Source: Candidatus Latescibacterota bacterium (GTDB lineage: Bacteria; Latescibacterota; UBA2968; GCA-2709665). Taken from it: DNA of 64,000 bases. The notes beneath the pieces are model-generated. The model searched no databases, was not told where the DNA came from, and worked only from the letters and a program-made list of their open reading frames with translations. Below, in pieces: positions 1 through 64,000 of this stretch (position 1 is its first letter; each line of letters opens with the position of its first letter). The position numbers and the translations under genes were made by a program. Location: assembly GCA_965205485.1 (NCBI GenBank), contig OZ242180.1, positions 864,001 through 928,000 on the forward strand, given 5' to 3'.

Positions 1-1049
1 CCGTCGTGGCTGAACGGCTGAAGGAGTCCACTCGTAACGTCATCCAGATCAAACACATCAAGCGACCCGGACGGATTTATCATATACACGACCCATTCCC
101 TCGTTTCAAGAGATCCTTTTTGGTCGTACGAGACGAACAGATATTGATCCCTGACTAATGTCATCGATCCTACAAGGGAAATATCCAATTGTTTCGCTTC
201 GTCAACAGTTCCGCGTCCAATATCGTGGTAGCGATCGGGCAACGCGACGTATCCGTTCGGGCGCCGGCCGAATTTCGCCGTAATTTCGCCTGTTATCGCA
301 TCGATCTCTTTAACCATGTAGTCATTCGGGCCCAGATAATAAAACACCTGTAATGAAGCATTGTAGCACAGCCTCGCGAATTTCGGCATCCGGATCGACA
401 CAACACTCTGATTTCGATTGGAAAGCGGTGTACTGCTTAAAACGCCCCACGTCGCCGGGTCCCGGAGGCGTAATTCCATGATAAGGCTTGTTGGGTTTAC
501 GCGTAGGGAGTATACCTGTCCCTGGCGACCGGCATGTATCTTCGTTGCGCCGATAGATTCGGTTCGATCCAGATATTCGCCCTTGCGATCATACCGGAGG
601 ATCTGCCCTCGAACCCCATCAAGGAGATAGACCCTGCCCTCAGGATCGATCGACATACCGTAGGCCGACCGATGCTCACCGGGGCCTCTGCCTGTCCGCC
701 CAAATGAGCGAATGTACTGATTGTCCCGGTAGTTGATTTCGTGCGCCTGATTGCTATCACGGTCGGTAACCAACAGGGTTCCCTCAGGTGAAATACCCAT
801 CCACTCAACGTACCCAATCCCGGGCATGTCCTGATCAAACCCAAGCTCGAAGGTTTCTTGCAATTCAAGCGCTACTTTCCCTGCAGATCGCAGCGGCCTT
901 TCAGGGATGCGCTCTTCATCCGGTATCCCTTCCAAAACGCGATCCCCTCCGCACCCGGCAACAGTACCCACGATGAGGGCGCCAGCGATCCAAAAGACGC
1001 GAACAGGAAATATCGAGCTCAAATCAGTGTACGTGCGAACCCTGCTCAT
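1..1049 (-). CDS. Lipoprotein with NHL/6-bladed beta-propeller-like repeats; 3' end runs off the window; paralog of 1282-2457
   Basis: Not in the ORF track. I translated an open frame from ATG 1049 (RBS GGAGAA) to position 1: MSRVRTYTDL...TVAGC...YIRSFGRTGRGPGEH...IDPEGRVYLLDG. It is colinear with the neighbouring gene. Confidence 0.85.
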   Translation of the reverse strand, partial: MSRVRTYTDLSSIFPVRVFWIAGALIVGTVAGCGGDRVLEGIPDEERIPERPLRSAGKVALELQETFELGFDQDMPGIGYVEWMGISPEGTLLVTDRDSNQAHEINYRDNQYIRSFGRTGRGPGEHRSAYGMSIDPEGRVYLLDGVRGQILRYDRKGEYLDRTESIGATKIHAGRQGQVYSLRVNPTSLIMELRLRDPATWGVLSSTPLSNRNQSVVSIRMPKFARLCYNASLQVFYYLGPNDYMVKEIDAITGEITAKFGRRPNGYVALPDRYHDIGRGTVDEAKQLDISLVGSMTLVRDQYLFVSYDQKGSLETREWVVYMINPSGSLDVFDLDDVTSGLLQPFSHD

Positions 1050-1281
1050 TGGCGTTCTCCACTCATTGATTGTACCTTGCCGCTGTCCTCGACGAACCCT
1101 TCGGTCGCAACCCACGGCCTTCAAGAGGCATTCTGCGATGACGGGGTGCGACTGAAAATAGCAGCGATGCCAATTTCGATTCGTTTAGACTCTTCGGCCC
1201 GGGAATCGGGTGCTGACAGCCTGGAGGAGGATGAGTGAAATGGAACCCTCGCGATATCCCTGAGCGTCCTGGCGACCCTTC

Positions 1282-2457
1282 TTAGTTCAGGTCCAACGTA
1301 ACCGCGTATTTTTCTATCGTACCGATGGATTTGTATGCAACCTCGCTACGAGGCGGTCTCCAAATGAACATGAACTCTTGCGCGGCCGTGATGGCTCCCA
1401 TCCCCGGCACACCGCCGTGGCCGCTGAATCGCCGAAGGCGTCCACTCGTAACGTCATCCAGATCAAACACATCAATCGTCCCGGACGGATTTATCAAATA
1501 GACGACCCATTCCCTCGTTAAAGTTTCCGGGTGGTCGTATGAGACGAACAGATATCGATCCTCAACCAATGTCATAGATCCTACAGTGGTAATATCCAAT
1601 GGTCTCAATTCGTCAAAAGTTCCACGGCCGATATGGTGGTAGAGATCGGGCACCGCAACGAATCCTTGCGGACGCAGGCCGAATTTCGCCGTAATCTCAC
1701 CTGTTACCGCATCGATCTTCTTGATCAAGTAGTCATTCGGGCCCAGATAATAAAACACCTGCAACGAAGCGCTATAGCACAACTTTGCGAGATGTCTCAT
1801 CCGAAACGACACGTAACTCTGTTTCGGATCGGAAAGCGGTGTACGGCTGACGACTGCCCACGTCGCTGAGTCCCGGCGCTGCAATTCCATGATAAGACTT
1901 GAATTCACGCGTAGGAAAAACACCCCATCATTGCGACCGGCGTGAATCTTCGATACCCCGAAAGATTGGGTCCGATCCAGGAATCGGCCCTTGCGATCAT
2001 ACCGGAGGATCTGCCCTTGAACCCCGTCAAGGAGATAGACTCTGCCCTCAGGATCTATCGTCATATCGTCAGCCGACAAGTGTTCCCCGGGACCTCTGCC
2101 TGGACGACCGAATGAGCGAATGTACTCTAAGTCCCGGTAGTTGATTTCGTGCGCCTGATGGCTTAACCGGTCGGCAACCATCAGGGTGCGCTCAGGTGAA
2201 ATACCCATCCACTCAACATCCCCGATCTCAGGCATGTCCTCATCAATCACAAGCTCGACGCTTTCTCGCAATTCAAGCGCCACTTTCCCTGCATATCGCA
2301 GCGGCTTTTCGGGAATGCGCTCTTCATCCGGTACTTCATCCACAACGCCAGTCCATCCGCACCCGGCAATAGTACCCACCATAAGCGCGCCTGCGATCAG
2401 AAAGACGCGCACGGGAAACATCGAGCACAAATCAGGATACGTGTGAACCCTGCTCAT
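1282..2457 (-). CDS. Lipoprotein with NHL/6-bladed beta-propeller-like domain
   Basis: Signal peptide with lipobox IAGC; motif FGRPGRGPGE..DDMTIDPEGRVYLLD typical of NHL-type propellers; RBS GGAGAA. Confidence 0.75.
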   Translation of the reverse strand: MSRVHTYPDLCSMFPVRVFLIAGALMVGTIAGCGWTGVVDEVPDEERIPEKPLRYAGKVALELRESVELVIDEDMPEIGDVEWMGISPERTLMVADRLSHQAHEINYRDLEYIRSFGRPGRGPGEHLSADDMTIDPEGRVYLLDGVQGQILRYDRKGRFLDRTQSFGVSKIHAGRNDGVFFLRVNSSLIMELQRRDSATWAVVSRTPLSDPKQSYVSFRMRHLAKLCYSASLQVFYYLGPNDYLIKKIDAVTGEITAKFGLRPQGFVAVPDLYHHIGRGTFDELRPLDITTVGSMTLVEDRYLFVSYDHPETLTREWVVYLINPSGTIDVFDLDDVTSGRLRRFSGHGGVPGMGAITAAQEFMFIWRPPRSEVAYKSIGTIEKYAVTLDLN

Positions 2458-2639
2458 TGATGTTCTCCATTCCGGTTTCTAATCACTGCTGTCCAAGATA
2501 GTTTGGAAAAGACGATCCTGGATCCGCAGGTACCTGGTTTTCGTGAGAGTCGTTTCGAGGTGCCAATGCAGGTCGCCATCTATTGGCCAGGCTGTCCAAG
2601 TCAGGAACCGAATTGGGACCGGTGTTGCTTGGGTTCCCT

Positions 2640-2787
2640 GGAGCGAGGGCATCCTGCCCTCGACGTCGGATAACTCGTCGCACACGACATTTTCCGCGAA
2701 CCGGTGTCGGATTCAATGAACACGTCAGTTTCTCGACGCGAGTAGGGATAGGTGACGCGAAGTTCGAGGGCAGGATGCCCTCGCTCC
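2640..2787. repeat. REPIN-like pair: perfect 24-bp inverted repeats GGAGCGAGGGCATCCTGCCCTCGA with ~100-bp spacer
   Basis: 2640-2663 and its exact reverse complement at 2764-2787; each arm is itself palindromic (CGAGGGCA-TCC-TGCCCTCG). Confidence 0.85.
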
Positions 2788-3133
2788 GGTTACAGGTGGA
2801 TCATGTGTTGTTAGCAATTGGTAAAGACGATTTTGGACGGGTGTGGTTTCTTATGCTTCTTGAATATCAGGTTCAGATTCCAGACCGAGCGCTGCTGCAG
2901 GTTCGTCTGAGATACCACATTTGCTGCTTTGATGGCCCGCAGAAACATCAGTTCAACTAATTTCAATATAAGTAGGGCCACTTGACAGTGCAACGTCCCG
3001 TGACAACGACCGAAAACAAGAAACGCTCCCAAGTTTCTAATCTCAGGAGCGTAAATGTCGACGAAATATCAAAAACGGAATCCGCTTTTCGCTGCACATT
3101 ATCCGGCTACGATTCCCGGCCTACCACCATCCG

Positions 3134-4459
3134 TCATTCAGCCTCAGACAATCCAATCACCCACGCCAGCTGATCTTTGATAGTTGCTTTGAAATCGCTG
3201 CTCAGTCCGGTTTTTTCGTACCGGATGTTTCCTTCTCGATCCACAATACACGTATACGGTATCTTATCGAAACCGAATTCACGCCGCACTTCATCATTCC
3301 CCATCAGATAAGTCATGCTGGGCGCCAAACGCGCCTTTGTGCTCAACACCAGATCCTTCCGATTCTCCTCCTCGTCCTGTGAATCCAGATTGACGGCCAG
3401 AAACGCTACCGACTTCTGCTTATAGGTACGCGTCAGAGCTTCGAGTTGAGGCAATTCCTCAAGACATGGACCGCACCAACTGGCCCAGAAATTGATCAAC
3501 ACAACCTTCCCTTTTAACGCGTCCAAACTCATTGATTCATCAGTCAAGGTCTTCAATGTAAACATCGGCGCCGGTCGCCTCACGCGTTTTTCAACCAACC
3601 GGGCTTTGCGCGATTCTTCAATCTCGGCCTTCAGATCCGCGTACGCGTAAATGATCCCGTCCGCAGAACCGAACTTCCCGATATACGCTCTGCTCCAGAG
3701 TTCGTAGACGGGTTCGCGGATCACCGAGTTCTTCAGAAGGTCACATGCCAGTTCATATGCAGGATTCCATCGGTCTTGCTCGATGTATAGCCTCAGCAGA
3801 TCCAGCCGAATCCCGTCTACGGTTTTCTGGCGGGTTGCCTGATCCGGAAACGCCGTCACGGGCAGCGCCTCCACCTGCCGCAAGCTGCGACGGATTACCT
3901 TCAATGCCTCCCCCGGCTGATTCGCCAACTGAAAAGCCCGGCTTAACAGTCCATGTCTTCGGATAATAACTGGCTGGTAACCGTCACCTGCATTGGCATA
4001 TACGCTCTCCGCGATTGCCAGTGACTTTTGCGCGAAAATGAGGGTTTTACCGGGGAAAATCTCCTTATCAATAAAGGTCTTCACTATCTGTTGGTATAAA
4101 CCGTTCCGATTCGGCTGTAACGCGATAGTTTCCTCAGCTAAACGAAGGAGGAACCCGGGATCATCGACTACGATGCTGTAGTGAATAAACAACCATTCCA
4201 GCGCATCTACCCTCAAATTCGTCTGCGGATATTCTGTGCGGAATTCTTCGAGGGCGAGAATCCCATCCCAGTGCTCTTCTGTTTCTTTCGCGCGTGCAAG
4301 CTTCATTTTCGCCTGTGAAAGGCGCCGTAGTTCTTCCCAGGAATAAGTCGGCGCGCCTGCATAAGCGTCCGAATTCAGAAATATCGCAATCAAAATCAGA
4401 ACAGCGATTTCCACAAGATGACGACTTCGATATTTCATTTCTAACATTGATGTCAACAT
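3134..4459 (-). CDS. Secreted TlpA-family thiol-disulfide oxidoreductase with a long helical/TPR-like N-terminus (true start may be a few codons downstream)
   Basis: C-terminal KGKVVLINFWASWCGPCLEELP and IPYTCIVDREG; N-terminal signal peptide. Confidence 0.85.
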   Translation of the reverse strand: MLTSMLEMKYRSRHLVEIAVLILIAIFLNSDAYAGAPTYSWEELRRLSQAKMKLARAKETEEHWDGILALEEFRTEYPQTNLRVDALEWLFIHYSIVVDDPGFLLRLAEETIALQPNRNGLYQQIVKTFIDKEIFPGKTLIFAQKSLAIAESVYANAGDGYQPVIIRRHGLLSRAFQLANQPGEALKVIRRSLRQVEALPVTAFPDQATRQKTVDGIRLDLLRLYIEQDRWNPAYELACDLLKNSVIREPVYELWSRAYIGKFGSADGIIYAYADLKAEIEESRKARLVEKRVRRPAPMFTLKTLTDESMSLDALKGKVVLINFWASWCGPCLEELPQLEALTRTYKQKSVAFLAVNLDSQDEEENRKDLVLSTKARLAPSMTYLMGNDEVRREFGFDKIPYTCIVDREGNIRYEKTGLSSDFKATIKDQLAWVIGLSEAE

Positions 4460-4471
4460 TCGGGCCTCCCA

Positions 4472-5776
4472 TTAACGCCTGTCCGCCCAAAAGAGACTAA
4501 ATGTCCTCTGTGCGGCATGCGCTCTAGACCGGTTTAACTTGAGATCGACGAAATATACGCCGTCCGACAGGCGACGTTTTTCGAGTAGTAATGTATGACT
4601 TCCCACGCTCTGGATGTCGTCTACAAGCAATGCAGCCAGCCTTCCAGACATATTGTAGACTTTGAGCCCAACGTGCACGGAGTCCACAAAGGCCGAGTCG
4701 GGAATTGTGTATGCAATCGTTACCACGGAATCCGCCGGCGAATCGGACAGTGTCAGCGTCGGCCTGGCAGGACTGTCTGTTGAAGCTTTGCGTTGCTGCG
4801 TGAATCTCGTGGTGTCGGCACTCTCGGTCTGCCCTACTGCGTTTCCCTTCGTTGCGCTTTGCTGAAGGGAAGCTACCGCCTGTTTGCTGCGGTTGACGGG
4901 GTTAGACGAGTCGTCTTTTTCAATTTCGATTGTCATCTCTGCGGCGGTCGCACCCGGCTTCGGTGACGAATTCGAACCGTTTTCCCACTGGACAATGGCG
5001 ACGAATCCGGAATAGTATATCCCCGTTCCCACAACCGCCGCCGTCAGGATACCGCCAGTTCGCCAGTACGGACTTTGGGAAAAGAACCGTTTTGCACTTG
5101 CCCAGATCGAATCCGGTGTCAAAAGGAGCATTGGCGGTAGTGCGGCCATTACCTTCTTCGTCAGTTCAGACGTCGGTTGGCGCTCCTTCAATGTCTCCTC
5201 GACGATCGGCATCAGATCTTCCCGAAGCTGGTCGCGGCCCACCTGAAGCCTGCCGAGCACGGTGCTTTCCGGAACTTCCAGCATCTCGGCGATCTCCCTG
5301 TACTTCAACCCCTCCATGTAGTGCAAAAGCACGACCTCTCGATACTTCTCCGGAAGCCGTTCGACCGCTTCAAGGATGTGGTTTCGCATCTCCTCCATTT
5401 CGTATTCACTGTCCGGCGAAGTCGGCAGGCGAACGAACGCATCCGGCAGGACTTCGCTATGAAGAGAGGCTTCCTTCGTATCGTCCAAATCACCAACCGG
5501 TAAGTTCGTCTTGCGTTTTCGAATCCATTCATTTGAATTATTCATAGCAATACCCCGAACCCACGCACGAAACTTCGCGGGGTCCTTCAACGTTCCAAGA
5601 TGCCTGTATGCGTCTACGAAAGTCGCCTGGACGATGTCCTCCGAAGCGTCGAAATTTCCCGTCCTTCCCACGACTTGGGCGTACACCGTCCCCTTGTAAC
5701 GTTCAACAAGCGGTTCAAAAGCGTCTTTGTCGCCCGACAGGACTCGCCTGACAAATATGCTGTCTGCCACGTCCAT
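4472..5776 (-). CDS. ECF sigma-70 factor with TM segment, low-complexity linker and C-terminal FlgD-Ig/T9SS-A-like domain
   Basis: Region 2 (AFEPLVERY..EDIVQATF..FRAWVRGIA); region 4 (LPEKYREVVLLHYMEGLKYREIAEML); hydrophobic GGILTAAVVGTGIYYSGFVAIV; C-terminal TIAYTIP..LKVYNMSGR..LSDGVYFV. Confidence 0.85.
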   Translation of the reverse strand: MDVADSIFVRRVLSGDKDAFEPLVERYKGTVYAQVVGRTGNFDASEDIVQATFVDAYRHLGTLKDPAKFRAWVRGIAMNNSNEWIRKRKTNLPVGDLDDTKEASLHSEVLPDAFVRLPTSPDSEYEMEEMRNHILEAVERLPEKYREVVLLHYMEGLKYREIAEMLEVPESTVLGRLQVGRDQLREDLMPIVEETLKERQPTSELTKKVMAALPPMLLLTPDSIWASAKRFFSQSPYWRTGGILTAAVVGTGIYYSGFVAIVQWENGSNSSPKPGATAAEMTIEIEKDDSSNPVNRSKQAVASLQQSATKGNAVGQTESADTTRFTQQRKASTDSPARPTLTLSDSPADSVVTIAYTIPDSAFVDSVHVGLKVYNMSGRLAALLVDDIQSVGSHTLLLEKRRLSDGVYFVDLKLNRSRAHAAQRTFSLFWADRR

Positions 5777-6276
5777 ACAACCTCCACATTAGAGAAATCT
5801 GTCCGGGGACATCGCCAAAGGTTCGTGTATCGATCCCTGCTCCTACCATAATAGTGACGTAGGAACCCAAATACTAAAAAAAACCTTTGAAATCCGCGTC
5901 GCACCAACATATCGGATGCCTGCCGGACGCAATAGCATTCTACGTTAACGCAGGTCAATTGTGGACTGAATCGCCCATCGCAAGGGCAACGCGGATTCGC
6001 CGATTGACGACGCGCACTTTGTTCAAATCCGGCTGCGCAATCTGGAAGAGTCGGTGATCGAGAGACGAGAAGAGTCGGTGGATACGCTCACGGCCGGATT
6101 GTCGGTCTGTCTGCGCCAATCTTCTCCAACGCCGGATGCGGATACCGGCGCTGTTTTTGCGCTTGACAACCAGCGAACGATGCCTACATAATGACTGCGG
6201 TGCGAACCCGTACGCTTGCACCTGAGAGAGGGCAGGAAACGCAATCCCAACGCAGTCTCTTCACCGTCGGAGTCGG

Positions 6277-7149
6277 GTGAGCGAATCCAATCGAAAAGGC
6301 GATTCGAGGACCATCGGGGACATCCGCGTAACCGCGCTGGACGCCGGGCGGTTCAGTCTGGACGGGGGCACGATGTTCGGCGTGGTCCCCCGGTCGATCT
6401 GGGAGAAGAAGATCCCGCCCGACGAGCGGAACCGGATTCAACTCGGCCTGAACTGCCTGCTGGTTGAGACACTGGCGGAGACCGTTCTGGTTGAAACCGG
6501 CGTGGGCGCCGATAAGCTGTCAGGGAAACACCGGGATATTTATGGTGTGGACCCCTCAAGGGGCGTAATCGAAGCGCTTGCCGATGCGGGCGTTACGCCG
6601 GAGGCGGTGGACCGGGTGGTACTCACCCACCTTCATATGGACCACGCCGGCGGGACGACGGTTCAGACGGACGAAGGATATGTGCCCGCGTTTCCGAACG
6701 CCAGGTACATCGTGCAACGACAGGAATGGGTAGACGCCGTTGGCGCTGACCGGCAGACCGTTCACGGGTACAACGTCGAGTCGGACCTGTTGCCGCTGGA
6801 ACGCGCGGGCGTACTGGAGCTTGTGGAGGGCGACGTGGAGGTCTGCCACGGCGTGCGCGTTTTTCTCACGCCCGGGCACACGAAGGCGCATCAGTCCGTC
6901 CTGGTACAATCGGGTGACGAAGCCGTCTGTTTCATTGGGGACCTGGTCCCCACGCGACATCACATGCACCCGGTCTACATCATGGCGTTCGACCTGTATC
7001 CCAGGAAGACGTTCAAGGTGCGCCAGCAGGTGTTGAAGCAGGCGGCCGGCGAAGGCTGGCTGGTGGCGTGGCCGCACGATCCGGAGCAGGTCTGGGCATA
7101 CATCACGATTGACGACAGGGGTGAATACACTCCGGTGGAGGAGCTCTGA
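6277..7149 (+). CDS. Metallo-beta-lactamase-fold hydrolase (YtnP-like lactonase family)
   Basis: LDGGTMFGVVP, THLHMDHAGG, TPGHT, GDL, HD motifs. Confidence 0.9.
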   Translation: MSESNRKGDSRTIGDIRVTALDAGRFSLDGGTMFGVVPRSIWEKKIPPDERNRIQLGLNCLLVETLAETVLVETGVGADKLSGKHRDIYGVDPSRGVIEALADAGVTPEAVDRVVLTHLHMDHAGGTTVQTDEGYVPAFPNARYIVQRQEWVDAVGADRQTVHGYNVESDLLPLERAGVLELVEGDVEVCHGVRVFLTPGHTKAHQSVLVQSGDEAVCFIGDLVPTRHHMHPVYIMAFDLYPRKTFKVRQQVLKQAAGEGWLVAWPHDPEQVWAYITIDDRGEYTPVEEL

Positions 7150-7150
7150 T

Positions 7151-8113
7151 ATGGCGGTGAAGATGGTGTTCTGGCCGGCGTTCAAGCCGGATTGGATGGC
7201 GCGCATCAGGGAACTGGGCGTGGAGGCGTGCGAAGCGGACTCCGATGCGGAGGCACTGGACCTGATCGGTGACGCGGACGCGTATTACGGTCGCATGACG
7301 CCGGCGCTGCTGGCGGCCGGAAAGAAGCTGCGGTGGATACAGGCGACGAGCGCGGGCCTTGACGGTTACTATTTTCCTGAGTTGAGAGACAGCGACGTAA
7401 CCGTCACGAACCTGCGCGGGATCTACAGCGACGTCATTGCAGAACACGTGTTTGCGTTGCTGCTTTCCATGGCCAGAGGCATTCCGGCATATTTCCGGAG
7501 CCAGCAGGAGGGTCGATGGGAGAGTAAAGACGTACCGGTAATCCACGTGGCGGGCACAACCCTCGGCGTGCTGGGTCTGGGCGGGATCGGGCTGGCAGTT
7601 GCCGAACGGGGCCATGCATTCGGGATGCGCGTACTCGCCCTGGATCCGGCCCCAAAGGGACGTCCCGACTACGTGGAACGTGTCTACGGCGTACACGAAT
7701 TGCACGAGATGCTGGATGAGGTGGATTTCTTCGTCATCTGCGCCCCGCATACCGGCGAGACCGACCGGATGATCGATGCCGCGGCGTTGAAGGCGATGAA
7801 ATCGAGCGCGATATTCATCAACATCGGCCGTGGAAAAGTGGTGGACCTCGCCGCGCTCACCCGGGCGCTGGGAAACGGCGAAATCGCGGGCGCCGGTCTG
7901 GACGTCTTCGAAGAAGAGCCGCTGCCGGAAGGGCATCCGCTATGGGCGATGGAGAATGTGATGATCACCCCGCACGTTGCGGCAATCTCGGACCGGATCG
8001 AGGATCGACGGATCGGTCTGATTCTGGAAAACATACGGCGGTTCCGGGACGGCGAACCGCTGTTGAACGTGGTAGACAACAAGAGGGGATACGTGGTTTC
8101 CCTGAGTGAGTAG
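7151..8113 (+). CDS. D-2-hydroxyacid dehydrogenase family
   Basis: GLGGIG, INIGRGKVVD, GAGLDVFEEEPLP..HPLW..NVMITPHVA; start taken at ATG 7151. Confidence 0.9.
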   Translation: MAVKMVFWPAFKPDWMARIRELGVEACEADSDAEALDLIGDADAYYGRMTPALLAAGKKLRWIQATSAGLDGYYFPELRDSDVTVTNLRGIYSDVIAEHVFALLLSMARGIPAYFRSQQEGRWESKDVPVIHVAGTTLGVLGLGGIGLAVAERGHAFGMRVLALDPAPKGRPDYVERVYGVHELHEMLDEVDFFVICAPHTGETDRMIDAAALKAMKSSAIFINIGRGKVVDLAALTRALGNGEIAGAGLDVFEEEPLPEGHPLWAMENVMITPHVAAISDRIEDRRIGLILENIRRFRDGEPLLNVVDNKRGYVVSLSE

Positions 8114-8136
8114 CCGAACCGAAAAGGAGGCTGGCG

Positions 8137-9195
8137 ATGTTCGGAAGTGAAATGGAACCGCTGGGACAGACCTGGACCGAAATCGAAGGCGAATCCTGCG
8201 GCGCACGGGAAGACGAACGCGGCCCCATCGGCGGGGGCGAGGGATATGAATGCGCGGTATCCGCAACGGGGGAGGCAATTTCCACGCTGGACGACCTCCT
8301 CGAGGCGCTGGCGCAGGCGAAATCGGGGGACGTTGTATACGTGGACGGATGCGCTGAGATTGACTGCACCGAACGTGTGTACATAGAGTCCCTCGTGCTG
8401 GAGATCCCTGAGGGCGTCACCCTGGCCAGCGACCGGGGCGTTGACGGCTCGGATGGCGGGATGATCCTGAGCGACACGTTCGACACGAATCCCCTGATCC
8501 TTGTGACGGGGCCGAATGTGCGGGTCTCCGGGCTCCGCATCAAGGGACCGAATCCCAAGCGGTGCCTGGAACACCACAACCGGTCGTTCCGCGAGGGCAG
8601 GGGGCACGAATACTACTATAAATTCCCTACATCGAATGGGATCACAACCAGACAACCGGGGTTGGAGGTGGACAACTGCGAGCTTGCCGGCTGGAGCCAC
8701 GCGGCGGTCTATCTCAGCTCCGGAGACGGGCATCACGTCCACCACAATTTCATCCATCACAACCAATATAACGGCTTGGGGTACGGTGTGAGCCACGACG
8801 AGGCGTTCTCGTTGATCGAATACAACCGGTTCGACTACAACCGGCACTCACTGGCAGGAACGGGCAGATCGGGCAGTGGATACGAGGCACGGCACAACGT
8901 GGAAATCGGTGAGTCGTTGAGCCATTGTTTCGATATGCACGGCGGCAGGGACCGGAAGGACGGGACGGACGTGGCAGGCACCTGGATGAACGTGCATCAC
9001 AACACATTCCGCTGTCCCAAGACCGCCGTCGTCGTACGCGGCGTCCCGGAAGAAGGCGTGGATGTCCACCACAACTGGCTCTATCAGCGACCCGACGAAC
9101 TGTCGGTTCGGTCCGATGGAAAGACCCGGGTCCGGAATAACGCCTACGGTCTCACGGACCCGGTCCTGGTGGCCAATGCCGACGTGGGTAACTGA
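8137..9195 (+). CDS. Right-handed beta-helix (pectin-lyase-like) protein without signal peptide; paralog of 42858-43988 and 44068-45201
   Basis: VDNCELAGWSHAAV, HVHHNFIHHNQ, FDMHGGRDRKDGTDVAG; RBS AGGAGG. Confidence 0.75.
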   Translation: MFGSEMEPLGQTWTEIEGESCGAREDERGPIGGGEGYECAVSATGEAISTLDDLLEALAQAKSGDVVYVDGCAEIDCTERVYIESLVLEIPEGVTLASDRGVDGSDGGMILSDTFDTNPLILVTGPNVRVSGLRIKGPNPKRCLEHHNRSFREGRGHEYYYKFPTSNGITTRQPGLEVDNCELAGWSHAAVYLSSGDGHHVHHNFIHHNQYNGLGYGVSHDEAFSLIEYNRFDYNRHSLAGTGRSGSGYEARHNVEIGESLSHCFDMHGGRDRKDGTDVAGTWMNVHHNTFRCPKTAVVVRGVPEEGVDVHHNWLYQRPDELSVRSDGKTRVRNNAYGLTDPVLVANADVGN

Positions 9196-9347
9196 ATAAA
9201 TCCCTCATTGTTTCGTAAGTCGGTCATCGTCTCTCTCAGCGATGGCCGTACCGCTCCGCCGCCGCGTAGCGCGCCGGGTTGTCCTGCGCCCCGTCGGGCC
9301 CGCCTTCACCGGCTACCGGTTGGCAGTTTCCTTGCCGGAGTTTTCGG

Positions 9348-10361
9348 ATGTCGCCGATTCTTCGCGTTGCATTTGCATTCATGGTTCCCATTCTACTGGT
9401 GCTGGGCGGCACGCTGGGCTACGCGTGGATTGAGGGATGGAGATTATGGGAAAGTCTGTACATGACGGTGATCACGATTACGACCGTCGGTTACGGCGAG
9501 GTGCATCCGCTGTCGCCGATGGGTCAGCGATTCACGGTCCTGTTTCTGATGTTCAGTTTTGTCGCCGTCGGGTATTCGGTGACAACAGTAATCAGCTTCG
9601 TTTTCGAAGGTCAGATTGTCCATGCAATGCGGGGGCGCAGAATGAAGCGTATGGTCTCAAACCTGAAAGATCACTACATCATCTGTGGCGGCGGGGTCGT
9701 CGGCAAGGAGGTGGCGCAGGAGCTGAAGCGGGCGGGAATGCCTTTTGTCATCGTGGACAAGGATCCAGCTCGCTCTGAATTGGGCCGGGACGAAACGGTC
9801 CTGTTCGTCGAGGGCCGCGCGGAGGACGATGAGGTGCTCGTCGAAGCCGGCATCCATCGCGCAAAGGGTCTGATTGCCGTGCTCAGGGAGGACGCGCTCA
9901 ACGTGTTCGTGGTGCTCTCAGCGAGGCAGGCGAATCCGGACCTGACGATTGTCGCGCGGGCGGCGGAGGAGCGGACCATCGGAAAGCTGATGACGGCAGG
10001 CGCCGACCGGGTGATGTCGCCCTACCAGCTTGCGGGGCGGCGGATCGCGTCGGTGCTTCTGCGTCCGTCTATCGTGGACTTTCTCGACGTCGTCGTTGGG
10101 AAGGGCGATGCCGCGATGCGGCTGGAGCAGTTTCACGTAGACGAGGGGTCTCCACTGGTCGGCAAGCAATTGAAAGATACGGATATCGGTCAGCAGACCG
10201 GTGCGATTGTCGTGGGCATCCAGGGTCCGGACGGAAAGCCCAGGGTTGACCCCGCAGCCTCGGCCGGGCTCTGGGGCGTCACGATTCATCAGGACAACGT
10301 ACTCATCGCACTGGGCAGCGACAGTCAACTGAACCGGTTGAAGGATATGGCAGAGCAGTAG
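9348..10361 (+). CDS. Potassium channel (2TM pore plus TrkA-N/TrkA-C RCK domains)
   Basis: Selectivity filter TTVGYG, HYIICGGGVVG, AGADRVMSPY; RBS GGAG before ATG 9348. Confidence 0.9.
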   Translation: MSPILRVAFAFMVPILLVLGGTLGYAWIEGWRLWESLYMTVITITTVGYGEVHPLSPMGQRFTVLFLMFSFVAVGYSVTTVISFVFEGQIVHAMRGRRMKRMVSNLKDHYIICGGGVVGKEVAQELKRAGMPFVIVDKDPARSELGRDETVLFVEGRAEDDEVLVEAGIHRAKGLIAVLREDALNVFVVLSARQANPDLTIVARAAEERTIGKLMTAGADRVMSPYQLAGRRIASVLLRPSIVDFLDVVVGKGDAAMRLEQFHVDEGSPLVGKQLKDTDIGQQTGAIVVGIQGPDGKPRVDPAASAGLWGVTIHQDNVLIALGSDSQLNRLKDMAEQ

Positions 10362-10487
10362 TGCGGGTTTCCCAAAGAAAGGGATTGCCGATGGCTGCCG
10401 AATTCCATTTTTGAATGCCTTCTCTTACACAACGGGTCGCCGCGAACAGAAGATCGGGCGACCCGTTCTCACACCTGGAGATCATCA

Positions 10488-12170
10488 ATGAACCTTCCCT
10501 TGTGCGTCGTAGCGGACCCGGATGGGCAGACGGCGCCGGACGGAACGCGGTATTACGGCGGGTTCTACATTCGGGAAATCCTCGCGCACGCGGGCATTCC
10601 CTTTGATGAGGTCGAACGTCCCCTGTCCGGCCTGGATGGCAGTCGCGTGGTAATGCTGCCGTGGCATATGCCGCTGTCAGAGTCGGAGCGGACGTTGCTT
10701 GCGGAATTCGTGAAGTCGGGCGGCGCGCTGATCGGCCTGGGAGGCATGTCCGGACTGGATGACATATTCGGCGCGGCGGACAGGGGCGAGATGGCGGACG
10801 GATACGTGCAGGTGGCGGCGAAGGACCACCCCGTCACCTCCGGGTTGAACAGCAGCCTGCACTGTTTCGGAGGGCGGCGCATCAAGGCCGCGGACGGTAC
10901 GGCGCTCGCGCGCGTGATGGGCGCCAGCGACGGGGTGGTGGAGCACCGCGCCGGGAATGGTCTGGCGCTCGCCGTGGGCCCGGACGTGGTCCGGTCCATC
11001 GTGCAGATCCAGCAGGGGCACCCCATTCCCCCCGCGGTCGGTCCCACCCGGATCGACGTGATCCAGGGGCTGGCGCTCGACCTGGACCGCGACAGGTCGC
11101 CCGTGCCCGGCGAGGAGGAAAACCTGGTCTTCCTGGAGCCTATAGCTGACGAGTTCCGGGAATTGATCATCAAGGCCGTTCTTTACGCGTGCCGGGAATG
11201 CGGCGTCGCGCTGCCCGTCCTCTGGTACTGGCCGGAGAATCTGCCCGCCATCGCGCACATGTCGCACGACTCGGACGGTGGAGACGAAGCGCTGGGATGG
11301 TCCCTGCTCCGTCTGACGCAGGAGGTGGACATCCGTACGACGTGGTGCAACATGGCGGGACACTACCAGCCGGCATTCTACCGCGCCATCCAGAACTACG
11401 GCTCGGAGGTGGCCCTGCACTACGACGCCCAGACCTGGCAGACGGCGTCGGACGATCAGAAGCCGGACACCGCCCATCTGAAGTGGGGATATGAAGAATT
11501 GGCGGGGCAACTGAATACGGTCACGGAAGCGGCGGGACGTCCGGTCACTACGAACAAAAACCATACGCTGCGCTGGCAGGGCCGGCTGGAGTTCTTCCGC
11601 TGGTGCGAACGTCTTGGTATCACCCTGGAGCAGAGCCGCGGTCCGAATACGCCATATACCAACGGCTTTCCCTTCGGGGGCACCCACCCCTGGTTCCCGA
11701 TTGACGACGAAGCGCCCGGCGGTCCGCCGATCGACGTGCTGGAAGTGAACCTCACCGTGCAGGATATCCACAAGCGGTGCTCAACCCGCCTGGCCCACTG
11801 CTTCGCGGACCGGGCGTTCCAGCATCACGGCATCGCGCACTTTCTCTTTCACCCCGCCCACGTCGGGGATCCGGCGGTTCGAGGCGGGCTCAGGGAAATC
11901 GTCGGATACACGAGGGACAAGGGGATGCCCTGGTGGACCGCGGCCCGGATCGACACGTGGGAGCGCGCGCGGCGCACGGTGCGCTTCGGACTGCGCGATA
12001 ACGGCGCGTACGAGGTCTCCTCGGACGCCGACCTGAAAGGCGCGACTGTGCTGCTGCTTGACGTAGAAGGCGACACGCCCGGGAACGTGGTGGAGCGATA
12101 CGGCTTCCCGTTCCGCGCCGTTACGATGGACCTGGAACCGGGGACCAGCGTGGAACTGCCGGGGGGATGA
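10488..12170 (+). CDS. Hypothetical protein: GATase-like/trimerisation-like N-terminus plus polysaccharide-deacetylase-like domain
   Basis: EFVKSGGALIG; SHDSD, EVALHYD, NHTLRW, FHP metal-binding-like motifs. Confidence 0.55.
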   Translation: MNLPLCVVADPDGQTAPDGTRYYGGFYIREILAHAGIPFDEVERPLSGLDGSRVVMLPWHMPLSESERTLLAEFVKSGGALIGLGGMSGLDDIFGAADRGEMADGYVQVAAKDHPVTSGLNSSLHCFGGRRIKAADGTALARVMGASDGVVEHRAGNGLALAVGPDVVRSIVQIQQGHPIPPAVGPTRIDVIQGLALDLDRDRSPVPGEEENLVFLEPIADEFRELIIKAVLYACRECGVALPVLWYWPENLPAIAHMSHDSDGGDEALGWSLLRLTQEVDIRTTWCNMAGHYQPAFYRAIQNYGSEVALHYDAQTWQTASDDQKPDTAHLKWGYEELAGQLNTVTEAAGRPVTTNKNHTLRWQGRLEFFRWCERLGITLEQSRGPNTPYTNGFPFGGTHPWFPIDDEAPGGPPIDVLEVNLTVQDIHKRCSTRLAHCFADRAFQHHGIAHFLFHPAHVGDPAVRGGLREIVGYTRDKGMPWWTAARIDTWERARRTVRFGLRDNGAYEVSSDADLKGATVLLLDVEGDTPGNVVERYGFPFRAVTMDLEPGTSVELPGG

Positions 12171-12339
12171 ATACCGGCTGATGATTGGTCAACAGGTGAA
12201 TCGGCTTCGGAAAACGGGTCCGTACCCCGGTTACGGCTTGACTCGCTAGGTGAGATCCGGTACCTTGTACTTGTAGGCAAGGGGATAAGACCCGCATCGA
12301 GTAAATGCGACGGGGTTCATATGACCGGGGAGGTTTGCC

Positions 12340-12855
12340 ATGGTCAGTGATGCGACTCGAAGGATGGCCTGGAACGAATATCTGGACGTGGAGCGGGCAG
12401 CCAGATATTACGATAAACTTTCCCGCCAGTATCGCAGGCGGCACAATGCAGTCATGGTTGGTCTTGCCCTGTGCGCAATAGCAGGAGCCGGCCGCTTTAT
12501 GTTTTCGGACTACATAGGTCAGCTCGCGGAAGTCATCGTCGATTTAGGCATTATCGCTGTCAGTGTGTTCGGTCTACTCGGGAATCATGCGAGAAAATCC
12601 GCCAGTCTTCATGCGGTAAGCGTGATGTGTTTTGACTTGCAGGACAAACACAAAGCGTTGTGGTCGAAGATAGAAAACAACGTAATAGGTAACGACGAGG
12701 CCTACAACATACTGATGGATCTTATCGAGGCTGGCGAGAGGGCAACAAGCATTCCGGGTTGGGCTGATATTTCGGTGAATGACAAATTGAACAGACAGAG
12801 TCAAAAGGAAGCTGATGATTCACTTGTCGATCAATATTCGATAAGGGAGGCATGA
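12340..12855 (+). CDS. 2TM protein resembling the SLATT effector domain
   Basis: N-terminal helix with W/YY..L...Y, two hydrophobic segments, then NHARKSASLH..LW helix; RBS GGAGG; composition visibly more AT-rich than its neighbours. Confidence 0.6.
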   Translation: MVSDATRRMAWNEYLDVERAARYYDKLSRQYRRRHNAVMVGLALCAIAGAGRFMFSDYIGQLAEVIVDLGIIAVSVFGLLGNHARKSASLHAVSVMCFDLQDKHKALWSKIENNVIGNDEAYNILMDLIEAGERATSIPGWADISVNDKLNRQSQKEADDSLVDQYSIREA

Positions 12856-13001
12856 TGGCAGGAAGGGGCACCGAAGAAAGGGCCATAAGGCCGCCGCGCA
12901 ATCCCGATCGCCCCAGACCCGCACCGCCTCCCAGGCCTGAAACAACCCCACAAGTTCCACCCAGGCCGCAATCACCGCCAGCGCCAAGAGAAGACAGATA
13001 A
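12852..13001 (+). CDS. Small proline/arginine-rich peptide (49 aa), translationally coupled to the 2TM gene
   Basis: GGAGG RBS, ATGA overlap, MMAGRGTEERAIRPPRNPDRPRPAPPPRPETTPQVPPRPQSPPAPREDR*, followed directly by a terminator. Confidence 0.6.
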   Translation: MMAGRGTEERAIRPPRNPDRPRPAPPPRPETTPQVPPRPQSPPAPREDR

Positions 13002-13007
13002 AACAGT

Positions 13008-13034
13008 AGCCGAGGTTTTCACCTCGGCTTTTTT
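13008..13034 (+). terminator. Intrinsic terminator
   Basis: AGCCGAGGT-TTTC-ACCTCGGCT followed by TTTTT. Confidence 0.85.
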
Positions 13035-13114
13035 GTGACCGTCCCAATCTCCGATGTGTCCGCGCACAAGTTCACTTACAAAGGGCATGTTATACACGTA
13101 CAATCGAGAATACG

Positions 13115-13302
13115 GGAGATTCTTCGCTGCGCTGTAATTGATATATTTCGCGATAACTATTGGCGAAACGCTGAACACACACCTTCGCAGAACATGTCAT
13201 CCTGAGGAGGCCAGCGCGCTCAGAATGACATGTTTTGCGATTGTCATGTACGTGGCTTCCCGCTGTCATCCAGACGTGGCTTCCGAGCCGACGAAGAATC
13301 TA
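13115..13302. repeat. Degenerate TGTCATCCTGAG...CTCAGAATGACA / GAGATTCTTCGCTGCGCT REP-like cluster
   Basis: Inverted arms at about 13195-13230; related fragments at about 13115 and 13264-13301. Confidence 0.55.
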
Positions 13303-13385
13303 CTGCAGCATCGGATCATCCCCGTGCGATTTTCGCGTGTCGATACCTGAGAGGCAGGACGTCGGCCCTCCAATTGGCCCCATGA

Positions 13386-14162
13386 TCAGATCCGAATGAC
13401 CGTGTTCCTGCAGTTCAGCCTGACGGACCTGGCGTAGTGCCAGACGCTGATGTCATCGGTCAGCGCCGTCGGTACCCTCACGAGAAACTCGATCCGGTCC
13501 GGAGAGTTGAACGCCGAAAACGCGAGTTCCATCCCTTCGATCAGTTCGTCGGGCTCCCGGCCCAGGTCCGGGAAAAGCAGCGGCCCGGTGTCGGTCTGGA
13601 AGAACCCGTCCCGCTCGTTCGTGTTGATTGTCCGGATGGGATAGTCAATGGTAGCTGCATACCGATCGTCTGCGTATTCGGTGCGGGCGACGAGTTGTCT
13701 GTTGTCGGACACCGCCCGGAAGACGTCTTCGGCATTGCCCAGCACCCGTCCCTGCTTCCATGCGATATCGATGCGTACGTCCACGAACGTCTCCGCGGAC
13801 AGGCCGGTCTGTCGTTCCGGTTGATCGCCGAGCGAGGGAGGGTACGCCGGTACTCGCCGTCCGACGCGGTCGTAGGTCTTGATAATGAGGAAGCGGTCAT
13901 GCGTGAAGATGGGTACGAAATCCGCGTTGGGGCTCGTCCAGATATCCTTCGGCACACCGACGCGTTCCGTCTTGCAGTTGGCCCCGAGGACGAATTCCCG
14001 CGACGCTCCCGACGCCTTTTCCGTGACTCGGCACCGGCTTTCGATCGGGATCCGGACGTCGTTCAGCGTCCAGGGTGGTCTGTGCGAAGCGGTTCTGGGA
14101 GGAAGGACGTCCCAGTCCGTTCGCCAGCCGAGGTAGGAGTTGTGGAAGTCGATGGCCTGCAT
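13386..14162 (-). CDS. Conserved hypothetical protein
   Basis: Coding-like frame MQAIDFHNSY...CKTE...FQTDTGP; RBS GGAGAA. Confidence 0.65.
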   Translation of the reverse strand: MQAIDFHNSYLGWRTDWDVLPPRTASHRPPWTLNDVRIPIESRCRVTEKASGASREFVLGANCKTERVGVPKDIWTSPNADFVPIFTHDRFLIIKTYDRVGRRVPAYPPSLGDQPERQTGLSAETFVDVRIDIAWKQGRVLGNAEDVFRAVSDNRQLVARTEYADDRYAATIDYPIRTINTNERDGFFQTDTGPLLFPDLGREPDELIEGMELAFSAFNSPDRIEFLVRVPTALTDDISVWHYARSVRLNCRNTVIRI

Positions 14163-14246
14163 GCGTGCATTCTCCGTTCCATTGTGCGGTTTAACCACAA
14201 TTTAAAAAAAGGACAACGGTCAAATTGAACACAAAAGCCTGAATGT

Positions 14247-14381
14247 GGTAAGAGGGTAGAGGGTAGAGAAGAGTCACGGTAGAAGAAGCCCTTGCCCAAT
14301 GTGTTATTCCTCCTTGCCCTTGGCGGGAAGGGAGTCCTCACAAGGCGAGTAATCTCTCCTCTCTCACGTCTTCCGTCTCCC
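14247..14381 (+). repeat. ~130-bp dispersed structured repeat, copy A (most diverged)
   Basis: Core ACGGTAGAAGA..GCCC..ATG..TTCCTCCTTGCC...CACAAGGC..ATCTCTCC flanked by heptamer arms. Confidence 0.8.
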
Positions 14382-14446
14382 TGCTTCCGGGGCGCCGGGG
14401 GGAGAGGTCACAGGCGGAATCGCAATCGGACCGGCCGGCGCGGCCG

Positions 14447-15277
14447 CTACGGGAGAATTCCTTCCTCGCGCAAAAAGCGTTCGACCTCCGCCCAAAAGGC
14501 CTGCCAGTCGGGAGGGCAGTTGTTGTGACCGGCCTCGTAGGTAATGAGACGGCCGCGCCGGGACGCCTCACGCAGCGCGACGCCGTGGCTGAACGGGATC
14601 AGGGAATCCCTTGTGCCATGCGCGATGAGTACGGGCCCGGGATAGTTCCTCAGTGTCTTCAGATTGTTGAAAGGATCGCGGGCGAAGAACGGGGGGACGA
14701 AGAATTTCTCCGCGGCCATGGCATTGACGCTCTTGAAGGTGGAAATCAATACCAGCGCGGCGGGCGGGCGTTCGGCCGCGAGCGCGCACACCACGCCACC
14801 GCCGAGCGAGCGACCCAGGAATACGGTCCGGTCCGCGTCTACGTCTTCCCGGACCGCCAGCATGTCGTGCGCGGCCACGAAGGTTTCGGTGACGCTGGCC
14901 TGGGTCGGCGAGCCCTCGGACCGTCCGTATCCGGGGAATTCGACGAGAAGGACGGCGAATCCCACGCGCCTGAGCGCCGCCATTTCGCCGACCCAATGGT
15001 CGATGAGTTCGGCGTTGCCGTGAGCGACGATGACCGCCGGAGCGGGGCCTGCGCCGGTTTCGGGCGGAAGCAGCCAGGTTTCCGTTCGTCCGGCGCGCGA
15101 TTTCAACCAGATGCGTTCGATTCCCATTGTGTCCGTCGCGTCGGCCGGCGGCGTCCGGACCAGGTGGCGCGGAAATATGACGCGGCGTTGCATCAGGAAC
15201 AGGATGGTGCAATAGAAAATATAGAGCGCCAGGCCGCCGAGGAGGATCCGGATCAGGATGTGGAGTTTGGAGTCCAT
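14447..15277 (-). CDS. Alpha/beta hydrolase (BEM46/ABHD13-like, N-terminal membrane anchor)
   Basis: HGNAE, PGYGRSEG, GRSLGGG, HGTRD, GHN. Confidence 0.9.
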   Translation of the reverse strand: MDSKLHILIRILLGGLALYIFYCTILFLMQRRVIFPRHLVRTPPADATDTMGIERIWLKSRAGRTETWLLPPETGAGPAPAVIVAHGNAELIDHWVGEMAALRRVGFAVLLVEFPGYGRSEGSPTQASVTETFVAAHDMLAVREDVDADRTVFLGRSLGGGVVCALAAERPPAALVLISTFKSVNAMAAEKFFVPPFFARDPFNNLKTLRNYPGPVLIAHGTRDSLIPFSHGVALREASRRGRLITYEAGHNNCPPDWQAFWAEVERFLREEGILP

Positions 15278-15292
15278 ATTGGGAAAAAGGCG

Positions 15293-15325
15293 AAAAAGGC
15301 CCCGGTGGAAAATTCACCGGGGCTT
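15293..15325 (-). terminator. Intrinsic terminator after the PhyH gene
   Basis: GCCCCGGTG-loop-CACCGGGGC followed by CTTTTT on the minus strand. Confidence 0.75.
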
Positions 15326-15356
15326 ATTCGATGGAGCATGGGAATCTGTGGGAGCG

Positions 15357-16223
15357 TCAGCAGGTAACGTCCTTGCCCTCACTGCCGAATACGGCCAGGC
15401 GTTCCTGTGACGTGGTTTCTTTCACCCGTGCAGGGAAATAGTGGAATTGAAGGGCACGGCGCCGCTGTGGCGTGGTGTTGGCGGGGGTGCCGTGATGGAT
15501 CAGCCCGGACCAGATGAGGCAGCCGCCGGGTTCGAGCGGGACCGCCACGACGCGGTCTCTGACCACGTGCGTATCGCACAACTGCCAGTCGCGGCGCTTG
15601 AAATGGACCACGGGACCCCGCAGGTGCGTACCGGGTATCACCCTCATGCAGCCGTTTTCGGGCGTGGCGTGATCCAGTGAAATCCACATGCTTACAATCT
15701 GCGTACCCATGGGCAGATTGAAATAGGCGTGGTCCTGGTGCCAGGGTTTCTCACGTCCGACCAGCGGCGGTTTGAGGATGGCCTGGTGGGAATAGAGCGC
15801 CGGTTCCTCGCCGATGATCCGCCCCATGATGTCCATGATCTTCGGGTGTTCGGCCACAGCGGTCAGGCGGTGATCGTAGCCCATGAAGTACTGGAGCTTG
15901 CGCACGGCGTCCCACCGTTCGTCGTCCGAAAGCGTGTCCAGGGTGTCCTTGTAGCTGACCTCGAACTGAACGCCTTTGAACTCCGGATTCTTCCCCTTGA
16001 TGAGATCCATGAGGCCGTCGAGCATGCCGTCGACCTCGGCGCTGGTGAACGCGTTCCTGACGGCCAGATAGCCGTTCCGATGAAAGAAATCCACGTCCGC
16101 ATCGGTGGCGGCTTCAAGACTTTCGATTCCTTCGTCGATTTCGTGGTATTCGTAGAGGTCCGCGGTGTAGCCTCCGTCGTCGACGTAATTGTCGAAGGCC
16201 ACCCGTTCACGGGTCTGTTCCAT
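15357..16223 (-). CDS. Phytanoyl-CoA dioxygenase (PhyH) family Fe/2OG dioxygenase
   Basis: KPWHQD, WISLDHATPENGCMRVIPGTH, HHGTPAN..RRA; RBS AGGAGA. Confidence 0.9.
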   Translation of the reverse strand: MEQTRERVAFDNYVDDGGYTADLYEYHEIDEGIESLEAATDADVDFFHRNGYLAVRNAFTSAEVDGMLDGLMDLIKGKNPEFKGVQFEVSYKDTLDTLSDDERWDAVRKLQYFMGYDHRLTAVAEHPKIMDIMGRIIGEEPALYSHQAILKPPLVGREKPWHQDHAYFNLPMGTQIVSMWISLDHATPENGCMRVIPGTHLRGPVVHFKRRDWQLCDTHVVRDRVVAVPLEPGGCLIWSGLIHHGTPANTTPQRRRALQFHYFPARVKETTSQERLAVFGSEGKDVTC

Positions 16224-16423
16224 TGGTGTATCTCCTGGTGTCCTGCCCGGAAAAAACCTGACCGCTCTCTTGCCGATTCGTTCCATATCGCGTTATTCAA
16301 ACCTAAACCAGGCGCGCATTTCTGTCAACCCAAAACGGGATCACAGGGTAACCTCTTGCAATATCCCGTCCGTGACCTTATCTTCCCGAAACGCGGTGAG
16401 AGGGGAGACGTAAGAAGAAATGC

Positions 16424-16550
16424 GGGGAGACGGGAGACGTAAGACGGTAGAAGAAATCATCGCCCGGAATGTAATTCCTCCTTGCCTCCGGCACGAGAAG
16501 AATCCTTACAAGGCTGGAAATCTCTCCCGTCTCACGTCTTGCGTCTCACC
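16424..16550 (+). repeat. ~130-bp dispersed structured repeat, copy B (extra heptamer arms extend over about 16396-16604)
   Basis: GGGAGACGGGAGACGTAAGACGGTAGAAG...CCTTGCCTCCGGCACGAGAAGAA...CAAGGC...GTCTCACGTCTTGCGTCTCACC. Confidence 0.85.
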
Positions 16551-16622
16551 AGGTGGTAGGTCGGGGTGTGGTCCTCTCCCCTCTTACGTCTCACGTCTTA
16601 CGCCTTTTTTGGAGGTTTCGAA

Positions 16623-17510
16623 ATGGAAACGCGCACGCTTGGCAGGACGGACATGGAGGTGACCCGCCTGGGGTTCGGCGGCGCCAGGATCGGACTTGAA
16701 GACGTGGACCCTGAGCGGGTCGGGCGATTGCTGAACCGCGTGCTGGACGACGGGATCACGCTGATCGACACGGCGGCCTGCTATCACAACAGCGAGGAAC
16801 TGATTGGCCGGTACATCGGCGATCGGCGGGACGAATACGTGCTGGCAACCAAATGCGGCCACGTGACAGGCGACGCAACCGGAGAGCCGTGGTCGGGTGA
16901 GGTGATCGACGAAAGCATCGACCGGTCGCTGAAACGGCTGAGGACGGACTACGTGGACCTTGTCCAGCTTCACACGTGTTCGGCCGACGTACTCAGGACG
17001 GGGGAGGCTGTTGACGCTGTGATGAGGGCGAAGGACGCGGGCAAGACGCGGTACGTGGGGTACAGCGGCGACGGGGAGGACGCGCTGGTAGCCATCCGGA
17101 TGGGGGTATTCAGCACGCTGCAGACCTCGTTCAACCTGGTGGACCAGAAAGGACGCGCCGACGTATTGCCGGAGGCGCAGGAGGCGGGGATGGGCGTGAT
17201 CGTCAAACGCCCGATCGCCAACGGAGCGATCGGCAAGTCCGCGTCGCCGTACGGTTACGCCGATGCGTACTGGGAGCGGGCGCAGCAACTCGAAATTCCG
17301 GATGGGGCCCCGGAAGATCCCATCGAGCTATCGCTTCGTTTTACGCTCTCGCAGGAGGCTGTCGACACGGCTATCGTGGGGACCACGAATCCGGACCACG
17401 CACGGAATAACCTGGCGCTGACGACGAGAGGACCTCTTGCAGACCCTGTACTGGAGGCGTTCTACGGGCAGTTCGATGCGCTGGGAGCGGAGTGGAACTC
17501 GTTGACGTGA
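16623..17510 (+). CDS. Aldo/keto reductase
   Basis: IDTAACYHNSEELIG, LATKCG, SLKRLRTDYVDLVQLH. Confidence 0.9.
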   Translation: METRTLGRTDMEVTRLGFGGARIGLEDVDPERVGRLLNRVLDDGITLIDTAACYHNSEELIGRYIGDRRDEYVLATKCGHVTGDATGEPWSGEVIDESIDRSLKRLRTDYVDLVQLHTCSADVLRTGEAVDAVMRAKDAGKTRYVGYSGDGEDALVAIRMGVFSTLQTSFNLVDQKGRADVLPEAQEAGMGVIVKRPIANGAIGKSASPYGYADAYWERAQQLEIPDGAPEDPIELSLRFTLSQEAVDTAIVGTTNPDHARNNLALTTRGPLADPVLEAFYGQFDALGAEWNSLT

Positions 17511-17550
17511 ACCGTGCGCGGCTCGCCGCTTCGTGATTTCCAACTGTCCC

Positions 17551-18390
17551 CTACCGGCGTTCCCACCGGCTGGGGTTGAGTCCCGGCGCTTCGCTGGCCA
17601 TACCGGCCGGTTTGTTGCCGCCGTGGAAGTTCCAGTGGCGGGTGTTGGGATCGGCGAACAGCGGGCGCACATTGTCGGGCAGGGCGGCGAGGTCGGCCTC
17701 GTCCCACGCGGGGACTTCGTCGATGGGCCCCGCCCATGCGGGGCGGTAGGCGATGGCGAGCATTTCGCGTGCGTGGGCGCCGGTGTTCGGGAAGTTCCCG
17801 TGAAAGACCTTGTGGTTGATCAGAACGGCGCCGCCGGATTCAACGGGGACCATCACCTGTTCGGGATGGTCCTCGTAGCGTTTGTACGGGTTGGCGTCCG
17901 CGTGCATGGACAGATGGGAACGGGGTATTACGCGGAACGGCGAGACATCCCGCGTGAGGTCGTCCAGGTAATAGAGCACCCTCACCATGAACGGTACGCT
18001 GCCGCCGTAGCCGAAGATCTGTGAACCGTAGGGCTGCCCGTCGGTATGGAGACTGATGCCGGGATGGCCGGGCTCCGAGCGCGCGTAAGTGCATGACATG
18101 AAGATGGTCGCGCCGCCGAAGAGTTCGTTCAGGAAGACGAGGGTGGGAGGATGTGCGATGAGTTCGGTGATGGGACCGCCGGTGAACTGCAGGTTCGGAC
18201 AGACCTGCTGGTGTACGCTATAGTCCACCGCGCGGGTCTCCAGCCTGGCGGTCTCCGCCTTGAGCCGGGCAACGTGTCCTGGCGCAAGCAGATCCGGCAG
18301 GACCACGTATCCGTCGAGTTCGATCTGGCGAATGCGTTCGCCCAGCGTGAGTTTAGACCAGTCCCGCTCGTCGACGCGGACGGAATCCAT
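17551..18390 (-). CDS. PhyH-family dioxygenase
   Basis: DGYVVLPDLL, LHTDG, YLDD..FRVIPRSH, FHGNFPN. Confidence 0.8.
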   Translation of the reverse strand: MDSVRVDERDWSKLTLGERIRQIELDGYVVLPDLLAPGHVARLKAETARLETRAVDYSVHQQVCPNLQFTGGPITELIAHPPTLVFLNELFGGATIFMSCTYARSEPGHPGISLHTDGQPYGSQIFGYGGSVPFMVRVLYYLDDLTRDVSPFRVIPRSHLSMHADANPYKRYEDHPEQVMVPVESGGAVLINHKVFHGNFPNTGAHAREMLAIAYRPAWAGPIDEVPAWDEADLAALPDNVRPLFADPNTRHWNFHGGNKPAGMASEAPGLNPSRWERR

Positions 18391-18480
18391 GCCTCACCCC
18401 TCAGTTCGGATTGGAATCCAAGGCGACATATGCGGCCGTATCCTCCCCTGGCGCGAGACGGATTTCGGACCGCATGAGGA

Positions 18481-19548
18481 TCAGACCCGGTACTTCTCGA
18501 CCTTGGATTCGTCGACTTCCACGCCGAGACCGGGCCCGAGGGGAACCTTCAACTGTCCGTTTTCGAACCTGAACGGTTCGGCGAGAACGTCGTCGACCAA
18601 CCCGTGGTAGCACGTGTCGTTGGGCCCCGAGAAGTTGGGCGTGGCGGCGGCGATATGGGTGATCGCGGCGGTCTTGAGGCCCAGGTCGTGCGAACAGTGC
18701 ATCAGGCACGGGACATCCCACGGCTCCGCCGCGTCAGCGATTTTCCTGACGCGAAGGAGCGCGCCTGCGGCGGGGGTATCCGGCATTAGAGAGTCGGCGC
18801 ATCCTGCCTCGAGAAAGGGCCGGATGCTGCCGGGCAGGGCCACGCCGCCGTTCACGAGGATGTGAGTGCCCACTTCGGCCCTCACCCGTGCGAGCGTTTC
18901 CACGTGTTCCGTGTCGCACGGGTCTTCGAAGTGCCTGACGCCGAGGTCGGCCATTTTCTTCATGATCTCCAGCGTCTCTCCCGGGGGATATCCGCCGTTC
19001 GCGTCCGGCCGAAATGCGGCTTCGTCTCCGATCTCCTTACACGCTGCTTCGGCAATGGCCAGATCCTGCACGGGGTTGTTGCCGGCTTTCGTCTTGATGA
19101 CGCGGAACCCCCACCGGTCGATGTATTCACGGGCCGTGGCGGCCGACTCTTCGGGTTCCTTCAGGCCCATGCACGCCGTGAAGTCGACCTCCGTACGAAC
19201 GATGCCCCCCATAAGGCGGCAGAGGGGCAGCCCCGCGTGCTTTCCGAGGAGGTCCCAGAGCGCCATTTCTATGCCGGACATCGGGCCCCTCGGGATGCCT
19301 GCACTATCCATCAGGCCGATTGCCTTTTCGATGTCGGATACGTGGGCGCCGGACAGGATGGCGTTCGGATCAGTTGCGAAGCCGCCCGTGCCCTCGCCCC
19401 ATCCCACGAGACCGGAGTCGCTTTCGATCCTGACGATGAGCCCGGTGCCGCCGAGCGTGCCGCCTCCGGCGCCGCGACCGACGTACGGCCCGACGGGCGC
19501 GGCGTAGGGGATGCTGACGCTGGTTGCCGTGATATTCTTAATGATCAT
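18481..19548 (-). CDS. Mandelate racemase/muconate lactonizing enzyme (enolase superfamily)
   Basis: SGLVGWGE, GIEMALWDLLGK, KTKAG, DAN, EDP, PLGPGLGVEVD. Confidence 0.9.
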   Translation of the reverse strand: MIIKNITATSVSIPYAAPVGPYVGRGAGGGTLGGTGLIVRIESDSGLVGWGEGTGGFATDPNAILSGAHVSDIEKAIGLMDSAGIPRGPMSGIEMALWDLLGKHAGLPLCRLMGGIVRTEVDFTACMGLKEPEESAATAREYIDRWGFRVIKTKAGNNPVQDLAIAEAACKEIGDEAAFRPDANGGYPPGETLEIMKKMADLGVRHFEDPCDTEHVETLARVRAEVGTHILVNGGVALPGSIRPFLEAGCADSLMPDTPAAGALLRVRKIADAAEPWDVPCLMHCSHDLGLKTAAITHIAAATPNFSGPNDTCYHGLVDDVLAEPFRFENGQLKVPLGPGLGVEVDESKVEKYRV

Positions 19549-19705
19549 CGTTCCGTTCCTCTTCGACGGGGACGCACGGTTCCAGGGTGCGTGAAACGGA
19601 CTGACGTCTGAATGTGAGGATCACAAAGAAACCTCAACAGTCCGTTGGAAAAATTGCTCTGCAGGCGCGGCCTAAGACAAGGCGCGCAACCCAGGATGCA
19701 GGCCG

Positions 19706-20143
19706 TCACTCGGTCGTCGTGCAGCTCGCGGCGATGTGTCCCTTGATTTTGCCCGTCATCTCTTCCGCGGGGTTCTTCCGGGTCAGGGTCTCCACGACCG
19801 ATTTCTTCTCGGGATCGATGAGCAGAACCAGGCCCGTCTTGTTGTTGGCCTTGAACGGCTCCTCGAACCCGAGCGCGGCGGCCAGAAGGCGGGACTGGGC
19901 GGTGCGTTTCGCGTCGGTCACGTCGAGCTCGAGAAAGAGGACGGGCTTGTCCGCAAGAGACGTACGGACCTCGTCGAGGACGGGAATCAGCGCCGTGCAG
20001 GCGCCGCACCAGTCGGCGTGTACCTTCACGACATACAGGGCAGGATCGCCATCGCCCGGCACCTCCACGGCGCCCGCGAGGCTGGATCCGGCTATCAGAA
20101 AGAACGAAAGGGCTGCGAGGGAAAGCGTGTTTCGGATGCGCAT
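19706..20143 (-). CDS. Secreted thioredoxin-like protein
   Basis: Signal peptide, then HADWCGAC; RBS AAAGGAG before ATG 20143. Confidence 0.85.
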   Translation of the reverse strand: MRIRNTLSLAALSFFLIAGSSLAGAVEVPGDGDPALYVVKVHADWCGACTALIPVLDEVRTSLADKPVLFLELDVTDAKRTAQSRLLAAALGFEEPFKANNKTGLVLLIDPEKKSVVETLTRKNPAEEMTGKIKGHIAASCTTTE

Positions 20144-20565
20144 GGAACAACTCCTTTGAAACGGCATGAAATAGGACCAGGCCGGCGGCGGCCCGATGAT
20201 GGGCGCCCCGCCCTGCCTGGACGGGCTTCGGAATGGACGCATTGCCGCTGCTCCGGTCCCCCTCATTGGGGACGAAAGGGTCAGCAGATATTTGCGCCGG
20301 ACGGCCCGGCGTCTGCCGGGTTGCATTCCGAACAGTCGACAGGTCACCGCGACTGATGCCATATATACGACGGTTAAGGGCCGCGGGTTCCCTGAAACCA
20401 CGGAAGAACGTCAGACGTCAATGTCGCATGCGCAATTCGTCGCGGAACGAACGCACGTTTGATATTGTCGTAGCCGATGTTATATTGATCGGTGTTCTGA
20501 CTTGCGAACCAATTCGTTTACGATTACCATCCTCACGATCTTCGACAATCGGGGAGTGAAGAAAC

Positions 20566-21030
20566 ATGGGCATTGTAATGGGGCACCACCATGGATTTAC
20601 CGTCTCGGACCTGGATCGTTCGGTTGCGTTCTACCGGGACCTGCTCGGGATGGAACTGGTGCGGATATCCGAGCGCAGGGACCTGCCTTCGTACGATACG
20701 ATTCTGGGTTACGACCAGGTCCATCTGAATATTGCGATTCTTCGGCATCCCGTGAACGAGTTTATACTCGAACTCGTTCAATACGTTCATCCGGTGGTTG
20801 AGGCGCGGCCCCAGGAAAACAGGTACCTGGGCGCATCGCACGTGGCGTTCGAAGTGGACGACGTGGACGCGATGTACACGCAACTTATAGAGGCGGGGTT
20901 CGGGTCCATCAATCCGCCCACTGACGTGGACCGCGACGGCGTGGTGGTTGCCCGCGCGATGTATGCACTGGATCCGGACGGCATCAGCATCGAGATGTTC
21001 CAGGAGTTCGAGGACGTAATCAGGAGATGA
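20566..21030 (+). CDS. VOC/glyoxalase family protein
   Basis: HHGFTVSDLDRSVAFYRDLLG, HVAFEVDDVD, DPDGISIE. Confidence 0.9.
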   Translation: MGIVMGHHHGFTVSDLDRSVAFYRDLLGMELVRISERRDLPSYDTILGYDQVHLNIAILRHPVNEFILELVQYVHPVVEARPQENRYLGASHVAFEVDDVDAMYTQLIEAGFGSINPPTDVDRDGVVVARAMYALDPDGISIEMFQEFEDVIRR

Positions 21031-21095
21031 GCGGGAAGCGGCTTTCAGCCGCCGGCGAAAGACATAACATCAACGCCTGCTCCTATTGTGCCGTT

Positions 21096-21120
21096 GTAGG
21101 GGCAACCCTTGTGGTTGCCC
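21096..21120 (+). repeat. GTAG-family REP
   Basis: GTAGGGGCAACCCTTGTGGTTGCCC; related copy on the minus strand at 25685-25709. Confidence 0.75.
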
Positions 21121-21225
21121 ATGCCCCAGCGAGGCCCCGGGCGAGAGGTCTCGCCGTTCGCTCGCAAAATCACGGCGTTGACAGGGCCAACTGCCGTAGC
21201 CTGTCCTTATCGGTACCCGGCTTTT

Positions 21226-21249
21226 GCTGACGGCTGATGGCTGATAGCT
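21226..21249. repeat. Heptamer tandem repeat (GCTGAYRG-like)
   Basis: GCTGACG GCTGATG GCTGATA GCT; same family at 32819-32837, 32966-32996 and 36890-36920. Confidence 0.75.
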
Positions 21250-21280
21250 CGTTACCTGATTGCCGACAGCCCGGCATCTG

Positions 21281-21877
21281 CTATTTTGATATCCTGAGAA
21301 GTACCTGCGGCCCGTCGGGATTCGCCACGCGGACCGCGTGCCCGAGATTGATGTCCTGAATCCGGGCGATTTTGTGTTCGATTGTCTCGGGCTCGCGGTC
21401 GTAGAAACCCAGAATCAGCCGTCCGTCGTCTTTCACGCTATCGTAAGCGTGTGTGAGCAGATCGATCCGGTCCTGGCAGTCGAATGCGTAATTGTCCCAG
21501 ACGGCCCAGTAGATGAAGTCGTATTTGGCGGGAAGTCCGTGAGCGTCGATTTCACCCAGCCGCTCCACGGGAAGCCGGGCGAAATGGTCAGGCTGCGACG
21601 GAAAGAACCTGGCGACGTCGCGAGCCCTGCCCGCGCTGGAGTCGATGCCGAACGGCGTGAGCGCGTGATCGGACCATTCCTGGAGACACCGCAGGAGGAA
21701 GCCGTTCGCGCACCCGATATCCAGCACGGCGCCCGGCCGATGGATCTCGGACGCGATGAACGATCGCGCCCGCCTCCAGGTCTCGAAGGACGGGCCGTCG
21801 ACGCAGCTTCCGTTCAGGGCGAACCTGAGGAGGTCGGGGTCTGCGTCGAAGCTGGCGAGGTCGATCGTGTCGGTCAT
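21281..21877 (-). CDS. Class I SAM-dependent methyltransferase
   Basis: VLDIGCANGFL..GID; start at ATG 21877 (the upstream extension in the ORF track reads through a repeat). Confidence 0.8.
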   Translation of the reverse strand: MTDTIDLASFDADPDLLRFALNGSCVDGPSFETWRRARSFIASEIHRPGAVLDIGCANGFLLRCLQEWSDHALTPFGIDSSAGRARDVARFFPSQPDHFARLPVERLGEIDAHGLPAKYDFIYWAVWDNYAFDCQDRIDLLTHAYDSVKDDGRLILGFYDREPETIEHKIARIQDINLGHAVRVANPDGPQVLLRISK

Positions 21878-21895
21878 CGATAATCCTCTAAGTCT

Positions 21896-21931
21896 TGAGC
21901 CGCTCCCTGAGCCTGTCGAAGGGTCGGCGAA
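21896..21931. repeat. 36-bp REP-like repeat (TGAGCCGCTCCCTGAGCYTGTCGAAGGG...)
   Basis: Second copy at 30528-30563 with one mismatch. Confidence 0.8.
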
Positions 21932-22166
21932 ATCATATTGAACAGCCCCCGGCGGTGCATCCATAGACTGTTCAAGGGTATCGAAACGCGTGCATTTCGA
22001 CATTTCGACAAGCTCAATGCAAGCCTGCTCAATGACCATGTTTCGGAAAACTCCACGAACAGCGGCGCATCCAATAGGGATAAATCAACAGAAGAGTGAC
22101 GATGCGTTTTCGTGACAAGCTCCCAAGGGTCAAATCTGCCGGGTTTTTCGTCTCCCGTCGCGAATG

Positions 22167-22811
22167 CTACTGCGGTTCGTACGTATCGGATCCCTTTGAC
22201 GGAAGCGGAACGGCCCAGATGTTGCGGTAGGCGACGCGGTCTCCGTGGTCCTGCAGGCGCAGCGGCCCGGAGGTTCCGACCGTCATTCCGGAGGCGGATC
22301 CTGTGGGGCCTGAGATCTGCACGTTGTTCTGGATGACGATGCCGTTCTGGAGAACAGTGGCGCGGGCGTGTTCGGACACGTCGCCGGATTCGTCAAGGCG
22401 GGGCGCCCGGAAGCAGATATCGTACGTCTGCCACTCCATGGCGGGTCTGCAGGCGTTCACCAGAGGAGCGGACTCGAGGTAAAAGGCGCCGCAGTCGCCG
22501 GTGCCCGGAATGTTGACGTGGGAGGAGTCCAGGACCTGAATCTCGTAGAGGGCCTGCAAAAACACCCCGCTGTTGCCTTTGGCCTGTCCCGTGGCCTCGG
22601 GCATGTCCGGACAACGGAATTCCAGGTGAAGATAGAAATCGGACAGGGGCTCGGTGTGGATGATGTCGCCCGTCCGGGGCACGACGTGGAGGATACCGTC
22701 TTCCACGGTCCATCCGGGATCGCCGCCGTCCCGGGCGGTCCAGTTGCTGAGGTCCCTGCCGTTGAACAGAATAAAGGCATTGGAGGGCGCCGCCAGTTGC
22801 AGTGTATCCAT
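22167..22811 (-). CDS. DUF1080 (3-keto-disaccharide hydrolase-like) protein
   Basis: LFNGRDLSNW, GNSGVF, YEIQVLDS, WQTYDI, LQDHGDRVAYRNIW. Confidence 0.9.
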   Translation of the reverse strand: MDTLQLAAPSNAFILFNGRDLSNWTARDGGDPGWTVEDGILHVVPRTGDIIHTEPLSDFYLHLEFRCPDMPEATGQAKGNSGVFLQALYEIQVLDSSHVNIPGTGDCGAFYLESAPLVNACRPAMEWQTYDICFRAPRLDESGDVSEHARATVLQNGIVIQNNVQISGPTGSASGMTVGTSGPLRLQDHGDRVAYRNIWAVPLPSKGSDTYEPQ

Positions 22812-23045
22812 TGAAGAGTCCTTTCTCGTTATTTGGGTCCCGGCTGCTAAGGGCGTGGAAATCCGTATGCCGCAGCCGGTATAGAATAATGCCGCCCGAC
22901 ACGGCGCACAAGACGGATTTGCGTCGGCGGGTTTTGGGAAATCCGGTGAGGGCGTTTCCCACGCGGTCTACACACGTGTGATGTGATCGTAAGCGCCAAC
23001 AACCGTCCGGAGTCGTAAATGTCACAGAAGATGGGAGTTCGAAAT

Positions 23046-24116
23046 ATGGAACACGTCGTCATCTACAGGAAAAGGGGGCGATACGCCGGGTGGCCGGCGA
23101 ACTACGGGATCTGGTCGTGGGGAGACGAGATCGTGGTGGGCTTCACGCTTGGGTATCACAAATCGGACGGGGGATTTCACCGGCGCGACCGTGACCGGCC
23201 GTTCGAGACGATGCAGGCCCGCAGCCTCGACGGAGGCGCAACCTGGACCGTCGAACCGGTACCGATCGCCTCTCCGGAAGGCAAGGGGGTATCGGCGAAC
23301 GAGCACGTGAACCGCTCGCTGGAGATCGAGGTGGCGGCTGCGCTGCCGACCGGGCATCCCGACGGGATCGACTTCAGCCATCCGGATTTCGCGCTGATGT
23401 GCGCCCGGACGGGACTTGCGGAGGGCGCGCGGTCGTGGTTCTATACGTCTATCGACCGCTGCCGGTCATGGGACGGACCGTTCGGCCTGCCCATGTTCGG
23501 GTTGCCGGGCATCGCGGCGCGGACGGACTATCTGACAGAGGGAACGGACACCTGCACGTTATTTCTGACGTCGGCCAAATCCAACGGGCGCGAGGGTAGG
23601 GTGTTCTGCGCGCGCACGGTGGACAGCGGGAGGACCTTCCATTTTCTGTCGTGGATCGGAGAGGAGCCCGCGGGCTTCGCCATCATGCCCGCCAGCGTCC
23701 GGCTTCCCGGAGGGCGCATCCTGGCGTCCGTGCGATGCCGGGGCGGTGGCGGAAGCAGGGAGGGCAACTGGATTGACCTGTACAGTTCGGACGACAACGC
23801 GGCGAGTTGGCGCTACCTCAACCGGCCGGTCGCCGAAACCGGGACCGGGGGGAACCCGCCCGCGATGATGCTTCTGGCTGACGGGCGCCTGTGCCTGGTC
23901 TACGGGTATCGCGACGCCCCCTCGGGGCTGCGGGCGGTATTGAGCGAAGACGAGGGAGCGACGTGGTCCGACGCCATTATCCTGAGGGATGACGGCGGCG
24001 ACCACGACGTCGGCTATCCACGCGCGGTGCAGCGGCCGGACGGCAGGGTCGTTTCCGCGTATTACTACGACGACGAGCCCGACGGCGAGCGGTACATCGC
24101 CGCCACGATCTGGTAA
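23046..24116 (+). CDS. Sialidase/BNR-repeat protein
   Basis: Asp-boxes SLDGGATW, TVDSGRTF, SDDNAASW, SEDEGATW; DVGYP. Confidence 0.85.
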   Translation: MEHVVIYRKRGRYAGWPANYGIWSWGDEIVVGFTLGYHKSDGGFHRRDRDRPFETMQARSLDGGATWTVEPVPIASPEGKGVSANEHVNRSLEIEVAAALPTGHPDGIDFSHPDFALMCARTGLAEGARSWFYTSIDRCRSWDGPFGLPMFGLPGIAARTDYLTEGTDTCTLFLTSAKSNGREGRVFCARTVDSGRTFHFLSWIGEEPAGFAIMPASVRLPGGRILASVRCRGGGGSREGNWIDLYSSDDNAASWRYLNRPVAETGTGGNPPAMMLLADGRLCLVYGYRDAPSGLRAVLSEDEGATWSDAIILRDDGGDHDVGYPRAVQRPDGRVVSAYYYDDEPDGERYIAATIW

Positions 24117-24265
24117 CGGGAACCCGGAGAGAGACCGGATCCCGCGACGATCCTGGGAAGAGAATTCCGATACGCCGTGCCGGTATCGGGGCTTGACATC
24201 CCGTATGCAGACCTTATTTTGAATGGACATTTTCAGGTAACACTAACTCACACGGAGGAGAGCAA

Positions 24266-24859
24266 ATGGCGGAATTGCACAGTTCGTGGAAACGGGATTT
24301 CGACGTTTACGACCGTTTGGAGGAACTGGGGATCGATCTGGGAGCCAGGGAGGACGCGTGTCCGGCGCCTCAGGGTCGGCGGATCTGCATGGCCACGTTT
24401 ACGCCTTCGGGCCTGGTGTTTACATCGGGCACAGGCGGTGGGGTCGGCGCGGTCACCAACGACGATGCGGACGTGGAAGCCGGTTTCGAGGCCGGTAGAG
24501 AGGCGGGCATCTCCCACGTCGTGACGCTGCATTGGGCGCTGGACCCGTACGGCACGCTGAATGACGTGTGGTATTGCGTAAAATGCATCGGGATGGTGAA
24601 TTCCGCCGGTGGGGGATCCTTTTCCAAGTCACCCCAGGTCGTGGACGGGTACAGCACGGTTTTTCACGACGTGTTCGGAGGTCCGGGTTCGCGGTTCGGG
24701 GAGGACGGGATGGACGCGTCGCTGTCGGGATGGCACGCCCGGAGCGCGGTGGCGGGGTTCGACCTTCCGGGCCATTGCAAGATCGAACCGGAGATGATCG
24801 TGCAGATCGATCCGGATTTGGCGTTGCGGATTATCAGGGAACGCGGGCCGCACGTATAG
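24266..24859 (+). CDS. RidA/YjgF-like family protein (divergent)
   Basis: VKCIGMVNS..PQVVDGYS..VFG..HARSAV..LP..IE; RBS GGAGGAG. Confidence 0.7.
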   Translation: MAELHSSWKRDFDVYDRLEELGIDLGAREDACPAPQGRRICMATFTPSGLVFTSGTGGGVGAVTNDDADVEAGFEAGREAGISHVVTLHWALDPYGTLNDVWYCVKCIGMVNSAGGGSFSKSPQVVDGYSTVFHDVFGGPGSRFGEDGMDASLSGWHARSAVAGFDLPGHCKIEPEMIVQIDPDLALRIIRERGPHV

Positions 24860-24883
24860 GTGCGGAGAAGAAAAGCAAAAGAG

Positions 24884-24914
24884 AAACGGGGGCGAGATTG
24901 AGCGTCCCCGTTTT
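24884..24914. terminator. Putative bidirectional terminator
   Basis: AAACGGGGGCG...CGTCCCCGTTTT hairpin between convergent genes. Confidence 0.6.
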
Positions 24915-24970
24915 CATTTGATCAGATAATGAGATAGACCGTCGGCGCAAGATGGCAGAAAGACAATCAT

Positions 24971-25007
24971 CTCACACGAAGACACAAAGGCACAAAGAAC
25001 ACAAAGA
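24971..25007. repeat. CACAAAG-type 9-mer tandem repeat
   Basis: CTCACACGAAGACACAAAGGCACAAAG; reverse copy at 32865-32891; related inverted pair at 42437-42593. Confidence 0.7.
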
Positions 25008-25088
25008 TAAAGCCGGAATCAGCGACAGGGCAGGCGCTCGCGAAAACCAAGAGGCTACCGCCCGTCGGCCTCGGCCCTCCGCTCCATT

Positions 25089-25311
25089 TCACGACGATAT
25101 GACCTTCAGCTTTTCCGCGATCCAGAATTTGATGATCGACTGCCGGGTTACGCCCAGACGACTGGCTTCCCTGCGATTGAACCATCCAGATCGGGAAATC
25201 GACGTTTACCCGCTTTGGTTCCTGGGCAGGCCTTCGTGCCCGATCGAGGTCCAGGTACCCGGTTATATCTTCTCCGCTGTCGAATTTTTCGTCAAGTTCC
25301 TTCGCTTTCAT
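25089..25311 (-). pseudogene. brnA: BrnA-type antitoxin, frameshifted before the C-terminal RHH helices
   Basis: MKAKELDEKFDSGEDIT..KRVNVDFPIWMVQS, then the expected REASRLGVTRQSIIKFWIAEKLK continues in another frame at about 25172. Confidence 0.8.
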
Positions 25312-25561
25312 AGATTTCGATCTCCTCCTTCCTGGACCGGCGGACGGAAATGATCCGGATCTTTTCAGCCCGATACGTGATGATGCCCGACCAGTGCGTC
25401 CCCCTGCACCTGCCGATTACCAGAAACCTGGGTTCATCTACTGCCCGAGCCGGAATCTCAATCAGCCCGGAATCCTCCCAGATCTGTTGGGCTTCAATGA
25501 AATCGATGCCGTGTTTTACCTTATTTTTCACGCTTTTCCGGTCGTCGAATTCGAACTCCAT
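25292..25561 (-). CDS. brnT: BrnT family ribonuclease toxin
   Basis: MEFEFDDRKS..NKVKHGIDF..RFLVIG..IRIISVRRSR. Confidence 0.9.
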   Translation of the reverse strand: MEFEFDDRKSVKNKVKHGIDFIEAQQIWEDSGLIEIPARAVDEPRFLVIGRCRGTHWSGIITYRAEKIRIISVRRSRKEEIEIYESEGT

Positions 25562-25684
25562 TGACAGGGTCCCGTCTGTTGGCTTTTATCAAGTGTTCGA
25601 TTCTGCGGAATTTGATAGAATATATACAATAATAATATATTTTCAATATAATAATTATACTATTTTCGGAATATTTCACAAGGC

Positions 25685-25709
25685 GGGCGCCCACAAGGGA
25701 CGCCCCTAC
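25685..25709 (-). repeat. GTAG-family REP
   Basis: Reverse complement reads GTAGGGGCGTCCCTTGTGGGCGCCC. Confidence 0.7.
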
Positions 25710-25797
25710 AACTGCAACATCGGTGCGCACGGGATCTCTCTCCTAAAGGAAAGAGGGAGGAAAAGCGGGTTTCGCTCTATCAATGCATTTCACAACC

Positions 25798-25990
25798 GGC
25801 GACAGGGGGTACGGGGGGTTTTTCCGTGCTGATCCGTCAAGCGCATTTGCACTGGCACTGCTGAAGGGTTGGTAGGCCACATAAATCCCGTTTATGCCTC
25901 AGGAGTGATTCACGGAAAAACCGGCCCCCTGCCGAAGGGCGCGCTTCTTTTTGGTCCTTTTTCTACACGCGCATAAGAAAAAGGACGTAA
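25798..25990. mobile_element. Possible MITE-like/structured non-coding element
   Basis: Long interrupted IR CAGGGGG..GTTTTTCCGTG / CACGGAAAAAC..CCCCCTG, then hairpin GTCCTTTTTCT / AGAAAAAGGAC. Confidence 0.4.
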
Positions 25991-26092
25991 ATAATTGAAA
26001 ACAAATTATATATGAGAAAAATTCTGCTTGCAAATGACAAATACGTTTTTTTCCTTCCATTCAAAATCATCCCTACGGCGTGTTCCTTAAAA

Positions 26093-26216
26093 GCGGGGAA
26101 GACGGGAGAGGGTGGAGATTACCTGCCTTGTGAGGTTTCTTCTCGTGCCGAAGGCAATAAGGAATGAAGTATCGGGCAAGGATTTCTTCTAACGTCTCCC
26201 CTCTCCCATCTCACCG
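26093..26216 (-). repeat. ~130-bp dispersed structured repeat, copy C (reverse orientation)
   Basis: Reverse complement contains TAGAAGAAATCCTTGCCCG...TGCCTTCGGCACGAGAAGAAACCTCACAAGGCAGGTAATCTCC. Confidence 0.8.
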
Positions 26217-27280
26217 CCTTATATACCTTTCCTCATCTCCAGGTTCAACCGTGTCTTCCGACATGGACACGTTCAGCCGGTCCGCGCAGTCCGACAACGC
26301 ATCCATAATAGGGCCCGGTACGTCGAATCCGTCACGAAGGCGTTGTGCGCGTGTGCGGTGTTCGAAGTCCCCAGGCACGAGGACCTCGTCGAAGCCTGGC
26401 GCCGGGGGGATGGCCTTGATCATGTCCAGGAAGGCCCGAATCCCGCGCTGGTAGGGCACCAGCGGCGTGAAGGAACTGACGCGTATCACCTGCATGAACG
26501 CGCCTGAAAGCGTCCCCTGCTCCACTTCCGGAACGCCTGACAGGCCGCTCAGCAGGCAGGTCAGCAACAGGAGACCGGAGCCCTTGTGCGCCCCGAAAGG
26601 CAGCAGATATCCGCCGTCGTAGAAGTCCAGCGGGTTTGTGCTGGGCTTGCCATGTTTGTCCAGGATATAGCCTTCCGGAATCGACGACTTCTCGGCGCGG
26701 GCGACCTGTAGTTTGCCTTCGGCAACGACGCTCGTGGCGATGTCCAGGATGAACGGGGCGGCGTCGCCCGTCGGTACGCCCACTGCGATCGGATTGGTCC
26801 CGAGAGGGCCTCGGGTTGCGCCGTACGGCGCGACGGCGTCCACCGTCCCCACGCCGATGGTGATGATGGCGATGCATCCGGCGCGAGCGGCGACCTCCGC
26901 GTATTCGCCGAGCCGGCCGAAGTGGCCGATGCGTCTGAAACTGATGCAGCAAACGCCCGATCCCGCGGCTTTGTCGATGGCCAGGTCGATGGCCTTTCGC
27001 GCGGTGTAGATGCCCATCCCGTTATGGCCGTCCACAATCATCGTGTTCCCGCCCCGTTGGACAATCTCGGGTTCCGCCGCCGGCACGATGGAGCCCCCTC
27101 GATACCGTTGAGATACGTCGGTATACGCAGCACGCCGTGGGAATCGTGGCCACAAAGGTTGGCACCGACCAGGATTTCGGAAACGACGTCCGCAACGTGG
27201 CGGGGCGCGCCTGAAGCCATCAGCAGATTGCGGGAGACGGCGTGCATGTGCGCGGGGCGGAAGCGTTGTGCGGTGGACAT
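26211..27280 (-). pseudogene. Ldh_2 family (malate/L-lactate dehydrogenase-like) oxidoreductase with a 1-nt frameshift (real or assembly error)
   Basis: N-terminal GHDSHGVLRIPTY in one frame; DGHNGMG..GHFGRLG..GTNPIA..DIATS..GAHKG in another; junction in a G5 run at 27094-27098. Confidence 0.8.
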
Positions 27281-27440
27281 GGTCTGCGCTCCGGGAAGGG
27301 CGTGGGGCTGCCAGGACGAACGGCAGGGGCATATTGGATTCGCGTTGCGGTTTCGAATTCGCGAAGATCCGCACGTTACGTCCAGCCAATTTAGCAAATC
27401 GGATAGACACTTTCCATTAGAACGAACGGGGCGCGACGGG

Positions 27441-27480
27441 ACCTCTCCCCCCGGCCCCCTCTCCCATCGGGAGAGGGGGA
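27441..27480. repeat. CCTCTCCCC..CCCCCTCTCCC/GGGAGAGGGGG hairpin repeat
   Basis: Perfect stem; related arms at 36666-36700 and 36803-36840. Confidence 0.65.
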
Positions 27481-27646
27481 GGAGAATAAGGAATTCCGGT
27501 GCGTTGGTGCCGTGGTTGCAACGGCGCGCATCAGGCGCTATATTGGCATCGCTCAGACGATCTGAACAGCGGGAGAACATGTGACCGGGTTCCGGCGACG
27601 GTAGAGCGGTTTTCTGCCTTCCCACAAATCGATCAGGAGGTCTGCC

Positions 27647-28651
27647 ATGAAAGTACTGGTTACCGGCGCGGCGGGTCAGGTGGGCTGCCGGCTGGTACGG
27701 CAGCTTCTGGACCTGAACCTGGAGGTCCGGGGCTCCGTATTGCCGGGCGATCCCTGTCTGAGCCGGCTGGACGGCCTGGACGTGGAACTCGTGGAAGGGG
27801 ACCTGACGGACGGAGAGTTCACCAGGGGGGTGGTTTCGGGGACGGACGCCGTGGTCCACACGGCCAACCTGGTGGGACCCCATTTCGAACTCAACACGCA
27901 GATCAACCTGGAGGTATCGCGGGCGTGCGGGCAGTTCGCGGACAGCCTGGAGCGCTACGTGTACGTGAGCTCGTCCGGCGTGTTTCCGAATAACGGCGAG
28001 AACATCGCCTGCGCCTACCATCCCGTGGATGAACTGCATCCCAAGCGGCCGGATAACGAGTATTCCCTCTCCAAACATATCGGGGAACTGATGGCCGAAC
28101 GAACGTCCCGGGAGACCGGGCTGCGGATTTCCATCGTACGGCCCAGCCACGTGTTGTCCGGCAGCGCGATTTTCGATCAGTTCACGGCCGGACGGGTCTG
28201 CTCGATCCTGAAAGCGGGACAGGTGGGGCCGCGTACGGAGATGTATATGGCCGACGGAACCGAATTGTGGCACGAAGTCGAGGCGCGGGCCGAAGATCCC
28301 GATCAACCGTGCGCCGCTCGTGACGAGGCGGGGCGGCCCTGGTACTACCAGCCGAACGACGCGCGGGATATCGCGCATTGCATCGTGTGCGCGCTGCGGT
28401 CTCCGGATGCGGTTGGCGAGTCGTTCAACGGCGGCGCCCCGGCCCCGTTCACGTATCCCGAGGGCGCCCGGCTGCTCGGGGAAATCAGGGAACGGGAACC
28501 CCTGGAGGTGACGTTACCGGTGCGCTGGATGTACGATCACGACATCACGAAAGCGAAATCGCTGATCGGCTACCGTCCCAGGGGAGACCTGGAGACGATG
28601 GTGGCGTCGGCGGCTGCCTTCGAGGCGGGCGAGCCCGACTACCGGTGGTGA
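27647..28651 (+). CDS. NAD-dependent epimerase/dehydratase
   Basis: VTGAAGQVG, YVSS, YSLSK. Confidence 0.9.
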   Translation: MKVLVTGAAGQVGCRLVRQLLDLNLEVRGSVLPGDPCLSRLDGLDVELVEGDLTDGEFTRGVVSGTDAVVHTANLVGPHFELNTQINLEVSRACGQFADSLERYVYVSSSGVFPNNGENIACAYHPVDELHPKRPDNEYSLSKHIGELMAERTSRETGLRISIVRPSHVLSGSAIFDQFTAGRVCSILKAGQVGPRTEMYMADGTELWHEVEARAEDPDQPCAARDEAGRPWYYQPNDARDIAHCIVCALRSPDAVGESFNGGAPAPFTYPEGARLLGEIREREPLEVTLPVRWMYDHDITKAKSLIGYRPRGDLETMVASAAAFEAGEPDYRW

Positions 28652-28730
28652 GAGCAGGCGTTGGAATGAAATCGGCGTGACGAAGAGAGTGACGGTCTCG
28701 AAAGGCCGGGTCGGTTTTACGTTTCGTGGA

Positions 28731-29489
28731 TCAGGATGCCGGCGCGGGCGCGCCGAGGATGATGAGATTGCGGTTGGTGATGCGCTGATCGATGGCCGTG
28801 ATCTTGTAGGCCCTGTACCGGCCTGCAATCACGCCAACGGCCGCCGTGTATCGTGCGTCGTCGTCCAGGTGGTTGATGCGGCGCAGGTAGAGCCGGTCCC
28901 GGATGCAGCAGGGCATTGCCGCGAAACACGCGTTCGCCGCGCCGGCCATATCCAGGGCATCCCGGGTGCCTTCGTTGCATGCGTGGATGCAGATGACGTA
29001 GGACCTTGGGTCCAGTTCCACGTCATTGAAGTCGGATTCGATGTACTCGACGTTCTCCATCGGCACTGCCTGTTCGCGCACGATCTCCAGGTAGTGGTCG
29101 AAGGCCGGCCGGCGTTCCCGGTCCACGCAGACAACGCGAAGCGCAGGGAACCGCCAGGCAAGCAGAATGCCCAGCAGACCGTGGCCGCAGGCCAGGTCGT
29201 AAATCGTCTCCACGTTTCCCTCGCGCCACTGTTCGTAGATGGCCTGGCCGATGCGCCTGTATGCCTCGAAGGTTTCGAAGAGTTCTTTCACACGCAGATA
29301 CTTCGGGTGACGATCCACAATTCCCGATATGAATGTGGATAGGGATTCGCTGCGGCCCGTTTCCGCCACGTAAGTCAGGAGAAGGTCCAGCCGTTCCTCG
29401 TCCAGGTCCCGTACCATGACGTTCGGATTCATTGGATACCGGTCCAGCAAATCGGGATGCCAGACACCGTCCATTAATTTTTCGGCCAT
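28731..29489 (-). CDS. SAM-dependent methyltransferase (Methyltransf_32-like)
   Basis: DLACGHGLLG, IHACN, MPCC, ITNRN. Confidence 0.8.
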   Translation of the reverse strand: MAEKLMDGVWHPDLLDRYPMNPNVMVRDLDEERLDLLLTYVAETGRSESLSTFISGIVDRHPKYLRVKELFETFEAYRRIGQAIYEQWREGNVETIYDLACGHGLLGILLAWRFPALRVVCVDRERRPAFDHYLEIVREQAVPMENVEYIESDFNDVELDPRSYVICIHACNEGTRDALDMAGAANACFAAMPCCIRDRLYLRRINHLDDDARYTAAVGVIAGRYRAYKITAIDQRITNRNLIILGAPAPAS

Positions 29490-29636
29490 ATCGGGTTCCG
29501 GTCGAGAGGATCGGGCATTTGCAGGATCGGACTAATATAGACAATCCGAACTCAAGACGCAAAAAGGGCGGAGAAGAGTGACAGGGACCGCGGATTTTTC
29601 GAGGCCCGCGCAGAATTAAAAAAAGGGAGCGTATCT

Positions 29637-30494
29637 ATGGCGGAACAGTCATCCTCCCATCGGATTGTCGACGCGCATATCCACGTCTGGACCGATGACT
29701 TTGCGCGTTACCCGCTGTCCCCCAGGGTCAAAGCAGAAGACCTCTGGCATCCCACCTTCACGCCGGACGAGTACTTCAGCTACAGCCGGTCGGTGGGCAA
29801 CGTGCGCATCAACCTCGTCCAGATGATCTGGTACGACTACGACCACAGCTACATCCTCGACCTCATCTCGGACGATCCGGAAACGTACGCGGGCACGGGC
29901 ATGATCAGCCTGGAGGATCCCGAGCCGGACAGGACCATGCTTGAACTTTCGCAACAGGGATGTTTCGCCTTTCGCGAGCCGCCCTCCGCGCTGGATCATC
30001 CGGCATTCGAGAAAATGTTCGCAGCCGGAGCGGAACACGAACTCGCCCTCAGCTTCAACATGCAGGTCGATCTGCTGCCCGATCTGGACCGGCTATGCAC
30101 CCGCTTTCCGGAAACACCGGTCATTCTCGACCACGTTTGCCACGTGGGCATCCGGGAGGCGGACTACAGCGAACAAGACCTGGAAGCGCTGCTCCGTTTT
30201 GCCAGGCACCGCAATGTGATGGTCAAGATCGGTCCGCTTCAGGCGTTGTGCTCGCGCCGGGCGCCCTACCTGGACGTGCTGCCGCTGATCCGGCGGGTGG
30301 TGGAAGCGTACGGCGCCCATCGCTGCATGTGGGAGTCCGACAGCGGCGGACCCATTGAGATGGAGGACCCGATGACCGATTTTCCTGCTTCCGTCGCCCT
30401 GATCCGGGACCGCGCGAGCTTCCTCAGCCCCGCCGAGAAAGACGCCATTCTATGGGGCACCGCGCAGCGTTTCTTCTTCCGCAATCTGGCGTGA
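29637..30494 (+). CDS. Amidohydrolase_2 family (lactonase-like)
   Basis: VDAHIHVW, VILDH, RCMWESD, ILWGTA. Confidence 0.85.
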   Translation: MAEQSSSHRIVDAHIHVWTDDFARYPLSPRVKAEDLWHPTFTPDEYFSYSRSVGNVRINLVQMIWYDYDHSYILDLISDDPETYAGTGMISLEDPEPDRTMLELSQQGCFAFREPPSALDHPAFEKMFAAGAEHELALSFNMQVDLLPDLDRLCTRFPETPVILDHVCHVGIREADYSEQDLEALLRFARHRNVMVKIGPLQALCSRRAPYLDVLPLIRRVVEAYGAHRCMWESDSGGPIEMEDPMTDFPASVALIRDRASFLSPAEKDAILWGTAQRFFFRNLA

Positions 30495-30654
30495 TCGCAC
30501 ACGACGCAAATTATCGAACCTGAACCCTGAGCCGCTCCCTGAGCTTGTCGAAGGGTCGGCGAAGGACATCCGCACCGAAACGCAATTCGCCAGGCTCGGC
30601 ACAAGCAGTGCAGGAAACACAGCGAGACGTTTCAAACGCACCTGACAGAGAGGA

Positions 30655-31668
30655 GTGAATTTGAAGCCTTTCAAGGATTCCACTGACATCGCGGGAGACG
30701 GATCTCTTCTGCGACAGCGTATGCATGAGGACGGATACCTCTTCATCCGCAGCCTCTTGCCGGGAGAGATCCTGGAGGCACTGCGGCTCGCGTTCCTCAA
30801 GACCGCCCGCGAAGCCGGATGGGCGAGGTTGGACACGCCGCCGGAGGATGGCATCGCGGATCTCAACGGCTTCTGCGTGGAGCCGGAGGCGGCCTACATG
30901 GACGTCTACGCGGATATGTACGCGATAGAGGCCTTTCATAAACTCCAGCATCACCCGGACGTCGTCAGGCTCCTCAAATGTATGGCCGGCGAGCCGATTC
31001 TGCCACATCCGCGGATTATCGCGAGGACCATCTTTCCTCAGCGGGAAGCGTATACGACCCCCGCCCATCAGGACTTCATCCCCATCCAGGGGACAGCGGA
31101 AACGTACACCGCGTGGATACCGCTAAGCGAACTGCCCGCGGAGATGGGCGGTCTGCAGGTCGCCGCCGGTTCCCATCGCAAGGGCGTGTACGACTTCAAG
31201 CCTGCCATGGGAGCCGGGGGTATCGAGATTACCGATCCCCTCGAAGGCGCCTGGGCCAACAGTCCGTTCGCGCAGGGGGACGTCCTCTTCTTCCACAGCA
31301 TGCTCGTTCACAAGGGCCTTCCGAACCGCTCAGACCGGCTCCGCATGTCCATCGACGCGCGATATCAGCGGATCAGCGAACCCATCGCACCGGGCAGCAT
31401 CCTCCCCCACAGCCAGCCGAACACCTGGGAGAACATCTATCGGGGCTGGAAGGACGAATCGCTGAAGTACTACTGGGAGAAATACGAACTGGAGATCAGT
31501 GAATACGACAACAAGTACCACGACATGCGGGACCGGATGGCTTTCGACATGGCCGAAGCGGGAGACGAGACGGCCATCTCCGCCCTCCAGCGCATCATCG
31601 CGCGGCACAACGACCCGGCGATGAGGGAAAGGGCGGCCCAACTGCTGGCCCGGTTCGAGGGAAATTGA
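30655..31668 (+). CDS. PhyH-family dioxygenase (start possibly TTG 30661)
   Basis: TPAHQD, WIPL..GGL..GSH, GDVLFFH..VHKGLPN..RMSIDARY. Confidence 0.9.
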   Translation: MNLKPFKDSTDIAGDGSLLRQRMHEDGYLFIRSLLPGEILEALRLAFLKTAREAGWARLDTPPEDGIADLNGFCVEPEAAYMDVYADMYAIEAFHKLQHHPDVVRLLKCMAGEPILPHPRIIARTIFPQREAYTTPAHQDFIPIQGTAETYTAWIPLSELPAEMGGLQVAAGSHRKGVYDFKPAMGAGGIEITDPLEGAWANSPFAQGDVLFFHSMLVHKGLPNRSDRLRMSIDARYQRISEPIAPGSILPHSQPNTWENIYRGWKDESLKYYWEKYELEISEYDNKYHDMRDRMAFDMAEAGDETAISALQRIIARHNDPAMRERAAQLLARFEGN

Positions 31669-31685
31669 GTTAAGTGCCGCGGACT

Positions 31686-32462
31686 TCAGTCGACGACGCC
31701 GTAGGCCCGGTCGAGGTCGCGGGAACACGCTTCAAGCATCTGTGTCAGCGCGAAGAACTCGCTGCCGTGGGCGATCAGGCGGGCGCCCATGTCGTAGAGT
31801 TCCTTTACGTGATCCGGGGATGCCGCCGGACAGCCCCACGCCAGCCCCCGTCCTCCCGCGACGGTCGCCACCTTCCTGATGGCTTCGTCAAGTGTGTATC
31901 CCGGTTTCAGCCGGTCGATCCTCAGACCGAGGTCGCCCGGCCCGATGAACAGGCCGTCGACGCCCTCGACGGATACGATCGCGTCCAGGTTTTCCATAGC
32001 CAGGGGCGTTTCGATCTGAACGACAAGAAATGTCTCGCGGTTGGCATCGTCCACGTATGTTTCCCCGCCTGACATATAGAAGTCGGCATCGAGCCCGGCC
32101 GCGTCCTGGCCGCGGTCGCCAACGGGCGGAAACTTGACGGCGTCCACCAGCATCTGCGCCTTCTCCGGCGTCGAGACGTGGGGTATCATCAGGCCGGTCG
32201 CGCCGTCCTCCAGGTAACGATACAGCCTCGTTTTCTCCGTGGTGGGCGGCCGGAACATGCAGTCGATGTCGAACAGGTGGAAGTAGGCGAGCATGGACTG
32301 GATTTCCCGGTCCGTGAAACACCGGTGCTCGCCGTCCAGCCAGATACAGTCGTAGCCCGCGTTCGCGGCCATGCGGATGTACGCCGGTATGAAGTGACCG
32401 AGTCCGCAGATCCGGGCGGGCCTGCCATCGCGTATCTTCGCAAGCAGTTTGCTCTTGCGCAT
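31686..32462 (-). CDS. HpcH/HpaI aldolase family
   Basis: WLDGEH, KFPPVGDRG, QIET, LFIGPGDL. Confidence 0.9.
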   Translation of the reverse strand: MRKSKLLAKIRDGRPARICGLGHFIPAYIRMAANAGYDCIWLDGEHRCFTDREIQSMLAYFHLFDIDCMFRPPTTEKTRLYRYLEDGATGLMIPHVSTPEKAQMLVDAVKFPPVGDRGQDAAGLDADFYMSGGETYVDDANRETFLVVQIETPLAMENLDAIVSVEGVDGLFIGPGDLGLRIDRLKPGYTLDEAIRKVATVAGGRGLAWGCPAASPDHVKELYDMGARLIAHGSEFFALTQMLEACSRDLDRAYGVVD

Positions 32463-32625
32463 ATTGGTGACTCCTGGCTTGTGGATTGGCTTCTTCCGGG
32501 ACCCTCGAGCCAGATTTTGAGCAACGGGATCGGAAATTGGATTGATATTCGTCTCGCAGAAGTGTATACCATACAGGATACGCGACAGGAACACCAGAAA
32601 CTTCTGACGTGGATGCCGGAAAGTC

Positions 32626-32751
32626 GGTGAGACGGGAGAGGTAAGACGGTAGAAGAGATCCTTGCCCGGAATGTTTTTCCTCCTTGCCTCCGGCACGAGA
32701 AGAAGCCTCACAAGGCAGGCAATCTCTCCCCTCTCCCGTCTACCCTCTCAC
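32626..32751 (+). repeat. ~130-bp dispersed structured repeat, copy D
   Basis: Closely matches copy B, including a similar GGTGGT..GTGTGG tail. Confidence 0.85.
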
Positions 32752-33026
32752 CCGGTGGTCGGGCGGCCGGGTGAAGTGTGGCCCTCTACCGCCTACCCTT
32801 TACCTCTAACCGACTCTGGCTGACGGCTGATCGCTGATTTAACCGACCGTTGATCTCTTTTTTCCTTTGTGTCTTTGTGTCTTCGTGTGAGTTAATGTTC
32901 GATCGTAGCTGACTGAGGTTTGTGCTGTTTACGCTTTGATGTTCGACCTTTGGTTCTTGCTTTAAGCTGATGGCTGACGGCTGATAGCTGACGGCTTCTT
33001 TTCAAATCATATCGACAGGAGATACC

Positions 33027-34148
33027 ATGGCCAAATACCGAGCAGCAGTCATCGGCCTGGGATGGATGGGCATGCTCTACGATCTGGCGGAGCGTATCCC
33101 GGACCTCTTCGAAATCGACGACGTGGACCGCCCGACGCCCGAACTGGACGTCCATCGCCGGTTCTATCACCACGACCATCCGGGCACCGAAGGAAATCCG
33201 ACGTCCTATGCCGAGGCGCTGCACAACCGTCCCGAGGTGGAGCTGGCGTCTGCGGCCGACCGGGACCCGAAGCGACTCGCGGCGTTCACCGAACGCTACG
33301 GGATCGAGGCGACTTACGAGGATGCCGAAGCGATGCTGCGCGCCGAGCGCCCGGACATCGTGGCCATTGCCACGAATACAAAAGGTCGCGCCGACCTGAC
33401 GTGTCTCGCGGTACAATGCGGCGCACGCGGCATCGTTACCGACAAGCCGATGTGCCACACGCTCGAAGAGGCGGACCGCATGGTTTCAACCTGCGCCGAT
33501 GCGGGCGTCCCCCTCAATTGCGGTGCGATCTCGACGACCCACCCCTCTTTCGGAAAAGCCAGAGAACTGGTGCAAAGCGGTGCCATCGGGGAGATCCTGT
33601 CGATCGAGGCGAACTCACCGTTCGCGCAACATCAGAACTGGTCGTATTTCCTGGATAGCGCCCCTGCCTGGGTCTCAGGAATCGGAGACCTCCCCCGTCG
33701 TGGAGCGGGTACCGACGAGTTCGCGGGACCTGGAGGAAGCGACGAATTCAGGGGCCAGGGAATCATGGTCACGGAAGACCAGACGGTCGTACACTTTCGA
33801 GCGGGAGCGCCGGGGGTCCGGCTGGAGGGGAGTACGGGTGAGATCGAGTTCAGGGCGGGCCGTCGATGGCGGCTGAGCCAGCAGCTGGAGACGACCGGCA
33901 ATATTCGCGTGGAAATGCCGTGGCCGGAGCCGCAGTTCGTGCATCCGTACGGCGCTGTCTACTCGCTGAACGACGTGATCGACTGCATGGAAGGCCGCCT
34001 GGACGAGCCGAAGAACTCGGGCCGGCGGATTGCCGTGGCCCTGGAAGTGGAGATCGCGCTGAAGCTCTCCTCGGCGCGAGGCGGAGAGCGCGTGGCGCTT
34101 CCTCTTGAAGACCGTTCGCTTGGGCTGAACTACGACTGGTTCCGCTAG
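33027..34148 (+). CDS. Gfo/Idh/MocA family oxidoreductase
   Basis: AAVIGLGWMG, PDIVAIAT, DKPM..TLEEADRM. Confidence 0.85.
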   Translation: MAKYRAAVIGLGWMGMLYDLAERIPDLFEIDDVDRPTPELDVHRRFYHHDHPGTEGNPTSYAEALHNRPEVELASAADRDPKRLAAFTERYGIEATYEDAEAMLRAERPDIVAIATNTKGRADLTCLAVQCGARGIVTDKPMCHTLEEADRMVSTCADAGVPLNCGAISTTHPSFGKARELVQSGAIGEILSIEANSPFAQHQNWSYFLDSAPAWVSGIGDLPRRGAGTDEFAGPGGSDEFRGQGIMVTEDQTVVHFRAGAPGVRLEGSTGEIEFRAGRRWRLSQQLETTGNIRVEMPWPEPQFVHPYGAVYSLNDVIDCMEGRLDEPKNSGRRIAVALEVEIALKLSSARGGERVALPLEDRSLGLNYDWFR

Positions 34149-34185
34149 AGAAGAGGAATTGCGTTTCAGAACGCGCGGCCGAGCC

Positions 34186-35166
34186 CTACGCCCACGGTAC
34201 CGGAAGCAAGAACTCGCGGGCGAGGCCCTCGAGCGACCTTACCGCTTCCGCACCGACGGGAATGCCGTTCTCCCGGTAGTCAGCCTCCTTCTTCCAGGCC
34301 CTCTGCCCCGGCAGACCCGCATCCGAAAGTCCTGGCAGCGGCTGCATCTTCGCGGTCTCGTCCATCAGGTAGCCCATGTCCGCTTTGAAGGCGTCGGGAG
34401 AGGTGAAGCGGCTCACGTCCAGGGCCATGTGAAAGCCGGACTGGTCGGCGCCCTGGAACTTCGTGGATCTCCGGTCGAATTCCGGCAGCATCTGTCCGCC
34501 CAGCGTCCCCGAGAGGATGTTGGCCACGTGGGACATGCCGATGGCCTTCACGAATACCGCAGGATTCCTGCGGACGTCCTCGTCGTCCGCCTCGAAATGG
34601 CTGGCATAATCGAGCAGGAAGTTGGGACGACCGGGGCCCGCGGGCATCCCGAAGGCCAGCGGCGGGCTGCCCTGGATGGAGCCGCGGATGCTGTCGGCGC
34701 GATTGTAGGACGGCGCCGCGTTACGGCCTGAGAGGCTGATGCCGACGAGGTCCTCCTTGAGGGCCATCCGCACGTACTTGCCTGAGCTTCCCAGATGGTC
34801 GTGATAGACAGTGGTGACCGCGCCCACGCCCAATTCTCTGGCTTTGGCAATGGCCATTCGCATCGCCCGGGTGGCGACGATCATCCCCAGGCCGCCGTCT
34901 CCGCTGAGCGCGGCGGTCGCGGGGCCTTCGTCGAGCACCCGGATGGTGGGATCGGGATTGGCGCGCCCTTCCTGGAATGAGCGGACGTAGCGCTCCACCT
35001 GCATTACGCCGTGGCTGACCACGCCGCGCAATTCAGTGTCGACCAGCAGGTCGGCGATCAGCCGGGCGTGCTCCGCGGGCAGGGGTACAGCTTCGTAGAT
35101 CGCGCATACCAGGCGCCGCAGGTCTTCAGCGGCAACGCGTATGCCGTCTTTCGGCGGGACGTTCAC
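34186..35166 (-). CDS. Ldh_2 family oxidoreductase
   Basis: LRGVVSHG, GDGGLG, HLGSSG, LDYAS, LPG. Confidence 0.85.
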   Translation of the reverse strand: MNVPPKDGIRVAAEDLRRLVCAIYEAVPLPAEHARLIADLLVDTELRGVVSHGVMQVERYVRSFQEGRANPDPTIRVLDEGPATAALSGDGGLGMIVATRAMRMAIAKARELGVGAVTTVYHDHLGSSGKYVRMALKEDLVGISLSGRNAAPSYNRADSIRGSIQGSPPLAFGMPAGPGRPNFLLDYASHFEADDEDVRRNPAVFVKAIGMSHVANILSGTLGGQMLPEFDRRSTKFQGADQSGFHMALDVSRFTSPDAFKADMGYLMDETAKMQPLPGLSDAGLPGQRAWKKEADYRENGIPVGAEAVRSLEGLAREFLLPVPWA

Positions 35167-35441
35167 TGAAACGCTCCTTCATTGGTTGTGAAGTCGGTCG
35201 TACCGGACGACATGCCATATAAAACCTCAGTGGCCGCCGGTGTCAAGGACGTAGCGACGCGACCTGCACCCCAATTGTGTGGCTTCGCTCCGCTCAGCCG
35301 CGCTTGATGAATGATTCGCGGGTAAAGCAGTATATATGGACGTTAAAAGCGCCTCGGCTCTTCGCCGGGGCGCTTTTCACGTTTGAATGCGAAAATGTTG
35401 CTGCAGCAGTCCAATATTTCTGCCGCATACCAACGGCAATG

Positions 35442-36632
35442 TCAATCGAAGTAATTCTGCCTGATGGATGCGGGAGGGGTGCGTTCGATGGGATCGTCCG
35501 ACGCGAGTTCGAATGCGAAACCGATGGGCGCGGGGCCGGGGTCGTCGAAGCGAACGTTGTAGGTGGTGCAGCCCCACCGGTCCCCGGTCGCGACGGCATC
35601 GAAGGCCTCGAAGGTCTGCCGCAGCGGATCGTACGCGAGGCGCCCATACAGTGTCATATCGAGACCCCGGGGCTTGTCAACCGTCAGGCCGCTGTGGGGA
35701 TTGGATTCGAAATTGGGTTCCCCTTCCAGGTGGATGCGGCCCTCCATGCGGAGCCGGACGAGGTCGGATTGGACAGATTCGACCGTCAGGCTGATCTCTC
35801 CGTCTTTCAGGTCTTCATCCTTCCATCCGTGCGATTGACCGCGTGCCGTGTCGATGAAGTGGCGCAGTGCGAGACGTCTGGTGAAGAAATCCGGCGCGCG
35901 CCAGGTCTGGCCGGGCACGACATTCCCGGGCACGAGAGACCCGGTCTCCTCCTGGGTAAACCACGCGAAGTCGATGTTGTGCCGGGGGTCCACGCCGCCG
36001 GAGTTCCGCGGAAGGTCGCGCACCGCGATTTTCAGTACAAGGCCGTTTTCCGGATAGGACCAACCGAGCATGGGATCGACGGGATAGGTTTCGGGAATCT
36101 CGGGTGACTCGCCGGTATCCGGGCGTTTCCGCCACCGTTCCAGGCTTTGCTCGAGCACTTCCAGGAGCGGCTCCGCATCCCGCGTGTTGATGGACCCCAG
36201 CAACTCGCCGTCCGAGGTACACGCGTACAGGCCCTGCCGGGTGGCCGTGGGTTCGGTTCGACCGCCGTAATGGCCCTGTTCGGCCACGAGGCGGAAGAAC
36301 TCGCCCTTGGCGTCTTTCTGCGTCTGGGTATAGCTGCAGTTGTCCGCAACGGGAATGTAGGATTCGTTGAGGATTCGGATAATCCTGGGATGGGAAAAGA
36401 CGGACTCACGGCCCGCGATGCCGTTGTTTCAGACGCAGCCGAGCGGGTTTCCGTTCATCGCCCAGATAAACAGCGGTCTCCCCACCGAAGCCGCGCGTCG
36501 CCGGGCAGTCCAGAGATCGGTCTCCCAGCCGATATCCGTCCACCGTACTTCCTCTGGCTTTGACCTGATCAGCGAGGACAGAGATTCAATCGTGTCCGGA
36601 CCTGGCTTCCATTCCTTTTGTCGATCAGTCAT
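35442..36632 (-). CDS. Putative selenoprotein (396 aa, Sec68), thioredoxin-like/SelN-like
   Basis: The 67-aa ORF and the 281-aa ORF are in the same frame, separated by one TGA (36431-36429); read-through gives NPLGCV-U-NNGIAGRESVFSHPRIIRILNESYIPV; RBS AAGGAG. Confidence 0.8.
36400..36416 (-). promoter_or_regulatory. Candidate bacterial SECIS hairpin
   Basis: GCGGGC-CGUGA-GUCCGU at +13..+29 after the UGA, with GU in the apical loop. Confidence 0.55.
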
Positions 36633-36924
36633 ATCGATCTCCTTTGTATTCTCAACTCTCGAGACCTACCCCCGTCGCCCCCTTCCTGAAGGAAGGGGGA
36701 ACGGTGATGAGTCGATGTACAGGGTTAAAGACGTGCCGGGATGGTGACATCCAGTCAATAAGAGTGTCTTTCGGTGACCGGCACGCGAAACCTGCCTTTC
36801 CTCCCTTTCTCCCGCGGGAGAGAGGGCCGGGGAGAGAGGTCTGCGGGGCTGGGTGGAGGAGTTGCTTTTGATCTTGCCTTTCATTTTTAGCTGATTGCTG
36901 ACAGCTGAGAGCTGATAGCTTCTC

Positions 36925-37689
36925 TTAACGTTTCAATATCCCCCCGTTCACGTCGATCGTGGCGCCGGTGATATACGCTCCCATCCGCGAGGCCAGGAAA
37001 AGGGCGGCGTAGGCGATTTCCTCGGGTTGGCCCACGTAACCCAGAGGAATGAGTTCGTTGATCCGGCTGCGGGTCTCGGGAGGGATTTGCATGCTGGTTT
37101 CGATGACGCCCGGCGTGATCGCGTTGACCGTGACGTTGCTGGCAGCCAGGTCGCGGGAGAGGGTCTTTGTCATCCCGATCATCCCGGCCTTCGAGCTGCC
37201 ATAGTGGACGCCGCCGGCGACACCGCCCGTCTGGCCGCTGATGGATGATATATTGATGATGCGGCCGCTTTTCTGTTTTTCCATGTAAGGAGCCGCTGCC
37301 AGGCAGCAGAGATACGCGCCGGTGAGATTCGCGCCGATCACCCGCTGCCACTCGGCATGGTCGACACCACTATAGGGTCCCGGGCTCGACACCCCGGCAT
37401 TGTTGACCAGGACGTCGACGCGGCCGAATTGGTCGAGAGTCCTTTGGACGAAGGCGTTGACATGTGTCTCGTCCGCAACGTCGGCCTGCGCGGCGAGTAC
37501 GTCTTTCCCGGCAGACAGCGCATCGGCGACCGCTTCCAATGGACCCGCGTTGCGCGCAACCAGCGTGAGGCGGGCGCCCGCCTGATGGAACACCTGGGCG
37601 ATGCTCCTGCCGATTCCCCGGCTTGCGCCGGTGACAATGGCGACCTGTCCGGAAAGGTCCAGAAGGTCGGCAAGAGGTTTCTGGGACAT
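36925..37689 (-). CDS. Short-chain dehydrogenase/reductase (FabG-like)
   Basis: TGASRGIG, NNAG, YGSSK, VNAITPG, DVNGG. Confidence 0.9.
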   Translation of the reverse strand: MSQKPLADLLDLSGQVAIVTGASRGIGRSIAQVFHQAGARLTLVARNAGPLEAVADALSAGKDVLAAQADVADETHVNAFVQRTLDQFGRVDVLVNNAGVSSPGPYSGVDHAEWQRVIGANLTGAYLCCLAAAPYMEKQKSGRIINISSISGQTGGVAGGVHYGSSKAGMIGMTKTLSRDLAASNVTVNAITPGVIETSMQIPPETRSRINELIPLGYVGQPEEIAYAALFLASRMGAYITGATIDVNGGILKR

Positions 37690-37772
37690 TGGGTATTCTA
37701 CTTCAGTGATGCCCGGAGACGTAAACAGAGGCTTTTCCGGCCGTGTCGACCGATCCCGTTAGTCTCCCGGGG

Positions 37773-39662
37773 TCAGATGAACTTTACGCTCTTCACTTCG
37801 CGGTTGGCCAGGCGGATTCCCCGGGCCCTGTTGCCGCGAACGGGATAGTCGGCAATGGCGAATTGCTCTTCGGTGATTCTCACGCGTGGTTTGGGCTTGA
37901 AGTTAGCCTGTATCGTACGCCTGGAGTCGGTGGTGAGTTTCAGGACACGGCAGCCTTCCGGCGCCAGTTCGTACCCCCGATTCAGGATGAACTTGCCGAT
38001 TTTGCACCGTTTGATGTAAAGATATCCGGTCCGGTTCTCCTTGTAGAGTATGTTGTAGACGCGGTCTTCATCCACGAAATCGCAGAAAAGCATGCCCTTG
38101 TCCACGAAAAGCTTCTCGGGGGCGTCCACGACGGAGTACGTTCCGGACTTGCGGATCACCAGAACACGGTCGTACGGAGACACGTCGAAAAGGGCGACGC
38201 CATTGACCTGGTGGCCCAGGTAACCGGTATTCCTGTCGTAGCGCAGCTTGAGATTTCGCTGGGCGGCTTCCCGGACGTCGACCTTCTGGATGCTTGCGAT
38301 CTCTGTCCTCCGGGGGTGATCGGCCCGGTATTTCTCTATGATCCCTTCGACGAACCCGATGGCGTAGGCCTGGATGCCGCGCAGGTTGGCACGGACCTCC
38401 CTGAGGCGCTTGCGGATTTCCTGCATTTCCTCCTGGGCCTTGTTGATATCGTAGAGCGATATGCGCCTGATGGGGATCTTGAGCAGGTTATCCACGTCCT
38501 CACGCGAGACTTCCGCCCTGATGCTCTCCCTGAAGTGTTCAAGCCCTTCGAACACCGCACGGTACACATCCTCGGAGGTGGTCTCCTCCTCGATGTTCTT
38601 GTAAATCCGGTTTTCGATGAAGATCTGTTCGAGCGTCTTCGCGTGATGCCGGGCGGTCAACCGCCGCTCTTCGAGTTTGAGTTCTTTCCTGAGCAACTCA
38701 ACCAGGCGGTCCGTATTGTATTGGATCACATCGGTCACGGTGGTGATCTGCGGCCGGTTCTCGCGTATGACCAGCAGATTCGCCGCAATTGACGTCTCGC
38801 AGTCCGTAAATGCATACAGGGCGTCGACGGTATCCCTGGTATGCACGCCGCGGGCGAGCTGGATTTCAATCTCCACCTGATCGGTCGTATAGTCGCTGAT
38901 ACCCGAGATTTTGAGTTTGCCTTTTTTGGATGCGTCTTCGATGGAGGCGATGAGGGTCTCGGTTGTCGTACCGAACGGCAGTTCGCGCACGATGATGCGT
39001 TTCGGATCCTTTGTATCCAGCCTTGCCCGGGCGAGGACCTTTCCGTTGCCGTCGTCATATTGGGAGACGTCAACCATCCCGCCCGTGGGAAAGTCGGGAA
39101 AGAGACTGATGGGTCTGTCCTGCAGACAGGCGATCTGCGCTTCGAGCAGTTCGATCAGGTTGTGCGGGAGGATCCGGGTAGTCATGCCCGCGGCGATGCC
39201 CTCGGAGCCAATGGCGAGCAGGACCGGGATCTTCGCGGGAAAAGCGAGCGGCTCGCGGTTGCGGCCGTCGTACGAATCTTCGAATTCGGTCGTCTCCGGG
39301 TTGAACAGGACCTCTCTTGCCAGAGGCGTGAGCCGGCATTCGATATAACGTGCCGCGGAGGCCTCGTCGCCCGTGAAGATGTTGCCGAAATTGCCCTGCC
39401 TGTCGATGAACAGCTCCTTATTGGCCAGATTGACGAGGGCGCCGAAGATGGAGAGGTCCCCGTGGGGATGGTACCTCATGGTCTGGCCCACGACGTTGGC
39501 GACCTTGTGGTACTTGCCGTCGTCCATCTCGTGGAGGGCGTGCAGAATGCGCCGCTGAACCGGCTTGAATCCGTCGTCGATACTGGGAATAGCCCGGTTC
39601 TTGATGGAATAGGACGCAAACTCGAGATAGTATTTTTCGTAAAGGGTGTCGACGTATGCCAC
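37773..39662 (-). CDS. parC: DNA topoisomerase IV subunit A
   Basis: RAIPSIDDGFKPVQRR, YHPHGD, QGNFG, AARYIECRL; short C-terminal domain without GyrA-box. Confidence 0.9.
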   Translation of the reverse strand: MAYVDTLYEKYYLEFASYSIKNRAIPSIDDGFKPVQRRILHALHEMDDGKYHKVANVVGQTMRYHPHGDLSIFGALVNLANKELFIDRQGNFGNIFTGDEASAARYIECRLTPLAREVLFNPETTEFEDSYDGRNREPLAFPAKIPVLLAIGSEGIAAGMTTRILPHNLIELLEAQIACLQDRPISLFPDFPTGGMVDVSQYDDGNGKVLARARLDTKDPKRIIVRELPFGTTTETLIASIEDASKKGKLKISGISDYTTDQVEIEIQLARGVHTRDTVDALYAFTDCETSIAANLLVIRENRPQITTVTDVIQYNTDRLVELLRKELKLEERRLTARHHAKTLEQIFIENRIYKNIEEETTSEDVYRAVFEGLEHFRESIRAEVSREDVDNLLKIPIRRISLYDINKAQEEMQEIRKRLREVRANLRGIQAYAIGFVEGIIEKYRADHPRRTEIASIQKVDVREAAQRNLKLRYDRNTGYLGHQVNGVALFDVSPYDRVLVIRKSGTYSVVDAPEKLFVDKGMLFCDFVDEDRVYNILYKENRTGYLYIKRCKIGKFILNRGYELAPEGCRVLKLTTDSRRTIQANFKPKPRVRITEEQFAIADYPVRGNRARGIRLANREVKSVKFI

Positions 39663-39690
39663 GGTTTCTCCTCGTTACCGCGTAAGAACT

Positions 39691-39735
39691 CAGGGGTCAG
39701 GGAAAGACGGGACCGCGGTTTTCTCCTGACCCCTG
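39691..39735. repeat. Inverted repeat CAGGGGTCAGG/CCTGACCCCTG between parE and parC
   Basis: 11-bp perfect arms. Confidence 0.65.
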
Positions 39736-39761
39736 TATCCTTGAGGGGATTGACCCGGAAT

Positions 39762-41663
39762 TCAGATCAAATTTTCGATGATGTAGTCCCTGCGTTCGGG
39801 GGTATTCTTGCCCATGTAGAAGCGGAGCGTGTTGGCGATTTCGGATATGGAACGGATATTGACTTTGACCAGCCGCATATCGTCGCCGATGAACTGGCCG
39901 AATTCCTTCGGCGAGATCTCCCCGAGCCCTTTAAACCGTGTAATCTCGGGGTTCTTGACCTCCTCCAGGGCGCTTTCGCGCTCCCGGTTGTTGTAACAGT
40001 AGCGCGTGACCTTGCTGTTCCGGACGCGGAAGAGCGGCGTTTCCAGGATATAGAGATGGCCGGCCAGCACCAGTTCCTCGAAATAATTCAGGAAATACGT
40101 GAGGAGCAGGTACCGGATGTGGTAACCGTCGTGGTCGGCGTCGGTGGCAATGACGATTTTGTTGAAACGCAGGTTTTCGATACCGTCTTCGATACCCAGC
40201 GCCATCATGAGGTTGTACAGTTCCTCGTTCTTGTACACCGCGGCCTTGTTCTTGCCGAATACGTTCAATGGAACGCCCTTGAGGCCGAAGATCGCCTGGG
40301 TGAGGACGTCGCGCGCGGCGACCATGGACCCCGCCGCCGAAGGGCCTTCGGTAATGAAGATGGTTGAGTCTTCGCCATGCTTCTTCTGGCCCAGGTGGAA
40401 TTTGCAGTCTTTAAAGTGCGGAATCTTGATTGCGATCTTCCGGGCAGCTTCCTTGGCTTCTTTCTTTACGGCGTTGAGTTCCTTTCTCAACGTTTCGTTC
40501 TGGGCGATTTTCTCGGACAGGCGCCCGGCCGCGGCCTGGTTCTTGTGAAGGAGGTCGACCACGGCGCTCTTGACCTCTGCGACAATCCAACCCCGAATAT
40601 CCGTATTCCCCAGCTTGTTCTTGGTCTGCGACTCGAAAACAGGCGCTTTGAGCTTGACGGCGACGGCGCCGGAGATGCTCTCCCGAACGTCGATGCCGTT
40701 GTAATTCTTCTTGTAGAATTCATTCACGCCCTTGAGGATGCCCTCCCGAAAGGCGCTCTGGTGGGCCCCGCCGTCGCTGGTGTGTTGGCCGTTGACGAAT
40801 GAGAAATACGTTTCCCCATAACTGGCCGTGTGGCTGAACGCGAACTCCAGGTATTGGGACTTGTGATACAATGGCTCATAGAGGGCGGTCTCGCCGACTT
40901 CGCGTGTGAGGAAGTCCAGCAATCCGTATCTGGATACGAATCGTTCCCTGTTGAAGACGAGCGAAAGTCCCCTGTTCAGGCATGCGTAGTTCCACAGTCG
41001 CTGCCGGACGTAATCGAAATTGAACGCAAAGTCATCGCCGAAGATCTGAACATCGGGCAGAAACTCGAAACAGGAGCCGTCGGGTTCCCCGGGTTTCCGT
41101 CCCTTCAGCTTCTTCTTCAACCGGCCGCGCTCGAAGCGGGCTTCGAAGTACTCTCCTTCCCGGAACGCAACCGCCCTGAAATCGGAAGCAAGGGCGTTGA
41201 CGGCCTTCGTGCCCACGCCGTTGAGGCCCACGCTGAACTGAAACACGTCATCGTTGTATTTCGCGCCGGTATTGATGATGGAAACGCAGTCGATGACCTT
41301 GCCCAGGGGAATGCCGCGGCCGTAGTCACGAACCCGGACCCGGTTGTCTTCGATGCTGACGTCGATCTTTTTTCCGAAACCCATGATGAATTCGTCTACG
41401 GCATTGTCGATGACTTCCTTCAGCAGGACGTAGATGCCGTCGTCCGGATTGGACCCGTCGCCAAGCCGGCCGATGTACATGCCTGTGCGGAGACGGATGT
41501 GTTCCAATGAGCTGAGCGTCTTGACCTTGGACTCGTCGTACCCGTGTCCGGGCGATGCGCCGTTGTTCTTCCCGGCGGTGGATCGACGGGCGGGCGCGGC
41601 TTTTCCATTAATGGAGAGCGAAAGTTGATCCGAACTGCGCACTGACGATTTCGATTCAGGCAT
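39762..41663 (-). CDS. parE: DNA topoisomerase IV subunit B
   Basis: EHIRLRTGMYIG, EVIDNAVDE, DYGRGIP, GLNGVG, TEGPSA, TDADHDG, RFKGLGE. Confidence 0.9.
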   Translation of the reverse strand: MPESKSSVRSSDQLSLSINGKAAPARRSTAGKNNGASPGHGYDESKVKTLSSLEHIRLRTGMYIGRLGDGSNPDDGIYVLLKEVIDNAVDEFIMGFGKKIDVSIEDNRVRVRDYGRGIPLGKVIDCVSIINTGAKYNDDVFQFSVGLNGVGTKAVNALASDFRAVAFREGEYFEARFERGRLKKKLKGRKPGEPDGSCFEFLPDVQIFGDDFAFNFDYVRQRLWNYACLNRGLSLVFNRERFVSRYGLLDFLTREVGETALYEPLYHKSQYLEFAFSHTASYGETYFSFVNGQHTSDGGAHQSAFREGILKGVNEFYKKNYNGIDVRESISGAVAVKLKAPVFESQTKNKLGNTDIRGWIVAEVKSAVVDLLHKNQAAAGRLSEKIAQNETLRKELNAVKKEAKEAARKIAIKIPHFKDCKFHLGQKKHGEDSTIFITEGPSAAGSMVAARDVLTQAIFGLKGVPLNVFGKNKAAVYKNEELYNLMMALGIEDGIENLRFNKIVIATDADHDGYHIRYLLLTYFLNYFEELVLAGHLYILETPLFRVRNSKVTRYCYNNRERESALEEVKNPEITRFKGLGEISPKEFGQFIGDDMRLVKVNIRSISEIANTLRFYMGKNTPERRDYIIENLI

Positions 41664-41902
41664 AACCCACCTTTTCGGGATCGCTTGAAACCGCAACCCC
41701 GCACGGCAAACTTCCAGCCGGGGAGACAGACGAACCTGACGCAGAGTCAGGCCTGAATGGGGCTCAAAAAGGAACCTAACTGTGGGGAAATAAAGGGGAA
41801 AGACAGCACTATAATATAGTGCATCTTTGTTCATCTTTCAAGGTGTTTTTTGCGCAGGCGCGCCAGACGGTCCGGAGGGAGTAAGGACGGGGAATGGCCC
41901 TT

Positions 41903-42355
41903 TCAGGTCTCCTGGATCGCGTAGGTGAGGACGTCAACAACCTGTTCGGGCGTTTCCGCCACCGCCAGCGCCGCCGAGTCGACTTCCTTGAGCGCGTGGG
42001 CGATGCCTGCGTCGTGTATCACAATTATCGGTTTGCCCAGGGCCGCGGCGAAGCCGGCGTCGAACGCCGCGTTCCACTGCCGGTAATTGCCTCCGAAACG
42101 CACGACCACGACGTCGGCGTCGCCAATGAGCGTCCGGGTCCGGATGGCATTGATCTTCGCGCCCTTGTGGTCCTTCCAGAACGAGGATTCCTCGGGGCCC
42201 AGGATATCCACGCCGCAGTTGTCGCTGGCGGTGTGGTCGGTGACCGGCGCCGTGAAGGAGACCGGAAGCCCGGCTTCCTCCGCGGCACTTACGATCCGGT
42301 CCCGCCAGTCGCTGTGGATTTCCCCGGCCAGGTACACCTTCCACCGCTTCGACAT
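41903..42355 (-). CDS. ytoQ: YtoQ family protein (nucleoside 2-deoxyribosyltransferase-like fold)
   Basis: VYLAGEIHSDWR..PVTDH..WKDHKGAKINAIRT..YRQWNAAFDAG..HALKEVD. Confidence 0.85.
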   Translation of the reverse strand: MSKRWKVYLAGEIHSDWRDRIVSAAEEAGLPVSFTAPVTDHTASDNCGVDILGPEESSFWKDHKGAKINAIRTRTLIGDADVVVVRFGGNYRQWNAAFDAGFAAALGKPIIVIHDAGIAHALKEVDSAALAVAETPEQVVDVLTYAIQET

Positions 42356-42436
42356 TCTCCGGACTCCTGTTATTACGGGGAGCGTTAAATGGTTGACGCT
42401 ACCAGCCTTAATTCGAAAGAAAACAACCGTAAATTT

Positions 42437-42593
42437 ACCACAAAAAGCACAAAAGACACAGAAGGACCCAAAGCCAACCCGGGTGATGATACGCCAACCT
42501 TCCGGATGGAATCCGGGCGTTGTTCGTTACCCCCACTCGGTCGGTCACAGAATACAACCCTTCCCATTTTGTGTTTTTGTGCCTTTTGTGGCT
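42437..42593. repeat. Inverted pair of CACAAAA-type repeats
   Basis: CCACAAAAAGCACAAAAGACACAGAA ... TTTTGTGTTTTTGTGCCTTTTGTGG. Confidence 0.7.
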
Positions 42594-42857
42594 ATTGCTT
42601 TTGGTGGAACAATGGCTAAAAGAAGCACATAAGGCACAGAAGGATAATTACGGGTAGCGTCAAATAGTTGACGCTATTGGTCGGCGAGGTATCGTACACA
42701 TGTAACCTGAGAACAGCGCTTTTTACCAAAAGTGGCAAATGATCGACGTCTATGCCCCGTACGTCGGAATACGCGCATCCCGGCTCTGAATCGGCCCGGT
42801 TCGCAGGCTGCATACGTCGCGTTTACTTGCACAACTGTGGAACGACGGCCCCTTCGC

Positions 42858-43988
42858 TCAGTCCTTCACGACCCGGGTATGCGTGTACTGGTTTGAGTAG
42901 TTTCTCATATTTCCCGTAGCGTAGACCTGCTTGATGGCCGTAGCCGGGAGCCAATGGATAAACCAGTTGTTGTAGACATCGCAGATATCCCGCGGTATGC
43001 CCCGGATGACCACCGCTTCGACGTCGACGGCGAGAAACGTGTTGTGGTGGATGAGAATGACGTTCCCGGCAATGTCCGTTCCGTCTTCGCGGTCTCTGCC
43101 GCCGTGCATATCGAAGCTGTGGCTGTTGGCATTCTCCAGAACCATGTTGTATCTGGCTTCGTAGCTGGTGTTCGGCCTGCCCGTGCCCGCGATGTGGTGC
43201 CGGCACCAGTCGAACAGGTTGGCTTCGATGAGCGCTTCGGAATTGTCCATCACCACGCCGTAGCCGAGGCCGTGGCGCTGATTGTGGTGGATATAGTTGT
43301 GGTGGATGTGGTTGTCCGTGGAATTCCTCCGGAGGAAAATCGCGCCGTGGCTCCAGCCCCAGAGTTCGCAGTTGTCCACCTTCAGCCTCGGTTGGAAGGT
43401 CTCGATGGCCCTGGAGTTGGGTATGCTGTAGAACCGACCCTCCCTCAGGAGCTGCGTCATCTGTTCGGTGCGCCTCATCGAGTCCGGTCCCTCCAGCCTG
43501 AGGCCGGTCAGGCGAACGTCCGGACCGATGGCGACAAACAATGGCGCGGTATCCAGCTGTTCCGAAAAAATAAGGCCGCCGTCGGAATCGGGCTTGCCCC
43601 GGCCGCTGGCCAGCGTGACGCCCGCCCGGATCTCGATGTCCGTATCCCCGGTCAGGTCCACCCTCGCGGTATCCGCCAGGTAGACCACCTGCCCGCCCGT
43701 CGCCTGCTTGAGCGCATCCAGCAACTCCGACCGGCTGGTGACGAAGTAGTCATACTCCTCAACCAGTTGATCGTATCCCTCGCCGCCGCCGATGGGATTG
43801 CCGGTGGGGTTCGAGTCGGCCCCGAACTTGTCGTCCGATAGCAGGGCGCGGTTGCTCAGGTCCCGTCCGCCCGTCGTCGTTTCGGTGGGCTGCGGTTCGG
43901 GCGCAGGGGGCGTTTCCTCTCCGCCGCAGGAAGGGACGAGAAACAGCAATGCGAGAATGGCAAGCAGCTTGTAAACGGATGTTGACAA
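42858..43988 (-). CDS. Beta-helix lipoprotein
   Basis: Lipobox VPSC, Pro-rich linker, NPIGGGEGY, HIHHNYIHHNQ, FDMHGGRDR. Confidence 0.8.
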   Translation of the reverse strand: MSTSVYKLLAILALLFLVPSCGGEETPPAPEPQPTETTTGGRDLSNRALLSDDKFGADSNPTGNPIGGGEGYDQLVEEYDYFVTSRSELLDALKQATGGQVVYLADTARVDLTGDTDIEIRAGVTLASGRGKPDSDGGLIFSEQLDTAPLFVAIGPDVRLTGLRLEGPDSMRRTEQMTQLLREGRFYSIPNSRAIETFQPRLKVDNCELWGWSHGAIFLRRNSTDNHIHHNYIHHNQRHGLGYGVVMDNSEALIEANLFDWCRHHIAGTGRPNTSYEARYNMVLENANSHSFDMHGGRDREDGTDIAGNVILIHHNTFLAVDVEAVVIRGIPRDICDVYNNWFIHWLPATAIKQVYATGNMRNYSNQYTHTRVVKD

Positions 43989-44067
43989 TGTTGGACCTCA
44001 TCCCGTGGCGAAAATCGACACGCTCACCATCGCGTATCTCTTCAGCAGACCGTCAATCGCAACTTTC

Positions 44068-45201
44068 TCAGTCCTTGGCGACCCGATCGTTGGTGTACTG
44101 GTTTGAGTAGTGGCGGACGTTGCCCTTGGCGTTGGTCTGTTTGACGGCGACGCTCGGGACAAAGTGGATGAACCAGTTGTTGTAGATGTCGCAGTATTCC
44201 TCGGGAACGCCCCGGATGACGACGGCCGCCACGTCGATGGCCAGAAACGTGTTGTGATGGATGGTAATGACCGTCCCGGCGACGTCCGTACCGTCGCCCC
44301 GGTCCCTGCCGCCGTGCATGTCGAAGCTGTGGCTGTTGGCGTTTTCCAGGACGAGGTTGTAACGGGCCTCGTAGCTCGTTCCGGGCCGACCCGTACCGGC
44401 GATGTGGTGCCGGCCCCAGTCGAACAGGTTGGCTTCGATCAGCGCTTCCGATTGGTCCATCACCACGCCGTATCCCAGACCGTGGCGCTGGTTGTGGTGG
44501 AAATAGTTGTGGTGAACGTGGTTGTCGGTGGAATTGGCCCTCAGGAAAATCGCGCCGTGGCTCCAGCCGAAGAGTTCACAGTTGTCCACTTCCAGGCGGG
44601 ATTCGAAGGTCTCGATGCCCCTGGAGTTGGGGATGCTGTAGTACCGTCCTTCCGCGCTGAGTTGCCTCATTTGCTCAGTGCGCCTCATCGTGTCCGGGCC
44701 CTCCAGCCGGAGTCCGGTAACGCGCACGCCGGGACCGGTGGCGACAAAGAGCGGAATCGTCTCCAGTTCCTTTGAGTAAACCAGGCCACCCTCGGTATCG
44801 GGCTTGCCCCGTCCGCTGGCCAGCGTGACGCCGCCAGCGATCTCGATGTTCTGGTCGCCCGTAAGGTCCACCCTCGAGGTGTCAGCCAGATACACGACTT
44901 CGCCGCTGGTCGCCTGCTCGAGCGCATCCAGCAACTCAGCGCGATTAGCGACGAAGTAGTCGTATTCCACGACCAGTCGGTCGTAACCTTCACCCCCGCC
45001 AATGGGATTGCCCGTGGGGTTCGAGTCGGCGCCGAACGTGCTGTCCGACAGCAGGGGCCTGGGTTGCCGGGGCGTGTTATCCGTGGTCTCGGCGGGCGCG
45101 GGCTCCGGCGCCGGGGCGGGGGGTTTTTCCTCCCCGCCGCAGGCCGCAAGGAGAATCAGTACGCCGAGACAGGAGAGCAGCTTGCACAACGTTGTTGGCA
45201 T
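44068..45201 (-). CDS. Beta-helix lipoprotein (tandem paralog)
   Basis: Lipobox LAAC and the same motifs; start ATG 45201 with GAGGT RBS. Confidence 0.8.
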   Translation of the reverse strand: MPTTLCKLLSCLGVLILLAACGGEEKPPAPAPEPAPAETTDNTPRQPRPLLSDSTFGADSNPTGNPIGGGEGYDRLVVEYDYFVANRAELLDALEQATSGEVVYLADTSRVDLTGDQNIEIAGGVTLASGRGKPDTEGGLVYSKELETIPLFVATGPGVRVTGLRLEGPDTMRRTEQMRQLSAEGRYYSIPNSRGIETFESRLEVDNCELFGWSHGAIFLRANSTDNHVHHNYFHHNQRHGLGYGVVMDQSEALIEANLFDWGRHHIAGTGRPGTSYEARYNLVLENANSHSFDMHGGRDRGDGTDVAGTVITIHHNTFLAIDVAAVVIRGVPEEYCDIYNNWFIHFVPSVAVKQTNAKGNVRHYSNQYTNDRVAKD

Positions 45202-45234
45202 AGACACCTCGCGTACACAACTCCCGGTAAGTGG

Positions 45235-45358
45235 GTATACGGGAGACGTTAGACGGTAGAAGAAATCCGTGCCCGTTATGTTATTCTTCCTTGCCTCCGG
45301 CACGAGAAGAAACCTAACAAGGCAGACTATCTCTCCCCTCTCCCGTCTTGCGTCTAAC
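45235..45358 (+). repeat. ~130-bp dispersed structured repeat, copy E
   Basis: ACGGTAGAAGAAATCCGTGCCCG...CCTTGCCTCCGGCACGAGAAGAAACCTAACAAGGC... Confidence 0.85.
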
Positions 45359-45426
45359 GGATTCAAGTCTCCATTCTCGATAACCGGCCCCGCAACGCGC
45401 GATTGGAGTCCCGATCGGAATGCTGT

Positions 45427-46796
45427 TTAATACAGATCTTCCCGCGTCGTTATCGGACACCACCTGGCCGTGTTGAGATGGTCCAGGAGGATGTTGAGCG
45501 CATCGGGCGTGCCGATATACTGAAGCGCAACCGCGGCGTGCCCGGAGGCATAGCGGTTCTCGTCCTGCAGGGCTTCACTCAGCGCGGGGATGGCGGATTC
45601 GCCGTCGGCTCCAAAACGCGCCAGGGCATACGCCGCGGTGTAGCGGACCTGGCCGTCGTCGTCTTTCAGCGCGTTCGCCAATGCGGGCACGGACACGTCC
45701 GGATTGCCGGCGATGGTACCCAGGGCCTCGGCCGCGTGGTGACGCACCCATTCCGATGGATCGTTCAACGTGTTCGAGAGAGCGGAAACGGCCTCGGCGG
45801 CGGCCGGGCCCGCGTCGCCCAGCGCGAAGGCGGCATGGCCGCGCACTCTCTCATCGTCATGACCAAGCGCAACCTTGAGTTCGGGTACGGCGGGCTCTCC
45901 AATTGCGCCCAGCGCGTAGGCGGCGTTGAGTTTGACGTCGTCGTCCTCGGCCTGAAGGGCCCGGCAGAGGGGACCGACAGCCGGCTCTCCGGTTGCGGAC
46001 AGTTCGTAGCCGCGTTAAGCCGGGCATGTTCGTCGCCGTCTTGAAGCGTACGGGAGAGCGCGTCCACGTTGCCGGCGTGTCCGTTGGCGTTCGACCCGCG
46101 CGACCACTCCCAGATGCTGTTCCAGACAAACGGGTGCCTGTCGCCCACGTCCGTGTTGCTCCAGGCCTCGTCGGTGTGGTTCCACTCCGGCTGCGTGGGC
46201 TCGGACATGCGGGTAAACTGGAATTTCATCATATACCGTCTCATGTCCACCTGGTTGGGCATGGCCCGATGCCAGATGTCGAAGTGGACAATTGCGATCG
46301 TTCCGGCTTCGCCACACACGGAAACTCCGGCGTCGTCCGGATCTTCGAGGCGGTCCATGTAGCAATGCGTGTGGGGAATGACCCCCGTCGGTCCGTTGAT
46401 CAATTCCACGTCCTGGGGATAATAGAAGGCCATCGCCCACCGGTTGCGGTGATAACGCAGCTTGTAATACCCCCAATAGCTGTCCTTGTGCCATCCTCCG
46501 CCCTGGCCGTTGGGCTTGTTGAAATGACAGTGCCGGTGGATGTGCATCGCGTGGTCGTGCCCGAGGATGGACGAAAAGGCGCCGTGGACTTCCGGCTGGT
46601 CGAAAACGGTCTGGATTTCGGGAATGCGCGGCAGCACGTTGTTGCCGGGGTTGCCTTCCTTCATGAAGACTTCATCGGTCTTCCGGTAGATTTCTTCGTG
46701 GAACTCGGGCGGGAGGTCCACCTTGATCGTTATAAACCCATTCGCGATGAATTCCTGCATTTTCCGGTCGTCGAGGAGGTATTTCGGGTCCGGCAT
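45427..46796 (-). pseudogene. PhyH-family dioxygenase fused to HEAT/PBS-lyase repeats, with a 1-nt frameshift at about 46009
   Basis: WHKDS/WHRA PhyH motifs; HEAT repeats (NAAYALG, HAAFALG, HAAEALG, TAAYALA) continue in a shifted frame after AAC GCG GC TAC GAA. Confidence 0.8.
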
Positions 46797-47008
46797 GGCT
46801 CAATTCTCCGTAAGGATGGTGAACAGGGGCAGGGCGTGTTCGCTTTCTTGCGCCTCAACAACGAAAAATTACGGATATGGTATATAGGCGTCAAGGGATT
46901 ATTCTTCGGCAGGCGGCGGGCAGCCTCGTGGCGAATGGAATCTGCAGGACTGCTTTTCGTTTCCGCGCAATAACTGTTGCTTTTTCAAGCGATCTGGCGA
47001 ATTTATAC

Positions 47009-47036
47009 TGAACCTCCCGGACGATAACCGTGTCTT
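47009..47036 (+). promoter_or_regulatory. Candidate ECF-type promoter (autoregulation)
   Basis: TGAACC-N16-TGTCTT upstream of the ECF sigma gene. Confidence 0.4.
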
Positions 47037-47090
47037 GCAGGGTGTGAGTCCGGGTACACAAAGCTTCTTCTGCCGATTCCGGGTAAAAAA

Positions 47091-47723
47091 GTGTTATCCG
47101 CAGAACTTCAAAATCAACTCACGATACCGATTCCTCAGCGCGCCGATACGCCGGAGTCCCGAATGCCCCAGGAACGGTTCCTGATCCAGCAGTGTCTCTC
47201 GGGAAATCAGGACGCGTTCCGGAGGTTGATCGAACCCCACCAGGACTTCGTTTTCCGCGTTGCGCTCGCGGTTCTGGGCAGCCGGGAGGAGGCGGAAGAG
47301 GCCGCTCAGGATGCGTTCGTTCGCGCTTACAGGGGGCTGGGTTCGTTTTCAGGGAAGGTTCCGTTTCAGGCGTGGATGTACCGCATTGCGGTTCGGACCG
47401 CCCTGAACGTGCGCAGGCGGAGGCGACGGCGCCTGTTCGAGCGACTGACGCCGCCCGCCTGGTTCGGTGGACTGGCGTCGTCGGATACAGAAGCGCCCGA
47501 CGCCCTGTTTGCGAAACGGGACGCGCGGGTTCGGCTTCGTGCGATAATCAACAGGTTACCCGCGAAACTCCACGAGGTTGTGGTTTTGAGCTATCTGCAG
47601 GAACTTGCCAGCAGGGAGATTGCGGAAATACTGAACATCCCTGAAGGCACGGTCAAGTCCCGGCTCCATCGGGCGCGGGAAAAACTGCATAAGGAGATCG
47701 AAAGGCAGGGTCTGCTGGATTGA
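47091..47723 (+). CDS. ECF sigma-70 factor (start possibly ATG 47163)
   Basis: AEEAAQDAFVRAY..FQAWMYRIA; REIAEILNIPEGTVKSRLHRAR. Confidence 0.9.
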   Translation: MLSAELQNQLTIPIPQRADTPESRMPQERFLIQQCLSGNQDAFRRLIEPHQDFVFRVALAVLGSREEAEEAAQDAFVRAYRGLGSFSGKVPFQAWMYRIAVRTALNVRRRRRRRLFERLTPPAWFGGLASSDTEAPDALFAKRDARVRLRAIINRLPAKLHEVVVLSYLQELASREIAEILNIPEGTVKSRLHRAREKLHKEIERQGLLD

Positions 47724-47747
47724 CCGAAACGAAAGAGGGTTGAAAAC

Positions 47748-48221
47748 ATGCCGAATCTGGAATGTCGCGAGACAAGGAAGCGAATGCACAGCTATCTGGA
47801 CGGCGATTTATCGCCGACGGAAGAAGAGGCTATGCGTACACACGTTGCGCGGTGCGGGGACTGCGCGCCCGCGTTCGAGCGGCTGCAGCAAAGCGAGAAC
47901 ACGGTACGGGGCCATTTTGCGGAGACCGTCGCGAATGAGACGGCGCCAGCCGGGCTTTGGGATGGTTTGTCGGAACGGTTGCGTACCAGGCCGGGGCGGG
48001 TTCCATGGCGCCTCCAGGACCTCATCGAGAGGATACCCCGTGGGGTGCTTGCGCCGGTTGCGGTGGCCGCGGTGCTGATGCTTGCGGTCTGGGGAATGGA
48101 GGTGTATGAAACCAACCCACCGCCGGGAAACGGAAGAACGGCGCCGGTGCGGAAGGAACTTGCACAGATCAAGGCGTCAATCCTGGACATGGAAGCCGAA
48201 CTGGAGCAACAGTGGAGATAG
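47748..48221 (+). CDS. zf-HC2 anti-sigma factor with one TM helix
   Basis: C..YLDGDL..HVARCGDC; TM LAPVAVAAVLMLAVWG. Confidence 0.85.
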   Translation: MPNLECRETRKRMHSYLDGDLSPTEEEAMRTHVARCGDCAPAFERLQQSENTVRGHFAETVANETAPAGLWDGLSERLRTRPGRVPWRLQDLIERIPRGVLAPVAVAAVLMLAVWGMEVYETNPPPGNGRTAPVRKELAQIKASILDMEAELEQQWR

Positions 48222-48226
48222 CGGCT

Positions 48227-51200
48227 ATGCGACACGCGATTTCAGTCGTCCTGGGCTTTGCGTTATTGGCAGGCACGCATTCAGCCCGCGGGGATACGGT
48301 GGACGTGCAGATACAGGGAATGGCGGGACCGGTGGACAGCGTCCATCTGAAGTGGGACGGAAGGCGGTCTGTTCCGACGGAAATGACTGTGCCCGAGACA
48401 CCGTCCACCACGGGCGACTTCAGGGAGATGCTCAAGGACCTGCGTATCCGGAACCGCAAGTCGCTTCTGGAGCTCAAGCGGGACGTCGACGCGATGAACG
48501 TTGCGCTGGAAGCGGGCTCTGTCGGCGCCGACGAGACGCGGTTGCTTCTCGCCGACATCCGTATGCGCCGCATAGACGCGCGGGTGAGCCTGAACCTGAT
48601 GGGCTTTATGAACCGCGTCGCGCAGGATGAGGATCTGTCCGGATTGTGGGGCGACCCCGTGCGCCTGTTCAGCCCGGCGACGGCGACGCCCAACATCCTG
48701 ATCGTGAATCGCACCCGGGGACAATTGGCGGCGGACGTCTGGGACGCCGATACCATTCGCGTGGTGTATGTTCCCGCGTTCTCCGGTTTTGCGAAGGAGG
48801 CCATGCCGGACGAGAATATGCTGGAGAAAACGGCGAACGTGAATGCGGATGTCTCCGTACATAGCGCCGCGGCGGTAGCCGTGGCGACCGAGGGGCTCGA
48901 TGAAGCCCGGGGCGGGGGCATCTCCGGGTCGATAACCGTGGTCTCGGTCTCGGATCCCACCGGGATGTACGCGCCGCCCGGGGCGCCCGCGGATGACCCG
49001 CCCGCGCGCGGGATGGTGGTCTTTCCGTCCACGATGGTGCCGCGCCCCGAACGGCTGTTGCTGGATCGCGCGGAGCCCGTGGCAATTCGGGACATGGAAG
49101 GCGTCCACGTGGTCCATCTCGTCGACAGCGACATGCTGCTGGAGCGCCTGAAGGCCGCGCCGCGGAAGCGGACCGCAGCTTTCGAGCGGACGACGGGCTT
49201 TGAAGAGGGATACTGGGCGCAACGCGGCGTGCTGCCCGATCCGGCAATGCGCAAGCCGGGTTCTTCCGGGCCCGGTGTCGCCAGACGCACGGCGCCTCCC
49301 GCGGCGCTGGTAACGGACCCCCGGGGACCGGCGGCATTCAACCAGGGTGTCGGGCTGCTGGTTGCCGGCAAATACGATGAGGCGAAGCAGCGGTTCGAAG
49401 ATGCGATCTCCGAAGACGATGGGTACGCGCCTTCCTATGTGGGGCTGGGCAGGGCATATATGGAGCAGGGCGCCGGGGAAGACGCGGAATACTATCTGAA
49501 AAAAGCGTTGAAGCGGTCGCCCGGGTCTCCTTCGGCGTTAAAGGCGCTCAGCGACGTGGCGATGCGGGGCGAGGACTGGGGGGACCAGAAGAAATGGACG
49601 GGAGAGATTCTGGCCCGGGATCCGCAAAACCCGGAAGCGCTCTACAGGCGGGCGATCGCCTACCGGGAATCCGGCAAGCACAAAGGGACGGTCGCCCGCT
49701 GGCTGGACTGGCGGCGGTCGGAAAGGCACTTCAGACAACTTCTGGATACAGCGCCGCGATACAGGGACGCGTTGTATCAGTTTGCGGTGCTCAGACGATA
49801 TGACAAGGCGTTTGTCGAGGCGGTTCGCCTGGGTGAAAGTCAGGTGCGGATCAAGCCGGATGAATTCAAACACCGGCGCAGGCTGCGGCGTCTGTACCTA
49901 TATTTCCTGGACAATAAGGATCCGAAGGACGCATTGAAATGGCTGCGCAGGCATGGTACCGAATACGCGCGATACTTCGAGGGCGAAGCCCTGCGACTCG
50001 CCGGACGGACGGCGCGCGCCGACACGGTCCTGCGGTCCTGGCTGGCGTCGGACCCGTCTCTGAGCGAAATACCGGCCTATCTTTCTCTGGCGCGCATCGC
50101 GTACGGAAGCGATGACGTCGAGACCGGAGAATCCCATTACAACAAGGCCGTGGAAAGCATCCGGGACTCGCTGGACGCGCAGCTGATGTACGAAGACGTC
50201 AAATATGTCGTAACCGTTGAGGAAATGGATGCGTTTTCCAAACTCGAAACGCCGGAGGCCTATCGCGAGTTCTTCCGTAAGCTCTGGGTGAGCCGGGACC
50301 CCACCCCCGCCGTGTCTCCGAACGTGCGCCTGGCGGAGCACTACCGGCGGATCCTGTATGCCGAACGGTATTACATTTACGATGGATTTCGCACCTGGTT
50401 CTACGACCCGGACCAGGGCGACGACATTCCTTATCCGACTACGGTTGAATTGAATGACAGGTTCAACGATCCGGGTCTGATATATATACGTCACGGCCGC
50501 CCGTCGGATACGCAGAAGTTCTCCATGGCCGAAGTCTGGCACTACTGGAAGACGGATGCATTTCAGAAGATGGTGTTCAATTTCGTCGCAACGCCCAGCA
50601 GTATGGGCTCCAACTGGCGTCTTGTGGAGTCCCTTTCCGGTTCGGGGAACTATGGACGGCGCCTCAGGTGGGAGAATGAGAAACTCAGGCGCGAAGTGCA
50701 CCGGTCCGTGGAGACGGGGCTGCAGACAGATCGGCATACCTGGGAGGACGACGTGGATGATCTCGATTACGAGTCCTACCTGGCGTACTTCAAGGGCGAA
50801 GGGGGCAGGGGCGACGTCGAGCTGTATTACGGAATGCCATTCAAGGCATTGAAGAAGGACTACAGCCAGTTGTCAGATACGACGGCAATCTACGAATACG
50901 GGCTGGCGCTGCACGACCTGCAATGGAACCGGTACGAAAACCTGACCGGGCACGTGCGTAAATCCCACGTCGAACGGTCGCGTTACAAGGACCGGAGCTT
51001 CGGCGTACTCCGGTTTTCCGCCGACCCCGATTCAGGCCACGCGGCGTTTTTCCTCAGACCCTCACGGGAAAATCTCCTTGGCGGATGGAAGCAGGACCTG
51101 CGAATACCGGAATTCTCGAAGACCGAACTGGATATGAGCAGCGTCGTGCCGGCGCATGTGATCCGGGCCGGCGTTGAGGGATCCCATGGGTTCAATCTTC

Positions 51201-51562
51201 GAGGAATCCAGGCCGTACCGAATCCCTCGCTCAGGTTCTCACGCAGGGATCCGGTGTACATCTATTTCGAGCTTTACAATCTGACGCCGGACGAACGCGG
51301 CACGACGTCGTTCGAGGTCTCGTACGGGTTGACCCGGCTGAAGAGGAAGGGAATCAAGCGGCTGCTCAGGATCTTCGGCAGCGGCGAAAAGCCCGCCACC
51401 ACCGTCACGGTGGAGCGACTCGGCGATTCTCCCGATACCCGGGAATCTCTGGCGCTGGACCTGAACAAGGCCGGCTCAGGTGAGTTTCTGCTGAAGGTAA
51501 CGGTCCGCGACATTCACGCGGGCACGGAGCGTGATCGGTCGGTGGAACTGGTTTTGGAATAG
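48227..51562 (+). CDS. Large secreted TPR + GWxTD-like domain protein
   Basis: Signal peptide; TPRs; LWVSRDPTP..NVRLAEHYRRILYA..DPGLIYIRHGRP; C-terminal PNPS..F..VYIYFELYNL. Confidence 0.8.
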   Translation: MRHAISVVLGFALLAGTHSARGDTVDVQIQGMAGPVDSVHLKWDGRRSVPTEMTVPETPSTTGDFREMLKDLRIRNRKSLLELKRDVDAMNVALEAGSVGADETRLLLADIRMRRIDARVSLNLMGFMNRVAQDEDLSGLWGDPVRLFSPATATPNILIVNRTRGQLAADVWDADTIRVVYVPAFSGFAKEAMPDENMLEKTANVNADVSVHSAAAVAVATEGLDEARGGGISGSITVVSVSDPTGMYAPPGAPADDPPARGMVVFPSTMVPRPERLLLDRAEPVAIRDMEGVHVVHLVDSDMLLERLKAAPRKRTAAFERTTGFEEGYWAQRGVLPDPAMRKPGSSGPGVARRTAPPAALVTDPRGPAAFNQGVGLLVAGKYDEAKQRFEDAISEDDGYAPSYVGLGRAYMEQGAGEDAEYYLKKALKRSPGSPSALKALSDVAMRGEDWGDQKKWTGEILARDPQNPEALYRRAIAYRESGKHKGTVARWLDWRRSERHFRQLLDTAPRYRDALYQFAVLRRYDKAFVEAVRLGESQVRIKPDEFKHRRRLRRLYLYFLDNKDPKDALKWLRRHGTEYARYFEGEALRLAGRTARADTVLRSWLASDPSLSEIPAYLSLARIAYGSDDVETGESHYNKAVESIRDSLDAQLMYEDVKYVVTVEEMDAFSKLETPEAYREFFRKLWVSRDPTPAVSPNVRLAEHYRRILYAERYYIYDGFRTWFYDPDQGDDIPYPTTVELNDRFNDPGLIYIRHGRPSDTQKFSMAEVWHYWKTDAFQKMVFNFVATPSSMGSNWRLVESLSGSGNYGRRLRWENEKLRREVHRSVETGLQTDRHTWEDDVDDLDYESYLAYFKGEGGRGDVELYYGMPFKALKKDYSQLSDTTAIYEYGLALHDLQWNRYENLTGHVRKSHVERSRYKDRSFGVLRFSADPDSGHAAFFLRPSRENLLGGWKQDLRIPEFSKTELDMSSVVPAHVIRAGVEGSHGFNLRGIQAVPNPSLRFSRRDPVYIYFELYNLTPDERGTTSFEVSYGLTRLKRKGIKRLLRIFGSGEKPATTVTVERLGDSPDTRESLALDLNKAGSGEFLLKVTVRDIHAGTERDRSVELVLE

Positions 51563-51621
51563 GAGCACCTGAAACGGCTCCAGATTACAGCAAGAACTGT
51601 TTAACTCCTGGAGGTTCCAAA

Positions 51622-53955
51622 ATGAGACCAGCGACGGTTTTGAGGGTTCTGGTCATTGCCGCGGTGACGTTGTTCAATGCGGAGGCTGCAGCGACGGCGA
51701 GGTCCGATGGGGATCGGACGCTGGCGCAGAGTCTATACAGTGAGGGGATGAGTCTTCTCGACGGCGACAGCCTGGACGCGGCAGCTTCAAAATTCCGCGC
51801 TGCGATTGAGATTGACAGCAAACATGCGCCTTCGCACGTCGGTCTGGGCCACGTATACCTGAAGGCGGGCGATTTGAAAGCCGCCGAACGGGCCTTTATG
51901 GATGCGCGGCGGAGACAGCACAGATACGCTCCGGCGTACAACGGGCTTGGGTTGGTGTGGCGAGAAAAACCGAAGGGCCTGTACACGGCGATCGACTATT
52001 TCAAACAGGCGTTGCGGTATGATCGGAATTATCTCGAAGCGAGGTACCATATCGCCGAAGCAAGGTACGCATTGGGGGAACACGATGTGAAGCGCGAAGC
52101 GGAAAAGCTCATCCAAATGGATGCAACGTTTGCGCCAGCGCATCGACTGCTCGGTGAATGGTATGAGACGTTCAAGGAAGATCATCAGCGCGCGACGGAG
52201 CACTACGAACAATACCTATCTCTAAGGCCCGATGATCTGGACGTCACTTTGCGTCTTGCCGGAGCGCTTGCCAACGTCGGCGACCATGCGCGCGTTGTGG
52301 ACCTGATGCGCAGGCAGATGCTGAGCCATCCGGATGCAATCGAAATGTCGCCCGTCCTCGCGTACGCCTACATGGAAATGGATTCCCTGGACATGGCGGA
52401 GGCTGCGTTCGAGAGATATCTCGAAGTGTGTGATCCGGCGGAACGGTTGCTGTACGAGGATATCCGTCTCCTTGCTTCTCCGGACGAGTACGAGGCTTTT
52501 GCCAATGCGCCGGATCGAGACGCCTACCTGATCCGGTTCTGGGGAGACCGGGACCCGGATCTGACAACCGCCGCCAACGAGCGGCAATTGGAGCACTACC
52601 GGCGCGTGTGGTTCGCGCGACGTCACTTTTCCAAATCGCGGCAACCCTGGGATACGAGGGGAGAAGTATACGTGAGATTCGGAGAACCGGACCATCGATC
52701 GAGGTCCGACTGGGTTAATTTTCAGCAGAGTCTCGATGTCCAGCGTGTGAAGGAGGCGCTTGCAGGACAGATCCACGGAGCGGCGGACGTCGCGAGTTGG
52801 GGAGACATCCTGGTTGCCTTTCCCGTTCGCAGTATCCCCGAGGGGCACGACTTCGGCGGATTCATGGCTCCCGCATATCGACCGGTGATTGCGAACGGAG
52901 CGGACGAATCTATTGTACCATGGGAAAGCTGGGTCTACGTCAATAACGGCGCAGGAGGTGGCATGGAGGTGACGTTTACAGATGAGATGTTGAACGGGAA
53001 ATTCGACTTCGCGCCGCCGCCGATCGACGTGGATATCGACATCCAAATGCTTGCCGCGTACAACCGGTTAAGCCCCCGAAATGTGAGTATGCGAAGCGCG
53101 GCGCGATACCCCGACTACTACCAGCCGCCTGCGAACGAAGATCCGCTGGAGTTCTCCTACGATCTGGCGGATTTCCGAGGTCAGGCTGACGCGGCGTCTG
53201 CCCTGGAAGTCTATGCGGGGATTCCACAGAACGTAGCACAGTACATGAAGACCGAAGACGCAACCACGCTGGACGTCGAAAGGACAGTTGCTCTATTGAA
53301 CAAGGAAACGGGTCAGGTGTACCGCAAGAAGGACGACGTTCATTTCCGGCGGCAGGGAGACGTGAGTCAGACACTGGGTGCGTTCGTCCCCGACGTCGTT
53401 CGGCTGGACGTTCCACCTGGCCACTACCGAATGGAGGTAAAGGTCAGGGACAAACGCACCGGAAGGCGCGGGAGGTACCGGCAGATCATCCACGTGGAGG
53501 CCTACCCTGAGTCCGGTCTTCGGATAAGCGATCTGGAATTGGCATGGCGGATCACTGAGGACAACGCGGAAAGCAAGTTCAGCAAAGGGGAATTACACGT
53601 CGTCCCGATGCCGACCCGCACCTACGGCAAGGGACACAGCGTCTACGTGTACTACGAAATATACAATCTGGCCAGGGATACGTTCGGGAGAACGAGATAC
53701 CGGATCACCTACACCGTAGGCAAAAGAGGTGAATCCGACGTTGGCAATATCGCACGGCTCGTGAGGCTGCGAGGGAAACGGCAGGTGGAGGTCGAGGTGG
53801 CATCCGAGCAGGTCGGTACGGACCCCACAGAGGTGGAATACGTCGCGCTGCAACTGGGACAGCATAGCGAGGGACGGCAGGTGCTGCAGGTGGCGGTCAC
53901 GGATCTGAACAGCGGTGAAACCGTGACCAAGGATGCCGGATTCGTGGTGAAGTGA
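51622..53955 (+). CDS. Secreted TPR + GWxTD domain protein
   Basis: FWGDRDPD..NERQLEHYRRVWFA..PWDTRGEVYVRFGEPD; VYVYYEIYNL. Confidence 0.85.
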   Translation: MRPATVLRVLVIAAVTLFNAEAAATARSDGDRTLAQSLYSEGMSLLDGDSLDAAASKFRAAIEIDSKHAPSHVGLGHVYLKAGDLKAAERAFMDARRRQHRYAPAYNGLGLVWREKPKGLYTAIDYFKQALRYDRNYLEARYHIAEARYALGEHDVKREAEKLIQMDATFAPAHRLLGEWYETFKEDHQRATEHYEQYLSLRPDDLDVTLRLAGALANVGDHARVVDLMRRQMLSHPDAIEMSPVLAYAYMEMDSLDMAEAAFERYLEVCDPAERLLYEDIRLLASPDEYEAFANAPDRDAYLIRFWGDRDPDLTTAANERQLEHYRRVWFARRHFSKSRQPWDTRGEVYVRFGEPDHRSRSDWVNFQQSLDVQRVKEALAGQIHGAADVASWGDILVAFPVRSIPEGHDFGGFMAPAYRPVIANGADESIVPWESWVYVNNGAGGGMEVTFTDEMLNGKFDFAPPPIDVDIDIQMLAAYNRLSPRNVSMRSAARYPDYYQPPANEDPLEFSYDLADFRGQADAASALEVYAGIPQNVAQYMKTEDATTLDVERTVALLNKETGQVYRKKDDVHFRRQGDVSQTLGAFVPDVVRLDVPPGHYRMEVKVRDKRTGRRGRYRQIIHVEAYPESGLRISDLELAWRITEDNAESKFSKGELHVVPMPTRTYGKGHSVYVYYEIYNLARDTFGRTRYRITYTVGKRGESDVGNIARLVRLRGKRQVEVEVASEQVGTDPTEVEYVALQLGQHSEGRQVLQVAVTDLNSGETVTKDAGFVVK

Positions 53956-56474
53956 TGCAGTCCGCTGGTCCGCGCACACGTCTGTTGGCTTACCGGACGG
54001 TCTTGCAAATGGACGACTTGAATTCAGCCCCATACCGTCGGCTGGTCAGGCTGATGTCCGGCCTGGTCGTCATGGCATTGGTGCTTCTGGCGATATCCGA
54101 AGTACCAGCCGGTCCAAAACACGCCCGCGTGGATTCGCTGTATCGCGAGGCACTGGCGCAGGTCGGCAAAGTGCGCCCGGAAGCAAGTATTGAGGCGTTC
54201 GAGCAGGTCTTGAAGCGTGACTGGAAATTCGCGCCCGCGCACTATGAGATTGCTAAGCTCTACATGGAATTGAATACGCCGCTCACGCGCCAGAGCGCCC
54301 GCAAAGCGCTGGATGAAGCCATGCGCATCGACCCGGAGAACAAGGACTATCATTTGACATTGGGCGAACTTCTCAGCAGGCAGGGGTTCACTTACAACGC
54401 AGACCGGGAGTATCAAACTCTGGCAGCGGCTGACACCGGAAGCGCGGAAGCGGCGTATTGGGCGGGATTTTTCGCCGTACAGGAGTATCTCGCGTTGATC
54501 GATAAGGTTGAGTTCGTCCGCTTCGACAGAAGTAGTATGGGTACTGGGAACTACGATGTTACCGGTAACATGCAATATGAGAGTATCGGAAAGGTATTCT
54601 ACTGGAAGACCTTCGCCATGCAGTCCCTGGAACGCGCGAGAGGGTACCTGACGCAGAGCATCGTTGCGGACCCTGAATTCCGTGGCGCGTACAACCTGCT
54701 GGGGCTCCTGCATTTAGAAATCGGAAAGCCGGAAGCGCTCGTTCTGTTATTCAAGCGTTTTCTGAAACACTCTCCTGAGGACAAGGATGCGTTCATGTTC
54801 TGTGGTCTGGGATATCAGATGCTGGGCGAAATGGACGTAGCCCACAATTATTACCGGCGGGCACTCGAGCGAATGTCCGGCGACGAGCGGTCGATGATGG
54901 AGTCGGTAGACGTACTTGCATCAAAGGACGAGCGAACGCGAATGGCGCAGGCGATCACATACGGTGACACTGGCGGAGCGTATTGGACGAGCGACCGCCT
55001 CGACCGCTTCTGGCGCAGACAGGACCCGCTCTTCCTGACGGCGTTCAGCGAGCGAAAGATGGAACACTACGGGCGGGTCGCATACGCCAATCTCAGGTTC
55101 ACCCGGCATTTTAAGGAAGTCGACGGTTGGCAAACCGATCCCGGAAAGGCGTTTATCAAATTCGGACGATATTCGGGACGAGATGTCTTTACCAGCCGGA
55201 AGGTCTGGTATTACGGGGAGTTTCGAATCTGGTACGAGAACGGCGACGGATTGGACGCATGGCGCTTTGCAAGGGGATCGAACTCAGGCAGGAGTGCGAG
55301 ACAGTCGACGGCGAACTACAGAGTCCCGGTAAGACGAGGCTGGGTCTACATAACGAGAATGCGAGATGATCTGGGCGACTTTTATTCAGGTGAGAGTCGA
55401 CGGGAACGTCTGAGGGGAACGCGGCCACACGCACGACATGTATTTCGAGATACGCCCCAGCGGTATATCGACCCGTATCGCGACCGGAAATATCAGATGC
55501 CGTTCCAGGTCGCGGCGTTTCAGGAGCGCGACAGTATTCGCGTGGAATTCGCATACGCGATTCCGAAGGCGAGGGTCCGGTTATCCGATCCGAACGGGTT
55601 TGTGGATCTCGAGGACGGCGTGTTTCTGTTCGATGAACGCTGGGACCAGGTTTACCGAAGAAAGATGGACGTCGCAATGCAATGGCCATTGTTCGACAAG
55701 GCGATTGATACTATGAGCGACAGCCTGCGGCGCAACCACATCGTATCCTTCCGATCGCTGCGTGTGACGCCCCGCCAGCACCGGCTCGTGGTCGAGGTCC
55801 GGGACCGCGGCACGGGATCCATCGGGACGTTTCGCGAATTCCGCGAGTTCCGGACCGTGGACTCTCTATTGGCCATGAGCGATCTGCTGCTGGCGTCCGG
55901 GATTGAGCCGACAACGGCGTTTCCCGAAGGACGCAACGATCTCCACGTCACCCCCAATCCACTCCACACCTACGGTCGATCCGAGCCCGTCTTCATCTAT
56001 CTGGAGATATACAATCTCAAGAGGGACCGGTTCGGCGGAACCAAATATCGGATCTCGTACCGGCTGACCCGGCCCGACCGCGAGGAAATCCGGCCGGAAC
56101 GGTTCGCCGCCCTGGATGCGCCGGGCGCGGGCGCCGCGGTGGAAATCCAGACCATCGTGGAGGAAGCGATCATCGAGAGCGAGGAAGACCTCTGGCGGGA
56201 TGAACCTGAAGAGACCGTGAGCTATCGCGTCAAATACATCCTGCCGGAACGAAACAGGATCTCCGAGGAGATCAGGGATACTCCCCGCAAGCAAGATGGC
56301 GCCGAGACGACGGTCACGGCGCAATACCGGGGAAATCAGGAGGACGACTTCACCTTCCTTCAGATCGACGCGACCCATGCCCCCGCCGGTTTCCACAAGC
56401 TCATCGTCACCCTGAAGGACCTGTATACCGGCCAGATCGCGGAACGGGACGTGGTGTTCCGGGTGGTGGAGTGA
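53952..56474 (+). CDS. Secreted TPR + GWxTD domain protein (start uncertain)
   Basis: FWRRQDP..EHYGRVAYAN..GWQTDPGKAFIKFG; VFIYLEIYNL. Confidence 0.85.
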   Translation: MMQSAGPRTRLLAYRTVLQMDDLNSAPYRRLVRLMSGLVVMALVLLAISEVPAGPKHARVDSLYREALAQVGKVRPEASIEAFEQVLKRDWKFAPAHYEIAKLYMELNTPLTRQSARKALDEAMRIDPENKDYHLTLGELLSRQGFTYNADREYQTLAAADTGSAEAAYWAGFFAVQEYLALIDKVEFVRFDRSSMGTGNYDVTGNMQYESIGKVFYWKTFAMQSLERARGYLTQSIVADPEFRGAYNLLGLLHLEIGKPEALVLLFKRFLKHSPEDKDAFMFCGLGYQMLGEMDVAHNYYRRALERMSGDERSMMESVDVLASKDERTRMAQAITYGDTGGAYWTSDRLDRFWRRQDPLFLTAFSERKMEHYGRVAYANLRFTRHFKEVDGWQTDPGKAFIKFGRYSGRDVFTSRKVWYYGEFRIWYENGDGLDAWRFARGSNSGRSARQSTANYRVPVRRGWVYITRMRDDLGDFYSGESRRERLRGTRPHARHVFRDTPQRYIDPYRDRKYQMPFQVAAFQERDSIRVEFAYAIPKARVRLSDPNGFVDLEDGVFLFDERWDQVYRRKMDVAMQWPLFDKAIDTMSDSLRRNHIVSFRSLRVTPRQHRLVVEVRDRGTGSIGTFREFREFRTVDSLLAMSDLLLASGIEPTTAFPEGRNDLHVTPNPLHTYGRSEPVFIYLEIYNLKRDRFGGTKYRISYRLTRPDREEIRPERFAALDAPGAGAAVEIQTIVEEAIIESEEDLWRDEPEETVSYRVKYILPERNRISEEIRDTPRKQDGAETTVTAQYRGNQEDDFTFLQIDATHAPAGFHKLIVTLKDLYTGQIAERDVVFRVVE

Positions 56475-56603
56475 ATGAACGACTCTGCGGCCGGATTGGA
56501 TAAGGCGCTGGCGTTCCCGGGAGCGAGGATCATGTCGCAACAGCTGTTGGAAAAGACGGCTTTGGACATGTGTGATATTCAATAATATTCAAATCTGATT
56601 TGG

Positions 56604-59600
56604 ATGGAGGGGCATTTGCTGCATAAAACCAGAAATCTCGTCGAGGATTGGCGGGATGGCGACGCCCGGAAGCTCGCCACGCTCGAGATGGAAGCAGACG
56701 TGGGATGGCCGGGCGGCGGCGGATGGCAGACGACGGCCGAGGAGCAGGAGCGAAACATCAAAGAGAGCAACCTGCTGGGGGCGATCGTCACGGAGAATGA
56801 GGAACGGATCATCAGCCTCTGCCTGATACGAGCGACGCCGGGACAGAAGGCGAAGGCATTCATTCCGCACCTCAACTGCCATCCGGAATTCCACGGGAAG
56901 AAGCACGGGAAATCTGCGCTGTGGGGCGCGATGGAACGCGCGTACGAAACTGGCTACCAGCGGGTCGACCTGTACACGTGGCCGGGAAACCTTCAAGCCG
57001 TTCCCCTGTACAAGAAGATGGGCTTCATGTGGAGGCCGGACTCGTCAGTGCACATGGAGAATTTTATGCCCGCCGCCCGCCGGCATCCGCTCGCCGCCGC
57101 TTTTTTCGCCCGGCACGACTGGTACGAGACACAGGTGCGGGAGCTAAGCCCCGAAGAGGACGTGATGACGCGGGGCAGGGTGAAGGTTTACGAATACCTC
57201 TGGCGCGCCCAGGACGGCGACCTGCTCAGGCTGGTGTTCGACCGCCAGAGTTGGGGGATCATCGAGCTCGAGAACAACGACCTGACGGTATCGTGCAGCC
57301 TGCCCGACGAAAAGCTGGTTGCGGGGGTCCCCCACGCTGTCCGATGGCATATCGTCAACAAGAAGCCGCACCCGGCACACGTCTTTCTCGCCGCTTCGGG
57401 CGATCCGGGTGTGAGGGTCGAAAAGCGCGAGGTGCTGGACGTTGCGGAATCAGCCGAAATAGGAGATACGTTCGTCATCGACCCGAATATCGAGGAGAAG
57501 CCGCGCGAACCCAAAGCGGCGGTTCTGCGGACCGACCTGGTGATCGACGGCGTGGGGATCGAATTCGCGGCGGGGATCGATGTACGCCAGGCCGTGGATG
57601 TTTCGGTCGATGCACCCCACTCCATCCTGACGCCGGGCAAGCCGCAGGAAACCACGCTGACCCTGCGTTCCAGCCTGGACGAGGCGTGTACGGCGAAACT
57701 CCGGATCATGCCCGTGGGCGGCGCGGATGTCAACGCCGGCGAGCGGGAGGTGGCGCTCGATCCGAAGGGCGGGGCCGAGCTGACGGTGCCGGTAACGGCC
57801 CCGTGGGCAGGGCCTGTTGCGATTGACGTCGAGACCACCGCGACGGCGGGGGGCAGGGCAGTTCCCGTCAAGATCAAACGTCTCGACCTGCTGGCCGTCG
57901 ACCGAGGAGGCGTGTCGGGATGTGTCGGAGAGCGGAACGCCCTTCTTTGCGGCGACGGACTGACCGTCAGCGCCGATTTGCGCAGCGGCGAGCTATATAT
58001 CTATCACACGCTACGGGCGCTGCGGTCCCGCCGGCTGAAGCTGCAGGCCCCCAGGCTCGGCCCGCCATTTGCCGGTGGCGATCTGTTTCAGGAGAAGGCC
58101 GAGGCGCGAGTCGAGCGGGATGTCGTCGGGGTCGTGCTCCGCCTGCGCACCCGTTCAGTGACTCGACCGGGCGTGTGGCTGGAAAGAAGCGTCCTGGTTG
58201 GACAGGGCCCGCTGGTCAGGGTGCTGGATACCGTCGTCAATGGAACTTCGCTGCCGCTGGACCTTTCGGTGTCGCAAAGCTGGTGGATGCAAATGGGCCG
58301 CACCGCGTCCCTGGTCGTGCCGGGGAAACACGGCGTGTCCCGGCAGGCGTTCGGATCGGGAGGACGGGACCTGGACGACCTCCGGCTATCGGAGGAGACG
58401 TCAGCCTGGCCAGAAGGATGGTTCTGCGTGGAGAAAGAGGATGGCTGTGTCACCGGCATTCTGTGGGACCGGGCCGAACGGGTGAGCCCCGGCCCGTGGG
58501 GCAGTCTTCGAACGCGAGCCGTTCGCGTGGAGCCTGGAGCGTCGAGGGCGCTGGATCCTGTCAACGCCTTTGTCGGCGACGGGAACTGGCAGACGGTCCG
58601 TTCCTGGTGGCGGACCCTGTTCGACAGCGTTCCGGAGATCGAGGCATCCACGGCGCCCACGCGAAGGCCGATCGAGTGCCGCATCGAGCCGCGCCCGCTG
58701 ATCGTGGCGGGAGAGCCGGTGGAAGCGACACTGCGCCTGGACCACGTGGGCAGGCACGAGCTGGACGGGGAACTGATCCTGGAGGATTCCGACGGTCTGC
58801 ACCCGGACGTAAGGGCGGTCAAGGTCACAGGGCTCTGCGAGTCCAGGCCCGTCGTGCGGAAGGTGGCCTTTCGTCCCCAAGCGCGAGTCCGGCCGGGCAC
58901 GAAAGGCATCCGCGCACGTTTCGAGACCGAAGAGGCGGTCTACCGGTTCACGCAGAAAGCGCTGGTACTCCCCGCCGGCGCGCGCGAGGTCTCGGTGTCG
59001 CGCCGGGAGAAGGGCCGCGTCCTTGAGATCGACAACGGGATATTGGCCGCGAAGGTCGCGCCGGCTTTCATGGGATCCGTTATCTCGCTCAGGTACGACG
59101 GTATGGAGTATCTCAACTGTCCGTATCCCAACGTGGAACCGCGCGCGTGGATGAATCCATGGTACGGCGGCCTTTCACCCGAATACGACAGGCTCGAGGA
59201 TACGCTCTACAAGGAACGGTTCCGGTACCGGGTGATCGAAAGGAAGGGTCGCCAGGGCCTGGTCTGGCGCGGGGTGCGCGTCCACTGTCGGATCGCTCAG
59301 GAGCACGCCCGCGGTCAGTCGATCGCGTGGGAATACCTGCTCGCACCCGGCGCGGACGTTCTGGCCATTCGCGTGACGTGCCGCGACGAACTCGGAATCG
59401 GCGCTGAAGGGGACCTGGGCTTCGGCGTGTGGCCCGCGTTTGCCGCGTCACCGGGGACCGCGACCTTCTACAATACGACCGAAACGTCCGTTTCGACACT
59501 AGCGGCGCCCCACTGGACCAGCGGCGGCAACTGGAACTGGGGCGGGATCGTCGGGAAGAACGGAGAGGCGTTGTTTCTGAGCGCGGCCGGGGAGGGCGCG

Positions 59601-59771
59601 CGCGCCGGCGGGTTCGCCCTGGGCGAGGTCGGATGCTTCCTGCTGGGCAACCTGGACAGGTGGATGAAGGCGGGGGAGCGGATCGAGGCGCTGTTCTTCC
59701 TCCTGCCAACCACCAGCCTGGAAGAAGGAAAGGCGGGCGCGATCTGGAGTGAGTTTGACGCGCTGCCGTAG
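56604..59771 (+). CDS. Large protein with N-terminal GNAT acetyltransferase domain (start possibly TTG 56616)
   Basis: LNCHPEFHGKKHGK..LYTWPGNLQAVPLYKKMGF, followed by beta-rich domains. Confidence 0.8.
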   Translation: MEGHLLHKTRNLVEDWRDGDARKLATLEMEADVGWPGGGGWQTTAEEQERNIKESNLLGAIVTENEERIISLCLIRATPGQKAKAFIPHLNCHPEFHGKKHGKSALWGAMERAYETGYQRVDLYTWPGNLQAVPLYKKMGFMWRPDSSVHMENFMPAARRHPLAAAFFARHDWYETQVRELSPEEDVMTRGRVKVYEYLWRAQDGDLLRLVFDRQSWGIIELENNDLTVSCSLPDEKLVAGVPHAVRWHIVNKKPHPAHVFLAASGDPGVRVEKREVLDVAESAEIGDTFVIDPNIEEKPREPKAAVLRTDLVIDGVGIEFAAGIDVRQAVDVSVDAPHSILTPGKPQETTLTLRSSLDEACTAKLRIMPVGGADVNAGEREVALDPKGGAELTVPVTAPWAGPVAIDVETTATAGGRAVPVKIKRLDLLAVDRGGVSGCVGERNALLCGDGLTVSADLRSGELYIYHTLRALRSRRLKLQAPRLGPPFAGGDLFQEKAEARVERDVVGVVLRLRTRSVTRPGVWLERSVLVGQGPLVRVLDTVVNGTSLPLDLSVSQSWWMQMGRTASLVVPGKHGVSRQAFGSGGRDLDDLRLSEETSAWPEGWFCVEKEDGCVTGILWDRAERVSPGPWGSLRTRAVRVEPGASRALDPVNAFVGDGNWQTVRSWWRTLFDSVPEIEASTAPTRRPIECRIEPRPLIVAGEPVEATLRLDHVGRHELDGELILEDSDGLHPDVRAVKVTGLCESRPVVRKVAFRPQARVRPGTKGIRARFETEEAVYRFTQKALVLPAGAREVSVSRREKGRVLEIDNGILAAKVAPAFMGSVISLRYDGMEYLNCPYPNVEPRAWMNPWYGGLSPEYDRLEDTLYKERFRYRVIERKGRQGLVWRGVRVHCRIAQEHARGQSIAWEYLLAPGADVLAIRVTCRDELGIGAEGDLGFGVWPAFAASPGTATFYNTTETSVSTLAAPHWTSGGNWNWGGIVGKNGEALFLSAAGEGARAGGFALGEVGCFLLGNLDRWMKAGERIEALFFLLPTTSLEEGKAGAIWSEFDALP

Positions 59772-59809
59772 CGGGGGAAGAAGGCGATCCCCGCGAGGAA
59801 CCAAATCGA

Positions 59810-61132
59810 TCAAACGAGATCGCCAGTCTTGAAATACCTGTTCACTTTGTAACGGAAGAGGACTTGGGACAGGAGGATCAGACTCGCAAGTGCCCCAAAC
59901 TCAAAGTGATCGGGTATTCGTGGAGCCGCTTTGAGCGAGTACCAACACAATATTGTAATGCCTATAAGGAGACCGAAAGTGATCACATACCCCCTGACAC
60001 TCGGAGAAAGCAGAGGGCCAGATCGCAGGCGAAGCCACAAGAAGAAGGGAGTCAATATAGACATCAGGGATACAGGACGGATAAAGTCGTAACCTGCGAA
60101 TTGTTCCATCAGGACGTCCCTGAGCAGAAAGGCAAGTATCAGGGTACCAAAAAAGACGACGCTATATAGGAGCCCACTCCAATAGATCAGTCTTGAGAAT
60201 TGCATCCGTGAGATGGGATAGACCCAACCCTTCTGGAGGAATAGACATTCATCCAGGCAATAGATCAAAGCGCAAGTCGCGGGAACAACGGTTACGATTA
60301 TGTTTAGTACGCGCTGGAAGGCTACGGAGTTCTGTTGCAAGGCTTTACCGGGCACGTCCGTCAGGACAAACATGCACGCTGACGCGCCAAGAACGGCTAT
60401 GGCCGGGATGAAGGGCGCTCTGGCCGGCCATCCTATTCGTTTGAAGCCAAAGTTTTCGTACTCGCCGGCACGAATCCAGTCAAACAGTCCCGTGAACGGC
60501 CCCGTATGTTGCCATTGACGACGGGATTCACCCTTCAAGCTCTGCGCGTGCGTCACTGGGCCAAGTGCGTTTGCTCTGGCAACATTGACGTCAAAGAAAC
60601 GATGAAGGCACAGCGACGCGCCAGTCAATGCCAGGAGGACGCACAGAACGGGATGAACTGCGTAAACTTCGACGATGCGATCGACCGTATACATCGCGGT
60701 GAACAACAGGATCCAAATGAGAAAACCAAGACCATATCGACGGATGTCCCTGAACAGTGTGGGCCAAACGGGATTCATTCCCAAAATCAGCCCCACACTG
60801 TACCAGAGAAGTACGGATGAGAAGATGGTGTGCCAGGGGGCAATACCACCAGCGGATGTGTAAATCCACGTTTGGAAAAACGCCGTGACAACACCGGCAA
60901 GGAGCAGCGAAAAGAAGAGTCGCCGACGCAGGTTTGGCAAAGTCCATGAAAACAGCGTATTCCGGAGTTCTTGTACGATTCTCCCAAGCAATACGCCGCA
61001 AATTACCGGCGACAACAATACAAGAAAGTTGTCATCTAATCCAATCTGGACTAAAAAGTACGCGACTATAACCACAGACATCGCGATGTGCAATGGACGC
61101 AACAGCAATCCGAATAATGCATGGATGCCCAT
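59810..61132 (-). CDS. Multi-TM ABC-2-type permease-like protein
   Basis: Many hydrophobic segments; in an operon with an ABC ATPase; paralog of 61169-62485. Confidence 0.7.
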   Translation of the reverse strand: MGIHALFGLLLRPLHIAMSVVIVAYFLVQIGLDDNFLVLLSPVICGVLLGRIVQELRNTLFSWTLPNLRRRLFFSLLLAGVVTAFFQTWIYTSAGGIAPWHTIFSSVLLWYSVGLILGMNPVWPTLFRDIRRYGLGFLIWILLFTAMYTVDRIVEVYAVHPVLCVLLALTGASLCLHRFFDVNVARANALGPVTHAQSLKGESRRQWQHTGPFTGLFDWIRAGEYENFGFKRIGWPARAPFIPAIAVLGASACMFVLTDVPGKALQQNSVAFQRVLNIIVTVVPATCALIYCLDECLFLQKGWVYPISRMQFSRLIYWSGLLYSVVFFGTLILAFLLRDVLMEQFAGYDFIRPVSLMSILTPFFLWLRLRSGPLLSPSVRGYVITFGLLIGITILCWYSLKAAPRIPDHFEFGALASLILLSQVLFRYKVNRYFKTGDLV

Positions 61133-61168
61133 GAGACGATCACCTTAAGAGCAAGGCTGATATGCGGA

Positions 61169-62485
61169 TTAGACGAGATCGCCGAATTTGAAGTGTTGTC
61201 GGATTTTGCAACGAAAGAGGTACTGGGACAGGAGGATTAGACTCGCGACGGTTGCGGCCTCGTAGGCGAACGAAATGCAGCAGCCAAACTCAAGCCATAT
61301 CGTAATCAGGATCGAATAGCAGATGATGAAAACAGCCAGAATTACGTATGAAAGTACTTTGAATTGTTCGTTCCGAAAGCGTACCCATTGGATGACAGGG
61401 TTACAGATGAACATCAGCAGGACAGGACGCGCGAGGTCGAGCCCGGTGAAGATTCCGGTCAGGCCATCCAGCAGAAGAAACATCAATAACATGACCCCGC
61501 AATGTAGAGCGTTATGTAGAAGGCTACACCAGTACGCGAGCCTCGCCAGTTCAAGTCTCGAAAGAGGATAGAGCCATCCGGTTTTCACGTACAAGGACAG
61601 TTGCAGCATCCAAAGACCCAGGGTGATAGGAACGATAACGGCTTCTGCATGGCCGAATAACTGAATCAGGACCGCCACGGTAGCCAGAATGACAGTTGAG
61701 TACAGGAACGCGCTGCCCAGCCATCCCGCCCATGCGGTACCGTAATTCTCGTATTCACCGGCCCGGATCCAGTCGCCCAGACCGTTGAGCGGAGCCGCGC
61801 GTGTCCATTTCCGCCGGGAGTCGCGTCGTGCCGTCTGGTGAGGTCCGAACGTGTACCGATGGAACACCGGCATCGAGACGAGCGATTTTTCTCTTGTGAC
61901 TCCGACGCCGGAAGTGCGTTTCAGGTAGAGTATCGCGATAATAAGCGTAACAAGGGTACATAGGAGGGGTTGGGCTATGTAATAGTCGGTAACGTTATTG
62001 ATCGAGAGGATGCCGAATACAAGGATAAGAATCGTAATATACGTGACGACCGAACTGCGGTACCGGAGTGTTCGGGCGTCGACGAATTCGTAGGTCCCGA
62101 TCGTAAATGCCAGGCTGTGCCACATGAAACAAGAAGCAAGAATCGGGATCACAGGCGCAGGACCGCCCAACCAATCGTAAGTCCAGGTTGTCAGGGCGGC
62201 GAGTCCGATTCCCGTGATACATACCGAGGAAGAGAGCAGCCTGCGAAGACGGGGAAGCGACCAGGAAATGGGCGTGTGCTGGAGCTCGCCAATACTCTGG
62301 CCGATGAAGAAGCCTGCGATTGAAGGCAGTGCCATCGTGATCAGAATGAGGCGTCCCGGTTCTGACAGGGCGGGGAGTCTCGTGCCCGCGGCCCAGAGCA
62401 GACCCAGAATCAGCCCGGCGAATATCAGGTAGAATGCAAGAATCACCGGCCGCCAGAGCAGGCGGTACAGCGCGTAGATTCCCAT
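61169..62485 (-). CDS. Multi-TM ABC-2-type permease-like protein
   Basis: Shares SW.LP.LRR, DWIRAGEYEN, GW.YP.SR, FK.GDLV with its neighbour; TGATG overlap with the ATPase gene. Confidence 0.7.
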   Translation of the reverse strand: MGIYALYRLLWRPVILAFYLIFAGLILGLLWAAGTRLPALSEPGRLILITMALPSIAGFFIGQSIGELQHTPISWSLPRLRRLLSSSVCITGIGLAALTTWTYDWLGGPAPVIPILASCFMWHSLAFTIGTYEFVDARTLRYRSSVVTYITILILVFGILSINNVTDYYIAQPLLCTLVTLIIAILYLKRTSGVGVTREKSLVSMPVFHRYTFGPHQTARRDSRRKWTRAAPLNGLGDWIRAGEYENYGTAWAGWLGSAFLYSTVILATVAVLIQLFGHAEAVIVPITLGLWMLQLSLYVKTGWLYPLSRLELARLAYWCSLLHNALHCGVMLLMFLLLDGLTGIFTGLDLARPVLLMFICNPVIQWVRFRNEQFKVLSYVILAVFIICYSILITIWLEFGCCISFAYEAATVASLILLSQYLFRCKIRQHFKFGDLV

Positions 62486-63369
62486 CAGCAGGTCTCGTCC
62501 AGGAGGAGCGGGAACATCTGCTCCAGGTTCAGCGGGCGGCTGGACACGTCAACGGCGTATTTCGCCTTGAAAGCGTCCAGGTTTTTGGAAGCGCCGTTCA
62601 CGAGCAGACGCGCCTGGCTGCTGTCACCCTCCCGGGATACGACGAAGTCCTCTTCAAATTGCGCGGGGAGCCTGCCGTTCCGGGCGGTCACCCGCCATTC
62701 GGCGAAGCGTTCCTGGAGATCGTCCAGCGATGCGTCGGCCCTGATCCGGCCCCGGTCGAGACAGATTACGCGGTCGATGACCTTTTCGATGTCGTGCAGG
62801 ACGTGTGACGAAATCACGATCGTATTGGCGTCCTGCTGCAGGAGCTCGAGGAGAAATTTCAGGAACTGCTCGCGCGTGATGGGGTCCAGGCCGCTGACGG
62901 GCTCGTCGAGGATCAGCAGGTCGGGCCGGTGACATACGGCCAGAATGATGCCCAGTTTCTGGGCGTTCCCCGGAGAGAGGGTCCCGACCCGGGCAGTGGA
63001 CTCCAGTTCCAGTTCGTCCAGCAGGCGTTCCTCGAGGTCACGGTCCCAGTGTTTGTAGAAGGTGGAGACATAGCGCAGTTGCTGCTCCACTTTCATCCAT
63101 TCCAGGAACCGGTTCTCCTGGTGCACCACACCGATGCGGGAGAGTTCATCCGGACCCAGTTTGTCGCTGGGGCAACCAAGGGTGGTGCATGTCCCGCTGG
63201 TCGGCAGATACAGGCCGATGACGTGCCGGAGCATCGTGGTCTTTCCGCTTCCGTTTCTGCCGATGAGACCCACAACAGCCGGCTTCGGGACGGACACGCT
63301 CACGTTGTCCAGCGCGGTGACGTCGCCGAAGGACTTGGTGAGATTCTTGACTTCGAACGCGGATTCCAT
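62485..63369 (-). CDS. ABC transporter ATP-binding protein (YtrB-like)
   Basis: GRNGSGKTT, LSPG, LLILDEP, SSH. Confidence 0.9.
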   Translation of the reverse strand: MESAFEVKNLTKSFGDVTALDNVSVSVPKPAVVGLIGRNGSGKTTMLRHVIGLYLPTSGTCTTLGCPSDKLGPDELSRIGVVHQENRFLEWMKVEQQLRYVSTFYKHWDRDLEERLLDELELESTARVGTLSPGNAQKLGIILAVCHRPDLLILDEPVSGLDPITREQFLKFLLELLQQDANTIVISSHVLHDIEKVIDRVICLDRGRIRADASLDDLQERFAEWRVTARNGRLPAQFEEDFVVSREGDSSQARLLVNGASKNLDAFKAKYAVDVSSRPLNLEQMFPLLLDETC

Positions 63370-63370
63370 A

Positions 63371-63763
63371 TTATGGCTCCTCCTGATTGCCGGCGTCGTC
63401 CAGCATCCGGCCGAAGATTTCCAGGGCCCGCGACTTTTCAATGCCAAGCTGTCTTGCGATGGCGACAATTGGCGCGAGGCTCTGACGGAGCCGGTTGAGC
63501 TTGTGGACCTCGACCGTCTCCGGCTCCAGGTGACTGACGGTCAACGGCCGCCCGCGCCGACGCTCCACGATGCCCTCGGCCTCCAGGTACCCGTAAGCCT
63601 TGCTCACGGTCATCGGATTGACGCCGAGTTGCGCGGAAAGCGAGCGCGTGGCCGGCAGTTTTTCACCAGGCTTCAACAGGCCGCTGGCGATATGAAACTT
63701 GATCTGGTCCATCAACTGCCGGTAGACCGGCACGCCGCTGTGGTGATCGATCGCGATCAGCAC
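63371..63763 (-). CDS. GntR family regulator, YtrA subfamily
   Basis: PVYRQL..IASGLLKPGEKLPATRSLS..VNPMTVSKAY; GTG start with AGGAGA RBS. Confidence 0.9.
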   Translation of the reverse strand: MLIAIDHHSGVPVYRQLMDQIKFHIASGLLKPGEKLPATRSLSAQLGVNPMTVSKAYGYLEAEGIVERRRGRPLTVSHLEPETVEVHKLNRLRQSLAPIVAIARQLGIEKSRALEIFGRMLDDAGNQEEP

Positions 63764-63787
63764 TGAGGATTCTCCTCTGTGTATTAG

Positions 63788-63828
63788 TGTATTACTATAA
63801 ATATACAGTATGGCAGTGTGAATGTCAA
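63788..63828 (-). promoter_or_regulatory. Sigma-70 promoter with overlapping YtrA-type operator
   Basis: TTGACA (63828-63823)-N17-TATATT (63805-63800); palindrome TGTAT-N10-ATACA at 63788-63807. Confidence 0.75.
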
Positions 63829-63868
63829 ACATATTTCTTTAAGAAACCCCAAAACCGAGGAGCGTACA

Positions 63869-64000
63869 ATGAAGATGACGTCGATGGACCTGTGGACCGT
63901 GGGGGTGCCGAGTCTTCCGGGGCGCGTGAACAGCCCGGAATGGGTCCCGGATGTCGGATGGGACGTGGTGCCCAAGCATATCCTACGGATCAACACGGAT
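63869..64000 (+). CDS. Partial gene, probably an enolase-superfamily N-terminus
   Basis: GAGGAG RBS; MKMTSMDLWTVGVP...VPKHILRINTD runs off the window. Confidence 0.55.
   Translation, partial: MKMTSMDLWTVGVPSLPGRVNSPEWVPDVGWDVVPKHILRINTD

What the first reader, a model, noticed from the sequence alone, without database searches (positions are those of the whole stretch)
35442..36632. Hidden selenoprotein with a CxU redox motif resembling eukaryotic Selenoprotein N
Seen: a 67-aa ORF with a good RBS ends at TGA directly after ...AMNGNPLGCV. The frame continues with no further stop into the 281-aa ORF, which starts at a GTG with no clear RBS, giving one 396-aa protein. Established: an in-frame UGA two residues after Cys in a thioredoxin-like context (W..AR..A...RPLF) is the classic sign of selenocysteine. 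Inference, from my recollection of human SELENON (..[35 protein letters not shown]..): the segment MNGNPLGCVUNNGIAGRESVFSHPRIIRILNESY aligns well with it. A bacterial SelN-like selenoprotein with a novel beta-rich C-terminal half would be missed by standard annotation.
Basis: partly seen in the sequence, partly recalled or inferred. Interest (0 to 1): 0.88.

Follow-up and report, generated by a model that had tools for sequence, protein, structure and literature searches.

The report
Hidden selenoprotein, domain-swapped selenoprotein N relative
The stop codon inside this bacterial gene almost certainly encodes selenocysteine, giving one 396-residue redox protein from a large unnamed family that probably carries the same two domains as the muscle-disease protein selenoprotein N, but in the opposite order.

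Summary
Confirmed, on the minus strand. TGA 36431-36429 lies in one 396-codon frame and is almost certainly Sec68. It is kept in 18 of 18 homologous loci from distant bacterial groups, whose final stop varies. A covarying SECIS-type hairpin follows, true Cys homologues exist, Trp 'homologues' are gene-calling artefacts, and the genome has selA, selB, selC and selD.
The model (pLDDT 96) is a thioredoxin domain, with Sec at the nucleophile position (C-x-U-x-x-G), plus a beta-sheet domain. No Pfam, NCBIfam or 2026 catalogue entry fits.
The SELENON link holds but needs correcting. The thioredoxin domains are homologous (E 1e-16 to bacterial, 8e-10 to mostly animal SELENON). The 'novel' beta half probably matches SELENON's middle domain (E 4e-6, above all shuffles; not significant by sequence search). 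The order is swapped: thioredoxin-beta here, beta-thioredoxin in SELENON. It is not the orthologue: true SELENON-order genes occur in Planctomycetota, animal SELENON nests among them, and this gene lies in a separate clade without membrane anchor or EF-hand. Likely a cytoplasmic Sec-dependent thiol reductase; substrate unknown; no experiment. The scan noted this family and bacterial SELENON homologues before, on other DNA; I found no note of the domain swap.

The parts
36639..36645 (-). Ribosome-binding site AAAGGAG, 6 nt before the ATG
   Evidence: sequence; a GGAG element also precedes the same ATG in most close loci
35442..36632 (-). Whole gene, 396 codons with Sec68; final stop TGA; no signal peptide
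   Evidence: hydrophobicity scan
36108..36560 (-). Thioredoxin-fold domain, residues about 25-175 (Thioredoxin_7/DsbH/AGR type; homologous to the SELENON C-terminal domain)
36435..36437 (-). Cys66, candidate resolving partner of Sec68
   Evidence: Cys in 91 of 125 aligned rows; role inferred
36429..36431 (-). In-frame TGA = Sec68, aligned with the first Cys of CxxC in a DUF255-type protein and with the Sec of SELENON; just before helix 69-77
36400..36416 (-). SECIS-type hairpin: 6-bp stem, CGUGA loop beginning 18 nt after the UGA
   Evidence: covariation; model test
35445..36080 (-). Beta-sheet domain, residues about 185-396; probable counterpart of the SELENON middle domain
   Evidence: model; hhalign
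35340..35382 (-). 19-bp inverted repeat 60 nt after the stop; terminator-like (inferred)
   Evidence: not reported by the terminator scan

Best explanation
One gene, one selenoprotein. SelB-bound Sec-tRNA is delivered to UGA68 by a stem-loop 18 nt downstream (inferred from established bacterial Sec recoding). The product is a soluble, probably cytoplasmic two-domain protein. Its thioredoxin domain places the selenolate of Sec68 at the start of the active-site helix, where thioredoxins keep their attacking cysteine. Most likely it reduces oxidised thiols (disulfides or sulfenic acids) on a partner, then resolves through Cys66 or a low-molecular-weight thiol, since the usual second Cys is Gly71. 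The beta domain most likely binds the target. Both domains descend from the same module as selenoprotein N, in swapped order. Shown: sequence, conservation, machinery, predicted fold, thioredoxin-domain homology. Probable: beta-domain homology (about 0.75). Inferred only: Se incorporation (about 0.97), reductase chemistry and target binding (about 0.55).
For: TGA in 18 of 18 loci; in all 47 full-length matches in the own phylum (position checked in the 30 fetched, 80, 102); in 30 of 30 top and 39 of 45 distant Planctomycetota matches. selA, selB, selC adjacent and selD, all over cut-off; selA in 43 of 45 carriers. Hairpin: 5 of 7 pairs with two-sided changes, 0 of 500 shuffles as high; SECIS model passed by 42 of 55 and 31 of 38 distinct loci against 0.22 and 0.20 at other codons; loop Arg codon CGT in 25 of 25 against 55 of 765 other Arg codons. 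Cys homologues. Fold. Register. SELENON: thioredoxin profile E 1e-16 (bacterial), 7.7e-10 (mostly animal); beta profile E 4e-6, probability 87, 99 columns, score 44.0 against shuffle maxima 20.2 and 28.9. SELENON's reported role as a reductase of oxidised SERCA thiols (PMC10650576, PMC5981252, passages).
Against: No expression or proteomic data. The window's 48-nt stretch alone folds no better than shuffles (z -0.75) and prefers another hairpin; the covariation rests on about five divergent rows. One carrier genome (Chloroflexota, G169) has no selA match, nor do two 80-81% complete ones; selA is common in the phylum anyway (131 of 168). Beta-domain homology is not significant by profile-to-sequence search (best E 0.48 and 0.14), only E 0.02 against the animal-dominated profile, and with the first, smaller alignment the bacterial-only comparison (26.8) did not beat block shuffles (max 29.8). 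No SELENON structure was compared. No conserved neighbours point to a substrate. 12 of 18 full-length database homologues have no Cys at 68.
Confidence: 0.62

Rival explanations
1. A real selenoprotein, but a redox sensor or ligand-binding module rather than a turnover enzyme: Sec68 oxidation changes how the module binds a partner.
For: The module is fused behind Ser/Thr kinases (4 proteins), FecR and before a SecDF head; 4 of these 6 fusions lack Cys/Sec at 68; four genomic paralogues also lack it; no canonical resolving Cys (119).
Against: Stand-alone copies keep TGA almost without exception, as expected of a catalytic residue; no regulator is a conserved neighbour.
Confidence: 0.27
2. A real thioredoxin-type selenoprotein related to SELENON only through the thioredoxin domain; the beta-domain likeness is chance or convergence, so there is no domain swap.
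For: Profile-to-sequence tests not significant; E 0.02 against animal-dominated SELENON; the match leans on one short motif plus amphipathic strands; other Sec-thioredoxin families without this beta domain score higher than SELENON-order proteins against the family's thioredoxin profile.
Against: Colinear match over 99-116 columns with two different query profiles (E 4e-6, 1.9e-6), kept when the seven hand-picked rows are removed (E 1.3e-5), above 80 shuffles and the reversed profile; cross-domain controls give E 0.14 or worse.
Confidence: 0.25
3. Nonsense mutation, two separate genes, or TGA read as Trp.
For: 249 of 267 database homologues align only after residue 64; two have Trp at 68.
Against: The codon is invariant over four phylum-level groups while the final stop varies; it cuts a thioredoxin fold at its active site; cluster mates of the Trp forms end exactly at ...GDPLGCV, on 65 contigs in one case; TGA closes 651 of 1148 long open frames in this genome.
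Confidence: 0.02

Closest known systems
Selenoprotein N (SELENON/SEPN1) of animals
   Same: Homologous thioredoxin domain with Sec at the same position followed by x-x-G; probably the same beta domain (90, 91).
   Different: Domain order swapped; C-x-U-N-N-G instead of C-U-G-S-G; no membrane anchor, no EF-hand; separate clade in the tree.
Bacterial SELENON-order proteins (L086, L119-L128; found here, noted before by the scan, not in the catalogue read)
   Same: Closest profile match for both domains (E 1e-16 and 4e-6); same kind of SECIS hairpin (9 of 10 pass).
   Different: Beta domain before thioredoxin; hydrophobic N-terminal leaders; absent from the 168 genomes of the window's phylum that were searched.
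Thioredoxin_7 / DsbD-C / DsbH / DUF255 / AGR / UAS thioredoxin folds (3f9u, 2lst, 3ph9, 3ira, 2ju5, 7tkv)
   Different: No CxxC; only 2 of 134 members reach Pfam Thioredoxin_7 at E 0.03 (42); extra beta domain.
Catalogued bacterial thioredoxin-like selenoproteins (VPGUxxT NF041383; Sec.1 CxU PF13192; Trx7/PDZ NF041199)
   Same: Thioredoxin fold with Sec at the redox site.
   Different: NF041383 best 19 bits against cut-off 275 (72); no Pfam or NCBIfam hit for this protein.

Membership tests
Bacterial selenoprotein | In-frame UGA conserved at one position with flanking conservation | tested here: met
   18 of 18 loci; 30 of 30 and 39 of 45 Planctomycetota matches
Bacterial selenoprotein | Cys-containing homologues | tested here: met
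   6 of 18 full-length database homologues have Cys at 68 (24), e.g. P0033, P0413 (109); their codons were not seen
Bacterial selenoprotein | SECIS hairpin 16-37 nt downstream with G in the first two loop positions | tested here: met
   model from PMC13188914 section 5 (35); single-sequence fold not significant
Bacterial selenoprotein | selA, selB, selC, selD in the genome | tested here: met
Bacterial selenoprotein | Selenium incorporated in vivo | not testable with these tools
   no RNA or protein data
SELENON | Homologous thioredoxin-like Sec domain | tested here: met
   E 7.7e-10 to 1e-16 (90, 119)
SELENON | DDQSC-U-GSG motif (adjacent C-U) | tested here: not met
   NPLGCV-U-NNG here; C-U-G-S-G invariant in A3 (59)
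SELENON | N-terminal membrane anchor and EF-hand | tested here: not met
   no hydrophobic leader, no Pfam hit; EF-hand seen weakly in SELENON rows
SELENON | Middle beta domain present | tested here: inconclusive
   profile-profile E 4e-6 above shuffles; not significant by sequence search; no structure comparison
SELENON | Domain order beta then thioredoxin | tested here: not met
   thioredoxin then beta
SELENON | Falls inside the SELENON clade | tested here: not met
   SELENON-order clade of 19 rows 100/98 excludes it; it lies in a 28-row clade 100/95 (one tree of 160 columns)
Thioredoxin_7 / DUF255 | Thioredoxin fold with N-terminal W-x-A helix | tested here: met
Thioredoxin_7 / DUF255 | CxxC motif and Pfam threshold | tested here: not met
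   U-x-x-G
VPGUxxT thioredoxin-like selenoprotein NF041383 | Curated cut-off 275 bits | tested here: not met
   0 for this protein, best member 19 bits

The most novel reading that the evidence does not exclude
SELENON's two-domain core (beta domain plus Sec-thioredoxin) is an old bacterial module that exists in both domain orders. Animal SELENON descends from the beta-thioredoxin form found in Planctomycetota and kin; this gene belongs to a much larger, uncatalogued thioredoxin-beta sister family, and its short soluble members are natural minimal models for SELENON's unsolved structure and chemistry.
Probability: 0.65. Interest if true: 0.8.

Novelty: new variant of a known kind. Interest (0 to 1): 0.68.

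Why it matters
It adds a large selenoprotein family (1706 clusters at 50% identity match at E up to 0.001; found in 45 of 168 and 95 of 301 genomes of two phyla) that gene callers cut in two and that is missing from a 2026 inventory of 119 prokaryotic families. SELENON is a muscle-disease protein with no solved structure among the PDB matches seen here and a debated mechanism. If both domains are shared, a 396-residue protein without anchor or EF-hand makes the role of SELENON's unannotated middle domain and of the Sec site testable in a bacterial expression system, and it points to a bacterial origin of an animal selenoprotein.

Full report
Observation. The feature is on the minus strand. A 67-codon ORF (36632-36429) ends in TGA, and the frame stays open to 35442, giving 396 codons. 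AAAGGAG lies 6 nt before the ATG. The gene's final stop is also TGA.

The TGA is conserved. All 18 related loci found in the genome collection (32-89% identity; records titled Latescibacterota, Gemmatimonadota, Poribacteria, Chloroflexota, Planctomycetota or uncultured) have TGA at the same codon. The final stop in the 16 loci that reach it is TGA 8, TAA 5, TAG 3. With a profile, 45 of 168 genomes of the own phylum match, and all 47 full-length matches hold a TGA; its place was checked in the 30 fetched. In a sample of 301 genomes of the phylum of G171 (titled Planctomycetota), 95 match; the 30 best loci all have TGA, as do 39 of 45 matches in 40 further regions chosen from the weaker hits (two of the six without are a partial duplicate and a contig-end fragment). 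Many of these loci are close kin and some were fetched twice, so they are not independent counts. In the protein databases 249 of 267 homologues align only after residue 64, as expected if gene callers stop at the TGA; 1706 clusters match at E up to 0.001, of which I saw 150.

What stands at position 68 elsewhere. Of 18 full-length database homologues, 6 have Cys, 2 Trp, 1 Arg and 9 other residues. The Trp forms are most likely alternative-code gene calls: their cluster mates end exactly before that residue, one of them on 65 contigs. TGA is an ordinary stop here (651 of 1148 open frames of 500 codons or more).

Recoding signals. The genome has selA, selB and selC side by side and a selD with its own TGA, all above cut-off. 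selA is found in 43 of the 45 carriers in the phylum, but also in 131 of 168 genomes overall, and in 4 of 5 genomes reached through loci; the Chloroflexota one has none. A hairpin with a CGUG[A/C] loop starts 18 nt after the UGA: 5 of 7 pairs change on both sides, 0 of 500 shuffles reach this, and slid registers score far lower; the signal comes from about five divergent rows. My implementation of the published SECIS rules (PMC13188914 section 5) is passed by 42 of 55 close and 31 of 38 distant distinct loci, against 0.22 and 0.20 at other codons. The Arg codon in the loop is CGT in 25 of 25 loci, against 55 of 765 other Arg codons. Against: the window's 48 nt alone fold no better than shuffles and prefer another hairpin.

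Test of the SELENON idea. Eight of the former plus L086 were aligned; the named hits among the best 120 were selenoprotein N or EF-hand-domain proteins of animals. That profile found SELENON-order genes (beta domain, then thioredoxin with one TGA) in 10 of 301 Planctomycetota genomes and none in 168 of the own phylum. Thioredoxin domains: profile-profile E 1e-16 against the bacterial set and 7.7e-10 against the animal-dominated set. Against 22,287 open frames of the genome, 28 of 49 added test proteins (all 19 other Sec-thioredoxins and 9 of 12 bacterial SELENON-order entries, one of the 12 lacking that domain) outranked every background frame including the DUF255 protein; animal SELENON did not. 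Beta domains: with 134 rows E 0.003 (bacterial) and 1.2e-4 (mixed), the first not above block shuffles; with 239 rows E 4e-6, probability 87, 99 columns, score 44.0 against maxima of 20.2 (40 column shuffles), 28.9 (40 block shuffles) and 15.4 reversed; E 1.3e-5 without seven rows that I had picked by eye; E 0.02 against the animal-dominated profile. The bacterial and animal SELENON beta domains match each other at E 1.5e-39. Profile-to-sequence searches were not significant. I put beta-domain homology at about 0.75. If so, the two families hold the same module in opposite order.

Not the orthologue. In a tree of 61 thioredoxin domains (160 columns; a hand-picked subset of the loci), the 8 eukaryotic rows nest inside the bacterial SELENON-order rows (19 rows, 100/98), and the window's protein lies in a separate clade of 28 thioredoxin-beta rows (100/95). 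The root is not fixed. Motif, anchor, EF-hand and order all differ. So it likely works like SELENON's redox domain but is not a member.

Mechanism. Inferred from the register and from thioredoxin chemistry: Sec68 attacks an oxidised thiol on a partner; Cys66 or a small thiol resolves it; the beta domain selects the target. SELENON is reported to reduce oxidised SERCA thiols (PMC10650576 and PMC5981252, passages). Neighbours give no substrate. Fusions to Ser/Thr kinases, FecR and a SecDF head, 4 of 6 without Cys or Sec at 68, keep a sensor role open.

Literature. PMC13188914: outline, section 5, and parts 1-2 of 3 of section 7 with the whole Table 1 of 119 families; no SELENON-like entry and none with this motif. 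Passages only: PMC13326102 (plus one cut supplement), PMC12013277, PMC11227280, PMC7539508, PMC4807772; none names a bacterial SELENON. Searches (listings) gave no description of this family or of a domain swap; most subscription papers, PMC12013261 and database annotations were out of reach. The scan's own notes already hold this family on another genome and bacterial SELENON homologues (read after my own test); a word search for the domain swap found none.

Verdict. A real, uncatalogued selenoprotein family; SELENON-related, probably in both domains with swapped order; function inferred. Interest 0.68.

Noticed in passing
L086:1170-2393 (-); L119-L128: Bacterial genes with SELENON's own order and motif (beta domain, then DD[QE][ST]C-U-x-S-G thioredoxin), hydrophobic leaders and SECIS hairpins; eukaryotic SELENON nests among them in the tree.
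   Followed up: partly
L130-L148: Further Planctomycetota thioredoxin-type genes with one TGA at the same site (G-x-L-D-x-x-x-U-x-A/G-G and related) and other C-terminal parts; 17 of 18 pass the SECIS model.
   Followed up: partly
L151, L173, L174, L182: Tandem paralogues of the family; in three of the four pairs one copy has TGA and the other has lost Cys/Sec.
   Followed up: no
P0149, P0153, P0158, P0176, P0251, P0263, P0222: The module is fused to Ser/Thr kinases, FecR, a SecDF head or a C-terminal EF-hand.
   Followed up: partly
G000:C1:3225171-3228695 and 2394761-2395684: selA-selB-selC cluster; selD elsewhere is itself a selenoprotein gene.
   Followed up: yes
window 36660-36830: Intergenic hairpin-rich stretch with raised depth and many loose ends in contigs, suggesting a multi-copy repeat element.
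   Followed up: no
window 36925-41834 (-): Upstream short-chain dehydrogenase and type II topoisomerase subunits; the dehydrogenase and subunit A are in the same place in L013 and L019 only among the loci sampled.
   Followed up: partly
P0044, P0064 clusters: The same genes are in the databases both cut at the TGA and read through with Trp, a source of false 'Trp homologues'.
   Followed up: yes
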